A stretch of DNA of 36,643 bases, from contig CALRIA010000005.1 of the NCBI GenBank assembly GCA_943359595.1, positions 1 to 36,643 on the forward strand, given 5' to 3'. The notes below the pieces were generated by a model that was not told the origin of the DNA, made no database searches, and saw nothing but the letters and a program-made list of their open reading frames with translations. Positions 1-36,643 of the stretch are shown here, piece by piece. This stretch comes from Candidatus Magasanikiibacteriota bacterium. GTDB taxonomy: Bacteria; Patescibacteriota; Patescibacteriia; Magasanikbacterales; GWA2-37-8. The number at the start of each line of letters is the position of its first letter. Positions within the stretch are counted from its first letter, which is position 1. Position numbers and translations under genes: made by a program.

Positions 1-291
1 GGTTACCAAATTGACAGTTTCCCCAACCGCGAAATGTTTTTCCAAATCACTCAAATAAACCTCAGAAGGTCTAGTAGCAATACTAGTAAAACCACGCAAT
101 TTAGGGGTTGACTGCATCAAACGTTTGAAACCTTTCAATTTCAAACCACGACTACCACCAGAACGTGCAGTCTGTCCTTTACCACCATGTCCGGAATAAT
201 TTCCATGACCAGAGGCGTTACCACGACCAAGTTTTTTGGCAGTATGGCGGGAACCTTTAGAAGCCTTTAGAGTATGGATGGCTAATTTCAT
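1..291 (-). CDS. rplO: 50S ribosomal protein L15 (5' part; runs off window start)
   Basis: Not in ORF track. Manual translation from ATG at 291: MKLAIHTLKASKGSRHTAKKLGRGNASGHGNYSGHGGKGQTARSGG, the L15 N-terminal GRG..SG.G...G.G.KGQ.ARSG motif. Directly follows rpsE. Confidence 0.95.
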   Translation of the reverse strand, partial: MKLAIHTLKASKGSRHTAKKLGRGNASGHGNYSGHGGKGQTARSGGSRGLKLKGFKRLMQSTPKLRGFTSIATRPSEVYLSDLEKHFAVGETVNLVT

Positions 292-299
292 ATAAAAAA

Positions 300-875
300 T
301 TATTTTTTAGTTTTGTTAGTTTTAGCAGTACTAACTTTTTCTTCATCTTTTGCTTCAGGAACTGGAGTAGACACAACGATACTTTTTGCTGTATGTCTTG
401 GAGTGCTCTGACGCAAAGCTTTTAAAGCTTCAAAAGTAGCTTTAATAATAGTAATTTTATTTTTAGTTTTACCAATAATCTTGGAGGAAACATTTGGTAC
501 ACCAGCTAAATCCAATACAACGCGCACGGCGCCACCAGCGATGATACCAGAACCCTTTGGAGCTGGTTTTAACATTACTTTGGCTGCCTTAAATTTCATA
601 TAGACTGCATGTGGAATAGTTTCATTGATTATCGGCACTTTAATCAAGTTCTTTTTGGCCTGACGAGTAGCTTTGTCTACACCAATCTGCACATCTTTAC
701 CTTTTTCAACTCCAAAACCAACTCGGCCCTTACGGTCACCGACTACAACTAACGCACGAAAACTCATATGCTTACCACCTTCAGTAACACGAGTTACGCG
801 AGCTAAATCCAAAATATTGGAATCAAACTCGGACTTTTCTTGTTGTCTACCTGGTCTCTTGAAACTTTTTTGCAT
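300..875 (-). CDS. rpsE: 30S ribosomal protein S5
   Basis: RVTRVTEGGKHMSFRALVVVGD, PAPKGSGIIAGGAVR motifs; spc operon position. Confidence 0.97.
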   Translation of the reverse strand: MQKSFKRPGRQQEKSEFDSNILDLARVTRVTEGGKHMSFRALVVVGDRKGRVGFGVEKGKDVQIGVDKATRQAKKNLIKVPIINETIPHAVYMKFKAAKVMLKPAPKGSGIIAGGAVRVVLDLAGVPNVSSKIIGKTKNKITIIKATFEALKALRQSTPRHTAKSIVVSTPVPEAKDEEKVSTAKTNKTKK

Positions 876-897
876 AAATTTAAATCAATATTACAAA

Positions 898-1272
898 TTA
901 AAATTCCAAGCCACCAGCGCGAGCACCATCGGCCAAAGCCTGAACGCGCCCATGGTATTGATAACCACCACGATCAAAAACTACCTTAGTAAAACCGGCT
1001 GCCTTAGCTTTTTCAGCTAATTTTTTTCCGACTAAATAAGCAGTGGCAATCTTACCGGTCAAACCTTCTGCTTTCTCTTTGCCAACATCTTTTGCACTAG
1101 CTTGAGAAATGGTTTTACCAGCTTCATCGTCAATCAACTGAACAGTAATAGTTCTTAAACTACGAAAAACAGACAAACGCGGTCGTAACTGTGTACCACT
1201 CAAACGAGCGCGTACACGAGCGTGACGTATTTGGCGTAATCCATTTTTATTTTTCTTAGTCAATCTACGCAT
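898..1272 (-). CDS. rplR: 50S ribosomal protein L18
   Basis: RPRLSVFRS and [28 protein letters not shown]. Confidence 0.97.
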
Positions 1273-1297
1273 ATGTTTATATATTTTTTAAACTAAA

Positions 1298-1846
1298 TTA
1301 TGCAGCCCCTTTAGCGGCAGTCTTACCTGCTTTACGGCGTACTACTTCACCAACATATTTGATGCCTTTGCCTTTATAAGGTTCTACTTTTTTAGTACTA
1401 CGAATCTGAGCTGCCATTTCTCCAACCATCTGTTTGTCAGTTCCACTAACTGTAATAATATTTTTTTCTACTTCAAACTTAATACCAGTTGCCGGTTTTA
1501 ATTCTACCGTATGAGAAAAACCAACTTCCAATACCAAATCTTGACCCTTTAGGATAGCTTTATAACCAACACCATTGATCTCCAGTTGTTTTTTAAAACC
1601 AGCAGTTACACCTTCCAACATATTTTCAATGATACTAGAAAATGTACCCCATAAAGCTTTGTCTTTGGTGTTTTCTTCGTTGACGACACTAACAGTCACT
1701 TGACCTTCGCCAGTAGATACAGTAACACGTGGGTGTAATTTTTGGTGTAATTCACCTTTTGGTCCTTTTACTACCAAATCATCACCTTTTATCTCCACAG
1801 TTACTCCTTGTGGAATTTTTCTAACTTTTTTTCCAATACGAGACAT
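1298..1846 (-). CDS. rplF: 50S ribosomal protein L6
   Basis: MSRIGKK start, VKGPKGEL, EPYKGKGIKY. Confidence 0.97.
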   Translation of the reverse strand: MSRIGKKVRKIPQGVTVEIKGDDLVVKGPKGELHQKLHPRVTVSTGEGQVTVSVVNEENTKDKALWGTFSSIIENMLEGVTAGFKKQLEINGVGYKAILKGQDLVLEVGFSHTVELKPATGIKFEVEKNIITVSGTDKQMVGEMAAQIRSTKKVEPYKGKGIKYVGEVVRRKAGKTAAKGAA

Positions 1847-1871
1847 ATGTTTTTATTATTAATTCTGTCGA

Positions 1872-2261
1872 TTAATATACTTCGCAAATTAATTCACCGC
1901 CTAGTTTACCTTCTCGAGCTTCTTTACCAGTCATAATGCCTTTAGAGGTAGATAAAACTGATATACCATAACCATTAAGCACTTTCTTGATATCTGCAGC
2001 CTGTACATAATAGCGTGAACCTGGTTTGCTAATTCTTGTAATACTTTCCAAAGCACCCTGACGTCCAGAATACTTCAAAGTCACCACAATTTGTGGAAAT
2101 TTATCTTCGTTAATTAAAGCTTTTTCCAAATATCCTTCTTTTACCAAAATTTCACTGATTTTCATCTTTAATTTGGAATATGGAAATGTCGCTTCATGTT
2201 TGCGCACCTTGTATGCATTACGTATGCGGGTGAGCATGTCCGCGATTGGATCAGTCATCAT
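1872..2261 (-). CDS. rpsH: 30S ribosomal protein S8
   Basis: MTDPIADMLTRIRNA, ISKPGSRYY, LSTSKGIMT. Confidence 0.97.
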   Translation of the reverse strand: MMTDPIADMLTRIRNAYKVRKHEATFPYSKLKMKISEILVKEGYLEKALINEDKFPQIVVTLKYSGRQGALESITRISKPGSRYYVQAADIKKVLNGYGISVLSTSKGIMTGKEAREGKLGGELICEVY

Positions 2262-2299
2262 AAATACAGTTGTTATTTAATGTTATAAAATATAATTAA

Positions 2300-2485
2300 T
2301 TACCAGCTTGACTTTCGTACGCCTGGTAATTTACCAGCGTTAGCCAATTCACGAAAGCAAATACGGCACAAACCAAAATGGCGAATGAAAGCACGCTTGC
2401 GACCGCATTTCCAGCAGCGGCGCACGATACGAGTAGAAAATTTTGGTTTTTTATTTGATTTGGAAATTTGTGCTTCTGTTGCCAT
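2300..2485 (-). CDS. rpsN: 30S ribosomal protein S14, Zn-binding (type Z) form
   Basis: 61 aa, RCWKCGR...[22 protein letters not shown] (two CxxC pairs). Confidence 0.96.
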
Positions 2486-2488
2486 ATA

Positions 2489-3031
2489 TTATTTTATAAA
2501 AGGAAAACCTAGATGAGTTAACAATGCTTTTCCAGCAACACGATCGATAGCAGTGGTGTTGATAATAATCTGTAAACCATGCATTTTTTCAATTTCACCA
2601 GTCTTTACTTCAGGAAAAGCAGTATTTTCTTTCAAGCCCAAAGTATAATTTCCTTGGCGATCAAAAGCTTTATCAGTAATACCACGGAAATCACGGATAC
2701 GAGGGAAACTAACGTTAACCAATTTTTCTAAAAATTGATACATACGTTTTCCGTGCAAAGTTACCACAACACCAATTTCTTGTCCTTGTCTAATCTTAAA
2801 ATTGGAAATAGCTTTTTTAGCTTTGGTGCGAACTGGTTTCTGACCAGTAATTTTGGAAAGAGTCTTTTCTACATTTTCAATATAACTTGCTTCTTTTATA
2901 AAACGACCAATACCTGCATTAATTACTACTTTAGTAACTTTTGGTACCTGCATGGTATTTTTCAGTTTTAGTTCAGCCTTCAAGGCTGGCACTATTTCGT
3001 CTTTGTATTTTTGGTATAAATTAGGAGTCAT
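2489..3031 (-). CDS. rplE: 50S ribosomal protein L5
   Basis: ITGQKPVRTKAKKAISNFKIRQG, PRIRDFRG. Start moved to ATG 3031 (MTPNLY) because the longer ORF overlaps rplX. Confidence 0.96.
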   Translation of the reverse strand: MTPNLYQKYKDEIVPALKAELKLKNTMQVPKVTKVVINAGIGRFIKEASYIENVEKTLSKITGQKPVRTKAKKAISNFKIRQGQEIGVVVTLHGKRMYQFLEKLVNVSFPRIRDFRGITDKAFDRQGNYTLGLKENTAFPEVKTGEIEKMHGLQIIINTTAIDRVAGKALLTHLGFPFIK

Positions 3032-3035
3032 AATA

Positions 3036-3344
3036 TTAGTCAATAAACTCTTTACATTTGCGGCAAACGCGTTTTTTATCTTTGCCATCTAATTTAAAAC
3101 CTACGCGAGTAGTATGGTTGCACTTTGGACAAACTAATGAAACATTTTCTACACGTACTGGAGCGGAAAGTTCAATCACTTGACCTTTTTCTCCGGCTTT
3201 GCGAGTACGCAGATGTTTTTTCATCAAATTTAAGCCTTCGACCACTACTTTACCGGCAATTGGAAAAACTTGAATAACTTTGCCTTCTTTGTTGCGATCT
3301 TTGCCCTTAATAATTTTTACTTTGTCGTTTGATTTAATCTTCAT
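3036..3344 (-). CDS. rplX: 50S ribosomal protein L24 (with CPKC/CRKC Zn ribbon)
   Basis: KOW motif DKVKIIKGKDRNKEGKV, VVVEGLN; C-terminal CxxC..CxxC. Confidence 0.96.
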   Translation of the reverse strand: MKIKSNDKVKIIKGKDRNKEGKVIQVFPIAGKVVVEGLNLMKKHLRTRKAGEKGQVIELSAPVRVENVSLVCPKCNHTTRVGFKLDGKDKKRVCRKCKEFID

Positions 3345-3356
3345 ATATATTTTAAT

Positions 3357-3728
3357 TTAGAGCACTTCCGGCGCCAAAGAAATAATTTTTTGGAACCCTT
3401 TAGAACGTAATTCACGGGCAATTGGTCCAAAAATACGAGTTCCTTTTGGTTCTTTTGTTTTACGATCAACAATCACACCAGCATTTTCATCAAAACGAAT
3501 ATAAGTTCCATCAGCACGGCGAATCTCTTTACATTGACGAACTACTACTACATGGACAACTTCACTCTTTTTTACCATACCATGAGGAGCAGCTTCTTTC
3601 ACTACACAAGTAATAATATCACCAATCTGGCCATAACGTTTTTTATAACCGCCCAAAACACGAATACACTGCAATTTCTTGGCGCCAGTATTGTCCGCTA
3701 CTTTTAACATTGAACGATGTTGCATCAT
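3357..3728 (-). CDS. rplN: 50S ribosomal protein L14
   Basis: [38 protein letters not shown]. Confidence 0.97.
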
Positions 3729-3739
3729 AAAAAATCGGG

Positions 3740-4006
3740 TTAACCATTAACTTTTAAAACTTCTACCAGTGTCCAACGTTTGGTAGCTGATAGCGGGCGA
3801 CATTCCGCAAAGCGAACTTTATCACCTACTTTAGCCGCTTGTTTTTCATCATGAACATGATATTTGCGACTAACAGTAAAACTTTTTGGATATTTCGGAT
3901 GTTTTTTGATACTGTCAACCTTTACAGTAATGGTTTTAGTCATTGCTGCACTGGTTACCAGACCAGTAAACGCACGAATTATTTTTTTAGTTTTTTCTTT
4001 TTCCAT
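3740..4006 (-). CDS. rpsQ: 30S ribosomal protein S17
   Basis: G.V.S..M.KTITV, HPKY, HVHDE, GDKV...[11 protein letters not shown]. Confidence 0.96.
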
Positions 4007-4018
4007 ATAATCTTTAGA

Positions 4019-4432
4019 TTAAGGCTTTTCAATAAATTTAGTACGTACGCCTATCTTATAACCAGCCAAATCCATAGCAATCTTGGCCTGATCACGAGTG
4101 ATACCACCCATTTCAAACAAAATTGTTCCTGGTTTAATCACGGCGACATAATGATCCGGAGAGCCTTTACCACCACCCATAGGTACTTCATTACCTTTTT
4201 TGGTAACTGGACGATCTGGAAAAACACGGATCCAAATCTTACCACCACGTCGAACATAACGAGTCAACACACGACGAGCCGATTCGATTTGGCGGCTGGA
4301 AATCCAACCCTGGGTAGTACTTTTTAAACCAAACAGGCCAAAAGCAATAGCATTGTTGCGAGTAGCAACACCGCGGAAACGACCGCGTCCTTTTTGCCAT
4401 TTTCTATGTTTAACTTTTTTTGGTATCAACAT
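4019..4432 (-). CDS. rplP: 50S ribosomal protein L16
   Basis: [36 protein letters not shown]. Confidence 0.97.
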
Positions 4433-4447
4433 ACAGTTTCAAAAATC

Positions 4448-5134
4448 TTATTTAGTTTTTTCTTTTTCCACTTCTTTTTTAGCAAATTTGTCACGGCGAC
4501 TAAAAGCTTCACCCTTATAGATCCAAACTTTAACGCCGATTTTTCCATAGATAGTACTTGCTTCAACAATAGCGTAATCGACATCACTGCGCAAAGTAAT
4601 TAGGGACATTTTTCCAGCACCCATAACTTCACGACGAGCAATTTCTACACCATTCAAACGTCCAGCAACTGCAAATTTCACACCCTGAGCACCGGCAGTC
4701 ATTACTTTTTCCATCGCTTGTTTCATGACACGACGAAAAGGAATACGACGTTCTATTTCAGTGGCCATACTTTGACCAACAATCTGTGCGGACAAAGCTG
4801 GTTGATTTACAGCTTGAATATTTAATTTTACTTTAGTTTTAAATTGTAAAATTTTCTTTTCAATTTCTTTACGGATAACTTCTAGACCTTCACCGTTTCT
4901 TCCGATAATCACACCTGGCTTAGCAGCCAAAATGGTAACCATCACTTCTTTAGGAGTGCGTTCGATGCTAATAGCATCGATACCAGCGTCCTTCAATTTT
5001 TTAGCCAAAAATTCTCGTATCTTAATTTCTTGTTCGATGATAGTAGGATACTGATCTTTTTTAGCATACCATTTTGAATCCCAAGCAAAAATGAAGGGAG
5101 TGCGATGAATTTTCGGATGAACTTTGTGTCCCAT
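4448..5134 (-). CDS. rpsC: 30S ribosomal protein S3
   Basis: MGHKVHP, KPGVIIGRNG (KH domain), GRLNGVEIAR, YGKIGVKVWI. Confidence 0.97.
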   Translation of the reverse strand: MGHKVHPKIHRTPFIFAWDSKWYAKKDQYPTIIEQEIKIREFLAKKLKDAGIDAISIERTPKEVMVTILAAKPGVIIGRNGEGLEVIRKEIEKKILQFKTKVKLNIQAVNQPALSAQIVGQSMATEIERRIPFRRVMKQAMEKVMTAGAQGVKFAVAGRLNGVEIARREVMGAGKMSLITLRSDVDYAIVEASTIYGKIGVKVWIYKGEAFSRRDKFAKKEVEKEKTK

Positions 5135-5148
5135 AGTATTAAATTATA

Positions 5149-5520
5149 TTATGATGTTTTTTTCACTTTCTTAACGGGCTTAGCAACCTCGGTAAGAATT
5201 AAACTGATATGTGAAGTGCGTTCACGAATTGGTGTAGCACGACCATGAGCTTTTGGCATCCAACGTTTTAACATTGGACCACCGTCAACCATAATAGTGG
5301 TCACAGCTAAATTTTCTGTTCCTAATTGAAAATTGTGTTTGGCATTTGCGATAGCGGAATTCAAAAGCTTAATTATAGGTCTAGCAGCTAGCTTATTGGA
5401 CAAAGTTAAAATCTCCAAGGCTTTGGCTACTCTACGACCGCGAATCAAATCAACCACCAAGCGCGCTTTGCGTGGGCTCATTCTCAAATAGCTTAATTTT
5501 GCAGTTACTGCCTGATTCAT
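5149..5520 (-). CDS. rplV: 50S ribosomal protein L22
   Basis: RMSPRKARLVVDLIRG, KLLNSAIANA, PKAHGRA...RTSHI. Confidence 0.97.
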   Translation of the reverse strand: MNQAVTAKLSYLRMSPRKARLVVDLIRGRRVAKALEILTLSNKLAARPIIKLLNSAIANAKHNFQLGTENLAVTTIMVDGGPMLKRWMPKAHGRATPIRERTSHISLILTEVAKPVKKVKKTS

Positions 5521-5551
5521 ATAAAAAATTTAAAAATCTTTTTATCTTTGA

Positions 5552-5884
5552 TTATTTTTTGGGAGCAGCTGGCTTAGCGGCAGCGGTAGTCTTAGGGGTA
5601 GCGGCTGTTTCTTGTTCTTTTGCCATTTTACCACCATGACGGACAAATTTCTTGGTTGGAGAAAATTCACCCAAACGGTGACCAACCATATTTTCATCGA
5701 CATAAACGCTAATGAAATCCTTACCATTATGTACCAAGAAGGTTACACCAACCATTTCTGGAGAAATTACGCAAGCGCGAGACCAAGTTTTGATAGGAGT
5801 TTTTTTACCACTCTCTTTAACTTTGTCTACTTTCTGTACGACACGTGGATCAATATATAGACCCTTTTTTAAACTTCTAGTCAT
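5552..5884 (-). CDS. rpsS: 30S ribosomal protein S19 (Ala/Lys/Thr-rich C-terminal tail)
   Basis: [31 protein letters not shown]. Confidence 0.97.
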
Positions 5885-5891
5885 AATTTTA

Positions 5892-6737
5892 TTAATTAGA
5901 TTTCTTTCTACGTGAACTGATGATAAATTTGTTACTCCATTTTTGTGGCTTACGAGTCTTCACACCACGAGCAGCTTTACCGTAGATAGTGCGAGGACCA
6001 CGTTTTTGACCGATTGGAGAGTGTCCCTCACCACCACCGTGCGGGTGATCTACCGGATTCATGTTCTTACCCTTAACGCGAGGACGAATACCGCGCAATC
6101 TCATGCGCCCAGCTTTACCCCAACGAATTAAACGATAATCAGCGTTACCAACCATACCAACACTAGCAAAACAAGCTTTTGGAACAATGCGAGTTTCACC
6201 AGAAGGTAAACGTAACTGAGCATAATCACCTTCAATACCGGTAAACTGAGCAGATAAACCAGCGCCGCGCACCAGTTGACCTCCTTTGCCTGGAGTCATT
6301 TCAATACTATAAACAAATAAACCAACTGGTATATGCTCCAATTTCATACGATTGGCCACTTTGGCTTCAATTGCTTTATCAGAAGACATTACTGTATCGC
6401 CAACATTTAGACCTTGTGGGCACAAAATATAAGCACGAGTTTTGTCTAGATATTCAATCAAAGCTACACGTGGACCACGGTTTGGGTCGTATTCGATAGC
6501 TATTACAGTTGCTGGAGCGTCAAACTTTTTTTGTTTGAAATCCACAATACGATAAAAACGTTTAACACCGCCGCCTTGATGGCGAACGGTCAATTTACCC
6601 TGATTATTGCGGCCAGAGTTTTTTTTCAAAATCGAAATCAAAGACTTCTGTGGTTCAGATTTTGTAATGTCGGCAAAAGCATCCACACTGGATTTTCGGC
6701 GACCTGGGGTAGTTGGTTTGTAAACTTTAATCGGCAT
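5892..6737 (-). CDS. rplB: 50S ribosomal protein L2
   Basis: [36 protein letters not shown]. Confidence 0.98.
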
Positions 6738-6761
6738 AATAATTTAAAATATTTTCGGTAA

Positions 6762-7274
6762 TTAAACGCCTTCATGAATTACGATCGTTTTACCTTTTGG
6801 TAAAGTAACAATCGCTTTTTTGAAATCACTTCTTTTACCTGAATGTTTACCAAAGCGCATAGATTTGCCTTGGACATTAATTACATTGACTCTCACTGGC
6901 TTAACACCATAAACTTCATGGACTGCTTTTCTAATTACGGCTTTGTTAGCATTGTTTACTACAATAAAACTATATTTATTTTCACTTTGTTTTATAGCAG
7001 ATTTTTCAGTCACCAAAGCGCGCACTAAAATGTTATTGATAATTTTTTTAAGTTTTTTAGGAGCTTCATGTTCATGACCTTCATGATTATCTTGCTCAAC
7101 CACTGTGGCAACTGCTTTTTTGGCAGGAGCTTTTTTGGTCGAAACTGCCGCTTTTTTAGCAGTAGTTTTTTTCACCTCACCCACTTCAGCTACTTTGGCT
7201 TCGGTTTTTGGTTCAGACTTTTTTTCTAAACGGTCAGTTTGATTCTTTTTTGACCAGCGATCAAGTAATCCCAT
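6762..7274 (-). CDS. rplW: 50S ribosomal protein L23 with ~75-aa N-terminal extension
   Basis: C-terminal ~95 aa have L23 motifs (LVTEKS, YSFIV, V..VNVINVQGK, FKKAIVTL). Lies between rplD and rplB, with ATG 26 nt after the rplD stop. Confidence 0.94.
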   Translation of the reverse strand: MGLLDRWSKKNQTDRLEKKSEPKTEAKVAEVGEVKKTTAKKAAVSTKKAPAKKAVATVVEQDNHEGHEHEAPKKLKKIINNILVRALVTEKSAIKQSENKYSFIVVNNANKAVIRKAVHEVYGVKPVRVNVINVQGKSMRFGKHSGKRSDFKKAIVTLPKGKTIVIHEGV

Positions 7275-7300
7275 ATTATTTAAACTCTAAAGTGATTAAA

Positions 7301-7930
7301 TTATTTTCCAAAGACTTCTTCCATTTTCTTAATCCCATCTTTGGAAGTTAAGATCACACCTTTGGAAAGTAAATCCATTACATTGCTATCTTGCGCACGC
7401 AAAGTCTTTACAATTTTCAAATTTTTGCTCATGCGGATAATGTCATCATTTTTATCAGCAGTCAAAACCAAAAATGTTTTTAACTTAGCTGGTAAAGATT
7501 TCAAAAAGCTAGCAAATAATTGTGTTTTTGGTTGTTCAAATTTGAAATCTTCTATCACCATCAAGTTACCAGACTGAGCCTTGTCAGATAGGCACATACG
7601 GATTGCAGCCTGACGAGTCTTTTTGTTGATTTTTGTTTTATAATTACGATCGGTCAATGGACCAAAAGCAACACCGCCGCCTTTCCAAATTGGAGAACGG
7701 ATAGAACCATGACGAGCGCGGCCAGTACCTTTTTGTTGCCAAGGTTTTTTACCACCACCACTTACTTCACCACGATTTTTAGTATCAGCCCAAGGTTCAC
7801 GTTGATTGTTGGTTTGTTGAACAAAAACTTGATGAACTAACTCTGGTTTGATTTTTACACCAAATACAGTATCGGATAATTCCATCTCACCAGTTTCTTT
7901 GCCAGCTAAATTGTAAACTTTAATTTTCAT
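7301..7930 (-). CDS. rplD: 50S ribosomal protein L4
   Basis: TKNRGEVSGGGKKPWQQKGTGRARHGSIRSPIWKGGGVAFGP. Confidence 0.98.
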   Translation of the reverse strand: MKIKVYNLAGKETGEMELSDTVFGVKIKPELVHQVFVQQTNNQREPWADTKNRGEVSGGGKKPWQQKGTGRARHGSIRSPIWKGGGVAFGPLTDRNYKTKINKKTRQAAIRMCLSDKAQSGNLMVIEDFKFEQPKTQLFASFLKSLPAKLKTFLVLTADKNDDIIRMSKNLKIVKTLRAQDSNVMDLLSKGVILTSKDGIKKMEEVFGK

Positions 7931-7950
7931 ATAAATAATCTTCTTTAAAA

Positions 7951-8658
7951 TTAGGCGTTCACAGTTTCTTCGCCAGCAGTTTCTACTGGGGTAGCTTCAA
8001 CTACCGGTTGTTCTTTCACTACTTCGGCCTTTTGTCCACTTTTACTAATTTTTAATACGCCTGGGCCCTGGATCACTAGCAAACTATTGCGACCACCAGG
8101 AACGGCACCTTTGATATAGATTTCATTTGTCTCTGGGTGAACTTCAACGACTTCCAAATTTTTGATAGTTACCTGATCACCACCCATACGACCAGCCATA
8201 CGCATACCTTTGAAAACGCGTTGTACACCACCAGCACCAATGGAACCAGGGGCACGCAAGTTGTCTTTATGACCGTGTGAAGCTGGACCACCGCGGAAAT
8301 GATGGCGCTTAACTACACCGGCAAAACCTTTACCTTTGGAGACACCCATTACTTCGATTTCATCACCAGCTACAAAAGTTTCTAGAGTTATAAAATCTCC
8401 ACGATTAATATCATCTGTTTTTTCTACTGAGAATTCTTTCAACCAAGAAACTGGAGCCAAATCTTTTAGATGGCCGGCTTCTGGTCTGTTTAAACGAAAT
8501 TCTTTCTTTTCTCCAAAACCAAGCTGAATAGCTTTTTCTTTTTCCTTAACTTGAATAATAGTACAGGGGCCAGCCAAAACACGAGTAACTGGCATCACTT
8601 CACCATTTGGTAAAAACACCTGTGTCATTCCAATTTTCTTTCCTAAAATGAATTTCAT
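7951..8658 (-). CDS. rplC: 50S ribosomal protein L3
   Basis: GKKIGMTQVF, GVSKGKGFAGVVKRHHF, RAPGSIG, MAGRMGG. Start set at ATG 8658 (MKFILGKK); 8673 is an alternative. Confidence 0.97.
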   Translation of the reverse strand: MKFILGKKIGMTQVFLPNGEVMPVTRVLAGPCTIIQVKEKEKAIQLGFGEKKEFRLNRPEAGHLKDLAPVSWLKEFSVEKTDDINRGDFITLETFVAGDEIEVMGVSKGKGFAGVVKRHHFRGGPASHGHKDNLRAPGSIGAGGVQRVFKGMRMAGRMGGDQVTIKNLEVVEVHPETNEIYIKGAVPGGRNSLLVIQGPGVLKISKSGQKAEVVKEQPVVEATPVETAGEETVNA

Positions 8659-8960
8659 AAAAATTGTTGTCATTGCTTCCCATCGGATGGGAAGATAACT
8701 GAATTAATTATTTAACAAAAAACTAGAAGCAATAACACTGTTTAAACCCAATCCTTCAGTGCTCTTGTTTCTAGCCTTCTTGTGGACAACTTTTGATTGC
8801 ACACGATTCACCCCCAAAGGGTGAATTTTATAGATGGCTTTAGTTTTTTATTTGTAAAAATCTTAATCTCCTGGCCAAATTTTTGCTGTGTAAATGTTTT
8901 TTGTTTCCCCGACTAAGTCGGAACAAATCTTATTTACTTGGCACTGATTGGCTTTGTAGT
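8659..8960 (-). promoter_or_regulatory. ~300-nt structured leader of rplC with a terminator/attenuator-like stem
   Basis: Several inverted repeats (around 8676-8694, 8806-8826, 8902-8926). A long imperfect stem at ~8715-8783 has a U-rich 3' strand on the minus strand. Confidence 0.55.
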
Positions 8961-8964
8961 GCTA

Positions 8965-8993
8965 ATAATAGCAGAAAAATTTTCTTCTGTCAA
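8965..8993 (-). promoter_or_regulatory. sigma70-type promoter for the rplC operon
   Basis: Minus strand TTGACA (8993-8988), 17 nt, TGc-TATTAT (8970-8965), immediately after the rpsJ stop. Confidence 0.75.
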
Positions 8994-9002
8994 GCCCAAC
9001 TA

Positions 9003-9362
9003 CTACATTTTTATTTCCACATCTACACCAGCTGGTAAGTTTAGATTCATCAGCGCATCTATACATTTTGGAGAAGCGTTTATAATGTCAATCAAACGTT
9101 TGTGAACACGCATTTCGAATTGTTCACGAGCATCTTTATGTACAAAGGTCGAACGATTCACAGTAAATTTGGTCTTTTCAGTTGGCAAAGGTACTGGACC
9201 GACAACTTTAGCTTCATTACGAACGGCGGTTTCAATGATTGTGCGAGTGGCCTGATCGATAACGCGATTATCGTAAGCACGAATTTTTACGCGGATACGA
9301 GTACCAACTTCTTCTTTGGCTTTTTCTTCTTTTACTTTGTTTGTAGGAGTTGTGGTTGTCAT
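9003..9362 (-). CDS. rpsJ: 30S ribosomal protein S10
   Basis: [45 protein letters not shown]. Confidence 0.98.
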
Positions 9363-9404
9363 GTTATTTATTAAAATTAAAGAACTAATTAAAGAGCAAT
9401 TTTA

Positions 9405-9430
9405 AGGGGGCGTTATTTAGAACGCCCCCT
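9405..9430. terminator. GC-rich hairpin between tuf and rpsJ (terminator or mRNA-stabilising stem)
   Basis: AGGGGGCGTT-atttag-AACGCCCCCT perfect 10-bp stem; U-tract weak. Confidence 0.5.
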
Positions 9431-9438
9431 ATAAAATA

Positions 9439-10629
9439 TTATTTGATAATTTTTACTACTACACCAGAGCCAACGGTACGACCACCTTCACGAATAGCGA
9501 AGTTCATCTTATCTTCCATAGCTACTGGGTTGATCAATCTGATCTTCAAGTTGACAGTATCACCTGGCATTACCATTTCAACACCAGCTGGTAATTCAAG
9601 GATATCACCAGTTACATCAGTTGTACGAATATAAAACTGTGGTTTGTAGCCTTTGAAGAAAGGTTTGTGACGACCGCCTTCTTCTTTGCTCAAAACGTAA
9701 ATTTCAGCTTCAAACTCAGTGTGAGGAGTAATAGAACCTGGTTTGGCCAAAACCATACCACGTTCAACGTCTTCCTTCTTGGTACCACGCAACAATATAC
9801 CAGCGTTGTCGCCAGCTTGTCCTTCTTTCAAGGACTTGTTAAACATTTCGATACCAGTTACTACAGTTTTCATCGGTTCTTCACGCAAACCAACAATGGA
9901 AATTTCATCATTGATTTTGATCATACCACGTTCGATACGACCAGTTACTACAGTACCACGGCCTTCAATAGAAAAAACGTCTTCTACTGGCATCAAAAAT
10001 GGTTTATCAAGATCGCGAACTGGATCTGGGAAATAGGTGTCCATAGTAGACAACAAATCCATAATAGGCTTAGAAGCTGCTTCATCAGTTGGATTTTCCA
10101 AAGCTTTCAAAGCAGATCCACGGATAATTGGAGTGACATCACCAGGGAAGCCATATTTTGTCAAAAGATCACGAATTTCAGCTTCTACCAACTCTACCAA
10201 CTCAGGATCAGCCATGTCTAGCTTGTTCAAAAAAACGATAATGTTTTTTACACCTACCTGATTAGCCAACAAAATGTGTTCACGAGTCTGAGGCATTGGA
10301 CCGTCCGCTGCAGATACTACCAAAACAGCTCCGTCCATCTGAGCAGCACCAGTAATCATGTTTTTTACATAATCAGCATGGCCTGGACAATCTACGTGAG
10401 CATAATGTCTCTTATCAGTTTCGTATTCTACGTGAGCAGTGGCAATAGTAATACCACGAGCTTTTGATTCTGGAGCTTTGTCCAGATCACCTACGCCTTT
10501 TTTTTGAGCGATACCACCGCGGGCATTTAATACCTGCAAAATTGCAGCAGTTAAAGTGGTTTTACCATGATCAACGTGACCAATAGTACCAACGTTAATG
10601 TGAGGCTTGGTTCTACTAAACTCAGCCAT
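9439..10629 (-). CDS. tuf: Elongation factor Tu
   Basis: [49 protein letters not shown]. Confidence 0.99.
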
Positions 10630-10750
10630 AGGATTATACGTTCACGGCACTGTCCCGAGTGGTCGGAAACAGATTTTTGTCCAGCCGCTAAATTTTTAAT
10701 AAAATATTTGTTAATAAAACACGCTAACCATATAGCTGATTAGCGTGGGC

Positions 10751-10778
10751 ATTATAGCAGGTTTTAAAAATTTTGCAA
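10751..10778 (-). promoter_or_regulatory. Putative tuf promoter
   Basis: TTGCAA, 16 nt, TGc-TATAAT on the minus strand, followed by a leader hairpin CACGCTAA...TTAGCGTG (~10720-10747). Confidence 0.6.
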
Positions 10779-10818
10779 GTGGGGAGAAATTGTGGATAAT
10801 TTTTCCTGAACACAATTA

Positions 10819-11223
10819 TTATTCAATGGGTTCAAGATAAAATTTTTCTTCTTCATCTTCTGGCAAACCAGACAAGTTTTCTTCACCAAAAGTTTGCTCA
10901 ACTTGACCAACTTCAAGTGGAATATTGGTTGTTTCCAAAACTGGTTCTGAAATTTTTTCTACTTCTTTTTTCGTATTATCTTCCCAACCTGGGATAGGCT
11001 GTCGTTTTTTTTGATCCTGCCAACGAGAAATATCATGGTTTAATTTATTTAACATATCCTCTTCTTCCAAGTTCTCTAGACAAGAAGTGTCGTTTAATAA
11101 GCTTTCATATTCATTTAGATTCATCAAGACCATGGTTTCGTCAGTTTCCTTATCCATTATTACAAACCTATCCCCAGTACGGCGAACTAATTTGATAATA
11201 CGATCCAATTGATTTTGTTTCAT
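10819..11223 (-). CDS. Hypothetical protein; Phd/YefM-like N-terminus and acidic C-terminus
   Basis: 134-aa ORF with its own TTGACT/TATAAT promoter (11247-11274). RFVIMDK...MVLMNLNEYESL resembles the Phd fold signature. Confidence 0.65.
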   Translation of the reverse strand: MKQNQLDRIIKLVRRTGDRFVIMDKETDETMVLMNLNEYESLLNDTSCLENLEEEDMLNKLNHDISRWQDQKKRQPIPGWEDNTKKEVEKISEPVLETTNIPLEVGQVEQTFGEENLSGLPEDEEEKFYLEPIE

Positions 11224-11290
11224 ATAATAATTAATTATGTTTTTATATTATACCTAAAAACGACAACTAGTCAACCTTTAATTTAAATAA

Positions 11291-11394
11291 TAAAAAATCG
11301 CTCAAGAAAGCGATTTTTTATTTTGCTCTAACCACAAATAATTGTGATTACAGTGTGTGCGCGCCAATCTACTCCTTTGAATTAGATGGCGCGC
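11291..11394 (-). repeat. Structured 3' element copy 1 (hairpin with AUUCAAAGGAG loop, second hairpin, intrinsic terminator)
   Basis: Ungapped alignment to 11751-11854 (offset 460; hand count 74/104 identical), with compensatory changes in the stems. Confidence 0.85.
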
Positions 11395-11435
11395 GGTAAA
11401 GAGGAGGGAGGGCGATTGTTAACGATCGCTCTACT

Positions 11436-11654
11436 CTAGTTGACCGGAGCGAAGATCACGGGGCCAAACGGTCCACCTTCCCGCTTGCGCAGGTAGGCCG
11501 GACGATTCAGCACGCGCAGTTGCGCGCGAGTCGGTCCCGACCACCAGTCGGTGATGGCTGGAACACCTTGCGTCTTTGTCAGGCGCGAGTTGGGGGTGAA
11601 CGCCACCTCGCGAATAAAGAAACTACCATCCAACAAACGAAAGACAAGAGACAT
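11436..11654 (-). CDS. Small hypothetical protein (72 aa), GC-richer than host
   Basis: ATG 11654 preceded by GAGG; own promoter upstream; followed by element copy 1. Confidence 0.5.
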   Translation of the reverse strand: MSLVFRLLDGSFFIREVAFTPNSRLTKTQGVPAITDWWSGPTRAQLRVLNRPAYLRKREGGPFGPVIFAPVN

Positions 11655-11712
11655 GTTAACCCTCACTTTGTCGGGTGAAAAAGGCTTGATAGCCCTGTCC
11701 CGAACGAATTAG

Positions 11713-11741
11713 ACTGTAGCACGGCTTAGCCAAAAAGTCAA
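11713..11741 (-). promoter_or_regulatory. sigma70-type promoter for the 72-aa ORF unit
   Basis: TTGACT (11741-11736), 17 nt, TGc-TACAGT (11718-11713). Confidence 0.65.
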
Positions 11742-11750
11742 TAGTGAACA

Positions 11751-11854
11751 ACAAAAAACCACTAATTAAGCGGTTTTTTATTGTATTCTGACTACAAATT
11801 ATTATAATCAAAATATGCGTGCGCCGAACTACTCCTTTGAATTAGTCGACGCAC
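11751..11854 (-). repeat. Structured 3' element copy 2
   Basis: Same architecture and spacing as 11291-11394; identical 17-nt core CTACTCCTTTGAATTAG at 11829-11845. Confidence 0.85.
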
Positions 11855-11890
11855 ATCTGAGTTTGACACTGACGAAGGGTCATGCCGTAA

Positions 11891-12112
11891 TTAACGGCGA
11901 CGAGGACCACTACGCTGTACAATGCGCTGAGCGTTGGCAAGAGCAACCACGTGTTGCACCTGATAACGATAGTCACGCCGTTGCGCTAATGGGGGGGGCC
12001 ATGGACTGCTGACCGGAACCCGGACAAGATCCAGTTGCCGACAGATCAACGACGAAAGATTATACCCGCCCAAAAAAAACAGAAACGGCAACGGCAAATG
12101 AACAATTTTCAT
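11891..12112 (-). CDS. Small hypothetical protein (73 aa), hydrophobic N-terminus
   Basis: Strong SD AGGAGG (12123-12118) 5 nt before ATG 12112; followed by element copy 2. Confidence 0.55.
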   Translation of the reverse strand: MKIVHLPLPFLFFLGGYNLSSLICRQLDLVRVPVSSPWPPPLAQRRDYRYQVQHVVALANAQRIVQRSGPRRR

Positions 12113-12150
12113 CAAAACCTCCTGGAATGAAAGATTGAACGTGCTGGCAC

Positions 12151-12978
12151 TTATTCAGTTGTCAACACACGTTCAGCGTTGAGATACCATTTGACAATCT
12201 CATAGAGCGAATCGCGTCCAACAAATGGGGATAGCCCATCACCATCCGTCCTAAACGCGAAACCAAGCAGATACGCAGCAATGGCCTCGGCCAGGCTCTC
12301 AGCAATTCCGACAAGTGAATTCGGCGGCAATTGGCCAGTAACTGGATCAAAGTAAGCGCCAGCATAGTGCGAGATTGGCGGGGCTGAATTGATTGCCGCC
12401 TCGGCCTCGCTGATGAACTCGAAAATACTTTTATTGCCAACCTGGTCAGAAACCAAGCGACAATTATCCGAGTTCCACATCTCCACATTGACAATGGAGT
12501 GAGCCAACTCATGAGCCAGACCTTCCAGATGAATGATTCGCCGAATTTCGGGCGCGACCAAATCTTGGATTTGAAATAGGACTGGATTCATTCTAAATCT
12601 ACTCCAGAATCTCGGCGGGAGATTCTCCACATCCACTTTGCTGGGTGCAATTGCCGTGGCAGAAATTGCCTTAGCAATATCCAATGTCGGCACAGGCTTC
12701 TCTTTGGTTGATGCCTGTGTAAACCATACCGAACGATCGAACGTGATTTTGTTGATCAACATGCGATTACGTGCTTTGAGTGGAAAAACCGCCAACACTC
12801 CTTGGATATCTGCCAACGTGAGCACATGAAGGCCGTGTGGATCCTCCAAGTAAAAACGTGGAGGACCGGCAAAATATTGAACAGGCATCGGCAAACGAGC
12901 CGTGAACATTTCAAGATTTGCCTCATACCACTGGATGGTTGGACCCATGTCAAAACCAGAAACTTTCTTGTTCTTCAT
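12151..12978 (-). CDS. Putative zincin-type metallopeptidase
   Basis: LAHELAHS motif plus downstream ISHYA...ESLAEAIAAYL (gluzincin-like third ligand). GGAG SD 6 nt before ATG 12978. Confidence 0.7.
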   Translation of the reverse strand: MKNKKVSGFDMGPTIQWYEANLEMFTARLPMPVQYFAGPPRFYLEDPHGLHVLTLADIQGVLAVFPLKARNRMLINKITFDRSVWFTQASTKEKPVPTLDIAKAISATAIAPSKVDVENLPPRFWSRFRMNPVLFQIQDLVAPEIRRIIHLEGLAHELAHSIVNVEMWNSDNCRLVSDQVGNKSIFEFISEAEAAINSAPPISHYAGAYFDPVTGQLPPNSLVGIAESLAEAIAAYLLGFAFRTDGDGLSPFVGRDSLYEIVKWYLNAERVLTTE

Positions 12979-13039
12979 CGTAAACTCCACTGTGCTTTGA
13001 TTGCCAAACTACTATTGACGAAACATTCGCCAATTTAAA

Positions 13040-13068
13040 ATAATAACAAAAAAAATTAATAAAGTCAA
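13040..13068 (-). promoter_or_regulatory. sigma70-type promoter for the peptidase + 73-aa ORF unit
   Basis: TTGACT (13068-13063), 17 nt, TGt-TATTAT (13045-13040). Confidence 0.65.
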
Positions 13069-13090
13069 TGACTGAAGCTAAGGAATATTA

Positions 13091-13121
13091 AAAAAAACAT
13101 ACTAATTTAGTTAGTATGTTT
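13091..13121 (-). terminator. Intrinsic terminator
   Basis: AAACATACTAA-tttag-TTAGTATGTTT stem with a T-run on the minus strand, downstream of the 13150 stop. Confidence 0.55.
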
Positions 13122-13149
13122 CTCTATATCTATTGTTAAAAAAATATTT

Positions 13150-13953
13150 TTACTTCGTTTCCTTATCGTCATCAATTTTTTCAAAAATAAACATGTCATC
13201 CATATGATGTCCATTTTTATGGGGCAAACCAATGCACAAAACTTTGCCAATATTTTCTATCGCACTATGGCCAGGACCGAGCTTTTTATCTATTTTCCCT
13301 TTTACATAACTATAAAAACTTGGATCAACAGCCTCAAAATCTTCGTCTGTTTCCACTCTTTGCCAATATAAATCTAAATTATCTTTATCAAAAACAGCCT
13401 TTGTTTTTTTTACATCATTTAGCGTATTTATTATGCCAACCAACTTAAAATTTTTATATTCACGCATTTGTGTCGCGGTTTTATGCCAATCATTGCAGAG
13501 CACATGTCCACCAACTTTTAAATTTTTTATTGGACCATCTGGTCGTACGGCTGGATTTAACAAAATAACCACATCAGCCGATTCTGGTAACACAAAATTA
13601 TTGACATCGGCACATTCAGCTTGAAGACCACCTTTTTTTAATACTGCAATCGCCTCTGGATTTTTATCTACAAAAAACACTTGACTGTTTGGAAAACCTT
13701 CGGTAGGACTAGCGTCGACATCACAAGATGGGTAATAAATTATTTTAGGTTCAATATTTAATGTTTCGACAAACAATCTTTGCATCCCGGCCATATTTTC
13801 CGATATACTTGGTTGCCTTTCTATTATTGGTTCTGCTTCTTTTTTTTCGGTATGTTCTATCGGTTTATTTTGACAAGACTCACAAACAGGTAGCCAAGCG
13901 CCACCTTCAACTTCTCCAATCTCATTTTTACCACAGACAGGACAAAGAGACAT
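13150..13953 (-). CDS. Hypothetical protein: N-terminal CxxC..CxxC Zn ribbon plus SAM-methyltransferase-like domain
   Basis: CPVC...CESC. IYYPSCDVD (motif I-like), FFVDKNPEAIAVLK..G..AECADV and LKVGGHVL resemble class I MTase motifs. Confidence 0.65.
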   Translation of the reverse strand: MSLCPVCGKNEIGEVEGGAWLPVCESCQNKPIEHTEKKEAEPIIERQPSISENMAGMQRLFVETLNIEPKIIYYPSCDVDASPTEGFPNSQVFFVDKNPEAIAVLKKGGLQAECADVNNFVLPESADVVILLNPAVRPDGPIKNLKVGGHVLCNDWHKTATQMREYKNFKLVGIINTLNDVKKTKAVFDKDNLDLYWQRVETDEDFEAVDPSFYSYVKGKIDKKLGPGHSAIENIGKVLCIGLPHKNGHHMDDMFIFEKIDDDKETK

Positions 13954-14018
13954 AAAAATTTATAACTTATTTTTTTAATTATATCACATATTTAAAAAAC
14001 GCCTACCACAATGCTCTA

Positions 14019-14729
14019 TCATTCCTTTTTAGCGATCAACAATCGACACATAGAAGCCGGCGAAATGTCCCAGATTTTCAGATCATCACTCAATATTTTA
14101 AAACTATTTTCTTGTAATAATTTTATTCTGGCTCGAGCACCAGCCCGCCATTTCCACCCATGTTTTAATTTACCATAATATTCACCAAACAGTACCGGCC
14201 ACACCAAAATTCCACCTTTTTTTAATACCCGATAAGCTTCTTTAACAAAAATTTCTTGACCTTGTGCGGTCATAAATCTATCAGCCGCCACTTCCACCAT
14301 ACCGTCTATCGAGGAATCGGCCACTGTTACCATCGGACCATTTAAATCTTCTACCACCGTAGGTACATTTTCAAATTTAACTTTTAATTTGTTTAATTGA
14401 TCCTGGCTTAAATCTGAGGCGCACACTTTAAATCCGGCGTCGAGCAATGCTTCCGTAATAATTCCGGTTCCGGCCGCTCTATCGTAAATTGTTATTTGTG
14501 AAGGATCGGCATCAAAATTTTCTAAAAAAACTATACCTATTTGGCGAGCCAATTTTTCTCTACTAAAATAATATCTGGCGACTTGGTCATACATTTCCGC
14601 ATCTCGCTGTGAAGTATATTTATGTACAAATCTAGAGCGCCAAAGCCAACTCAATGCTTCTAACAACGGAGGTTTCTTAGGATAAATCTCTTTTTGTTTA
14701 TAAATTTTTAATCTTTCTTCTTTTGACAT
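14019..14729 (-). CDS. Class I SAM-dependent methyltransferase
   Basis: IYDRAAGTG (motif I), ASDLSQDQL (motif II), EAYRVLKKGGILV. Confidence 0.85.
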   Translation of the reverse strand: MSKEERLKIYKQKEIYPKKPPLLEALSWLWRSRFVHKYTSQRDAEMYDQVARYYFSREKLARQIGIVFLENFDADPSQITIYDRAAGTGIITEALLDAGFKVCASDLSQDQLNKLKVKFENVPTVVEDLNGPMVTVADSSIDGMVEVAADRFMTAQGQEIFVKEAYRVLKKGGILVWPVLFGEYYGKLKHGWKWRAGARARIKLLQENSFKILSDDLKIWDISPASMCRLLIAKKE

Positions 14730-14769
14730 ATGTATTGATCTATCGATTTAAATTATAACACACCGCTCC

Positions 14770-14837
14770 AAAAACAAAAGACCGCCCGTCACTTAAAATC
14801 ATAAACTAATTATAATCTTAAGTGAGTGCGGGCGGTC
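14770..14837 (-). terminator. Unusually long hairpin terminator (~25 bp)
   Basis: Minus strand GACCGCCCG-cac-TCACTTAAGATTATAA-ttagt-TTATGATTTTAAGTGA-CGGGCGGTC-TTTTGTTTTT; the two non-WC pairs are G-U on the minus strand. Confidence 0.7.
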
Positions 14838-14919
14838 GAATGTTCTGACCAGCGCCACTACTCCACCGGCCAAAAGGCCTTTGCCCACCGTATTTCGGAA
14901 GATGGGATTTTAAAGGTAT

Positions 14920-15363
14920 TTACCCTATACCTGCGAAGAAGTGGTTGAGGTAAGCGAGACTGCGAGCGAGTTCTTCCTTCAGCTCGTCATAACCTTCTTG
15001 GCCGGCGTAGTAGGCGACCAAGCCGTGAAACTGCTGATGTCGAAACTCGACATAGTCAACCAAGATTGCCCGTGGCACTTCTTCCAATTCTTGCCTGAGC
15101 GTTTGCACACAACGCCCCTTTTGGCCGGCGCGCTGGACGAATTCGCGCACCTCATGACGCAGGATGTGGTCGCGAAACGCTTCCGGCACTTCCGCCGAGA
15201 TGAAGAGAAACGCGCTCTTGGGAAAGCCGACGAAGTACTTGAGGTCGGTCAATTCGGGATCGGGACTCAGAACGTGGTAGCCGTATTGAGCACCGTCTAC
15301 CTCGAGAACACCTTCCTCTACGATGAACGGTTTGGCCCAATCGGGCGGCTGCGAAATGAGCAT
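14920..15363 (-). CDS. Hypothetical protein (147 aa), GC-rich, with an HExxE-like motif
   Basis: SD GGAGGT directly upstream of ATG 15363 (MLISQPP); ILRHEVREF motif; TTGACT -35 at 15426-15421. Confidence 0.7.
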   Translation of the reverse strand: MLISQPPDWAKPFIVEEGVLEVDGAQYGYHVLSPDPELTDLKYFVGFPKSAFLFISAEVPEAFRDHILRHEVREFVQRAGQKGRCVQTLRQELEEVPRAILVDYVEFRHQQFHGLVAYYAGQEGYDELKEELARSLAYLNHFFAGIG

Positions 15364-15440
15364 GTTTACCTCCGTAACTGTTGAGAGAATGAGATGATAA
15401 AATAGCAAAATATGAAAAAAAGTCAACCCCCGCCATATTA

Positions 15441-15470
15441 AAAAAATACGATCAGACTAATCGTATTTTT
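15441..15470 (-). terminator. Intrinsic terminator after tRNA-Arg
   Basis: AAAAATACGAT-cagacta-ATCGTATTTTT inverted repeat with A/T tails. Confidence 0.6.
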
Positions 15471-15512
15471 GTGTGCGATTATACGCCTCCCGTTTTTCGG
15501 AAAGTGTTATCG

Positions 15513-15587
15513 TGGTGCACCCATTAGGAGTCGAACCTAAATTTTCGGCTTCGCAGGCCAATGTCCTATCCATTGAACGATAGGTGC
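15513..15587 (-). tRNA. tRNA-Arg (anticodon GCG), CCA encoded
   Basis: GCACCTA/TGGGTGC acceptor stem, anticodon arm TTGGC-CTGCGAA-GCCGA, T-arm TTAGG-TTCGACT-CCTAA, 3' ACCA. Confidence 0.93.
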
Positions 15588-15601
15588 GGAATTTCTTACA
15601 A

Positions 15602-16105
15602 CTAAATTTTCATTATCCTACCCATTCGTTCGCTCAAAGGCTCTTCTTCTTGGTCTAAATCTTCTTCCATATATAGAGCTAAGTATTCTCGAATTGGCAT
15701 TGGATCATAATCATACAATGGAACCTGAATACGATGATTCAGCACACTATTTTGTGCAAAATACAGATTTTTGGTAAATGGCGGGTTGTATATAAGCCAA
15801 AAATTAGTTAATTCACTATAGCGATAGTACTTTTTTCCGATTACTACCCCTGTATTGGTAATAGCAAAATATACATCCATCGGAGCTACCATATCTTGCA
15901 TAAACAAAATTATTCCAAACAAGACTGTAATTAGCGCGAATAGATAGTTGGCTGATAATATTGCATAAACGGCTAGAGCAATCCCGATCGCTCCCATCAC
16001 CCAATACCATTGTTGGCCTCTTTCGTGCTGTTCATATTCCTTTACCGTCCACTCGTATTGAACTTCACCAATATTGATATCCTCTTTTAAAATATTTTTT
16101 GGCAT
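15602..16105 (-). CDS. Hypothetical membrane protein (two TM helices plus soluble C-terminal domain)
   Basis: WYWVMGAIGIALAVYAIL / YLFALITVLFGIILF, then FAITNTGVVIGKKYYRYSEL. Start moved to ATG 16105 because the longer ORF overlaps tRNA-Val. Confidence 0.8.
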   Translation of the reverse strand: MPKNILKEDINIGEVQYEWTVKEYEQHERGQQWYWVMGAIGIALAVYAILSANYLFALITVLFGIILFMQDMVAPMDVYFAITNTGVVIGKKYYRYSELTNFWLIYNPPFTKNLYFAQNSVLNHRIQVPLYDYDPMPIREYLALYMEEDLDQEEEPLSERMGRIMKI

Positions 16106-16123
16106 AAAAAAATTTTTAATCCG

Positions 16124-16197
16124 TGGATGATACTGGATTTGAACCAGTGACCTTTGCAATGTGAATGCAACGCTCTAACCAGCTGAGCTAATCATCC
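16124..16197 (-). tRNA. tRNA-Val (anticodon CAC), CCA not encoded
   Basis: GGATGAT/ATCATCC acceptor stem, D-arm GCTC-AGCTGGTTA-GAGC, anticodon arm TTGCA-TTCACAT-TGCAA, T-arm ACTGG-TTCAAAT-CCAGT. Confidence 0.93.
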
Positions 16198-16295
16198 TTG
16201 ATTAGAGGTCAGAATTACTCTACCATAAACAAAAAAAGAAATCAACCCCGATATGTTGCTTTTTATGTTATTTTGTGATACAATTTTCCTACTAT

Positions 16296-17789
16296 ATGTC
16301 AATGAACGAGCCAATAAATCTATTGGAACCACAAGGTTTGGAATTAGACGAACCTAAACCAAAAAAGAAAAAATTATTTTGGCTATTTTTTATTATTATT
16401 GGACTTTTGTCCATTGTCGGTTGCAATACTTACCGCAACTACTCACTTGCAAAATGGTCTGATGATCCAGCCAACTATGATCTGAAGACTTTACAGCCAA
16501 AAAATGTTGGTATTTTACAAACAGTCAAAAATTTTATCTTTCACGCGGACAATGTCCTTGAAGGACAGAAAGACGACCGTATAAATATTTTATTGTTAGG
16601 TATTGGCGGGGCAGGCCATGACGGACCTTATCTAACTGATACCAATATTATACTAAGTATTAAACCTAGTACCAATGAAGTAGCCATGACCTCTATCCCT
16701 CGTGATTTAGGTGTAAATATCGGCAGTCACGGTGTTAGAAAAATAAATTCAGCTGACTCATTTGGTGAAGCGGAAACCGCTGGAGCTGGCGGAGAATATG
16801 CTCGTCAAATTTTTGAAAAAACTTTTGGTATAGATATACCCTATTATGCACGTGTAGATTTTACCGCTTTTCAAGAAATCATCGACGAGGTTGGTGGAGT
16901 AACGGTGAATGTACCACGTTCATTTGTTGATTATGAATTCCCTGGTCCAAATTTTTCTTATCGTACTTTAACTTTTAATGCTGGTGTGCAGGCAATGACT
17001 GGTGATCGCGCATTAGATTTTGCTCGTTCACGTCATGGCAACAATGGAGAAGGTTCAGATTTTTCGCGCTCTCACCGCCAACAGCTGATGATTTCGGCAT
17101 TAAAGGAAAAATTACTTTCTGTTGGCACTTATACCAATCCAATTCGAGTTCAAAGTATCTTACAATCTCTATCCACTCATATTACTACCAACCTCAATTT
17201 TGGTCAGATGATGTATCTAGCCAATCTGGCCAAAGATGCCGATAAAAATATAAAAATGTTAGTGCTGGACAATTCAGAAACTGGATTTTTAAAATCTTAT
17301 ATCGCTGATAGTGGCGCCTATATTTTGGCCCCCCGCACCAATAACTTTGATAATATCAATTTGGCTATCCAAAATGTCTTTGATAACAACCAAGTCAAAA
17401 TTGTCCAGAATTTGTCTACTGAAAATAAATCTATTTTCCCAACCGGAAAAATTCAAATCTTAAATGGAACTTGGCGAGCTGGTCTAGCGGCTAAATATCA
17501 ACAAGATTTACAGGAGAAGGGTTTTTCGACCTTACCAGCGGCCAACAGCCCAAAACGTCCAATTGATGCGACTACTATATATATAGTAAATCCAAAACTT
17601 TCCAACGATATAGTGCTAGCAATACAAAAAGAAATTACCGCCAAGGTGGAAAAGGGCTTGCCAGAATGGATAAAAAATGGTAGTACTAACGTAAATTCTA
17701 GCACTGAACAGTCCAATCCAAATTTAAAATTTAATACAGAAGCCGATATACTGATTATATTAGGGTCGGACTTAAGTGATAATAAATAA
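16296..17789 (+). CDS. LCP (LytR-CpsA-Psr) family protein with LytR C-terminal domain
   Basis: N-terminal TM, INILLLGIGG, LTDT, SIPRDL, KINSA, ALDFARSRH, SDFSRSHRQQ; C-terminal IQILNGTWRAGLA...ADILIILGSD. ATG at 16296. Confidence 0.92.
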   Translation: MSMNEPINLLEPQGLELDEPKPKKKKLFWLFFIIIGLLSIVGCNTYRNYSLAKWSDDPANYDLKTLQPKNVGILQTVKNFIFHADNVLEGQKDDRINILLLGIGGAGHDGPYLTDTNIILSIKPSTNEVAMTSIPRDLGVNIGSHGVRKINSADSFGEAETAGAGGEYARQIFEKTFGIDIPYYARVDFTAFQEIIDEVGGVTVNVPRSFVDYEFPGPNFSYRTLTFNAGVQAMTGDRALDFARSRHGNNGEGSDFSRSHRQQLMISALKEKLLSVGTYTNPIRVQSILQSLSTHITTNLNFGQMMYLANLAKDADKNIKMLVLDNSETGFLKSYIADSGAYILAPRTNNFDNINLAIQNVFDNNQVKIVQNLSTENKSIFPTGKIQILNGTWRAGLAAKYQQDLQEKGFSTLPAANSPKRPIDATTIYIVNPKLSNDIVLAIQKEITAKVEKGLPEWIKNGSTNVNSSTEQSNPNLKFNTEADILIILGSDLSDNK

Positions 17790-17793
17790 TAAT

Positions 17794-19164
17794 ATGGCCA
17801 CACTTGCAAAAATAGTTGACCTCGAATTGCCTACCATCGCGTTAGTTGGCCGAGTAAATGTAGGAAAATCTACTCTATTCAATCGCCTCACTGAAAGTGA
17901 CAAAGCGTTGGTTTCAGATATCCCCGGCACTACTCGCACCCGTAATGAAGGCAAGTGTATTTGGCGTGGCCGACATATTCGTATTGTGGATACTGGTGGT
18001 CTGACATTTTCTGATGATGTACCTTTGGAAGAAGATATTATCAAACAAACTGAAGCAGCTCTTAAAGAAGCCGACGTAATTGTGTTTGTTACTGATATCA
18101 AAGATGGTCTGTTACCTCAAGAAAAAGAACTGGCCAAACTTTTATTACAAAAGAAAAAAGATTGTCCAGTAATTTTAGTAGCCAATAAAGCCGACAACCC
18201 AGTAGAGCACTCTCTGAAATATGAACGTGAATGGCTAAAACTTGGTTTTGGACAACCAATCGCTATCTCCGCTCAAAATGGTTCCGGATTGGGAGATCTA
18301 ATGGAACAAATTTTTTCATATTTAAAAAAGACTAAGAAAAAACCTCAATTATTACCAGATATAGAACCTATAAAAGTGGCTTTACTTGGCAAACCAAATG
18401 TGGGTAAATCCTCTCTCTTCAATAAATTAATCGGTGAAGATCGAGTGATTGTCAGCGACATGCCTCATACTACTCGTGAGCCACACGATACTTTGGTGGA
18501 AGTTGATGGTGAACATATTTTGTTTATTGATACCGCCGGTATTCGTCGCAAAGCCAAAGTATCTGGCCTGCTTGAACGTGTAGGCATAGGCAAAAGTATC
18601 GAGATCATGAAGCGCGCTGACATTGTTTTATTTTTACTCGACACTTCCTCTCCAATTACTGACCAAGATCAACAACTCGGTGGTTTGTTGCGTGAAAGTA
18701 CCAAGAGTGTGATTATAGTAGTCAATAAATGGGACTTGAGTGAAGACAACACCGATTCTTTCCGCAACGATGTCAAAGAAAAAATCATGAAATATTTCCC
18801 GCATATCGCCTATGCTCCAATTGCTTTTGTGAGCTCCAAAACTAGCTACCGTATTCACCAACTTTTCCCATTAATCAAACAGGCTTGGGAAGAACGTCAT
18901 ACTGAACTCTCCGAAGAAGTTTGTGAAGAATTTATTCGCCATGTTACCAAAGACCATCTACCATCTCGCGGCAAAGGTGTAAATCATCCAAAGATTTTGG
19001 GCTTCCGCCAAATAAATTTCAACCCTCCAATTTTTGAATTATTTATCAAATACAAAACTTCGCTTAATATTTCTTATGTTCATTATTTAGAAAATCGTTT
19101 GCGTGAACAATACAGTTTTTTTGCCGCACCGATTGTGATTAAACTAACGAAGACCAGAAGATAA
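17794..19164 (+). CDS. der: Ribosome biogenesis GTPase Der (EngA)
   Basis: Two tandem G domains (GRVNVGKS/DTGG/NKAD and GKPNVGKS/DTAG/NKWD) and a KH-like C-terminus (YLENRLRE). Confidence 0.97.
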   Translation: MATLAKIVDLELPTIALVGRVNVGKSTLFNRLTESDKALVSDIPGTTRTRNEGKCIWRGRHIRIVDTGGLTFSDDVPLEEDIIKQTEAALKEADVIVFVTDIKDGLLPQEKELAKLLLQKKKDCPVILVANKADNPVEHSLKYEREWLKLGFGQPIAISAQNGSGLGDLMEQIFSYLKKTKKKPQLLPDIEPIKVALLGKPNVGKSSLFNKLIGEDRVIVSDMPHTTREPHDTLVEVDGEHILFIDTAGIRRKAKVSGLLERVGIGKSIEIMKRADIVLFLLDTSSPITDQDQQLGGLLRESTKSVIIVVNKWDLSEDNTDSFRNDVKEKIMKYFPHIAYAPIAFVSSKTSYRIHQLFPLIKQAWEERHTELSEEVCEEFIRHVTKDHLPSRGKGVNHPKILGFRQINFNPPIFELFIKYKTSLNISYVHYLENRLREQYSFFAAPIVIKLTKTRR

Positions 19165-19181
19165 TTTACCGCTTAGAAATT

Positions 19182-19721
19182 ATGAAATTAATTGTTGGCT
19201 TAGGAAATCCAGGAAAAGAATTTGAAATCACTCGGCACAATGCCGGCTGGTTGACTTTGGATAGATTTACAAAAGCCGAAAATTTATCTTCCAAAAAGTC
19301 TTCAAAATTACAGGCTGAAATTTTTGATTATAAAGTTGGACGCAACAAAGTTGTCTTGGCCAAACCGCAAACTTTCATGAATAACTCTGGAATCTCAGCC
19401 AATATCATGTTAAATTTTTTCCGTCTCACTGCCAAAGATATTGTAGTCGTTCACGACGACAAGGATATTCCGGTTGGAGAAATTCGTGTGCAAACCAATC
19501 GTGGTCCAGCTGGACACAACGGTATTAAATCCATCATCGAGCATATCGGTACCCAAGATTTTACTCGTATTCGTATCGGCGTTGGTCCAATTGAAAAAGA
19601 AAAAATAGAAGAAATCAGTAATTTTGTTTTAAACAAATTTACTAAAGAAGAATTCAAACTTCTGCAAATTGCTATGGACAATGCGGCGATGGAAATAAAA
19701 AGATTGTCAGCGATTGAATAA
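19182..19721 (+). CDS. pth: Peptidyl-tRNA hydrolase
   Basis: LIVGLGNPG..TRHNAG, KPQTFMNNSG, VVHDD, GHNGIKSI, RIRIGVG. Confidence 0.97.
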   Translation: MKLIVGLGNPGKEFEITRHNAGWLTLDRFTKAENLSSKKSSKLQAEIFDYKVGRNKVVLAKPQTFMNNSGISANIMLNFFRLTAKDIVVVHDDKDIPVGEIRVQTNRGPAGHNGIKSIIEHIGTQDFTRIRIGVGPIEKEKIEEISNFVLNKFTKEEFKLLQIAMDNAAMEIKRLSAIE

Positions 19722-19738
19722 TAAAAAAATAAGTTTAT

Positions 19739-19770
19739 AAAAATACCATAAATTATTATGGTATTTTTTT
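19739..19770. terminator. Intrinsic terminator after pth
   Basis: AAAAATACCATAA-atta-TTATGGTATTTTTTT. Confidence 0.6.
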
Positions 19771-19802
19771 ATAAAACAATAAATATGATATAATTATAAC
19801 TT

Positions 19803-20882
19803 ATGAATTATCACGCTTGGCTCGCCCACTTTCCTAAAATAACTTACAAACGTTACTCTGCTTTAAAAACGTATTTTTTTGATTTTAAAAATTTACATGA
19901 TACCGAATTAGATGAATTGCTCAAAGCTGGTTTGGAAGAAAATATCGCCTCAGAATTTTTGACCTGGCGTGATAAAAATCCGATTGAAAAAATTTTAGAA
20001 AATTTGGCCAAAGAAAATATTCAAACTGTGTCGCTAGGTGATGCCGACTACCCTGCTCTACTATCGGAAATTACCGATCCGCCACATACTCTTTTTTATC
20101 GTGGCACTTTGCCCCCAACTGAAATGCCAACACTCGCCGTAGTTGGCACTAGACGGATGACCACTTATGGCAAAATGATCTGTGAAGATTTGGTAATGCC
20201 TCTAGCTCGCCAAGGAGTGCTAATTGTTAGTGGACTAGCACTCGGTATTGATGGTGTTGCACACAGTACAGCGCTTACAGCTAATGGCGTAACGATGGCA
20301 GTATTGGGTTCCGGCATTGACCGTCTATGTGTCTATCCTTATGCCCACAAACAATTATCAGAAAAAATAATCACTGCTGGCGGATCACTTATTTCCGAAT
20401 ATCCGCCCGGATTTTTACCGACTCAATATTCTTTTCCAGCCCGTAATCGCATCGTTGCTGGACTGAGTCTGGGAACATTAGTTATTGAAGCGCCAATCAA
20501 ATCCGGTGCTCTTATCACCGCACGCTGTGCCCTTGATTATAATCGTGAAGTCATGGCTGTACCACATGCGATCATCTCGCCGACTGGTGCCGGACCAAAC
20601 AATCTCATTAAATTCGGCGCCAAGATGATAACTGAACCAAACGATATTTTAGAAGCGCTAAATTTGCAGACTATTAAACAAATAATCCCAACCAATCAAC
20701 CAATCGGCGATAACCAAACTGAAGAAAAAATTCTCAAACATTTAAGCAGAGAATCAAAAAATATTAATCAAATTATTTTAGAAAGTCAACTGAATAGCTC
20801 TACAATTAGTTCCACTTTAATACTAATGGAAATCAAGGGATCAATAAAAAATTTAGGAGGAATGAACTATATAAGAAAATAA
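19803..20882 (+). CDS. dprA: DNA-processing protein DprA
   Basis: YPALLSEITDPP, AVVGTR, IVSGLALGIDGVAH, FPARNRIVAGLS, SGALITA; C-terminal wHTH. Confidence 0.96.
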   Translation: MNYHAWLAHFPKITYKRYSALKTYFFDFKNLHDTELDELLKAGLEENIASEFLTWRDKNPIEKILENLAKENIQTVSLGDADYPALLSEITDPPHTLFYRGTLPPTEMPTLAVVGTRRMTTYGKMICEDLVMPLARQGVLIVSGLALGIDGVAHSTALTANGVTMAVLGSGIDRLCVYPYAHKQLSEKIITAGGSLISEYPPGFLPTQYSFPARNRIVAGLSLGTLVIEAPIKSGALITARCALDYNREVMAVPHAIISPTGAGPNNLIKFGAKMITEPNDILEALNLQTIKQIIPTNQPIGDNQTEEKILKHLSRESKNINQIILESQLNSSTISSTLILMEIKGSIKNLGGMNYIRK

Positions 20883-20893
20883 AAAAATATTTT

Positions 20894-21613
20894 TTATTTC
20901 TTTCTACCAAGCAATTTTTCTAAAAACGTTAGCTTTTCACCAGATTTTAGAGGTGCCAACGAATGAATATTTTCTTTTATTTTTACACTAGAAACTATCG
21001 TAACATTTTCTCCTTGACGACGACCTTGACCAACTTTATTTACCAAAGTTATTTCTACCAATGGACGTTCTTTGCCAATTGCAACCCTCATTTCAAAAGT
21101 GATTTCAGCCAACCTCTGAGCACCAGCTTGCATTTTTTTCATATCCAAAATCCCTCCCATTTCATTTTCTCCACCCAATAAACTTTCGATAAAAAGTTCA
21201 CAGCCAGCTTCGTCTCTAAACTGTCTCATCCCTATATCACGAGTAAAAAGGGATTTTATTTGGTCTTCTTCACCTGTGGCTACCGCTCTAAAAATTTCAT
21301 CCATTTCAACTCTACGAGCTTTGTCCAACCGCTCTTGCCGATCTTGATACTGTTGCTGTCTTACACCACTAGACGCTTTTTGTACCGCCTGCAATGCGGC
21401 TTGTATCTGAGCCACATCAAGTTCAACCACTGTATTTTTTCTTACCATGTTCACTATCGGTGTTTGATCATCATCACTCAAAGGGGCGCCCTGAGGAGCG
21501 CTAGAAACATCAAAAAATCTAACTGGCCCAGAGAGATCATCATCGATCTCATCACCAGTTTTTGACATTTCCCAATTCGCCATATCCCCTTTTCCTTTTT
21601 CTTTTTCTACCAT
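20894..21613 (-). CDS. Hypothetical protein (239 aa)
   Basis: Long ORF filling the dprA-topA gap, with its own extended -10 promoter (TGgTAAAAT, 21649-21641); C-terminal FLEKLLGRKK. Confidence 0.7.
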   Translation of the reverse strand: MVEKEKGKGDMANWEMSKTGDEIDDDLSGPVRFFDVSSAPQGAPLSDDDQTPIVNMVRKNTVVELDVAQIQAALQAVQKASSGVRQQQYQDRQERLDKARRVEMDEIFRAVATGEEDQIKSLFTRDIGMRQFRDEAGCELFIESLLGGENEMGGILDMKKMQAGAQRLAEITFEMRVAIGKERPLVEITLVNKVGQGRRQGENVTIVSSVKIKENIHSLAPLKSGEKLTFLEKLLGRKK

Positions 21614-21640
21614 ATAAAATATATAATAATCTATTCACAA

Positions 21641-21683
21641 ATTTTACCACAAAATTGACATTTTAGTCAAAATCCGCTATCTT
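21641..21683. promoter_or_regulatory. Overlapping divergent promoters (topA and the 239-aa ORF)
   Basis: Plus: TTGACA 21655-21660, 17 nt, TATCTT 21678-21683. Minus: TTGACT 21670-21665, 18 nt, TAAAAT 21646-21641. Confidence 0.6.
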
Positions 21684-21704
21684 AAGGAGGAAAAATAAAA
21701 AAAT

Positions 21705-23759
21705 ATGTCAAAATTAGTTATTGTAGAGTCACCGGCTAAAGCTAAAACAATCAGCAAATTCTTGGGTAAAAGCTTTGTAGTTAAGTCTTCTTTTGGGCAT
21801 GTCCGCGATCTGCCAAAAAGCAAAATGGGGATTGATATCGAACACAATTTTGAACCACAATATATCAACAGTCGAGACAAAAGCAAGGTAATTAAAGAAT
21901 TAAAAGACGCGGCCAAAAAAACTAGTGATATCCTATTCGCTACCGATGAGGATCGAGAAGGAGAAGCTATTTCTTGGCATTTAGCGCAAGTATTGGGTGT
22001 CGATCCAGAAAAAGCCCAACGTATTGCTTTTCATGAAATTACCAAAACCGCCATCGAACATGCTATCGCCAATCCGCGCGCTTTGGATCTAAAGATGGTC
22101 GACGCTCAACAAGCGCGTCGTATTTTGGATAGATTGGTAGGCTATGAATTATCACCATTTTTATGGCGTAAGGTGGCCAAAGGTTTGTCGGCCGGTCGTG
22201 TCCAAAGTGTGGCTATGCGTCTCACCGTCGAACGTGAACGGGAAATTTTAGATTTTAAACCGGAAGAATATTGGACTGTTGAAGGAATTTTTGAAAATAA
22301 AGAAAAAATAAATTTTGAGGCCAAGCTGTCCGCTACTCCAGAAAAAAAATTAGAGAAACTGGATATTAAAAATAAAGAAACGGCTGATAAAATATTCGCC
22401 GACCTTGTCGGTGTTTCTTACACTATCAACGCAGTGGAAAAGAAAAACAGCAAACGCAATCCCCCACCACCATTTACTACTTCATCACTACAGCAAGACG
22501 CCAACAACCGTTTGGGTTTTTCCGCCAAACAAACTATGCGTTTGGCACAACAATTATACGAAGGTGTAGATCTTGGATCCGAAGGTTCCGTAGGTCTGAT
22601 CACTTATATGCGTACTGACGCAGTCAATCTCTCTCAAAAATTTTTAACCGATGCTCACGCTGTTATCGCCGAAGAATTTGGTCAAAAATATAATTTAGAC
22701 AAACCACGTGCCTATACCAACAAAAGTAAAAATGCCCAAGAAGCACACGAAGCCATCCGTCCAACTGAAGCCAAACGTACTCCAGCTATAGTGGAGCCAT
22801 TTTTAGAAAAGAACCAATTCAAATTATACGAACTAATCTGGCGTCGTGCTATGGGCACTCAGATGGCCGCAGCTGACGTTGCATCCACTGGCGCTAATAT
22901 TATCTCCACCAACAATTATATCTTCCGTGCTACCGGTCAAACTATCGTTTTTGATGGTTTCTTAAAATTATATCCAGACAAAGGAAAAGATAACGCTCTT
23001 CCTAATTTAGAAAATGGTGAAAATGTAAACTGCCAAGAAATAAAAACTGAACAACACAGTACCGAACCACCGGCTCGTTACAACGATGCGGCATTGGTAA
23101 AAGCTCTTGAAGAATACGGCATTGGTCGTCCATCTACCTATGCTCCAACCATTGCGACCATCGAAGATCGTGGTTATGTTGAACGTGATGAAAAAAAACG
23201 ACTCAAACCACGCGAAGTCGCTTTTGTGGTTAATGATTTACTAGTAAAACATTTTCCAAATATTGTTGATTTTTCCTTTACTGCTCAGATGGAAGAAAAC
23301 TTTGATGCTATCGCTCGTGGTGAAAAAGAATGGCAGCCAGTGATTGCAGATTTTTATCACCCATTCAAAGAAAATTTAAAAATAAAAGACAAAGAAATTG
23401 CTCAAAAAGAAAAAATTCCTGATGAACCGACCGAGGAAGTTTGTGAAAAATGCGGAAAACCAATGGTCATAAAAAATGGACGCTTTGGTAAATTTATGGC
23501 CTGTACTGGTTATCCAGAATGTAAAACTACCAAAAATATTGACGTCGTTACCGGCGTAAAATGTCCAAAATGTTTAGAGGGTGATTTGGCGGAACGTCGT
23601 AGTAAACGTGGCAAAACATTTTATGGCTGCAACCGTTATCCAAAATGTGATTTTGCAGTTTGGGATAAACCCACCGGAGAAAAATGCGAAAAATGCGGTT
23701 CCTTACTAACCCAGACTTTCAAAGGAGAAATAAAATGTTCCAATAAGGAATGCAAATAA
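21705..23759 (+). CDS. topA: DNA topoisomerase I
   Basis: LVIVESPAKAKTI, ATDEDREGE, SAGRVQS, ITYMRTD (catalytic Tyr), C-terminal C4 zinc ribbons. Confidence 0.98.
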   Translation: MSKLVIVESPAKAKTISKFLGKSFVVKSSFGHVRDLPKSKMGIDIEHNFEPQYINSRDKSKVIKELKDAAKKTSDILFATDEDREGEAISWHLAQVLGVDPEKAQRIAFHEITKTAIEHAIANPRALDLKMVDAQQARRILDRLVGYELSPFLWRKVAKGLSAGRVQSVAMRLTVEREREILDFKPEEYWTVEGIFENKEKINFEAKLSATPEKKLEKLDIKNKETADKIFADLVGVSYTINAVEKKNSKRNPPPPFTTSSLQQDANNRLGFSAKQTMRLAQQLYEGVDLGSEGSVGLITYMRTDAVNLSQKFLTDAHAVIAEEFGQKYNLDKPRAYTNKSKNAQEAHEAIRPTEAKRTPAIVEPFLEKNQFKLYELIWRRAMGTQMAAADVASTGANIISTNNYIFRATGQTIVFDGFLKLYPDKGKDNALPNLENGENVNCQEIKTEQHSTEPPARYNDAALVKALEEYGIGRPSTYAPTIATIEDRGYVERDEKKRLKPREVAFVVNDLLVKHFPNIVDFSFTAQMEENFDAIARGEKEWQPVIADFYHPFKENLKIKDKEIAQKEKIPDEPTEEVCEKCGKPMVIKNGRFGKFMACTGYPECKTTKNIDVVTGVKCPKCLEGDLAERRSKRGKTFYGCNRYPKCDFAVWDKPTGEKCEKCGSLLTQTFKGEIKCSNKECK

Positions 23760-23760
23760 T

Positions 23761-24243
23761 ATGGAGGAGGATTGGAAATTAAAAATTGATTCCACCAAAA
23801 ATCAACGTATCATTGGCGTAATAATTTTTTATTTTCTAATTACTTTTATCATCTCGCGATTAATGGTTTATCTAGTTATTGGTAAATGGCTACCAAACTT
23901 TTTTCTTAATATTCGCGGAGTACATATTCACCACTTTACTTATGGTGTATTTATATTAGTTTTGATTGGTTTTTATCTGATTATGCGTCGACCAGAAGCT
24001 GAATCAGAAATTTTTAAAATCTGCACTGCTTTCTACGGTATCGGACTTGGCCTAACTTTCGATGAATTTGGTATGTGGGTAAGGCTAGCTGACGAATATT
24101 GGCTACGTCAAAGCTATGACGCGGTGATAGTTATACTATTATTACTACTAAATATTGCTTATTATCGCCAAGTGTTCCATGGCGTTCGTGAAGTTGGCAA
24201 ACTGTTTAAAAAAATCTTTCTTCGATTGTTTTCCATGACCTGA
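23761..24243 (+). CDS. Conserved-looking integral membrane protein
   Basis: Four hydrophobic segments; GVHIHHFTYG and YGIGLGLTFDEFGMW motifs. Confidence 0.8.
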   Translation: MEEDWKLKIDSTKNQRIIGVIIFYFLITFIISRLMVYLVIGKWLPNFFLNIRGVHIHHFTYGVFILVLIGFYLIMRRPEAESEIFKICTAFYGIGLGLTFDEFGMWVRLADEYWLRQSYDAVIVILLLLLNIAYYRQVFHGVREVGKLFKKIFLRLFSMT

Positions 24244-24246
24244 CAG

Positions 24247-24275
24247 TTGACAAACCTTATATTTTAAGCTATTGT
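24247..24275 (+). promoter_or_regulatory. rplA promoter
   Basis: TTGACA (24247-24252), 17 nt, TATTGT (24270-24275). Confidence 0.7.
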
Positions 24276-24289
24276 TAGAGTATATTAAC

Positions 24290-24324
24290 GGTGGGATCTC
24301 GACCACTCGAGAGTTTGTACCACT
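24290..24324 (+). promoter_or_regulatory. Putative L1-binding autoregulatory leader (23S rRNA mimic)
   Basis: GGUGG-GAU-CUCGA-ccac-UCGAG-AGUUUGUA-CCACU: two stems around an asymmetric loop, resembling the GGUGGGAG...UACCACC L1 site of 23S rRNA. Confidence 0.65.
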
Positions 24325-24351
24325 AAAATCGCAATTGCGATTAAAAAAAAT

Positions 24352-25038
24352 ATGATTAAATTAACAAAACGCATGGCTGCAATTTCAGCCAAAATAGACA
24401 AGAATAAGGTCTATTCCCTAGACGAGGCAATTGCGCTAATCAAAGAAACTTCTGGTGTAAAATTTGACGCCAGTGTCGAAATCCATGCTCATTTAGGTAT
24501 TGATCCAAAAAAAGGCGACCAATTGATTCGTGCCACTGTAGTTTTACCACACGGTATTGGCAAAACCAAAAAAGTAGCTGTTTTTGTTTCCAGTGAAAAA
24601 GAAAAAGAAGCCAAAGAATCCGGTGCTGATGTAATCTATACTGAAGAAGGAATCAAAAAAATCAAAGATACTGGTAAAATTGATTTTGAAGTAGCTGTTA
24701 CCACACCAGATATGATGCCTAAATTGGCCGCTATAGCTAAAGTACTTGGTCCAAAAGGTTTGATGCCTAGTCCAAAAACTGAAACCGTCGGACCAAACAT
24801 CAAAAAAATGGTAGAAGAATTAAAAAGAGGTAAAGTCACTTTTAAAAATGATGACACTGCTAATATCCATCAGATTGTAGGAAAAGTGAGTTTCGATGAC
24901 GCTAAATTAAAAGAAAATTTATCGGCTTTTCTAGAAGCCTTAAAAAAATCACGACCGACAACAATCAAAGGATCATTCATAAAAAACTTAGTCCTTTGTT
25001 CTACGATGGGGCCGTCAATAAGAATCAACGAGAACTAA
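24352..25038 (+). CDS. rplA: 50S ribosomal protein L1
   Basis: [32 protein letters not shown]. Confidence 0.97.
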
Positions 25039-25042
25039 ACTT

Positions 25043-25075
25043 AACACCCCTCATTATTGAGGGGTGTTTTTTTTA
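25043..25075 (+). terminator. rplA intrinsic terminator
   Basis: AACACCCCTCA-ttat-TGAGGGGTGTT followed by a T-run. Confidence 0.8.
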
Positions 25076-25083
25076 AAAAATTT

Positions 25084-26097
25084 ATGCTGATTTTTGCAAC
25101 TGTTGGCCACACTACACTTGCCGAAGACCAAATTAGAAAAATTGTATTAGCTGGTGCTGATGTAATTAGATATAATTTTGCTTATCGAAATATAAGTGAA
25201 AATATTGAATTGGTATGTACGGCTCAAAGAATAATCGAAGAATTAAATTCCTCAGCGCAAATTTTAATAGACTTTCCTCTAAACAAAATTCGTCTAGGAG
25301 ATTTTGATATAAAAATTTTTGCAGTAAGAGAAAATCAAGAATTAATTCTAAAGTCCGCGCCTTTCTCGCCAAATTGTTATGAATATATCCCGGTCGACAC
25401 TCAATTACTGGGACAAAAAGTATACGTTGATCAAACTATAACCATTGGGGATGGTGAAATATCGATGCAAGTGATTGAAATTTTAAATACCGACACCATT
25501 AAAGTAAAGATTTTAAATAATGGAGTAATAAATTACATCAAAACATTCAATTGCAAATATCGAATTTCTGAAGAAGTTATCTTAAAATTATACGACGAAA
25601 CGCTAGAAAAAATTAGTATGATCGGGCCTGACAAAATTGCCATATCTTTTATTAATTTTGAAACTAATGAAAAAATAAAACAATTAATTTTATCGAAAAA
25701 CATACAACCAAAAGTAATTATTAAAATTGAATACGGAATAAATGAAAGTGAACTAGAAAAAATTTGTTTAGATAATTTCTACAACGCTATTCTGATTGAT
25801 CGAGGTGAACTAGGAGTAAATGAACCGTTTGAAAAATTAGGTTATTATCAAGATTTAATCATCAAAACCGCCAAAAAATTCAATAAACGAATAATAGTAT
25901 CGACCCAAATTTTGGAAAGTACGATTTATAATTATATACCGTCACGCTCAGATATCAATGATTTAACTGAAATTATTCGCTCTGGAGTTGATGGAATAAT
26001 GTTTTGTATGGAAACATCTTCCTCCATACGGCCAGCTTATCCCATTTCAGTTGCAAAAAAAATTATTTTGGAAATACAGAGTCATAAAAAAATATGA
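25084..26097 (+). CDS. Divergent pyruvate kinase-like protein (A barrel + B domain; no C-terminal allosteric domain)
   Basis: IFATVG, GADVIRYNF, IIKIE, IDRGELGV, IVSTQILES, PSRSDINDL..GVDGIMF..ET map onto PK motifs. ATG 25084, because the TTG at 25057 lies in the terminator. Confidence 0.85.
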   Translation: MLIFATVGHTTLAEDQIRKIVLAGADVIRYNFAYRNISENIELVCTAQRIIEELNSSAQILIDFPLNKIRLGDFDIKIFAVRENQELILKSAPFSPNCYEYIPVDTQLLGQKVYVDQTITIGDGEISMQVIEILNTDTIKVKILNNGVINYIKTFNCKYRISEEVILKLYDETLEKISMIGPDKIAISFINFETNEKIKQLILSKNIQPKVIIKIEYGINESELEKICLDNFYNAILIDRGELGVNEPFEKLGYYQDLIIKTAKKFNKRIIVSTQILESTIYNYIPSRSDINDLTEIIRSGVDGIMFCMETSSSIRPAYPISVAKKIILEIQSHKKI

Positions 26098-27170
26098 CAC
26101 CTACAAAAAAAGTGCCCTCAATAACTGAATGGCTTTCGGAAATTAATTACAAACAACTGGACGTCTTTAGGCGCGAAGATGCCGAAAAACGCGATCGTTT
26201 AGAATTGTTAAACAAGATTATTGGATTACCCTATTTAAAAGCTTATAAATTTACACTATCTGAAGTGCTAAATCATAGTATACGATTTGAAAAATTATTA
26301 TCTGCATCTGGTAATACTAAATTTTTATTTAAACTTTTACCAACTTATTCAAAATTACCAAAATTACGTACTAGAGATAAAAATTTAAAACATTGTGTAC
26401 AGTGGCTAAAAAAACAGAAAATTGACGACGATAAATATAAAATTGAAATAGTCCCAATAGATAAAAATGAAAAAAATTCTGCGGTTTTTTGTGTTAACAA
26501 AAATGGAATATGGGGAGAGATAATCAACGGTCCAATTTGGAATTTCTCTAAAGGTACTTACAAAAAACAACCAACAATATTTTCTTTTGATTTTAAAAAT
26601 TGGTATTTTTCTAGTCATAACAAATTGACTGAAAAATTTATTAAAAAAGCGATCAAAAAAATAAAAATAAAAAAAAATAGCCAAGTTAAAGCCCTTAAAA
26701 ATAAAATCGATATTGAAATTACCTCCCAAAATTATTTACAAGGATACTTTGAATGTATCCAACGAAGTAATGATTTACTTTTTGTTGATTACAACCGACG
26801 TTTATTCAAAATAATTGAAAAATCGCTAACAACTATTTCGCATGGGATTGATCTGTTGCACGGAACCTGTCTAGGCCCAGGAAAGGCTACTGGCAAAGCC
26901 GTGATAATCAAAAATTTAAATAAAAAAATAAATTTCCCAAATGGCTCAATTATAATATGTCACACCGCAAATTTTGAAATGTTACCTTATCTTAAAAAAG
27001 CTAGCGGCATAATAACTGAACGTGGTGCTGTGTTATCCCATGCAGCTATTGTCTGTAGAGAATTAAATATGCCATTTGTAGCCCATGTAAAAAACGCTAC
27101 TGAAAAGATAAAAAATGGTCAAAAAATTTTTATTGATGCTGATAAAGGGATTGTTAAAATAATAAAATAG
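26094..27170 (+). CDS. Phospho-His swivel (PEP-utiliser mobile) domain protein with PPDK/PEPS-like ATP-grasp-type N-terminus, paralog 1
   Basis: C-terminal PGKATGKA...GIITERGAVLSHAAIVCRELNMP...IDADKG; ATGA overlap with the PK-like stop. Confidence 0.85.
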   Translation: MTPTKKVPSITEWLSEINYKQLDVFRREDAEKRDRLELLNKIIGLPYLKAYKFTLSEVLNHSIRFEKLLSASGNTKFLFKLLPTYSKLPKLRTRDKNLKHCVQWLKKQKIDDDKYKIEIVPIDKNEKNSAVFCVNKNGIWGEIINGPIWNFSKGTYKKQPTIFSFDFKNWYFSSHNKLTEKFIKKAIKKIKIKKNSQVKALKNKIDIEITSQNYLQGYFECIQRSNDLLFVDYNRRLFKIIEKSLTTISHGIDLLHGTCLGPGKATGKAVIIKNLNKKINFPNGSIIICHTANFEMLPYLKKASGIITERGAVLSHAAIVCRELNMPFVAHVKNATEKIKNGQKIFIDADKGIVKIIK

Positions 27171-27177
27171 TCTAATT

Positions 27178-28260
27178 ATGAGCATCACCGAAATTATCGA
27201 CAATCAAATGCCTTCTTTGACTGAATGGTTAGAGAAAATTAATTTCATCCAAACTGAAGAATTTCGCAAGGAAGACAACACCAAACGCGATCGTTTGGAA
27301 ATTTTATTTCAAGAAATTGGTTTGGAATATGATCGCCCCGCCAGATTTATGGCCAGAGATTTAAAAGACAACACTTCAATATTTAAAAATTACTTAGATC
27401 AAGCTGGTGAGGAACAATGTGCTTTGCGTTTAATTCCAATTTCTGCTGGATTGCCAAAATTACGAGTACGTGGAAAAACTCTCAGAGAAAATTTGGTATG
27501 GTTTAAAAATCAAGATATTGATGCCGAACAATACAAAGTAGAAGTTGTGCCACACAGTGATTATTGCAAATATTCCGCTACTTTCCTAATTAACAATCAC
27601 GGTATTTTAGGAGAAATTATAAAGGGATTGCATTGGCAATTAACTCAAGGATTACATCAGGAACCGCCCATTTATTTTAGCTTTGATTTTCATAATTGGA
27701 CATTTTCTGCACTAGACAAAGAAGCTGAAAGATGGATTAAACAGGCAGTTGCCTCCCTTATAATCACACCAGACAAACAAAAAGATATCCAGAAAAAATT
27801 TGAGGCGGAATTTACCAGCCAAGGATATTTAAAAGGGTATTTTGAATTTGTTGTTTGGCCAAATGATAAAATTTTATTTATCGATTATAACCGTACTATT
27901 TATCGTTCATTAAAAGATGTTAAATCAAACGCTATACACTCAGACCTAGAATTATCAGGCATCTGCGCTAGCGCTGGAAAAGTATCTGGCACAGCTAAGA
28001 TAGTTTTGGATCCAAAAAATACTGACTTTTCTGAAGGAGATATTTTGATTTGTGCGATGACTCTAATTGATTATGTGCCACTCATGAAAAAAGCGGCTGG
28101 AATCATCACCGAACAAGGCAATATTTTGTCCCATGCGGCCATTGTCGCGCGTGAATTACACAAACCTTGTCTGGTGGGGGTAAAAAATGTATTGAGACAA
28201 ATTAAAAGCGGACAAAAGATTACTTTAGACGCAGACAATAGCCAGATAATTTTGAACTAA
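27178..28260 (+). CDS. Phospho-His swivel domain protein, paralog 2
   Basis: GIITEQGNILSHAAIVARELHKP; colinear with paralog 1 (PSxTEWL, KRDRLE, LPKLR, GEIIxG, FSFDFxNW, GYFE, DYNR). Confidence 0.87.
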   Translation: MSITEIIDNQMPSLTEWLEKINFIQTEEFRKEDNTKRDRLEILFQEIGLEYDRPARFMARDLKDNTSIFKNYLDQAGEEQCALRLIPISAGLPKLRVRGKTLRENLVWFKNQDIDAEQYKVEVVPHSDYCKYSATFLINNHGILGEIIKGLHWQLTQGLHQEPPIYFSFDFHNWTFSALDKEAERWIKQAVASLIITPDKQKDIQKKFEAEFTSQGYLKGYFEFVVWPNDKILFIDYNRTIYRSLKDVKSNAIHSDLELSGICASAGKVSGTAKIVLDPKNTDFSEGDILICAMTLIDYVPLMKKAAGIITEQGNILSHAAIVARELHKPCLVGVKNVLRQIKSGQKITLDADNSQIILN

Positions 28261-28280
28261 TTTTTAGCTCAACTAAGACA

Positions 28281-28320
28281 AAAAATAGCTATTGGCAACG
28301 GTGGCTATTTTTGTTAAAAT
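28281..28320 (+). promoter_or_regulatory. Terminator hairpin overlapping the promoter of the dTTP operon
   Basis: AAAAATAGCTATTG-gcaa-CGGTGGCTATTTTT hairpin; TTGGCA (28292-28297), 17 nt, TGt-TAAAAT (28315-28320). Confidence 0.55.
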
Positions 28321-28346
28321 AACAGTGAAATTATAACCTATATTTT

Positions 28347-28814
28347 ATGTTAACAGCAAGAGAAAATGCTATTTCTTGGGATGAATGCTTTATGCGTATG
28401 GCCCATGTGATTTCCGAGAGATCAAAAGACCCTAGCACCCAGGTAGGAGCCGTAATTGCCGATATCCAGAACGTGGTATTAGGATTAGGCTATAACGGTT
28501 TTCCACGTGGCATTGAAAGCGATCAACTACCTTGGGAACGTGAAGGAACTTTTGCAGATACTAAATACGCTTATGTTTGTCACGCCGAAGAAAATGCTAT
28601 TTACAACGCCAACCAAAAAGTGCACGGCTCCAAAATTTATTGCACCTTATTCCCTTGTAATGAATGTGCTAAAACCCTAATCCAAAATGGCATCACCGAA
28701 GTGATTTACGAAAATGATAAGTACCACGACGTGGACACCTTCGTAGCCGCTCGTCGTTTGCTAGATGCCGCTGGAATTAAATACCGCCAATACCTATCTG
28801 ATTCGTCTAAATAA
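28347..28814 (+). CDS. dCMP deaminase (ComEB/DCTD family)
   Basis: WDECFM, RSKDPSTQVGA, GYNG, HAEENA, PCNEC. Confidence 0.95.
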   Translation: MLTARENAISWDECFMRMAHVISERSKDPSTQVGAVIADIQNVVLGLGYNGFPRGIESDQLPWEREGTFADTKYAYVCHAEENAIYNANQKVHGSKIYCTLFPCNECAKTLIQNGITEVIYENDKYHDVDTFVAARRLLDAAGIKYRQYLSDSSK

Positions 28815-28825
28815 ACAACAACCCT

Positions 28826-29377
28826 ATGGCAAAATTAATTATTGGCATCGTTGGAGAAAATGCCGCCGGCAAAACGACAGCGACTGAATATTTAAAAAAC
28901 AAATTCAACGCCGTTACTTTTCGATTTTCTGATATGCTCTATGATATCTTAAAAAGAATGTATATCGAACCAAACAGAGGCAATTTACAGATGATTTCCA
29001 CAATTTTGCGCCAAAATTTTGGCGACGATATCATGTCCAAAGTTATCGCTAAAGATGCCAAAAATTCCACCTCGGAAATTATTATTACTGAAGGTGTACG
29101 TCGACCAAGTGACGTCCCCTATCTCAAAGAATTGTCCAACTTTATTCTAATTTACATCAAAGCCGACGAACAAACACGTTTTTCCCGCTTGGCTAATCGT
29201 GGTGAAAAACCAGACGATGCCATCAAAACTTGGGAAGATTTTCAGAAAGAAGGTTTACAAGAATCAGAACAACAAATTTTGGCGATTGCGCAAACTGCTA
29301 ATTCCACAATTGACAATAACGGCTCTCTTGAAGAGACTTATGCCCAGTTAGATAAAATTGTTGCTCAATATTTATAA
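28826..29377 (+). CDS. P-loop kinase (dephospho-CoA-kinase-like / possible dNMP kinase)
   Basis: IIGIVGENAAGKTT Walker A, EGVRR, RFSRL..R, IDNNGSLEE. Confidence 0.8.
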   Translation: MAKLIIGIVGENAAGKTTATEYLKNKFNAVTFRFSDMLYDILKRMYIEPNRGNLQMISTILRQNFGDDIMSKVIAKDAKNSTSEIIITEGVRRPSDVPYLKELSNFILIYIKADEQTRFSRLANRGEKPDDAIKTWEDFQKEGLQESEQQILAIAQTANSTIDNNGSLEETYAQLDKIVAQYL

Positions 29378-29378
29378 T

Positions 29379-29813
29379 ATGCAAGTTTTAATCAAGCGCC
29401 TCGATAAATCTCTCCCCCTCCCCCGGTATCATACTTCCGGTTCGGTAGCTTTTGATTTTTCAGCGCGCATTGAATCTACTGTGAGGCCAAAACAAATCGC
29501 TCGCATTCCCTCAGGATTAATTATTGGTACACCAACTGGCTATGTCCTCACTTTAGCTGCCCGCTCCAGTTTGGCCGCCAAAAAAGGCCTAATGTTGGCC
29601 AATGGTATTGGGACTATCGACAGTGACTACTGCGGACCAGAAGACGAAATTTTGATTTCTGTATACAATTTTACTGATCAAATTGTCACTGTAGAAAAAG
29701 GCGAACGCATCGCTCAAGGTATGTTTTTAAAAGTAGAACAAGGGGAATGGAAAGAAGTCGATGAGATTACCGAAAAATCCCGTGGTGGTTTTGGTAGTAC
29801 GGGAGATAAATAA
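29379..29813 (+). CDS. dut: dUTP diphosphatase (trimeric)
   Basis: GSVAFD, ARSSL, GTIDSDYCG, GERIAQ, RGGFGSTG. ATG at 29379. Confidence 0.96.
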   Translation: MQVLIKRLDKSLPLPRYHTSGSVAFDFSARIESTVRPKQIARIPSGLIIGTPTGYVLTLAARSSLAAKKGLMLANGIGTIDSDYCGPEDEILISVYNFTDQIVTVEKGERIAQGMFLKVEQGEWKEVDEITEKSRGGFGSTGDK

Positions 29814-29817
29814 ATAT

Positions 29818-32490
29818 ATGTCAAAAGAATTTGGTAATTTATCACAAGCAATAGAAACGCAAAGAGAAACTGGTGTAATGACTGACCAATGGTTATTGCC
29901 TAAATTTTTTCAATTAACAAAAGGAACTGAAGTTCATTTAGTAGCTACCGACAGCTTTATCGGTAAATCAAAAGACCAATACAATGCCGCCTGGTTATCA
30001 CGTGAATTAATTCAAAATTTTGTTGACCACAACCCAGACGATCAAGGAACTTTAAATGGGGTTGAAATTAGCACTGAAGATTTACCAGCGTCAAAAGACA
30101 TGCCTAAGGGCGGAAAAAGAATTATTATTAAAGGAAATTGGAAATTTGAAAATCCTACTGGTGTTATTAGCCCTCATTCTGAAAAACCCGCTGATACAGA
30201 AACGGCGGGTGGAAATGGTATTGGACTAAAACAATCTGCTTTAAGAATGTTAAGAGATTTTGGAGCAAAAAAATTTGAGATTGAAGGTGAAGGTTGGAAA
30301 GTAGATTATGGGATGATTAAAAAAGATGAAGTCAATCAAACTATTCAAGACAATCTACCAGAAATGGAATCTGCCCGAGTCCGCCATGATTGGTTGGTAG
30401 CAGATCTATCAAAAACTAAAAACAGTGGGACCAATTCTTATGTGATTGAAACAGACAACCAAGAATTAATAGCGTCTTTATCAGAACTTCCAAATCTAGG
30501 CGTCTCTGAAAAAAATAAATATCTGCAAGATTTAGATTTAAATGTAAAGACTGGTGATAAAAAATCCATTGCTTTAAAATGGCTACAACCAGAAGAAAAA
30601 GGACGTCTCTTTTTAAATGGACAGGTGATGAATTATGAAAAAAACGGCACTAGTTCAGACGATTATTGGCGTGGGCCAGAAGGTCTATCTATTTCTTTAA
30701 AAGGAGTGAAATACAAGATGAGCATCGACCGACCGCCGGTAGATAAATTCGATTTTGGCAGTTATTTGGAAAATTTTGTAAAAAAACTTTCCACTCAACA
30801 GCTTACTGAACAACTCCAAAAATCCTACCATTTGTGGCGCGGGACTCTCATGCCTTCATATGCCAGAAAAGGATTTATGGTGGCAGTAGATAGTATGGTG
30901 GAAGCTTTACAAAAAAGAAAAGACTACACATCAAGCCAATTTAAAGAATTATTTCCTGAAAAATTATTAGCGAATGATACTGGTTTAGAAAAAAAAGATA
31001 TTCAAAAATTAGAAAAAGATGGTTATGTCGTATGTGATGAAATATTTGGGAAAATTGGCATGGAAAAAGCCAGCCAAATTTTAAAACCAGACGAGTCGTT
31101 AGTGAGAGAGAAACGTCCGGATAATCCATCTGGACAAATCGAAAAATTGGCTGAGGAAATGGGTTTACAGGTTTATTTCCAAGAATACGGGCACATTAGC
31201 ACTTCTGATTTTATAAATAAAATCGATGAATTTGTAAAAAAATATAGCGCCAAAATAGAAATAACCAAAGAAGGAATCAAAATTATCATCCCAGAAGGGG
31301 TTCACACTGAAACATTATACGCACAGATCCCCTACCCTAAAAAAAATCTGGAGCAAAAATTAATTTTTGAATTACGCAGCTTAATTAAACACGGACTACA
31401 AAATGAATTATTCGATGAGCATTCCCATACCACAAACGCCGATGTGGTAACTACTTATAAATCAGACATATCTTTTGCCTGTGGAGATCGTGAACAAACT
31501 CTAATAATTCGCAATACTCGTATTAGACCAAAAAAATATACTAAAGAAAAATTATTACTAGAGGCAACCTTGTTATTTGGCAAAAAACTAACGGCTGAAC
31601 AAATTGAATCTTTTTTAAAAAATATTAACCAATCAACTAAGATAACCCCTGCAAAAACAGATTCAATCAAGGCACGGTTGGATTTGGCATCTCATACCAA
31701 CATCCCTTCAGCCTATCAAAAACCAAACTGGCTCAAGCGTACCTTGGTAGTTTTGGGCATTGGAGCGATTGGCGCTATTGGGACTTATGAAGCATCACAA
31801 CCAACAGGAGTGGCAGCCATAAAAAAATCCTCAGATGATGACCAAACTTTAAAAAAAATAGAGCCTGTTGGAACCACAATACAACAAACAAATATCGACC
31901 AAATAAAAAAACAAAAAGAGGCTAATGAAAAATTTAGTAGCTTTATAAATCAACACCCAAATGCTCTAATTGGTGGATCTGATTTTGGCAAAACCGAAAT
32001 TACATCAGTTAGAAAACACACTGCTACTGTCGAATCTGCTTCAACAGTTAGAGATACTGAACAAAAATCTGATCAACACGAAGAAACAGATCAAATAGAG
32101 GATTTTGAACCACTAACAGAAATTACTGTCAAACAAACCGAGCAACTTAAAGTGTTAACCGCCTATTTAGAATTAACCACAGATGCAAAACTATCAGGAA
32201 AAAAATTCTTTATTTTTAAAGGAAAAGGGGCATTAGGAGTAAACCACGGAAAACAATTCATCGGTTTACACGAAGCCATGTTTGAAACCAATTTTTTTGA
32301 AGCTTTATCAACTTTGATTCACGAAGCTGCGCATTGTGACCCCGAGGCAAACGGTCACGACAATCAATTTCGTCACACTATGCAAGACATGTTCAGTGCC
32401 GCTTTAGAAAAAGAACACTTTGATGTCGATCCTAATTCTAAAGAATCCACTTTTAGAAAACGCTGGGAACAATTAAGATTAAATAAATAA
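29818..32490 (+). CDS. 890-aa protein: N-terminal GHKL-type ATPase, possible TM segment, C-terminal HExxH metallopeptidase-like domain
   Basis: RELIQNFVDH (N-box), GGNGIGLK (G2-box), LVVLGIGAIGAIG, TLIHEAAHCDPEANGHDNQF. ATG 29818 lies just after the dut stop. Confidence 0.75.
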   Translation: MSKEFGNLSQAIETQRETGVMTDQWLLPKFFQLTKGTEVHLVATDSFIGKSKDQYNAAWLSRELIQNFVDHNPDDQGTLNGVEISTEDLPASKDMPKGGKRIIIKGNWKFENPTGVISPHSEKPADTETAGGNGIGLKQSALRMLRDFGAKKFEIEGEGWKVDYGMIKKDEVNQTIQDNLPEMESARVRHDWLVADLSKTKNSGTNSYVIETDNQELIASLSELPNLGVSEKNKYLQDLDLNVKTGDKKSIALKWLQPEEKGRLFLNGQVMNYEKNGTSSDDYWRGPEGLSISLKGVKYKMSIDRPPVDKFDFGSYLENFVKKLSTQQLTEQLQKSYHLWRGTLMPSYARKGFMVAVDSMVEALQKRKDYTSSQFKELFPEKLLANDTGLEKKDIQKLEKDGYVVCDEIFGKIGMEKASQILKPDESLVREKRPDNPSGQIEKLAEEMGLQVYFQEYGHISTSDFINKIDEFVKKYSAKIEITKEGIKIIIPEGVHTETLYAQIPYPKKNLEQKLIFELRSLIKHGLQNELFDEHSHTTNADVVTTYKSDISFACGDREQTLIIRNTRIRPKKYTKEKLLLEATLLFGKKLTAEQIESFLKNINQSTKITPAKTDSIKARLDLASHTNIPSAYQKPNWLKRTLVVLGIGAIGAIGTYEASQPTGVAAIKKSSDDDQTLKKIEPVGTTIQQTNIDQIKKQKEANEKFSSFINQHPNALIGGSDFGKTEITSVRKHTATVESASTVRDTEQKSDQHEETDQIEDFEPLTEITVKQTEQLKVLTAYLELTTDAKLSGKKFFIFKGKGALGVNHGKQFIGLHEAMFETNFFEALSTLIHEAAHCDPEANGHDNQFRHTMQDMFSAALEKEHFDVDPNSKESTFRKRWEQLRLNK

Positions 32491-32493
32491 GAT

Positions 32494-33366
32494 ATGCAAG
32501 CCTACTTAGATATTGTAAAAAAAGTATTAGAACAAGGAGAAAGAAAAAGCAATCGTACTGGTGTTGATACTATCGCAACTGCGGGAGCAATCTTTGAACA
32601 TGATATGAGCAAAGGATTTCCTCTATTGACCACCAAAAAAATGCCATACAAGGTCATCGCTTCTGAATTAGAATTTTTTATCAAAGGCATCACCGATAAA
32701 AAATGGTTACAAGATCACAATAATCATATTTGGGACGAATGGGCCTATCCAAAAAAAGCACCCTATGGGCATGATGAAATATCCAAAAATCGTATGAAAG
32801 AAGAGCGCGATTTAGGACCAATCTACGGTTTTCAATGGCGCCATTTCAATGCGCCTTATTACAATTTTGAAGCCAACTATACCAACCAAGGTGTTGACCA
32901 GCTCAAACGTGTAATTGAAAAATTAAAAACTGACCCAAATGACCGTCGCATGATCGTAATGGCTTGGAACCCACTCGCTTTGCAAGATATGGCGCTACCT
33001 CCCTGCCACTATGCTTTCCAAATAACGGTGATTAATGGCAGGCTAAATTTACTATGGAACCAACGCTCTGTTGATACTATGCTTGGTTTGCCATTTAACA
33101 TCGCCAGCTACGCCACTTTATTACATCTATTAGCCAAAGAAGTCGGTTTGCAAGAAGGAAAATTAGTAGGTTTTTTGGCTGATGTTCATATCTATATAAA
33201 CCATATAGACGGCGCTAAAGAGCAGCTCACCCGCGATCCAAATCTCTATCCATTGCCAAAAATAGTTACAGAAAATTTTACTTCCATTTTTGATTGGCAA
33301 TGTGTTGATACTAAAATAGAAGGCTATCAAAATTATCCAAAGATTGAATTGGCTATCGCCATATAA
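32494..33366 (+). CDS. thyA: Thymidylate synthase
   Basis: RTGV, FPLLTTK, LGPIYGFQWR, MALPPCH, QRSVD..LGLPFNIASY, DVHIY. Confidence 0.98.
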   Translation: MQAYLDIVKKVLEQGERKSNRTGVDTIATAGAIFEHDMSKGFPLLTTKKMPYKVIASELEFFIKGITDKKWLQDHNNHIWDEWAYPKKAPYGHDEISKNRMKEERDLGPIYGFQWRHFNAPYYNFEANYTNQGVDQLKRVIEKLKTDPNDRRMIVMAWNPLALQDMALPPCHYAFQITVINGRLNLLWNQRSVDTMLGLPFNIASYATLLHLLAKEVGLQEGKLVGFLADVHIYINHIDGAKEQLTRDPNLYPLPKIVTENFTSIFDWQCVDTKIEGYQNYPKIELAIAI

Positions 33367-33369
33367 AAT

Positions 33370-33843
33370 ATGTCTTTTTCTCTCATTGCCGCCGTGGCTG
33401 AAAACAACTGTATTGGAAAAAATAATAAAATTCCTTGGAACATCCCGGAAGATTTTCAATACTTTAAAAAAATGACTTTAGGAAAAACTTGCCTAATGGG
33501 GCAGGCTACTTTTGAGTCTATTATTGGATATTTAGGCAAACCATTGCCAGGACGCCAAACTGTCGTGCTCACATTGGACAAAAACTACCAAGTGCCAGAA
33601 GGCGTGCGTATTTTTAACTCTCTTGATGGAGCTTTTAAACAGCTAAAAGCTGAAGATGTTTTTATCTGTGGTGGTGCTAGTATTTATCGACAAACCATTA
33701 ACCGAGTCGATACTTTATATATTACACAGATTTATCAATCCCCAGATGGCGATACTTTTTTCCCCGAAATTGATAAAAATGTCTGGAAAGAAACCACTCG
33801 TGAGGACCACGATAATTTTTCATTTGTGACTTATAAAAAATAA
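33370..33843 (+). CDS. folA: Dihydrofolate reductase
   Basis: IAAVAENNCIG..IPWNIPEDFQYFK, PLPGR, ICGGASIY, GDTFFP. Confidence 0.97.
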   Translation: MSFSLIAAVAENNCIGKNNKIPWNIPEDFQYFKKMTLGKTCLMGQATFESIIGYLGKPLPGRQTVVLTLDKNYQVPEGVRIFNSLDGAFKQLKAEDVFICGGASIYRQTINRVDTLYITQIYQSPDGDTFFPEIDKNVWKETTREDHDNFSFVTYKK

Positions 33844-33847
33844 AAAT

Positions 33848-34552
33848 ATGTTCATCATGATCGATGGTATTGATGGCAGTGGAAAGAGCACGGTAGTCTC
33901 ATCTTGGAAACATTATTTGTCTGATCAAGGCAATAAGATTTTTGATTTAAAAAATTATTTAAAAGAAAACGATCATTATCCGACAATACACGAGCTCAAT
34001 AACTATGATTTTATTTTTTCAGCTGAACCAACATTTACTGGTGTCGGCAAAGTAATTCGTGAAGAATTAATAAACCAAGAAAATCACTATTCGGCTGAAG
34101 CGATAACACAGGCATACTCATTGGACCGACTGATTCTTTACACTAAAATTATTATACCTCTGTTGCAGGCTGGCAAGCATATTATCCAGGACAGAGGGGT
34201 CAGCACTTCTTTGGCTTATCAGACTACTCAAAATTCTCATCTCACGTTAAAAGCCATTTCTGAATTAGAAGGAAATAAATTAGCGTTAAAAAATAATCCG
34301 GATCATTTAATACTATTGAAAGTAACTCCGAAAACCGCTATGCAGAGATTGTCTGGACGCCTAGAAAAACAAGATGACGTGATTTTTGAAAAAATGGATT
34401 TTTTGAAAAAAATATCTAATCAGTATGAATCAGAAGACTACAAAAATATTTTTAAAAAACTAGGCACACAAATACATTATTTGTCTGGTGAAGAAAAAAT
34501 TGATATAATGAATGAACAAGCTGTGAATTTATTAAAAAATATCTTAAAATAG
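33848..34552 (+). CDS. tmk: Thymidylate kinase
   Basis: FIMIDGIDGSGKST, EPT, IIQDRG..TSLAYQ, PD..ILL. Confidence 0.92.
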   Translation: MFIMIDGIDGSGKSTVVSSWKHYLSDQGNKIFDLKNYLKENDHYPTIHELNNYDFIFSAEPTFTGVGKVIREELINQENHYSAEAITQAYSLDRLILYTKIIIPLLQAGKHIIQDRGVSTSLAYQTTQNSHLTLKAISELEGNKLALKNNPDHLILLKVTPKTAMQRLSGRLEKQDDVIFEKMDFLKKISNQYESEDYKNIFKKLGTQIHYLSGEEKIDIMNEQAVNLLKNILK

Positions 34553-34553
34553 T

Positions 34554-35309
34554 ATGCTACTTTCAATATCAGAACTTATTCAACAAAGTTGGAATAATTA
34601 TTTAAAAACTTTACGACGCTTTGCGCCTTTTTTAGATGTATTATTAGCAAGTTTTATCATTCGTTATTTTTTAGGATTTGTCGGATTATATCTCAACGCT
34701 TATACCAAACTATCCAATCTTTCTGTAGACCTAAGCATTACATTGGTTATTATTGCTCTATCTTTTTTGGGCATCTGGACAAGTCTTGCTATTATCAAAT
34801 TAACTCAATTAGTCCAAAAAAATTCAACATTACCAAATTTTAAAGAAAGTTACATCAAAACTGTTCACTGTATTATTCCAACTTTTTTATTATCTTTATT
34901 GGTGGCTTTAATTATTATAACTGGTAGTATTTTATTTTTAATTCCAGGTATCATTTTTGCAATTTGGTATTATTATGTGAATTATATTATAATCTTTGAA
35001 GAACAAACTGGTTTAAATAATTTAAAAATTAGCAAACAATTGGTGGTTGGCCGCTGGTTTAGTATGGCTATTAGAATTATCATACCAAAAATTGTTTTTC
35101 TTATTGGCGTGATTATTTTAAGTATTTTAATACCAGAAATAATTATCAAAATATTTAATCCTTCGAGTGTTAAAATTACTCTTATTCTAGAACTAGTACG
35201 CGGTATTATTACAATTTTAACTTTACCCTTATTTATCTGGAGTGACACAATACTATATTTTAATGCCAAGGAAAATCCGATAGTTAACACCCAATCAGCT
35301 ACTAAATAA
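34554..35309 (+). CDS. Polytopic membrane protein (hypothetical)
   Basis: Five to six hydrophobic segments; GSILFLIPGIIFAIWY and SKQLVVGRWF pattern. Confidence 0.8.
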   Translation: MLLSISELIQQSWNNYLKTLRRFAPFLDVLLASFIIRYFLGFVGLYLNAYTKLSNLSVDLSITLVIIALSFLGIWTSLAIIKLTQLVQKNSTLPNFKESYIKTVHCIIPTFLLSLLVALIIITGSILFLIPGIIFAIWYYYVNYIIIFEEQTGLNNLKISKQLVVGRWFSMAIRIIIPKIVFLIGVIILSILIPEIIIKIFNPSSVKITLILELVRGIITILTLPLFIWSDTILYFNAKENPIVNTQSATK

Positions 35310-35311
35310 TT

Positions 35312-36643
35312 ATGCCAAAATATATACCCATCATTGGACTAGAGATCCACGTCGAACTAAAAACTAACAGCAAAATGTTTTGTGCTTGCTCCAACAATCC
35401 GGATCGCGATGCCCCAAACAACAATATTTGTGAAATCTGTCTCGCTCACCCCGGCACTCTTCCAGTACCAAACAAAATTGCTATAGAGTGGGCTACTAAA
35501 ATTGCCAAGGCTTTGGGTTGTAAAATAAATGAATATTCCAAATTTGATCGCAAACATTATTTTTATCCTGATCTGCCAAAAGCCTATCAAATTTCTCAAT
35601 ACGACTTACCTATTGGCGAACACGGAGTCGTTGAATTAGAATTTTTACCGGGGAAAAATCATCGTGAAATGACCAAAATTGGTATTACTCGTGTTCACCT
35701 AGAAGAAGACACCGCCAAACTTACTCATGGTAACGATGGCAACACACTAGTAGATTTCAATCGTGCTGGCGTGCCATTAGTAGAGATAGTTTCTGAACCA
35801 GATATCCAAAGCAGTGCCGAAGCAAAAGCTTATTGCCAAGAATTACAAACCATTTTACGCTATCTAGATGTTAGTGACGCCGACATGGAAAAAGGCCATA
35901 TGCGTTGTGAAGCAAATATCTCAATTCAAGAGGAAGGAAAATTTGAAATTAACAATGGTGTAGTAAAACCAATTGGAAATTATTTACTCAACCATAAAAT
36001 TGAAGTAAAAAATATCAATTCTTTTAAAGCCATGGAAAAAGCAATTGAATTTGAAATAAAACGCCAAACCACTTTACTTGAAAAAAATGAGACTTGGGGA
36101 CCGGAAACTCGAGGACTTGACGATAATAAAGATGAAACTATTTTACAACGAGTCAAAGAATCTGCCGCTGACTATCGCTATTTCCCAGAACCAGATATCC
36201 CTCCTTTTCATCCTCTACAGATCTCTGGTGAGCTAAATTTGCCAGAATTACCAGCTACTCGCCGTCATCGTTTTCATCATGAGTACGGATTTTCTTATGC
36301 CGATGCTCATATTTTAACAACTGATAAATATTGGGCTGAATTTGCCGAAAATGTTTTTAGTGAGTTACAGAATTGGTTAAAAGATTTAGATAGTAAAACA
36401 GAAGGTGCCACTTCAAACCAGCTAGCCAGGCTCACTGGTGGTTGGCTCACCTCAAAGTTAGCTGGAGCCATAGCTGAAAGAAAAATTGATATCAGAATTT
36501 TAAAAATTAAACCAGAAAATTTTGCTGAATTAATCGCTTTAATTTTTACCAATCGTTTAAATTCTACCAATGCCCAAAAAGTTTTAAATGAAATGCTTGA
36601 TTCAGGTGTTGATATGGATCCGACTCATATTATGGAAGAAAAA
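35312..36643 (+). CDS. gatB: Asp-tRNA(Asn)/Glu-tRNA(Gln) amidotransferase subunit B (partial; runs off window end)
   Basis: Not in ORF track. Manual translation from ATG 35312: MPKYIPIIGLEIHVELKTNSKMFC...HPGTLP...FDRKHYFYPDLPKAYQISQY...DFNRAGVPLVEIVSEPD...DYRYFPEPD. Confidence 0.97.
   Translation, partial: MPKYIPIIGLEIHVELKTNSKMFCACSNNPDRDAPNNNICEICLAHPGTLPVPNKIAIEWATKIAKALGCKINEYSKFDRKHYFYPDLPKAYQISQYDLPIGEHGVVELEFLPGKNHREMTKIGITRVHLEEDTAKLTHGNDGNTLVDFNRAGVPLVEIVSEPDIQSSAEAKAYCQELQTILRYLDVSDADMEKGHMRCEANISIQEEGKFEINNGVVKPIGNYLLNHKIEVKNINSFKAMEKAIEFEIKRQTTLLEKNETWGPETRGLDDNKDETILQRVKESAADYRYFPEPDIPPFHPLQISGELNLPELPATRRHRFHHEYGFSYADAHILTTDKYWAEFAENVFSELQNWLKDLDSKTEGATSNQLARLTGGWLTSKLAGAIAERKIDIRILKIKPENFAELIALIFTNRLNSTNAQKVLNEMLDSGVDMDPTHIMEEK

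Follow-up and report, generated by a model that had tools for sequence, protein, structure and literature searches.

A repeated 3′-UTR RNA module with a Shine-Dalgarno-like hairpin loop downstream of two small-protein genes in one genus of Candidatus Magasanikbacteria

Few structured and conserved 3′ untranslated regions (UTRs) are known from bacteria so far, and the literature searched described none for the candidate phyla radiation (CPR). Among the described systems that come closest to the locus presented here, STAB-SD mRNA stabilisers and ribosome standby sites are Shine-Dalgarno (SD)-like sequences of 5′ regions which do not initiate translation and for which binding of 30S subunits has been proposed. 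CsrA/RsmA targets and decoy RNAs display GGA in hairpin loops, while integron attC sites and DGR target-side hairpins are imperfect hairpins that recur 3′ of short genes.

Regulatory 3′ UTRs have been described for Staphylococcus aureus icaR (PMC3868564) and Bacillus subtilis hbs (PMC5737220). For Bacteroidia, the published accounts describe an anti-SD that is normally occluded and an SD-dependent autoregulation of rpsU (PMC9976891; PMC7797042, PMC13000453, PMC13000457), and one of them presents both the occlusion and the residues of its pocket (bS21, bS18, bS6) as Bacteroidia-specific (PMC9976891).

We analysed a stretch of 36,643 nt (referred to as the window) from a Candidatus Magasanikiibacteriota genome (assembly GCA_943359595.1, contig CALRIA010000005.1), in which an initial annotation, made from the letters alone, had reported an ungapped repeat with an offset of 460 nt and ~71% identity. 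The repeat was confirmed: a repeat search returned a gapless direct repeat of 100 nt (11293–11392 versus 11753–11852, spacing 460), the measured identity being 73% rather than ~71%. Common to both copies is a 17-mer, CTACTCCTTTGAATTAG, with exactly two occurrences in the window versus 0.11 expected from shuffling. A Logan contig of run X1 spans 10363–11971 with zero differences and bridges both copies; this run is possibly the sample behind the window assembly, so the contig does not count as independent support. Among RNA runs, none was found to contain the region.

Folding of the minus strand predicted the same three hairpins in both copies (H1, H2 and a terminator), with energies of −49.6 and −48.4 kcal/mol (z = −10.8 and −10.0) that none of 200 shuffles could reach. 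Plus-strand folds were far weaker (−39.1 and −22.7 kcal/mol), in agreement with the minus-strand structure that had been argued from G-U pairs reading as C-A on the plus strand. The plan of the module is a GC-rich H1 with the apex AAUUCAAAGGAG, an AU-rich H2 and, last, an intrinsic terminator. In both copies this final hairpin is predicted to be a GC-containing stem-loop with a U-tract where the transcription unit ends. The component parts are as follows:

11359–11394, minus strand: H1 of copy 1 (proximal), a GC-rich stem with a bulged U and the apex AAUUCAAAGGAG; AAAGGAG at 11372–11378, predicted duplex with the genome's own 16S tail −8.8 kcal/mol.
11326–11353, minus strand: H2 of copy 1, an AU-rich 12-bp stem with conserved U-G wobbles and a 4-nt loop (predicted folds and covariation).
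11289–11322, minus strand: intrinsic terminator of copy 1, with an A-tract, a 15-bp stem and a U-tract (terminator scan, fold, inverted repeat I5).
11819–11854, minus strand: H1 of copy 2 (distal), the apex of copy 1 on other stem letters; AAAGGAG at 11832–11838, predicted duplex with the 16S tail −8.7 kcal/mol.
11786–11813, minus strand: H2 of copy 2 (predicted folds and covariation).
11748–11784, minus strand: intrinsic terminator of copy 2 (inverted repeat I6, fold).

The genes and signals around the two copies, listed in the direction of transcription, are these:

11891–12112, minus strand: uA, a 73-aa GC-rich small protein with copy 2 as its 3′ UTR; its SD, AGGAGG, at 12118–12123.
11713–11741, minus strand: promoter-like site of p72 (TTGACT, 17 nt, TACAGT, with TG), directly after the terminator of copy 2.
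11436–11654, minus strand: p72, a 72-aa GC-rich small protein with the motif RPAYLRKRE and copy 1 as its 3′ UTR; its SD, GAGGG, at 11660–11664.
11398–11413, minus strand: C-rich, G-poor tract directly 5′ of the proximal H1, complementary to the SD region of p72.
11247–11274, minus strand: predicted p134-tuf operon promoter (TTGACT, 16 nt, TATAAT), which immediately follows the terminator of copy 1.
10819–11223, minus strand: p134, a genus-conserved gene downstream of the element, without an SD.

The repeats are homologous structured 3′ UTRs of uA and p72, which bears out the placement ahead of terminators suggested in the initial annotation; its view of the upstream genes as accessory transcripts or variable cargo did not hold, as they belong to two conserved small-protein families. 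Both lie, within one genus, in a variable stretch between tRNA-Arg and the strong p134-tuf-S10 operon promoter, and the GGA hairpin lies 36–40 nt past the stop codon, far from any start. The upstream ORFs are conserved and displayed a coding substitution pattern, and that of p72 is conserved in relatives with in-frame indels and codon-position differences of 386/323/726. Homologues of uA, a protein with an Arg-rich C-terminal tail (48% identity to its counterpart in G011 by tblastn), precede the distal copy in eight loci, each with a strong SD. No relatedness was found between uA and p72. Searches of Pfam and NCBIfam returned no match for p72, which had no usable match in the ESM Atlas either, and no family for uA, p279, p168, p267, the ORF on contig C30 discussed below or a 301-aa ORF of G011. 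On the downstream side, p134 combines a weakly Phd/YefM-like N-terminus (Pfam match with E = 1.8e-4, below the cut-off) with an acidic linker and an EEEKFYLEPIE tail, and its synteny is kept. The TTGACT upstream is present in 21 of the 22 rows shown, and the 5′ UTR following the promoter-like site of p72 is likewise conserved in relatives.

The genome is essentially Shine-Dalgarno-free: an SD core was located upstream of 6.1% of 686 ORFs (150 aa or more) versus 6.8% of random windows. The anti-SD is retained at the 3′ end of 16S rRNA (GGATCACCTCCTTTCT), and a gene whose S21-like match scores 22.5 and 22.2 bits, short of the curated cut-offs, carries GGAGGTGA ahead of its GTG start in 10/10 genus genomes examined. 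All three hallmarks of the Bacteroidia type, namely an SD-poor genome, a kept anti-SD and an extended SD on the S21-like gene, are found here, and by analogy the anti-SD of this organism may be occluded as well. Strong SDs were also seen on both small-gene families. Elsewhere in the genome there are further SD-led genes, mostly GC-rich, and one family of GC-rich, SD-led small-protein genes contains an FtsZ-tail-like motif.

A covariance-model search, which the initial annotation had called for, recovered further copies, bringing the set to 27 distinct ones. The strong copies were all in one genus of Candidatus Magasanikbacteria and at a single locus, between tRNA-Arg and the Phd-like gene upstream of tuf; the proximal copy precedes the tuf operon in nearly all loci of the genus. 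Across the 27 copies 94.6% of cells were paired, versus 39–49% when the partners were slid; two-sided changes were present in 16/27 pairs, and none of 500 shuffles matched the observed covariation score. For helix 4 (H2) the paired fraction was 95.4%, with U-G retained at three positions in 23/27, 19/27 and 12/27 rows. The strand must be the minus one, because these conserved U-G pairs would read as A-C mismatches on the other. Covariation on this scale upholds the earlier proposal of a minus-strand RNA structure under selection, the compensatory pair swaps listed at the time are visible in the alignments, and neutral decay of a duplicated terminator is ruled out since more copies exist.

Presence of the module is not universal even at its own locus. 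One locus with 5 kb of upstream sequence (L058) had no element at E of 0.1 or better and another (L067) had the GC hairpin only; the module is therefore dispensable. In the same family, weak matches in G059, G017 and G003 consist of a GC hairpin, an H2-like hairpin and a terminator without the GGA loop. A degenerate pattern scan of 12 genus genomes returned the known sites plus two AT-rich chance matches without a hairpin. At gathering thresholds, a scan of the window against Rfam release 15 reported two tRNAs only, and the top result of an E-value scan of 11200–12200 was Leu_leader (29.2 bits versus a threshold of 50), driven by the terminator. No Rfam family thus attains its gathering score, in keeping with the first impression of an unrecognised family, and the module is best read as a new RNA motif of narrow distribution.

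The H1 loop had been described as invariant, which is correct for the two copies of the window only; in relatives it drifts, with the GGA core kept (variants include AAUUCGAAGGAG, AAUUUAAAGGAG, AAUCCAAAGGAG, GAAGGAG and AAGGA, among others). AGGA is present in 25/27 H1 hairpins, 24 of which have it at the apex or close by, and absent from the other two, and AAGGAG is present in 20/27, while the stem sequences differ and the purine core is kept across two differently built types of H1. Because the copies share a common ancestry, and gene conversion may have homogenised those of the window, part of this loop conservation is not independent.

Duplexes predicted between the apex and the genome's own 16S tail reached −7 kcal/mol or better in 22/27 copies and were weaker in five. 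Their mean of −8.3 kcal/mol, which excludes the cost of local opening, compares with −4.8 ± 0.4 kcal/mol for shuffled apexes (0/200 rounds as low) and is in the range of real SDs (p72 −8.8, uA −11.5). The SD-like character ascribed to the loop is borne out by this complementarity to the organism's own 16S tail, which also keeps the ribosome decoy a live reading. In the predicted fold the loop is partly self-paired (UUC with GAG), and type II copies have loops of merely 5–7 nt; pairing with the anti-SD would therefore need local opening.

A scan of G000, the genome analysed, for GGA-loop hairpins gave one further convincing site (contig C30), the rest being inside long ORFs. This related hairpin, whose loop reads AGAAGGAG, belongs to the 5′ UTR of a further ORF that is likewise GC-rich and SD-led, and it is also found in G006; because of its 5′ position, the hairpin is more than a 3′-end device. 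A joint model of type II and C30-type hairpins was given up on account of differing pairing registers.

Several other interpretations of H1 were tried and rejected. Use of the loop as a true SD for a small ORF fails, with a UUG 4 nt after GGAG in copy 1 only and no start in copy 2. Stop codons (UAA, UAG) in the arms are explained by stem covariation (CUA/UAG versus CUG/CAG). A pseudoknot between the loop and the C-rich tract was discarded on geometric grounds, the tract sitting right at the foot of a 15-bp helix, and because several copies have little complementarity; a DNA operator for p134 was ruled out by covariation and the G-U asymmetry.

The reading that we prefer, at somewhat less than an even chance of being right, is that of a cis-acting 3′-UTR termination and stability module in which the H1 loop acts as an SD mimic docking free anti-SD tails. 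Transcript termination, protection of the 3′ end and insulation of the downstream promoter against read-through would fall to H2 and the terminator, a role for which the anatomy offers good support. The H1 apex, judging by its complementarity, would pair with the free 3′ tail of 16S rRNA. If the anti-SD is normally occluded as in Bacteroidia, such a mimic would be read solely by 30S subunits with an exposed anti-SD, and the translation or stability of SD-led mRNAs would be tied to the pool of anti-SD-exposed ribosomes. The mimic could take the form of a standby or tether site, or of a cis decoy, and the C-rich tract ahead of the proximal H1 may, in addition, base-pair with the SD of its own gene.

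Conservation of GGA at the apex would also be expected of a protein-binding site, be it for a CsrA analogue or for the upstream small basic protein, which would then act on its own mRNA. A short apical loop with GGA on a covarying stem is the classic geometry, loops of 5 to 7 nt are a better fit for a protein than for an RNA duplex of 7 bp, specific U-G wobbles are kept in H2, as is often the case in protein or RNase sites, and the upstream proteins are basic and in no known family. The recognition of CsrA type considered in the initial annotation, however, finds no support in the gene content: CsrA (PF02599) went unmatched across the six frames of G000, whose completeness is rated at 100%, in a search that was positive in E. 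coli, B. subtilis and T. maritima, and no gene for Hfq or ProQ was found there. Each element presents one GGA hairpin, rather than at least two GGA sites or an overlap with a regulated SD; no candidate protein came with evidence of its own, and the two upstream families are mutually unrelated yet have the element in common. On balance a protein site seems somewhat unlikely. We also regard as unlikely that the module is merely a strong multi-hairpin terminator, 3′-end protector or insulator, its loop likeness being inherited or gene-converted and without a recognition role. The promoters directly after each copy, the position of the proximal copy ahead of the tuf operon, the weak GGA-less matches elsewhere in the family and the two copies without AGGA are all compatible with it, but compensatory changes accompany the divergence of the stems while the purine core is preserved across two H1 types, the apexes pair with the 16S tail far better than shuffled ones, and the related hairpin on C30 occupies a 5′ UTR, where termination is unneeded.

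Regulation through pairing within the transcript was weighed in the form of an icaR-like 5′–3′ UTR switch, in which the C-rich tract would silence the gene's own SD and the H1 loop would compete or modulate. Such a tract is found ahead of every proximal H1 examined, its pairing with the SD is part of the MFE fold of the whole p72 transcript, and cognate duplexes were stronger than non-cognate ones (−11.9 versus −10.8 kcal/mol; permutation p = 0.038, on related sequences), with striking cases in L066 (10 bp, −19.1) and L041 (−15.7). This statistical signal is weak, however, G-rich and C-rich strings pair whatever the partner, the centroid fold does not contain this pairing, distal copies have no obvious C-rich tract, and the tract, at the base of the 15-bp helix, cannot reach the H1 loop in cis, all of which leaves the switch decidedly improbable. 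A ~105-nt H1-H2-terminator fragment processed from the 3′ UTR could instead act in trans as a small RNA with the H1 loop as its seed; the module is compact, very stable and terminator-ended, and the loop is its most conserved single-stranded part. Yet an SD-like seed would find CUCC-like sites, which are not known regulatory targets save for the 16S tail, Hfq and ProQ are absent, and neither a promoter nor a conserved processing site lies ahead of H1, so that we attach very little probability to it.

Least credible of all is a role in recombination or mobilisation at the DNA level, with the element as an attC-like cassette end, a MITE or the target hairpin of a DGR, although two direct copies flank a small gene, the variable region adjoins tRNA-Arg and the genome has two DGRs. 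The H1 stems are self-complementary yet differ between the copies, so no core crossover has mixed the arms, and the G-U asymmetry indicates RNA. The handle for capture or mobilisation once envisaged for the repeats found no backing in the surroundings either: the contig has no RT, the sole match to a tyrosine recombinase (PF00589) in the genome is on contig C2, with none on C5, and the two real TR/VR pairs of the genome (C7, C25) are unrelated to the island, neither template repeat being similar. By BLAST against the whole genome, 11291–13000 matched nothing beyond the two copies and brief AT-rich stretches attributable to chance. G000 has two copies, both at one locus, instead of the dispersed repeats of a MITE, and the strong matches in relatives were all upstream of p134-tuf. 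Relative to attC sites, which fold as single-stranded DNA and keep their stem ends around a variable centre, the pattern is inverted, the centre (loop) being conserved while the stems vary and contain many U-G pairs, which favour RNA. Contigs of three DNA runs over 9400–16300 displayed no joint at the repeats (contigs cannot show absence). The phage collection gave no match by blastn; three viral-contig matches to the shared 17-mer were dismissed as relatives, as they were bare 17-mers without the structure.

The module thus set out as a 3′-UTR element with a putative SD-mimicking loop combines clear covariation with a constant place in the genome and a loop exactly complementary to the anti-SD tail. 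Should the loop dock ribosomes, it would offer a handle on the purpose of a conserved anti-SD in SD-less bacteria outside Bacteroidia, and on small-protein regulation in tiny CPR genomes without CsrA, Hfq and ProQ; should it dock none, the module would be a genus-specific terminator or stabiliser of modest interest. A bolder extension, which we hold with little confidence, is that the genus has a Bacteroidia-like SD-blind translation, evolved independently or retained, in which SD–anti-SD pairing serves regulation and H1 would be a cis sensor or titrator of anti-SD-exposed 30S subunits (e.g. S21-free ones) controlling a regulon of GC-rich, SD-led small proteins.

Set against the described systems, the element resembles STAB-SD and standby sites in having an SD-like sequence that does not serve initiation, with a proposed docking of 30S subunits, but it is located in the 3′ UTR, with a related copy in the 5′ UTR at G000:C30. 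As in CsrA/RsmA targets, GGA is displayed in an apical loop, in this case without a CsrA gene, on one hairpin rather than several and without overlap with a start site. As a repeated, imperfect hairpin that closes a short gene on its 3′ side, the element recalls attC and DGR hairpins, from which it differs by strand-specific G-U pairs, conservation of the loop and not of the stem ends, confinement to a single locus, and the lack of a nearby integrase or RT and of a template repeat.

With icaR and hbs the locus has in common a structured cis-acting 3′ UTR in which a pyrimidine-rich tract can pair with the gene's own SD ahead of a terminator. It differs from them in that the loop is SD-like and not anti-SD, the module is common to two unrelated genes, the organism otherwise makes no use of SDs, and the pairing is computational only and weak. 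Compared with the rpsU system of Bacteroidia, the organism belongs to another phylum (CPR) and has more SD-led genes, and the SD-like site of the element lies in a UTR hairpin loop with no start codon at SD distance; both lack genome-wide SDs, keep the anti-SD and carry an extended SD on the S21 or S21-like gene, a setting in which SD-like elements would be signals for special purposes.

The element is real: a structured RNA motif of 3' UTRs, not catalogued before and restricted to one locus in one CPR genus. Its two copies in the window form a gapless direct repeat (11293-11392 versus 11753-11852; 100 nt, 73% identity, spacing 460 nt), the central 17-mer of which is present two times and no more in the window, where shuffling predicts 0.11 occurrences. 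Each copy folds on the minus strand into three hairpins, with an energy of -49.6 kcal/mol (z = -10.8) for one and -48.4 kcal/mol (z = -10.0) for the other, and the plus-strand folds of both copies were far weaker. Repeat comparison and folding agree on this point with the initial annotation, which had described a two-copy repeat with a three-part minus-strand fold. The genome of origin (G000), of 933 kb in 51 contigs and with a completeness rating of 100%, includes the window as its entire contig C5. Just these two copies are present in G000, and an Rfam scan of the element returned no known family at its threshold. The parts of the element and the genes preceding it are as follows.

H1, minus strand, each copy: GC-rich hairpin with a bulged U and, in both window copies, the apex AAUUCAAAGGAG
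H2, minus strand, each copy: AU-rich hairpin in the middle of the copy
Third hairpin, minus strand, each copy: intrinsic terminator
11436-11654, minus strand: p72, small GC-rich ORF (72 aa) followed by the proximal copy; conserved, with in-frame indels
11891-12112, minus strand: uA, small GC-rich ORF (73 aa) followed by the distal copy

BLAST searches of 100 family genomes confined full-length relatives to the same genus. A covariance model of H1 and H2 gave matches at E ≤ 0.01 in 14 of 100 family genomes; 9 of the 11 other genus genomes were matched, and matches outside the genus were weak. An order-wide sample yielded matches at E ≤ 0.001 in 6 of 151 genomes, the two outside the genus scoring 31-33 bits. 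Additional loci were fetched via the neighbouring gene p134 (13 from metagenomes, 9 from genome contigs; the fetched contigs were titled Candidatus Magasanikbacteria) and aligned with genome regions, giving 29 matches from 24 sources and 27 distinct copies, all from one genus and related by descent. Standard pairs made up 94.6% of cells, compared with 39-49% when partners were slid by 1-3 columns, both-side changes were seen in 16 of 27 pairs and the observed covariation score was reached by 0 of 500 shuffles, although these figures are biased towards structure, the alignment being fitted to the model and its rows related. With more copies in the genus and covarying pairs among them, the alternative of a mere decaying duplicate was not borne out. 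Several U-G pairs of H2 were kept in 12-23 of the 27 rows and, because these are A-C mismatches on the other strand, the structure belongs to the minus-strand RNA; the strand assignment originally made from G-U asymmetry is upheld by these pairs and by the poorer plus-strand fold.

The backbone of the locus runs tRNA-Val, tRNA-Arg, a variable stretch (1-4.3 kb), p134, tuf and rpsJ. The proximal element lies immediately before the conserved p134 promoter (TTGACT in 21 of 22 upstream rows), and the p134 leader is AU-rich and has no Shine-Dalgarno sequence (SD). A distal copy was found in 9 loci, 437-1352 nt upstream of the proximal one; one locus (L058) was without the element despite full upstream sequence, and in another (L067) merely a GC hairpin was left. 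Third-position differences in p72 were about twice those at the first or second (386/323/726 for codon positions 1/2/3), and uA homologues, found before the distal copy in 8 loci, showed a milder third-position excess (1050/1000/1304). No relatedness was found between p72 and uA proteins, and neither matched a Pfam or NCBIfam family. Since the ORFs before both copies are conserved, the elements are 3' UTRs of two small-protein genes: the 3'-end position initially proposed stands, whereas the upstream genes are conserved and not, as had been supposed, accessory. In both 3' UTRs the conserved minus-strand RNA structure is closed by its terminator and followed by the next promoter. Judging from this anatomy, the module bearing H2 and the terminator would stop transcription, protect the 3' end and insulate the tuf-operon promoter. 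A search among sequencing runs found no RNA run containing the region.

Between tRNA-Arg and p134 (window 11223-15513) lies a hotspot of 1 to 4.3 kb in which gene content varies: the window has three ORFs of no known family and a methyltransferase gene (14019-14729), and other species have different genes. The p134 gene (10819-11223, minus strand), directly upstream of tuf, is conserved throughout the genus. Its product has an N-terminus with weak likeness to Phd/YefM (E = 1.8e-4, short of the cut-off), an acidic linker differing in length, and EEEKFYLEPIE as its invariant C-terminus. A GC-rich island (11350-13000; GC 0.45-0.62 versus 0.36 for the genome) holds p72, uA and p279 (12151-12990), which matches no Pfam family and has a metalloprotease-like HELAH motif; additional GC-rich islands lie on contigs C24 and C30. 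The p72-family 5' UTR (11655-11712, minus strand) is conserved at nucleotide level, with a hairpin immediately before the SD (UCGGG...CCCGA around an inner GGCU/AGCC stem). Many p72 relatives are small membrane proteins. Common to the family is the motif P-A/S-Y/F-L-R-K/R, which reads RPAYLRKRE in the window and is similar to the very C-terminal end of the organism's own FtsZ (ELEIPAFIRKKMGI; FtsZ at L081 838-2076); by this resemblance, family members may mimic the FtsZ tail and bind FtsZ partners.

The H1 loop, initially considered invariant, varies among the 27 copies: AGGA is present in 25 and AAGGAG in 20 (manual count), AGGA having been lost from two proximal copies. Type I H1, found in all distal copies and in proximal copies of the window's clade, has the loop AUUNAAAGGAG, and type II combines an internal loop with an apex of 5-7 nt, e.g. 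GAAGGAG or AAGGA. The organism's own 16S rRNA ends in GGATCACCTCCTTTCT, the exact complement of which over 7 nt is AAAGGAG. Duplexes of apex and 16S tail reached -7 kcal/mol or lower in 22 of 27 copies, with a mean of -8.3 versus -4.8 ± 0.4 kcal/mol for shuffled apexes, loop-opening cost excluded. We infer from this complementarity that the H1 loop is an SD mimic, the apex of which would dock anti-SD tails whenever these are exposed; such docking could couple the fate of the SD-led uA and p72 mRNAs to the anti-SD-exposed ribosome pool.

A type II H1-related hairpin with a AGAAGGAG loop also occurs in a 5' UTR (G000:C30:9634-9682; L083 1133-1180), in the order promoter, hairpin, C-rich tract, SD and GC-rich, SD-led 97-aa ORF; H1-type hairpins therefore travel with SD-led genes, beyond their use at 3' ends. 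The same leader precedes a different GC-rich ORF in a relative (G006:C10:4041-4113, minus strand), so the hairpin-bearing leader looks portable. Just 5' of proximal H1 lies a C-rich tract complementary to the SD of its own gene, with matches of 8-10 bp at two loci. This pairing is present in the MFE fold and absent from the centroid; cognate duplexes were slightly stronger, at -11.9 versus -10.8 kcal/mol for non-cognate ones (permutation p = 0.038, the sequences being related).

An SD core was found upstream of 6.1% of 686 ORFs of at least 150 aa in G000, versus 6.8% of random windows. Their starts have T just before ATG in 78% and are A-rich and G-poor at -13 to -3, G being depleted at -13 to -4 of G000 starts, and the window's ribosomal-protein genes likewise lack an SD. 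The genome uses essentially no SDs, though its 16S rRNA keeps the canonical anti-SD. Both small-gene families carry strong SDs, and SD-led ORFs genome-wide are mostly GC-rich. A 78-aa S21-like gene (G000:C11:7763-7996; L086 1470-1728) starts with GTG and is preceded by GGAGGTGA, complementary to the 16S tail over 8 nt; all 10 genus genomes examined have this sequence upstream of the gene. The S21 assignment is putative, both scores (Pfam 22.5 bits, TIGR00030 22.2 bits) lying below curated cut-offs.

A protein could instead bind the H1 loop, which we consider unlikely; CsrA-type recognition had been suggested initially, and searches of G000 found no CsrA gene, nor Hfq or ProQ. That the element is a purely structural terminator module seems quite improbable beside the AGGA of 25 of the 27 loops, and a 3'-UTR-derived sRNA is a very doubtful candidate. 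A DNA-level recombination site, including the handle for capturing or mobilising the upstream segment once envisaged, is barely credible: each H1 stem is complementary to itself but the two differ from one another, no RT or tyrosine recombinase was found on the window's contig, element copies are not dispersed, searches for phage or viral relatives found none, and neither of the two genuine DGRs of G000 resembles the island. These DGRs (C7:614-2494 and C25:7652-9532) each have an RT adjoining a repeat pair (126-134 nt, 87% identity), with TR/VR differences almost confined to adenines of one copy (15 of 16 in one pair, 16 of 17 in the other).

The preferred reading is an SD-mimicking H1 loop. 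The motif itself is of moderate interest, which would rise should its link to SD-blind translation be borne out. Our literature search returned no paper joining rpsU, Shine-Dalgarno and Patescibacteria. In Bacteroidia, according to PMC9976891, bS21, bS18 and bS6 occlude the anti-SD, and autoregulation of rpsU works through an extended SD that ribosomes lacking S21 recognise. The present genome is alike in being SD-less, in its kept anti-SD and in the extended SD on its S21-like gene, and by analogy anti-SD occlusion may operate in this genus too. The complementarity of C-rich tract and SD, here a predicted pairing, resembles the icaR 5'-3' UTR interaction (PMC3868564).

Follow-up and report, generated by a model that had tools for sequence, protein, structure and literature searches.

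We identified three tightly coupled genes (genes 1–3, positions 25084–28260 of the forward strand) that may encode a variant of a split dikinase, in which a swivel domain would shuttle phosphate between the PEP/pyruvate site of a pyruvate kinase (PK)-like protein and a nucleotide-type site. We prefer this reading tentatively, giving it a little less than an even chance. The genes lie in a stretch of 36,643 nucleotides, called the window below, for which the first-pass annotation had already proposed a split dikinase, an interpretation that is partly supported by the analyses reported here. The tight coupling that it described can be read directly from the ORFs: genes 1 and 2 overlap by ATGA (26094–26097), and a 7-nt gap (27171–27177) separates genes 2 and 3.

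Gene 1 (25084–26097, + strand; 337 aa) matched PF00224 (PK barrel; 131.7 bits, cut-off 30) as its sole family and covers positions 9–341 of the 477-position PK model PRK05826. Its score against TIGR01064, 160.4 bits with positions 5–337 of 476 aligned, is below the cut-off of 306.4, and profile searches matched the A and B domains only and no C-domain family. The catalytic positions of PK are R and N of RxNFSH, K and E of KIE, D of RGD and T of ATQ. The motifs read in gene 1 are IRYNFAY, IIKIE, STQ and DRGELGVN, with R, N, K, E and T retained and RGD changed to RGE; the PK motifs, the RGE and NFAY changes and the missing C domain were all as first described. NFSH is replaced by NFSY family-wide in the PK-like proteins, appearing as NFAY in gene 1 of the window, and the family keeps the signatures DRGELGVN, NFSY, DxPxNKIR and KTFN. 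We found 192 relatives of gene 1 at E ≤ 0.001, and among 61 relatives searched the family was confined to one CPR family. Judged from its sequence, gene 1 encodes a diverged PK barrel that lacks the C domain and bears a signature shared across its own family. The lid (B domain) and the catalytic R, K, E and T are retained, which fits ordinary nucleotide-directed PK chemistry and counts against the split-dikinase reading. The protein resembles the short barrel-only pyruvate kinases (NF005234, a 352-position model) in length and in the absent C domain, but its score of 108 bits falls far short of the 564-bit cut-off and it has its own signatures. An intrinsic-terminator hairpin after rplA (25043–25068, + strand; 11-bp stem with 6 GC pairs, then a T-run) ends 16 nt 5′ of the gene 1 ATG; because a longer TTG start (25057) falls within this hairpin, 25084 is the better start.

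Gene 2 (26094–27170, + strand; 358 aa) and gene 3 (27178–28260, + strand; 360 aa), referred to as gene-2 type and gene-3 type, both consist of an ATP-grasp-like N-domain and a phospho-His swivel domain, which in gene 3 span residues 1–250 and ~258–360. The swivel family PF00391 was the only Pfam match and is C-terminal in both (gene 2, residues 281–352, 76 bits; gene 3, residues 284–354, 81.9 bits; cut-off 23.1), and the Pfam search did not find the PEP-binding barrel PF02896 on either chain. The two proteins are 42% identical across 346 residues (E 2e-98) and share the motif LSHAAIV, fitting the G-x-x-S/T-H-A-A-I/V catalytic His motif, which bears out the earlier description of paralogs ending in a swivel domain. 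The presumed phospho-carriers are His316 of gene 2 (codon 27039–27041, + strand; position taken from the gene 2/gene 3 alignment) and His319 of gene 3 (codon 28132–28134, + strand), which is invariant in 76 sequences. In the same alignment L317 (gene 3 numbering) is also invariant and replaces the regulatory Thr of the PEPS/PPDK TSH motif, a residue that stands two positions before the His in the excerpts of PMC9009071 and PMC12167813. We found 787 relatives of gene 3 at E ≤ 0.001, which together with the relatives of gene 1 mark these genes as real and conserved; gene 2 falls in the gene-2-type subclade, its N-domain profile score being 318.8 bits. Related loci were searched with a 7-row N-domain alignment, and a scan of genome contigs seeded on the swivel motif gave 6 full-length relatives among 76 loci. 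A search of the ESM Atlas returned nothing at 0.9 or above, only lower-scoring leads.

The N-termini of genes 2 and 3 had been said to recall the nucleotide-binding domain of PEPS/PPDK; this holds for the predicted fold but not for the sequence. The full-length AF2 model of gene 3 (pLDDT 92.2) matched RPH 5hv3 (VIA match) over both domains with Z 21.2 and 290 residues. It aligns to RPH residues 20–866 through the ATP-grasp and swivel domains only, skipping the rifampin-binding domain, and none of the matches listed was to that domain. We aligned a model of the N-domain only (AF2, pLDDT 90.9) against 48,161 structure chains, of which five reached Z ≥ 8, all of them ATP-grasp domains: HpeI as the best match (9goj, Z 10.5, 185 aligned), RPH (5hv1 residues 21–317, Z 10.3; 5hv6, Z 9.5) and two synapsin C domains (Z 8.8 and 8.7). 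Maize PPDK came next (7.9), and the best 50 matches listed were nearly all ATP-grasp enzymes. On these models, the N-domains of genes 2 and 3 are predicted to be of ATP-grasp fold, nearest to the ATP-grasp domains of dikinases. At the sequence level, the N-domain gave no Pfam match at E ≤ 0.1, hhalign against PPDK_N (PF01326) gave probabilities of 0.9% and 0.2% with an alignment built from the first 60 of the 66 PPDK_N segments collected, and an N-domain HMM found nothing in the host genome besides genes 2 and 3. With neither sequence nor profile comparison relating the N-domain to PPDK_N, we inferred its ligand from the fold and the conserved residues only. Conservation was counted over 18 fused and 80 stand-alone cluster representatives, and the residues retained are E32, D33, K36, R39, R84, R96, R98, E146, E223, D236, N238 and R239. 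Because this Mg-phosphate-type set of charged residues is conserved, the domain is most likely nucleotide-binding, and the most likely substrate would be a nucleotide. The domain would define an ATP-grasp-like family absent from Pfam, with 263 clusters at 50% identity. Nearly all of these clusters come from uncultivated ultra-small bacteria and archaea.

We scanned 23 long or atypical representatives for their domain layout, and 18 of them carried a true PPDK_N upstream of the N-domain. Sixteen of the 18 fusions also showed PF00391, giving the order PPDK_N / N-domain / swivel, as in P0277 (PPDK_N 17–323, N-domain 332–570, swivel 609–677). Since the N-domain follows a true PPDK_N in the 18 fusions, it takes the position of an acceptor domain, and the statement that genes 2 and 3 have no acceptor-binding domain fails as it was written. 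The N-domain/swivel unit also appears as one of several acceptor units behind a single PPDK_N in multi-swivel proteins. In P0295, one of the 23, a PK barrel stands in place of PPDK_N and is followed by the N-domain and the swivel; P0241 shares this PK / N-domain / swivel build, and its 55% identity to P0295 over 721 residues shows that the PK-barrel fusion has been maintained and is no assembly slip. Another fusion, P0245, carries an NTPase_I-T domain and a methyltransferase together with the N-domain and swivel.

Phylogenetically, the operon-linked proteins of gene-2/3 type (23/23) form one clade, called clade A (SH-aLRT 99). The PK-like gene directly precedes all 18 clade-A members whose loci extend 1.2 kb or more upstream, in many cases overlapping by 4 nt, and a PPDK_N ORF flanks 0 of 19 clade-A loci versus 11 of 25 other loci. 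Outside clade A, the gene-2/3 family sits in swivel arrays, and its partners there are stand-alone ATP-grasp subunits instead of PK. As the synteny with rplA is conserved too, adjacency by itself carries little weight. In the PK-like tree the branches separate according to partner type, and the topology of clade II mirrors that of the gene-2-type tree. Between genomes of the same genus, PK-like and gene 2 proteins are 40–51% identical compared with 77–95% for the flanking genes, which indicates cassette exchange. The GC contents are 29.7% for gene 1, 29.2% for gene 2, 35.7% for gene 3 and 37.4% for the window, and the suggestion that the AT-richer genes 1 and 2 are a later addition is supported by their behavior as an exchanged cassette; the head of a housekeeping dTTP operon is thus a hot spot of such exchange. 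The gene-2 and gene-3 types are both old and most relatives have only one of the two, a point on which the first-pass annotation needs revision. Fragments and truncated ORFs (L033, L112, L133, L149, L152–154) were excluded from the trees, as were near-duplicate loci (L110, equal to L023; L122, equal to L121; L135, equal to L134); L147 (equal to L146) was left out of the gene 2/3 tree only. Loci L115 and L146 were assigned to class A by visual inspection, because extended ORF starts upset the automatic distance test.

The association of the PK-like gene with genes 2 and 3 is not obligatory, as 9 of the 20 related genomes that have the PK-like gene have it without genes 2 and 3. In four of five such genomes tested (G404, G192, G413 and G018) PEP synthase was the sole match to PF00391 and PF01326, and a tblastn search of the PK-like-only loci detected no trace of genes 2 and 3. 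Since the gene persists alone, and does so in four of five tested genomes without any swivel protein other than PEP synthase, the barrel needs no swivel partner and the PK-like enzyme must serve some function by itself. A free-standing PPDK_N ATP-grasp (325–366 aa) was found in all five clade-A genomes tested and in the window's own genome, where the subunit (327 aa; PF01326, 323 bits) is encoded on another contig (C2:21861–22844). In G423, the sole swivel proteins are PEP synthase and the clade-A protein, which leaves the latter as the only candidate partner of the free ATP-grasp. With a free ATP-grasp in all tested clade-A genomes and this lone partner in G423, ATP acting through that subunit could be the sole donor. 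A further point against the split dikinase with a PK-like barrel is that the host genome already encodes a full PEP synthase (983 aa), a canonical PK and NDK.

These distributions are what one would expect if genes 2 and 3 belonged to an ordinary two-component dikinase, charged only by the free ATP-grasp and ATP-dependent like HpeHI, and the PK-like protein were an independent, PEP-dependent (d)NDP kinase placed beside them through a common nucleotide role. We regard this as possible though rather unlikely. It would agree with the PPDK_N fusions, most of them with a swivel, with the swivel arrays accompanied by PPDK_N ORFs outside clade A, and with the solitary PK-like genes; furthermore, the free ATP-grasp was present in all six tested related genomes with "X plus swivel" proteins and in the window's own genome, and in none of the four tested genomes without such proteins. 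It fits less well with the two diverged PK-barrel / N-domain / swivel fusions, the strict PK-like adjacency (18/18) with its 4-nt gene overlap, the matching trees of PK-like and gene-2-type proteins that are exchanged as one cassette, and the location of the free ATP-grasp on a contig apart from genes 1–3. The same observations divide over the proposal that the PK-like barrel acts as a partner in trans, which the adjacency, the matching trees and the PK fusions favor, whereas its occurrence alone in 9 of 20 genomes and the pairing of other loci with ATP-grasp speak against it.

Downstream of gene 3, the operon encodes dCMP deaminase (28347–28814; PF00383, 78.4 bits), a P-loop nucleotide/nucleoside kinase-like protein (28826–29377; NF006226, 85 bits and under the cut-off; weak dNK and DNMK matches), dUTPase (29379–29813; NF001862, 126 bits against a cut-off of 103) and ThyA, DHFR and thymidylate kinase (32494–34552; PF00303, 321.8 bits; PF00186, 171.9 bits; PF02223, 91.2 bits), all on the + strand. 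The host is an ultra-small (CPR) bacterium, and genes 1–3 head its dTTP operon. The conserved order across relatives is rplA / PK-like / slot / dCMP deaminase / kinase / dUTPase / ThyA / DHFR / Tmk, the slot of genes 2 and 3 being taken in relatives by a NUDIX protein or by a CYTH protein and a weak deoxyribosyltransferase-like protein. In P0021, dCMP deaminase is fused to a relative of gene 3. The link to nucleotide metabolism drawn in the first-pass annotation is supported by the conserved dTTP operon, the dCMP deaminase fusion and the NUDIX and CYTH slot genes. A reading of genes 1–3 as a defense system was dropped, as PADLOC gave no match for them; the deaminase and the kinase match parts of a dCTP-deaminase defense model, but both are housekeeping genes conserved next to this slot.

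It is improbable that genes 2 and 3 are regulatory sensors that are (auto)phosphorylated and modulate the PK-like protein or other enzymes of the operon, passing no phosphate to a metabolite. There are precedents: in the excerpts of PMC9009071, the PEPut domain of Bacillus PykA controls the activity of PK and has a link to DNA replication, and in those of PMC13400623, VadK, a truncated PPDK of Mycobacterium, phosphorylates its own His and interacts with enzymes of metabolism. In relatives, moreover, the PK-like enzyme functions in the absence of genes 2 and 3. Nevertheless, the invariant Leu in place of the regulatory Thr, the catalytic-looking charged site kept in the N-domain across 98 representatives and the enzymatic layout of several acceptor units behind one PPDK_N argue against pure regulation. 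A strict split PEP synthase, with the N-domain as its ATP site and the PK barrel only phosphorylating pyruvate to supply PEP for central metabolism, would account for the ATP-grasp fold, swivel and PEP/pyruvate-type barrel and for the PK / N-domain / swivel fusions, but is very improbable given the complete PEP synthase already in the genome, the PPDK_N fusions, which would then have two ATP sites and no acceptor, and an operon devoted to dTTP, not gluconeogenesis.

We therefore return to a split dikinase that includes the PK-like barrel. From the domain identities, predicted folds, linkage, fusions and distribution, we infer phosphotransfer at the barrel, a nucleotide substrate and two candidate directions. 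Genes 2 and 3 would be subunits of the split small-molecule dikinase kind (HpeH/RPH type), each with a substrate domain, here a diverged ATP-grasp fold, and a phospho-His swivel. In clade A, the PK-type barrel without a C domain would replace the usual adjoining ATP-grasp donor gene, and the swivel His (H316 in gene 2, H319 in gene 3) would pass phosphate between the barrel's PEP/pyruvate site and the nucleotide-type N-domain site of its own chain. Either PEP might charge a (d)NMP or (d)NDP, or a dNTP such as dCTP might be lowered to dNMP with the phosphate kept as PEP; both directions would fit the downstream dTTP operon. The PK-like enzyme also acts alone, probably as a PEP-dependent (d)NDP kinase, and the swivel proteins could probably be charged by the free-standing ATP-grasp subunit of the genome as well. 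A complex prediction for the PK-like alignment and the swivel part of gene 3 (248–360) gave a score of 0.00, which speaks neither for nor against binding. Supplements aside, literature searches found nothing in print on the PK-like/swivel module.

A more specific version, which we consider doubtful, is that the PK-type barrel was recruited as a PEP/pyruvate station, that the diverged ATP-grasp binds deoxynucleotides, and that PEP/pyruvate is tied to (d)NTP/(d)NMP through phospho-His, with the old paralog types serving different nucleotides. For example, dCTP + pyruvate → dCMP + Pi + PEP would save energy and feed dCMP deaminase, and the PEP so formed could then be used by the PK-like enzyme for dTDP → dTTP. 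Charging of dNMP from PEP by one enzyme, the reverse process, would be equally possible. If the split-dikinase reading holds, the PK barrel would be a third kind of donor/acceptor station in the swivel-His dikinase toolkit, and organisms with minimal genomes would wire phosphoryl donors of central carbon metabolism straight into dNTP supply.

Among known systems, HpeHI, CreHI and PpsAB, as far as the excerpts of PMC12167813 go, and RPH share with genes 2 and 3 a C-terminal swivel His domain after a substrate domain. HpeHI-type dikinases, in the same excerpts, have a separate ATP-grasp subunit of PPDK_N type, which is likewise encoded in the window's genome, and the RPH order of ATP-grasp, middle domain and swivel is that of the fused relatives. 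The substrate-binding domain of RPH and HpeH is helical, whereas the middle domain here is ATP-grasp-like; unlike HpeHI and RPH, genes 2 and 3 adjoin and sometimes fuse to a PK barrel, and the context is nucleotide metabolism instead of aromatic catabolism or antibiotic resistance. With PEPS/PPDK (PPDK_N + PEP-utilizers + PEP-utilizers_C), genes 1–3 have in common a three-station logic and a swivel that is a clear PF00391 member. They differ in a barrel of PK type (PF00224 with B domain) in place of PF02896, in a nucleotide-type domain that is not a PF01326 member by sequence, in the absent regulatory Thr and in having their parts on separate chains. Firmicute PKs with PEPut (Geobacillus 2e28, S. 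aureus 3t05 and B. subtilis PykA) show the same association of PK and PF00391, and the gene 3 swivel matches Firmicute PK-PEPut chains at Z 17. However, their PEPut, in the available text of PMC9009071, is a regulator behind a full PK with a C domain, whereas gene 1 is a PK without one and the swivel lies on another chain, behind an ATP-grasp-like domain. Finally, VadK (Rv1127c) resembles genes 2 and 3 in having ATP-grasp and then a swivel His with no barrel on the chain, according to the excerpts of PMC13400623, which also describe a true PPDK_N and ATP-dependent autophosphorylation; the N-domain of genes 2 and 3, in contrast, is not PF01326 and, unlike the VadK ATP-grasp, lies downstream of a true PPDK_N in relatives.

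The PK-like barrel gene (gene 1) lies at 25084–26097 on the forward strand and is followed by two paralogs, gene 2 at 26094–27170, which overlaps gene 1 through an ATGA, and gene 3 at 27178–28260, after a 7-nt gap. These ORF places, the overlap and the gap had been given in the first-pass annotation and were all found in the sequence, as was every motif quoted there from the three products. A strong terminator hairpin closing rplA (25043–25068) ends 16 nt before the ATG of gene 1. The sole family match of gene 1 is PF00224, the PK barrel (131.7 bits), and as the alignment spans only positions 9–341 of the 477-position PK model, the gene is without the C domain. Genes 2 and 3 share 42% identity, and the sole family match of each is the PF00391 phospho-His swivel at the C-terminus. 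Genes 1 and 2, with 29.7% and 29.2% GC, are indeed more AT-rich than gene 3 (35.7%; window 37.4%), as had been noticed before. Gene 3 is separated from the deaminase gene by a promoter-like site (28292–28320, forward strand: TTGGCA, 17 nt, TAAAAT; TG upstream; consensus match only), and genes 1–3 may be transcribed separately from the deaminase block.

The key structural guess of the first-pass annotation was that the N-terminal parts of genes 2 and 3 (the N-domain) are ATP-grasp-like. We built an AF2 model of gene 3 with 76 relatives (pLDDT 92.2, pTM 0.88), which in Foldseek matched PPDK (E 4.9e-12), rifampin phosphotransferase (RPH) and ATP-grasp ligases. With VIA-align, 290 residues of the model (31–360) aligned to RPH 5hv3 (chain 20–866) at Z 21.2, covering the ATP-grasp and swivel domains and skipping the rifampin-binding domain. 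Because the swivel could dominate the full-length result, residues 1–251 were modelled separately (47 relatives, pLDDT 90.9) and aligned to 48,161 chains, five of which reached Z ≥ 8. The best chain was HpeI (Z 10.5, rmsd 3.7, 185 aligned); the scores were Z 10.3 for RPH residues 21–317, 9.5 for the isolated RPH ATP-binding domain, 8.8 and 8.7 for two synapsin C domains and 7.9 for maize PPDK, and the lower rows were nearly all ATP-grasp enzymes. As the N-domain-only model aligns best to ATP-grasp domains, the guess holds on the predicted model. The proposed likeness to the ATP-grasp family PPDK_N (PF01326) stands for the predicted fold and fails for the sequence: no Pfam family matched the N-domain of genes 2 and 3, and comparison by hhalign with an alignment of 60 PPDK_N sequences, the first 60 of the 66 collected, gave a probability under 1%. 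Judged by sequence, the N-domain is not a PPDK_N member. A set of charged residues is conserved in both the fused (18) and the stand-alone (80) representatives: E32, D33, K36, R39, R84, R96, R98, E146, E223, D236, N238 and R239. Judged by ATP-grasp sites, this set, in which one strand bears an acidic residue, the following one D-x-N, and Lys/Arg residues cluster, resembles a Mg-phosphate site.

The N-domain family is small: when its profile was run against 1.84 billion representatives, 263 clusters matched at E ≤ 0.001, and most members have about 360 aa. A Pfam scan of 23 long or atypical representatives found a true PPDK_N upstream of the N-domain in 18; the 16 PPDK_N fusions that also show PF00391 have the order PPDK_N, N-domain, swivel (in the representative P0277, residues 17–323, 332–570 and 609–677). 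Placed behind a true PPDK_N, the N-domain of the fusions therefore occupies the position of the RPH acceptor domain. Several such fusions carry 2–6 swivel units behind a single PPDK_N. Giant relatives, among them P0313, P0254 and P0256, have one PPDK_N, 3–6 swivel units and chains of up to 2648 aa. The PPDK_N place is taken by an NTPase_I-T domain and a methyltransferase in P0245, fused to the N-domain and swivel, and by a PK barrel in P0295, while P0242 has the N-domain in two copies. In P0021 a gene 3 relative is fused to dCMP deaminase. The build of PK barrel, N-domain and swivel recurs in P0241, found outside the scan; as P0241 and P0295 share only 55% identity over 721 residues, the fusion has been maintained in evolution.

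Relatives of genes 2 and 3 occur in two contexts in the loci examined, of which 42 came from metagenomes, 6 were full-length loci in genomes and 7 belonged to sampled genomes of the phylum. Class A is linked to the dTTP operon, in the order rplA, PK-like gene, 1–2 genes of gene-2/3 type, dCMP deaminase, P-loop kinase and dUTPase, continuing where the DNA extends with ThyA, DHFR, Tmk, a 251-aa unknown and GatB. In class B the N-domain relative sits among other swivel proteins in arrays that lack a PK-like gene. PPDK_N ORFs were found in the flanks of 11 of 25 class B loci and 0 of 19 class A loci. All 23 class A proteins of a 53-row tree form one clade (SH-aLRT 99), which splits into a gene-2 type and a gene-3 type of 11 rows each; most genomes have one type, and both occur only in the window, L020, L113 and L141. 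The PK-like gene directly precedes the clade A protein in 18/18 cases with enough upstream DNA. In the PK-like tree, one clade of 6 rows (support 90) pairs only with the gene-3 type, and a second (support 95) pairs with the gene-2 type, its internal groups mirroring the gene-2-type tree.

Close relatives have one of two strongly divergent dCMP deaminases: identity to that of the window (28347–28814) is 31% in L020 and L141 against 76–90% in L159 and L116, which suggests that a second gene of the operon has been replaced. The stretch 29818–32490 (ORF listed from 29761), located between dUTPase and ThyA, encodes a protein of about 890–909 aa that belongs to no Pfam family; its identity in L116 is 70%, and it is absent at that position in L155 and L157–L159. 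The 251-aa protein (34554–35309) likewise matches no Pfam family. It comes directly after Tmk in all related operons seen (L020, L116, L155, L157–L160, L162 and L166), has a very low GC of 27.2% and diverges fast (34–76% identity).

About 120 PK-like relatives have R, N, K, E and T in common at the catalytic positions, keep the B domain and carry family-wide changes (DRGELGVN for ARGDLGVE, NFSY for NFSH, DxPxNKIR for DLQGPKIR and KTFN for KGVN); on their alignment, they make up a PK subfamily of its own, conserved and functional. Counted at ≥275 bits or as fragments of such genes, the PK-like type was present in 20 of 61 relatives, all in the window's one family. The N-domain family was present in 13 of the 61, with 8/11 further genomes of the window's genus, 12/36 of its family and 0/24 from other families of the order. 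Both occur together in 11 genomes, the N-domain without a PK-like gene in 2, both class B, and the PK-like gene alone in 9, in one of them broken into two pieces. Where the PK-like gene occurs alone, it remains at the head of the dTTP operon. The slot that follows is either vacant or filled by a CYTH protein (80 bits) together with a protein weakly resembling deoxyribosyltransferases, by a NUDIX protein (49.5 bits) or by an unknown of 334 aa; no remnants of genes 2 or 3 were found there. PEP synthase is the only swivel and only PPDK_N protein in 4/5 PK-like-only genomes tested, so the PK-like enzyme has a function of its own. The PK-like gene alone in 9 of 20 genomes and a free-standing ATP-grasp in 5/5 class A genomes tested speak against an obligate pairing of PK-like protein and gene 2/3 product. 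In the main rival reading, this free ATP-grasp would be the sole donor, and the PK-like protein would work independently as a (d)NDP kinase. G423 has no swivel proteins other than PEP synthase and the class A protein. ATP delivered by the free-standing subunit is thus a fully viable donor.

Compared with the same-genus locus L159, the window has flanking genes 88–95% identical, a PK-like protein only 51% identical and other genes in the slot; in the comparison with L020, identity is 51% for the PK-like protein and 40% for gene 2, against 81–83% for topA, rplA and ThyA. This divergence amid well-conserved flanks argues that the PK-like gene and slot are an exchanged cassette, which fits the low GC of genes 1 and 2 and agrees with the earlier suggestion that they were a later addition. 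Comparison with L159, L165 and L020 places an exchange hot spot here inside a conserved operon: among same-genus genomes the PK-like protein is only 48–51% identical between flanks of 88–95%, the slot holds genes 2/3, CYTH plus the deoxyribosyltransferase-like protein, or nothing, and in G402 (L165) the PK-like gene is in two pieces.

The genome of this ultra-small bacterium (0.93 Mb, 51 contigs, 100% complete) also encodes a canonical PK (479 aa, 354 bits), a complete PEP synthase (983 aa), an RPH-like protein of 856 aa, NDK and ribonucleotide reductase. PF00391 matches 16 times in this genome, with 9 matches clustered in a single array on contig 2. A PPDK_N ATP-grasp protein of 327 aa is encoded as a free-standing unit (C2:21861–22844); an N-domain HMM search of the genome returned nothing beyond genes 2 and 3. 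In the array region (C2:8765–22844), the nine swivel-domain proteins differ in their N-termini, none of which has a Pfam family, and are followed by a His-phosphatase-fold gene and the free-standing ATP-grasp. The NDK gene (C26:10665–11180, reverse strand) is one 201-aa frame with two overlapping profile matches (model 1–89 and 59–134), suggesting an internal insertion or duplication. A small ORF in the window (10819–11223, reverse strand) weakly matches the Phd/YefM antitoxins (21.6 bits, under the cut-off).

The best reading is a three-station phosphotransfer serving the dTTP operon. The PK-like barrel would provide a PEP/pyruvate site, the swivel His would carry the phosphoryl group between barrel and N-domain, and the N-domain would hold a nucleotide-type site, with a (deoxy)nucleotide as substrate in either direction. 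The dTTP operon, the dCMP deaminase fusion P0021, the NTPase fusion and the NUDIX and CYTH alternatives in the slot point to this substrate class. A regulatory role of genes 2 and 3, of the PEPut or VadK kind described in PMC9009071 and PMC13400623, is less likely because the regulatory Thr is absent and because multi-swivel enzymes contain the N-domain and swivel unit as one acceptor unit among several.

Our literature search found no paper on a module of PK-like protein and N-domain/swivel protein. Split dikinases are described in PMC12167813, namely the two-component HpeHI, CreHI and PpsAB, and genes 2 and 3 belong to this kind. They differ from these systems in their substrate domain, which is new and predicted to be ATP-grasp-like, and clade A differs from its relatives in having a PK barrel, sometimes fused, where the relatives have an ATP-grasp donor.
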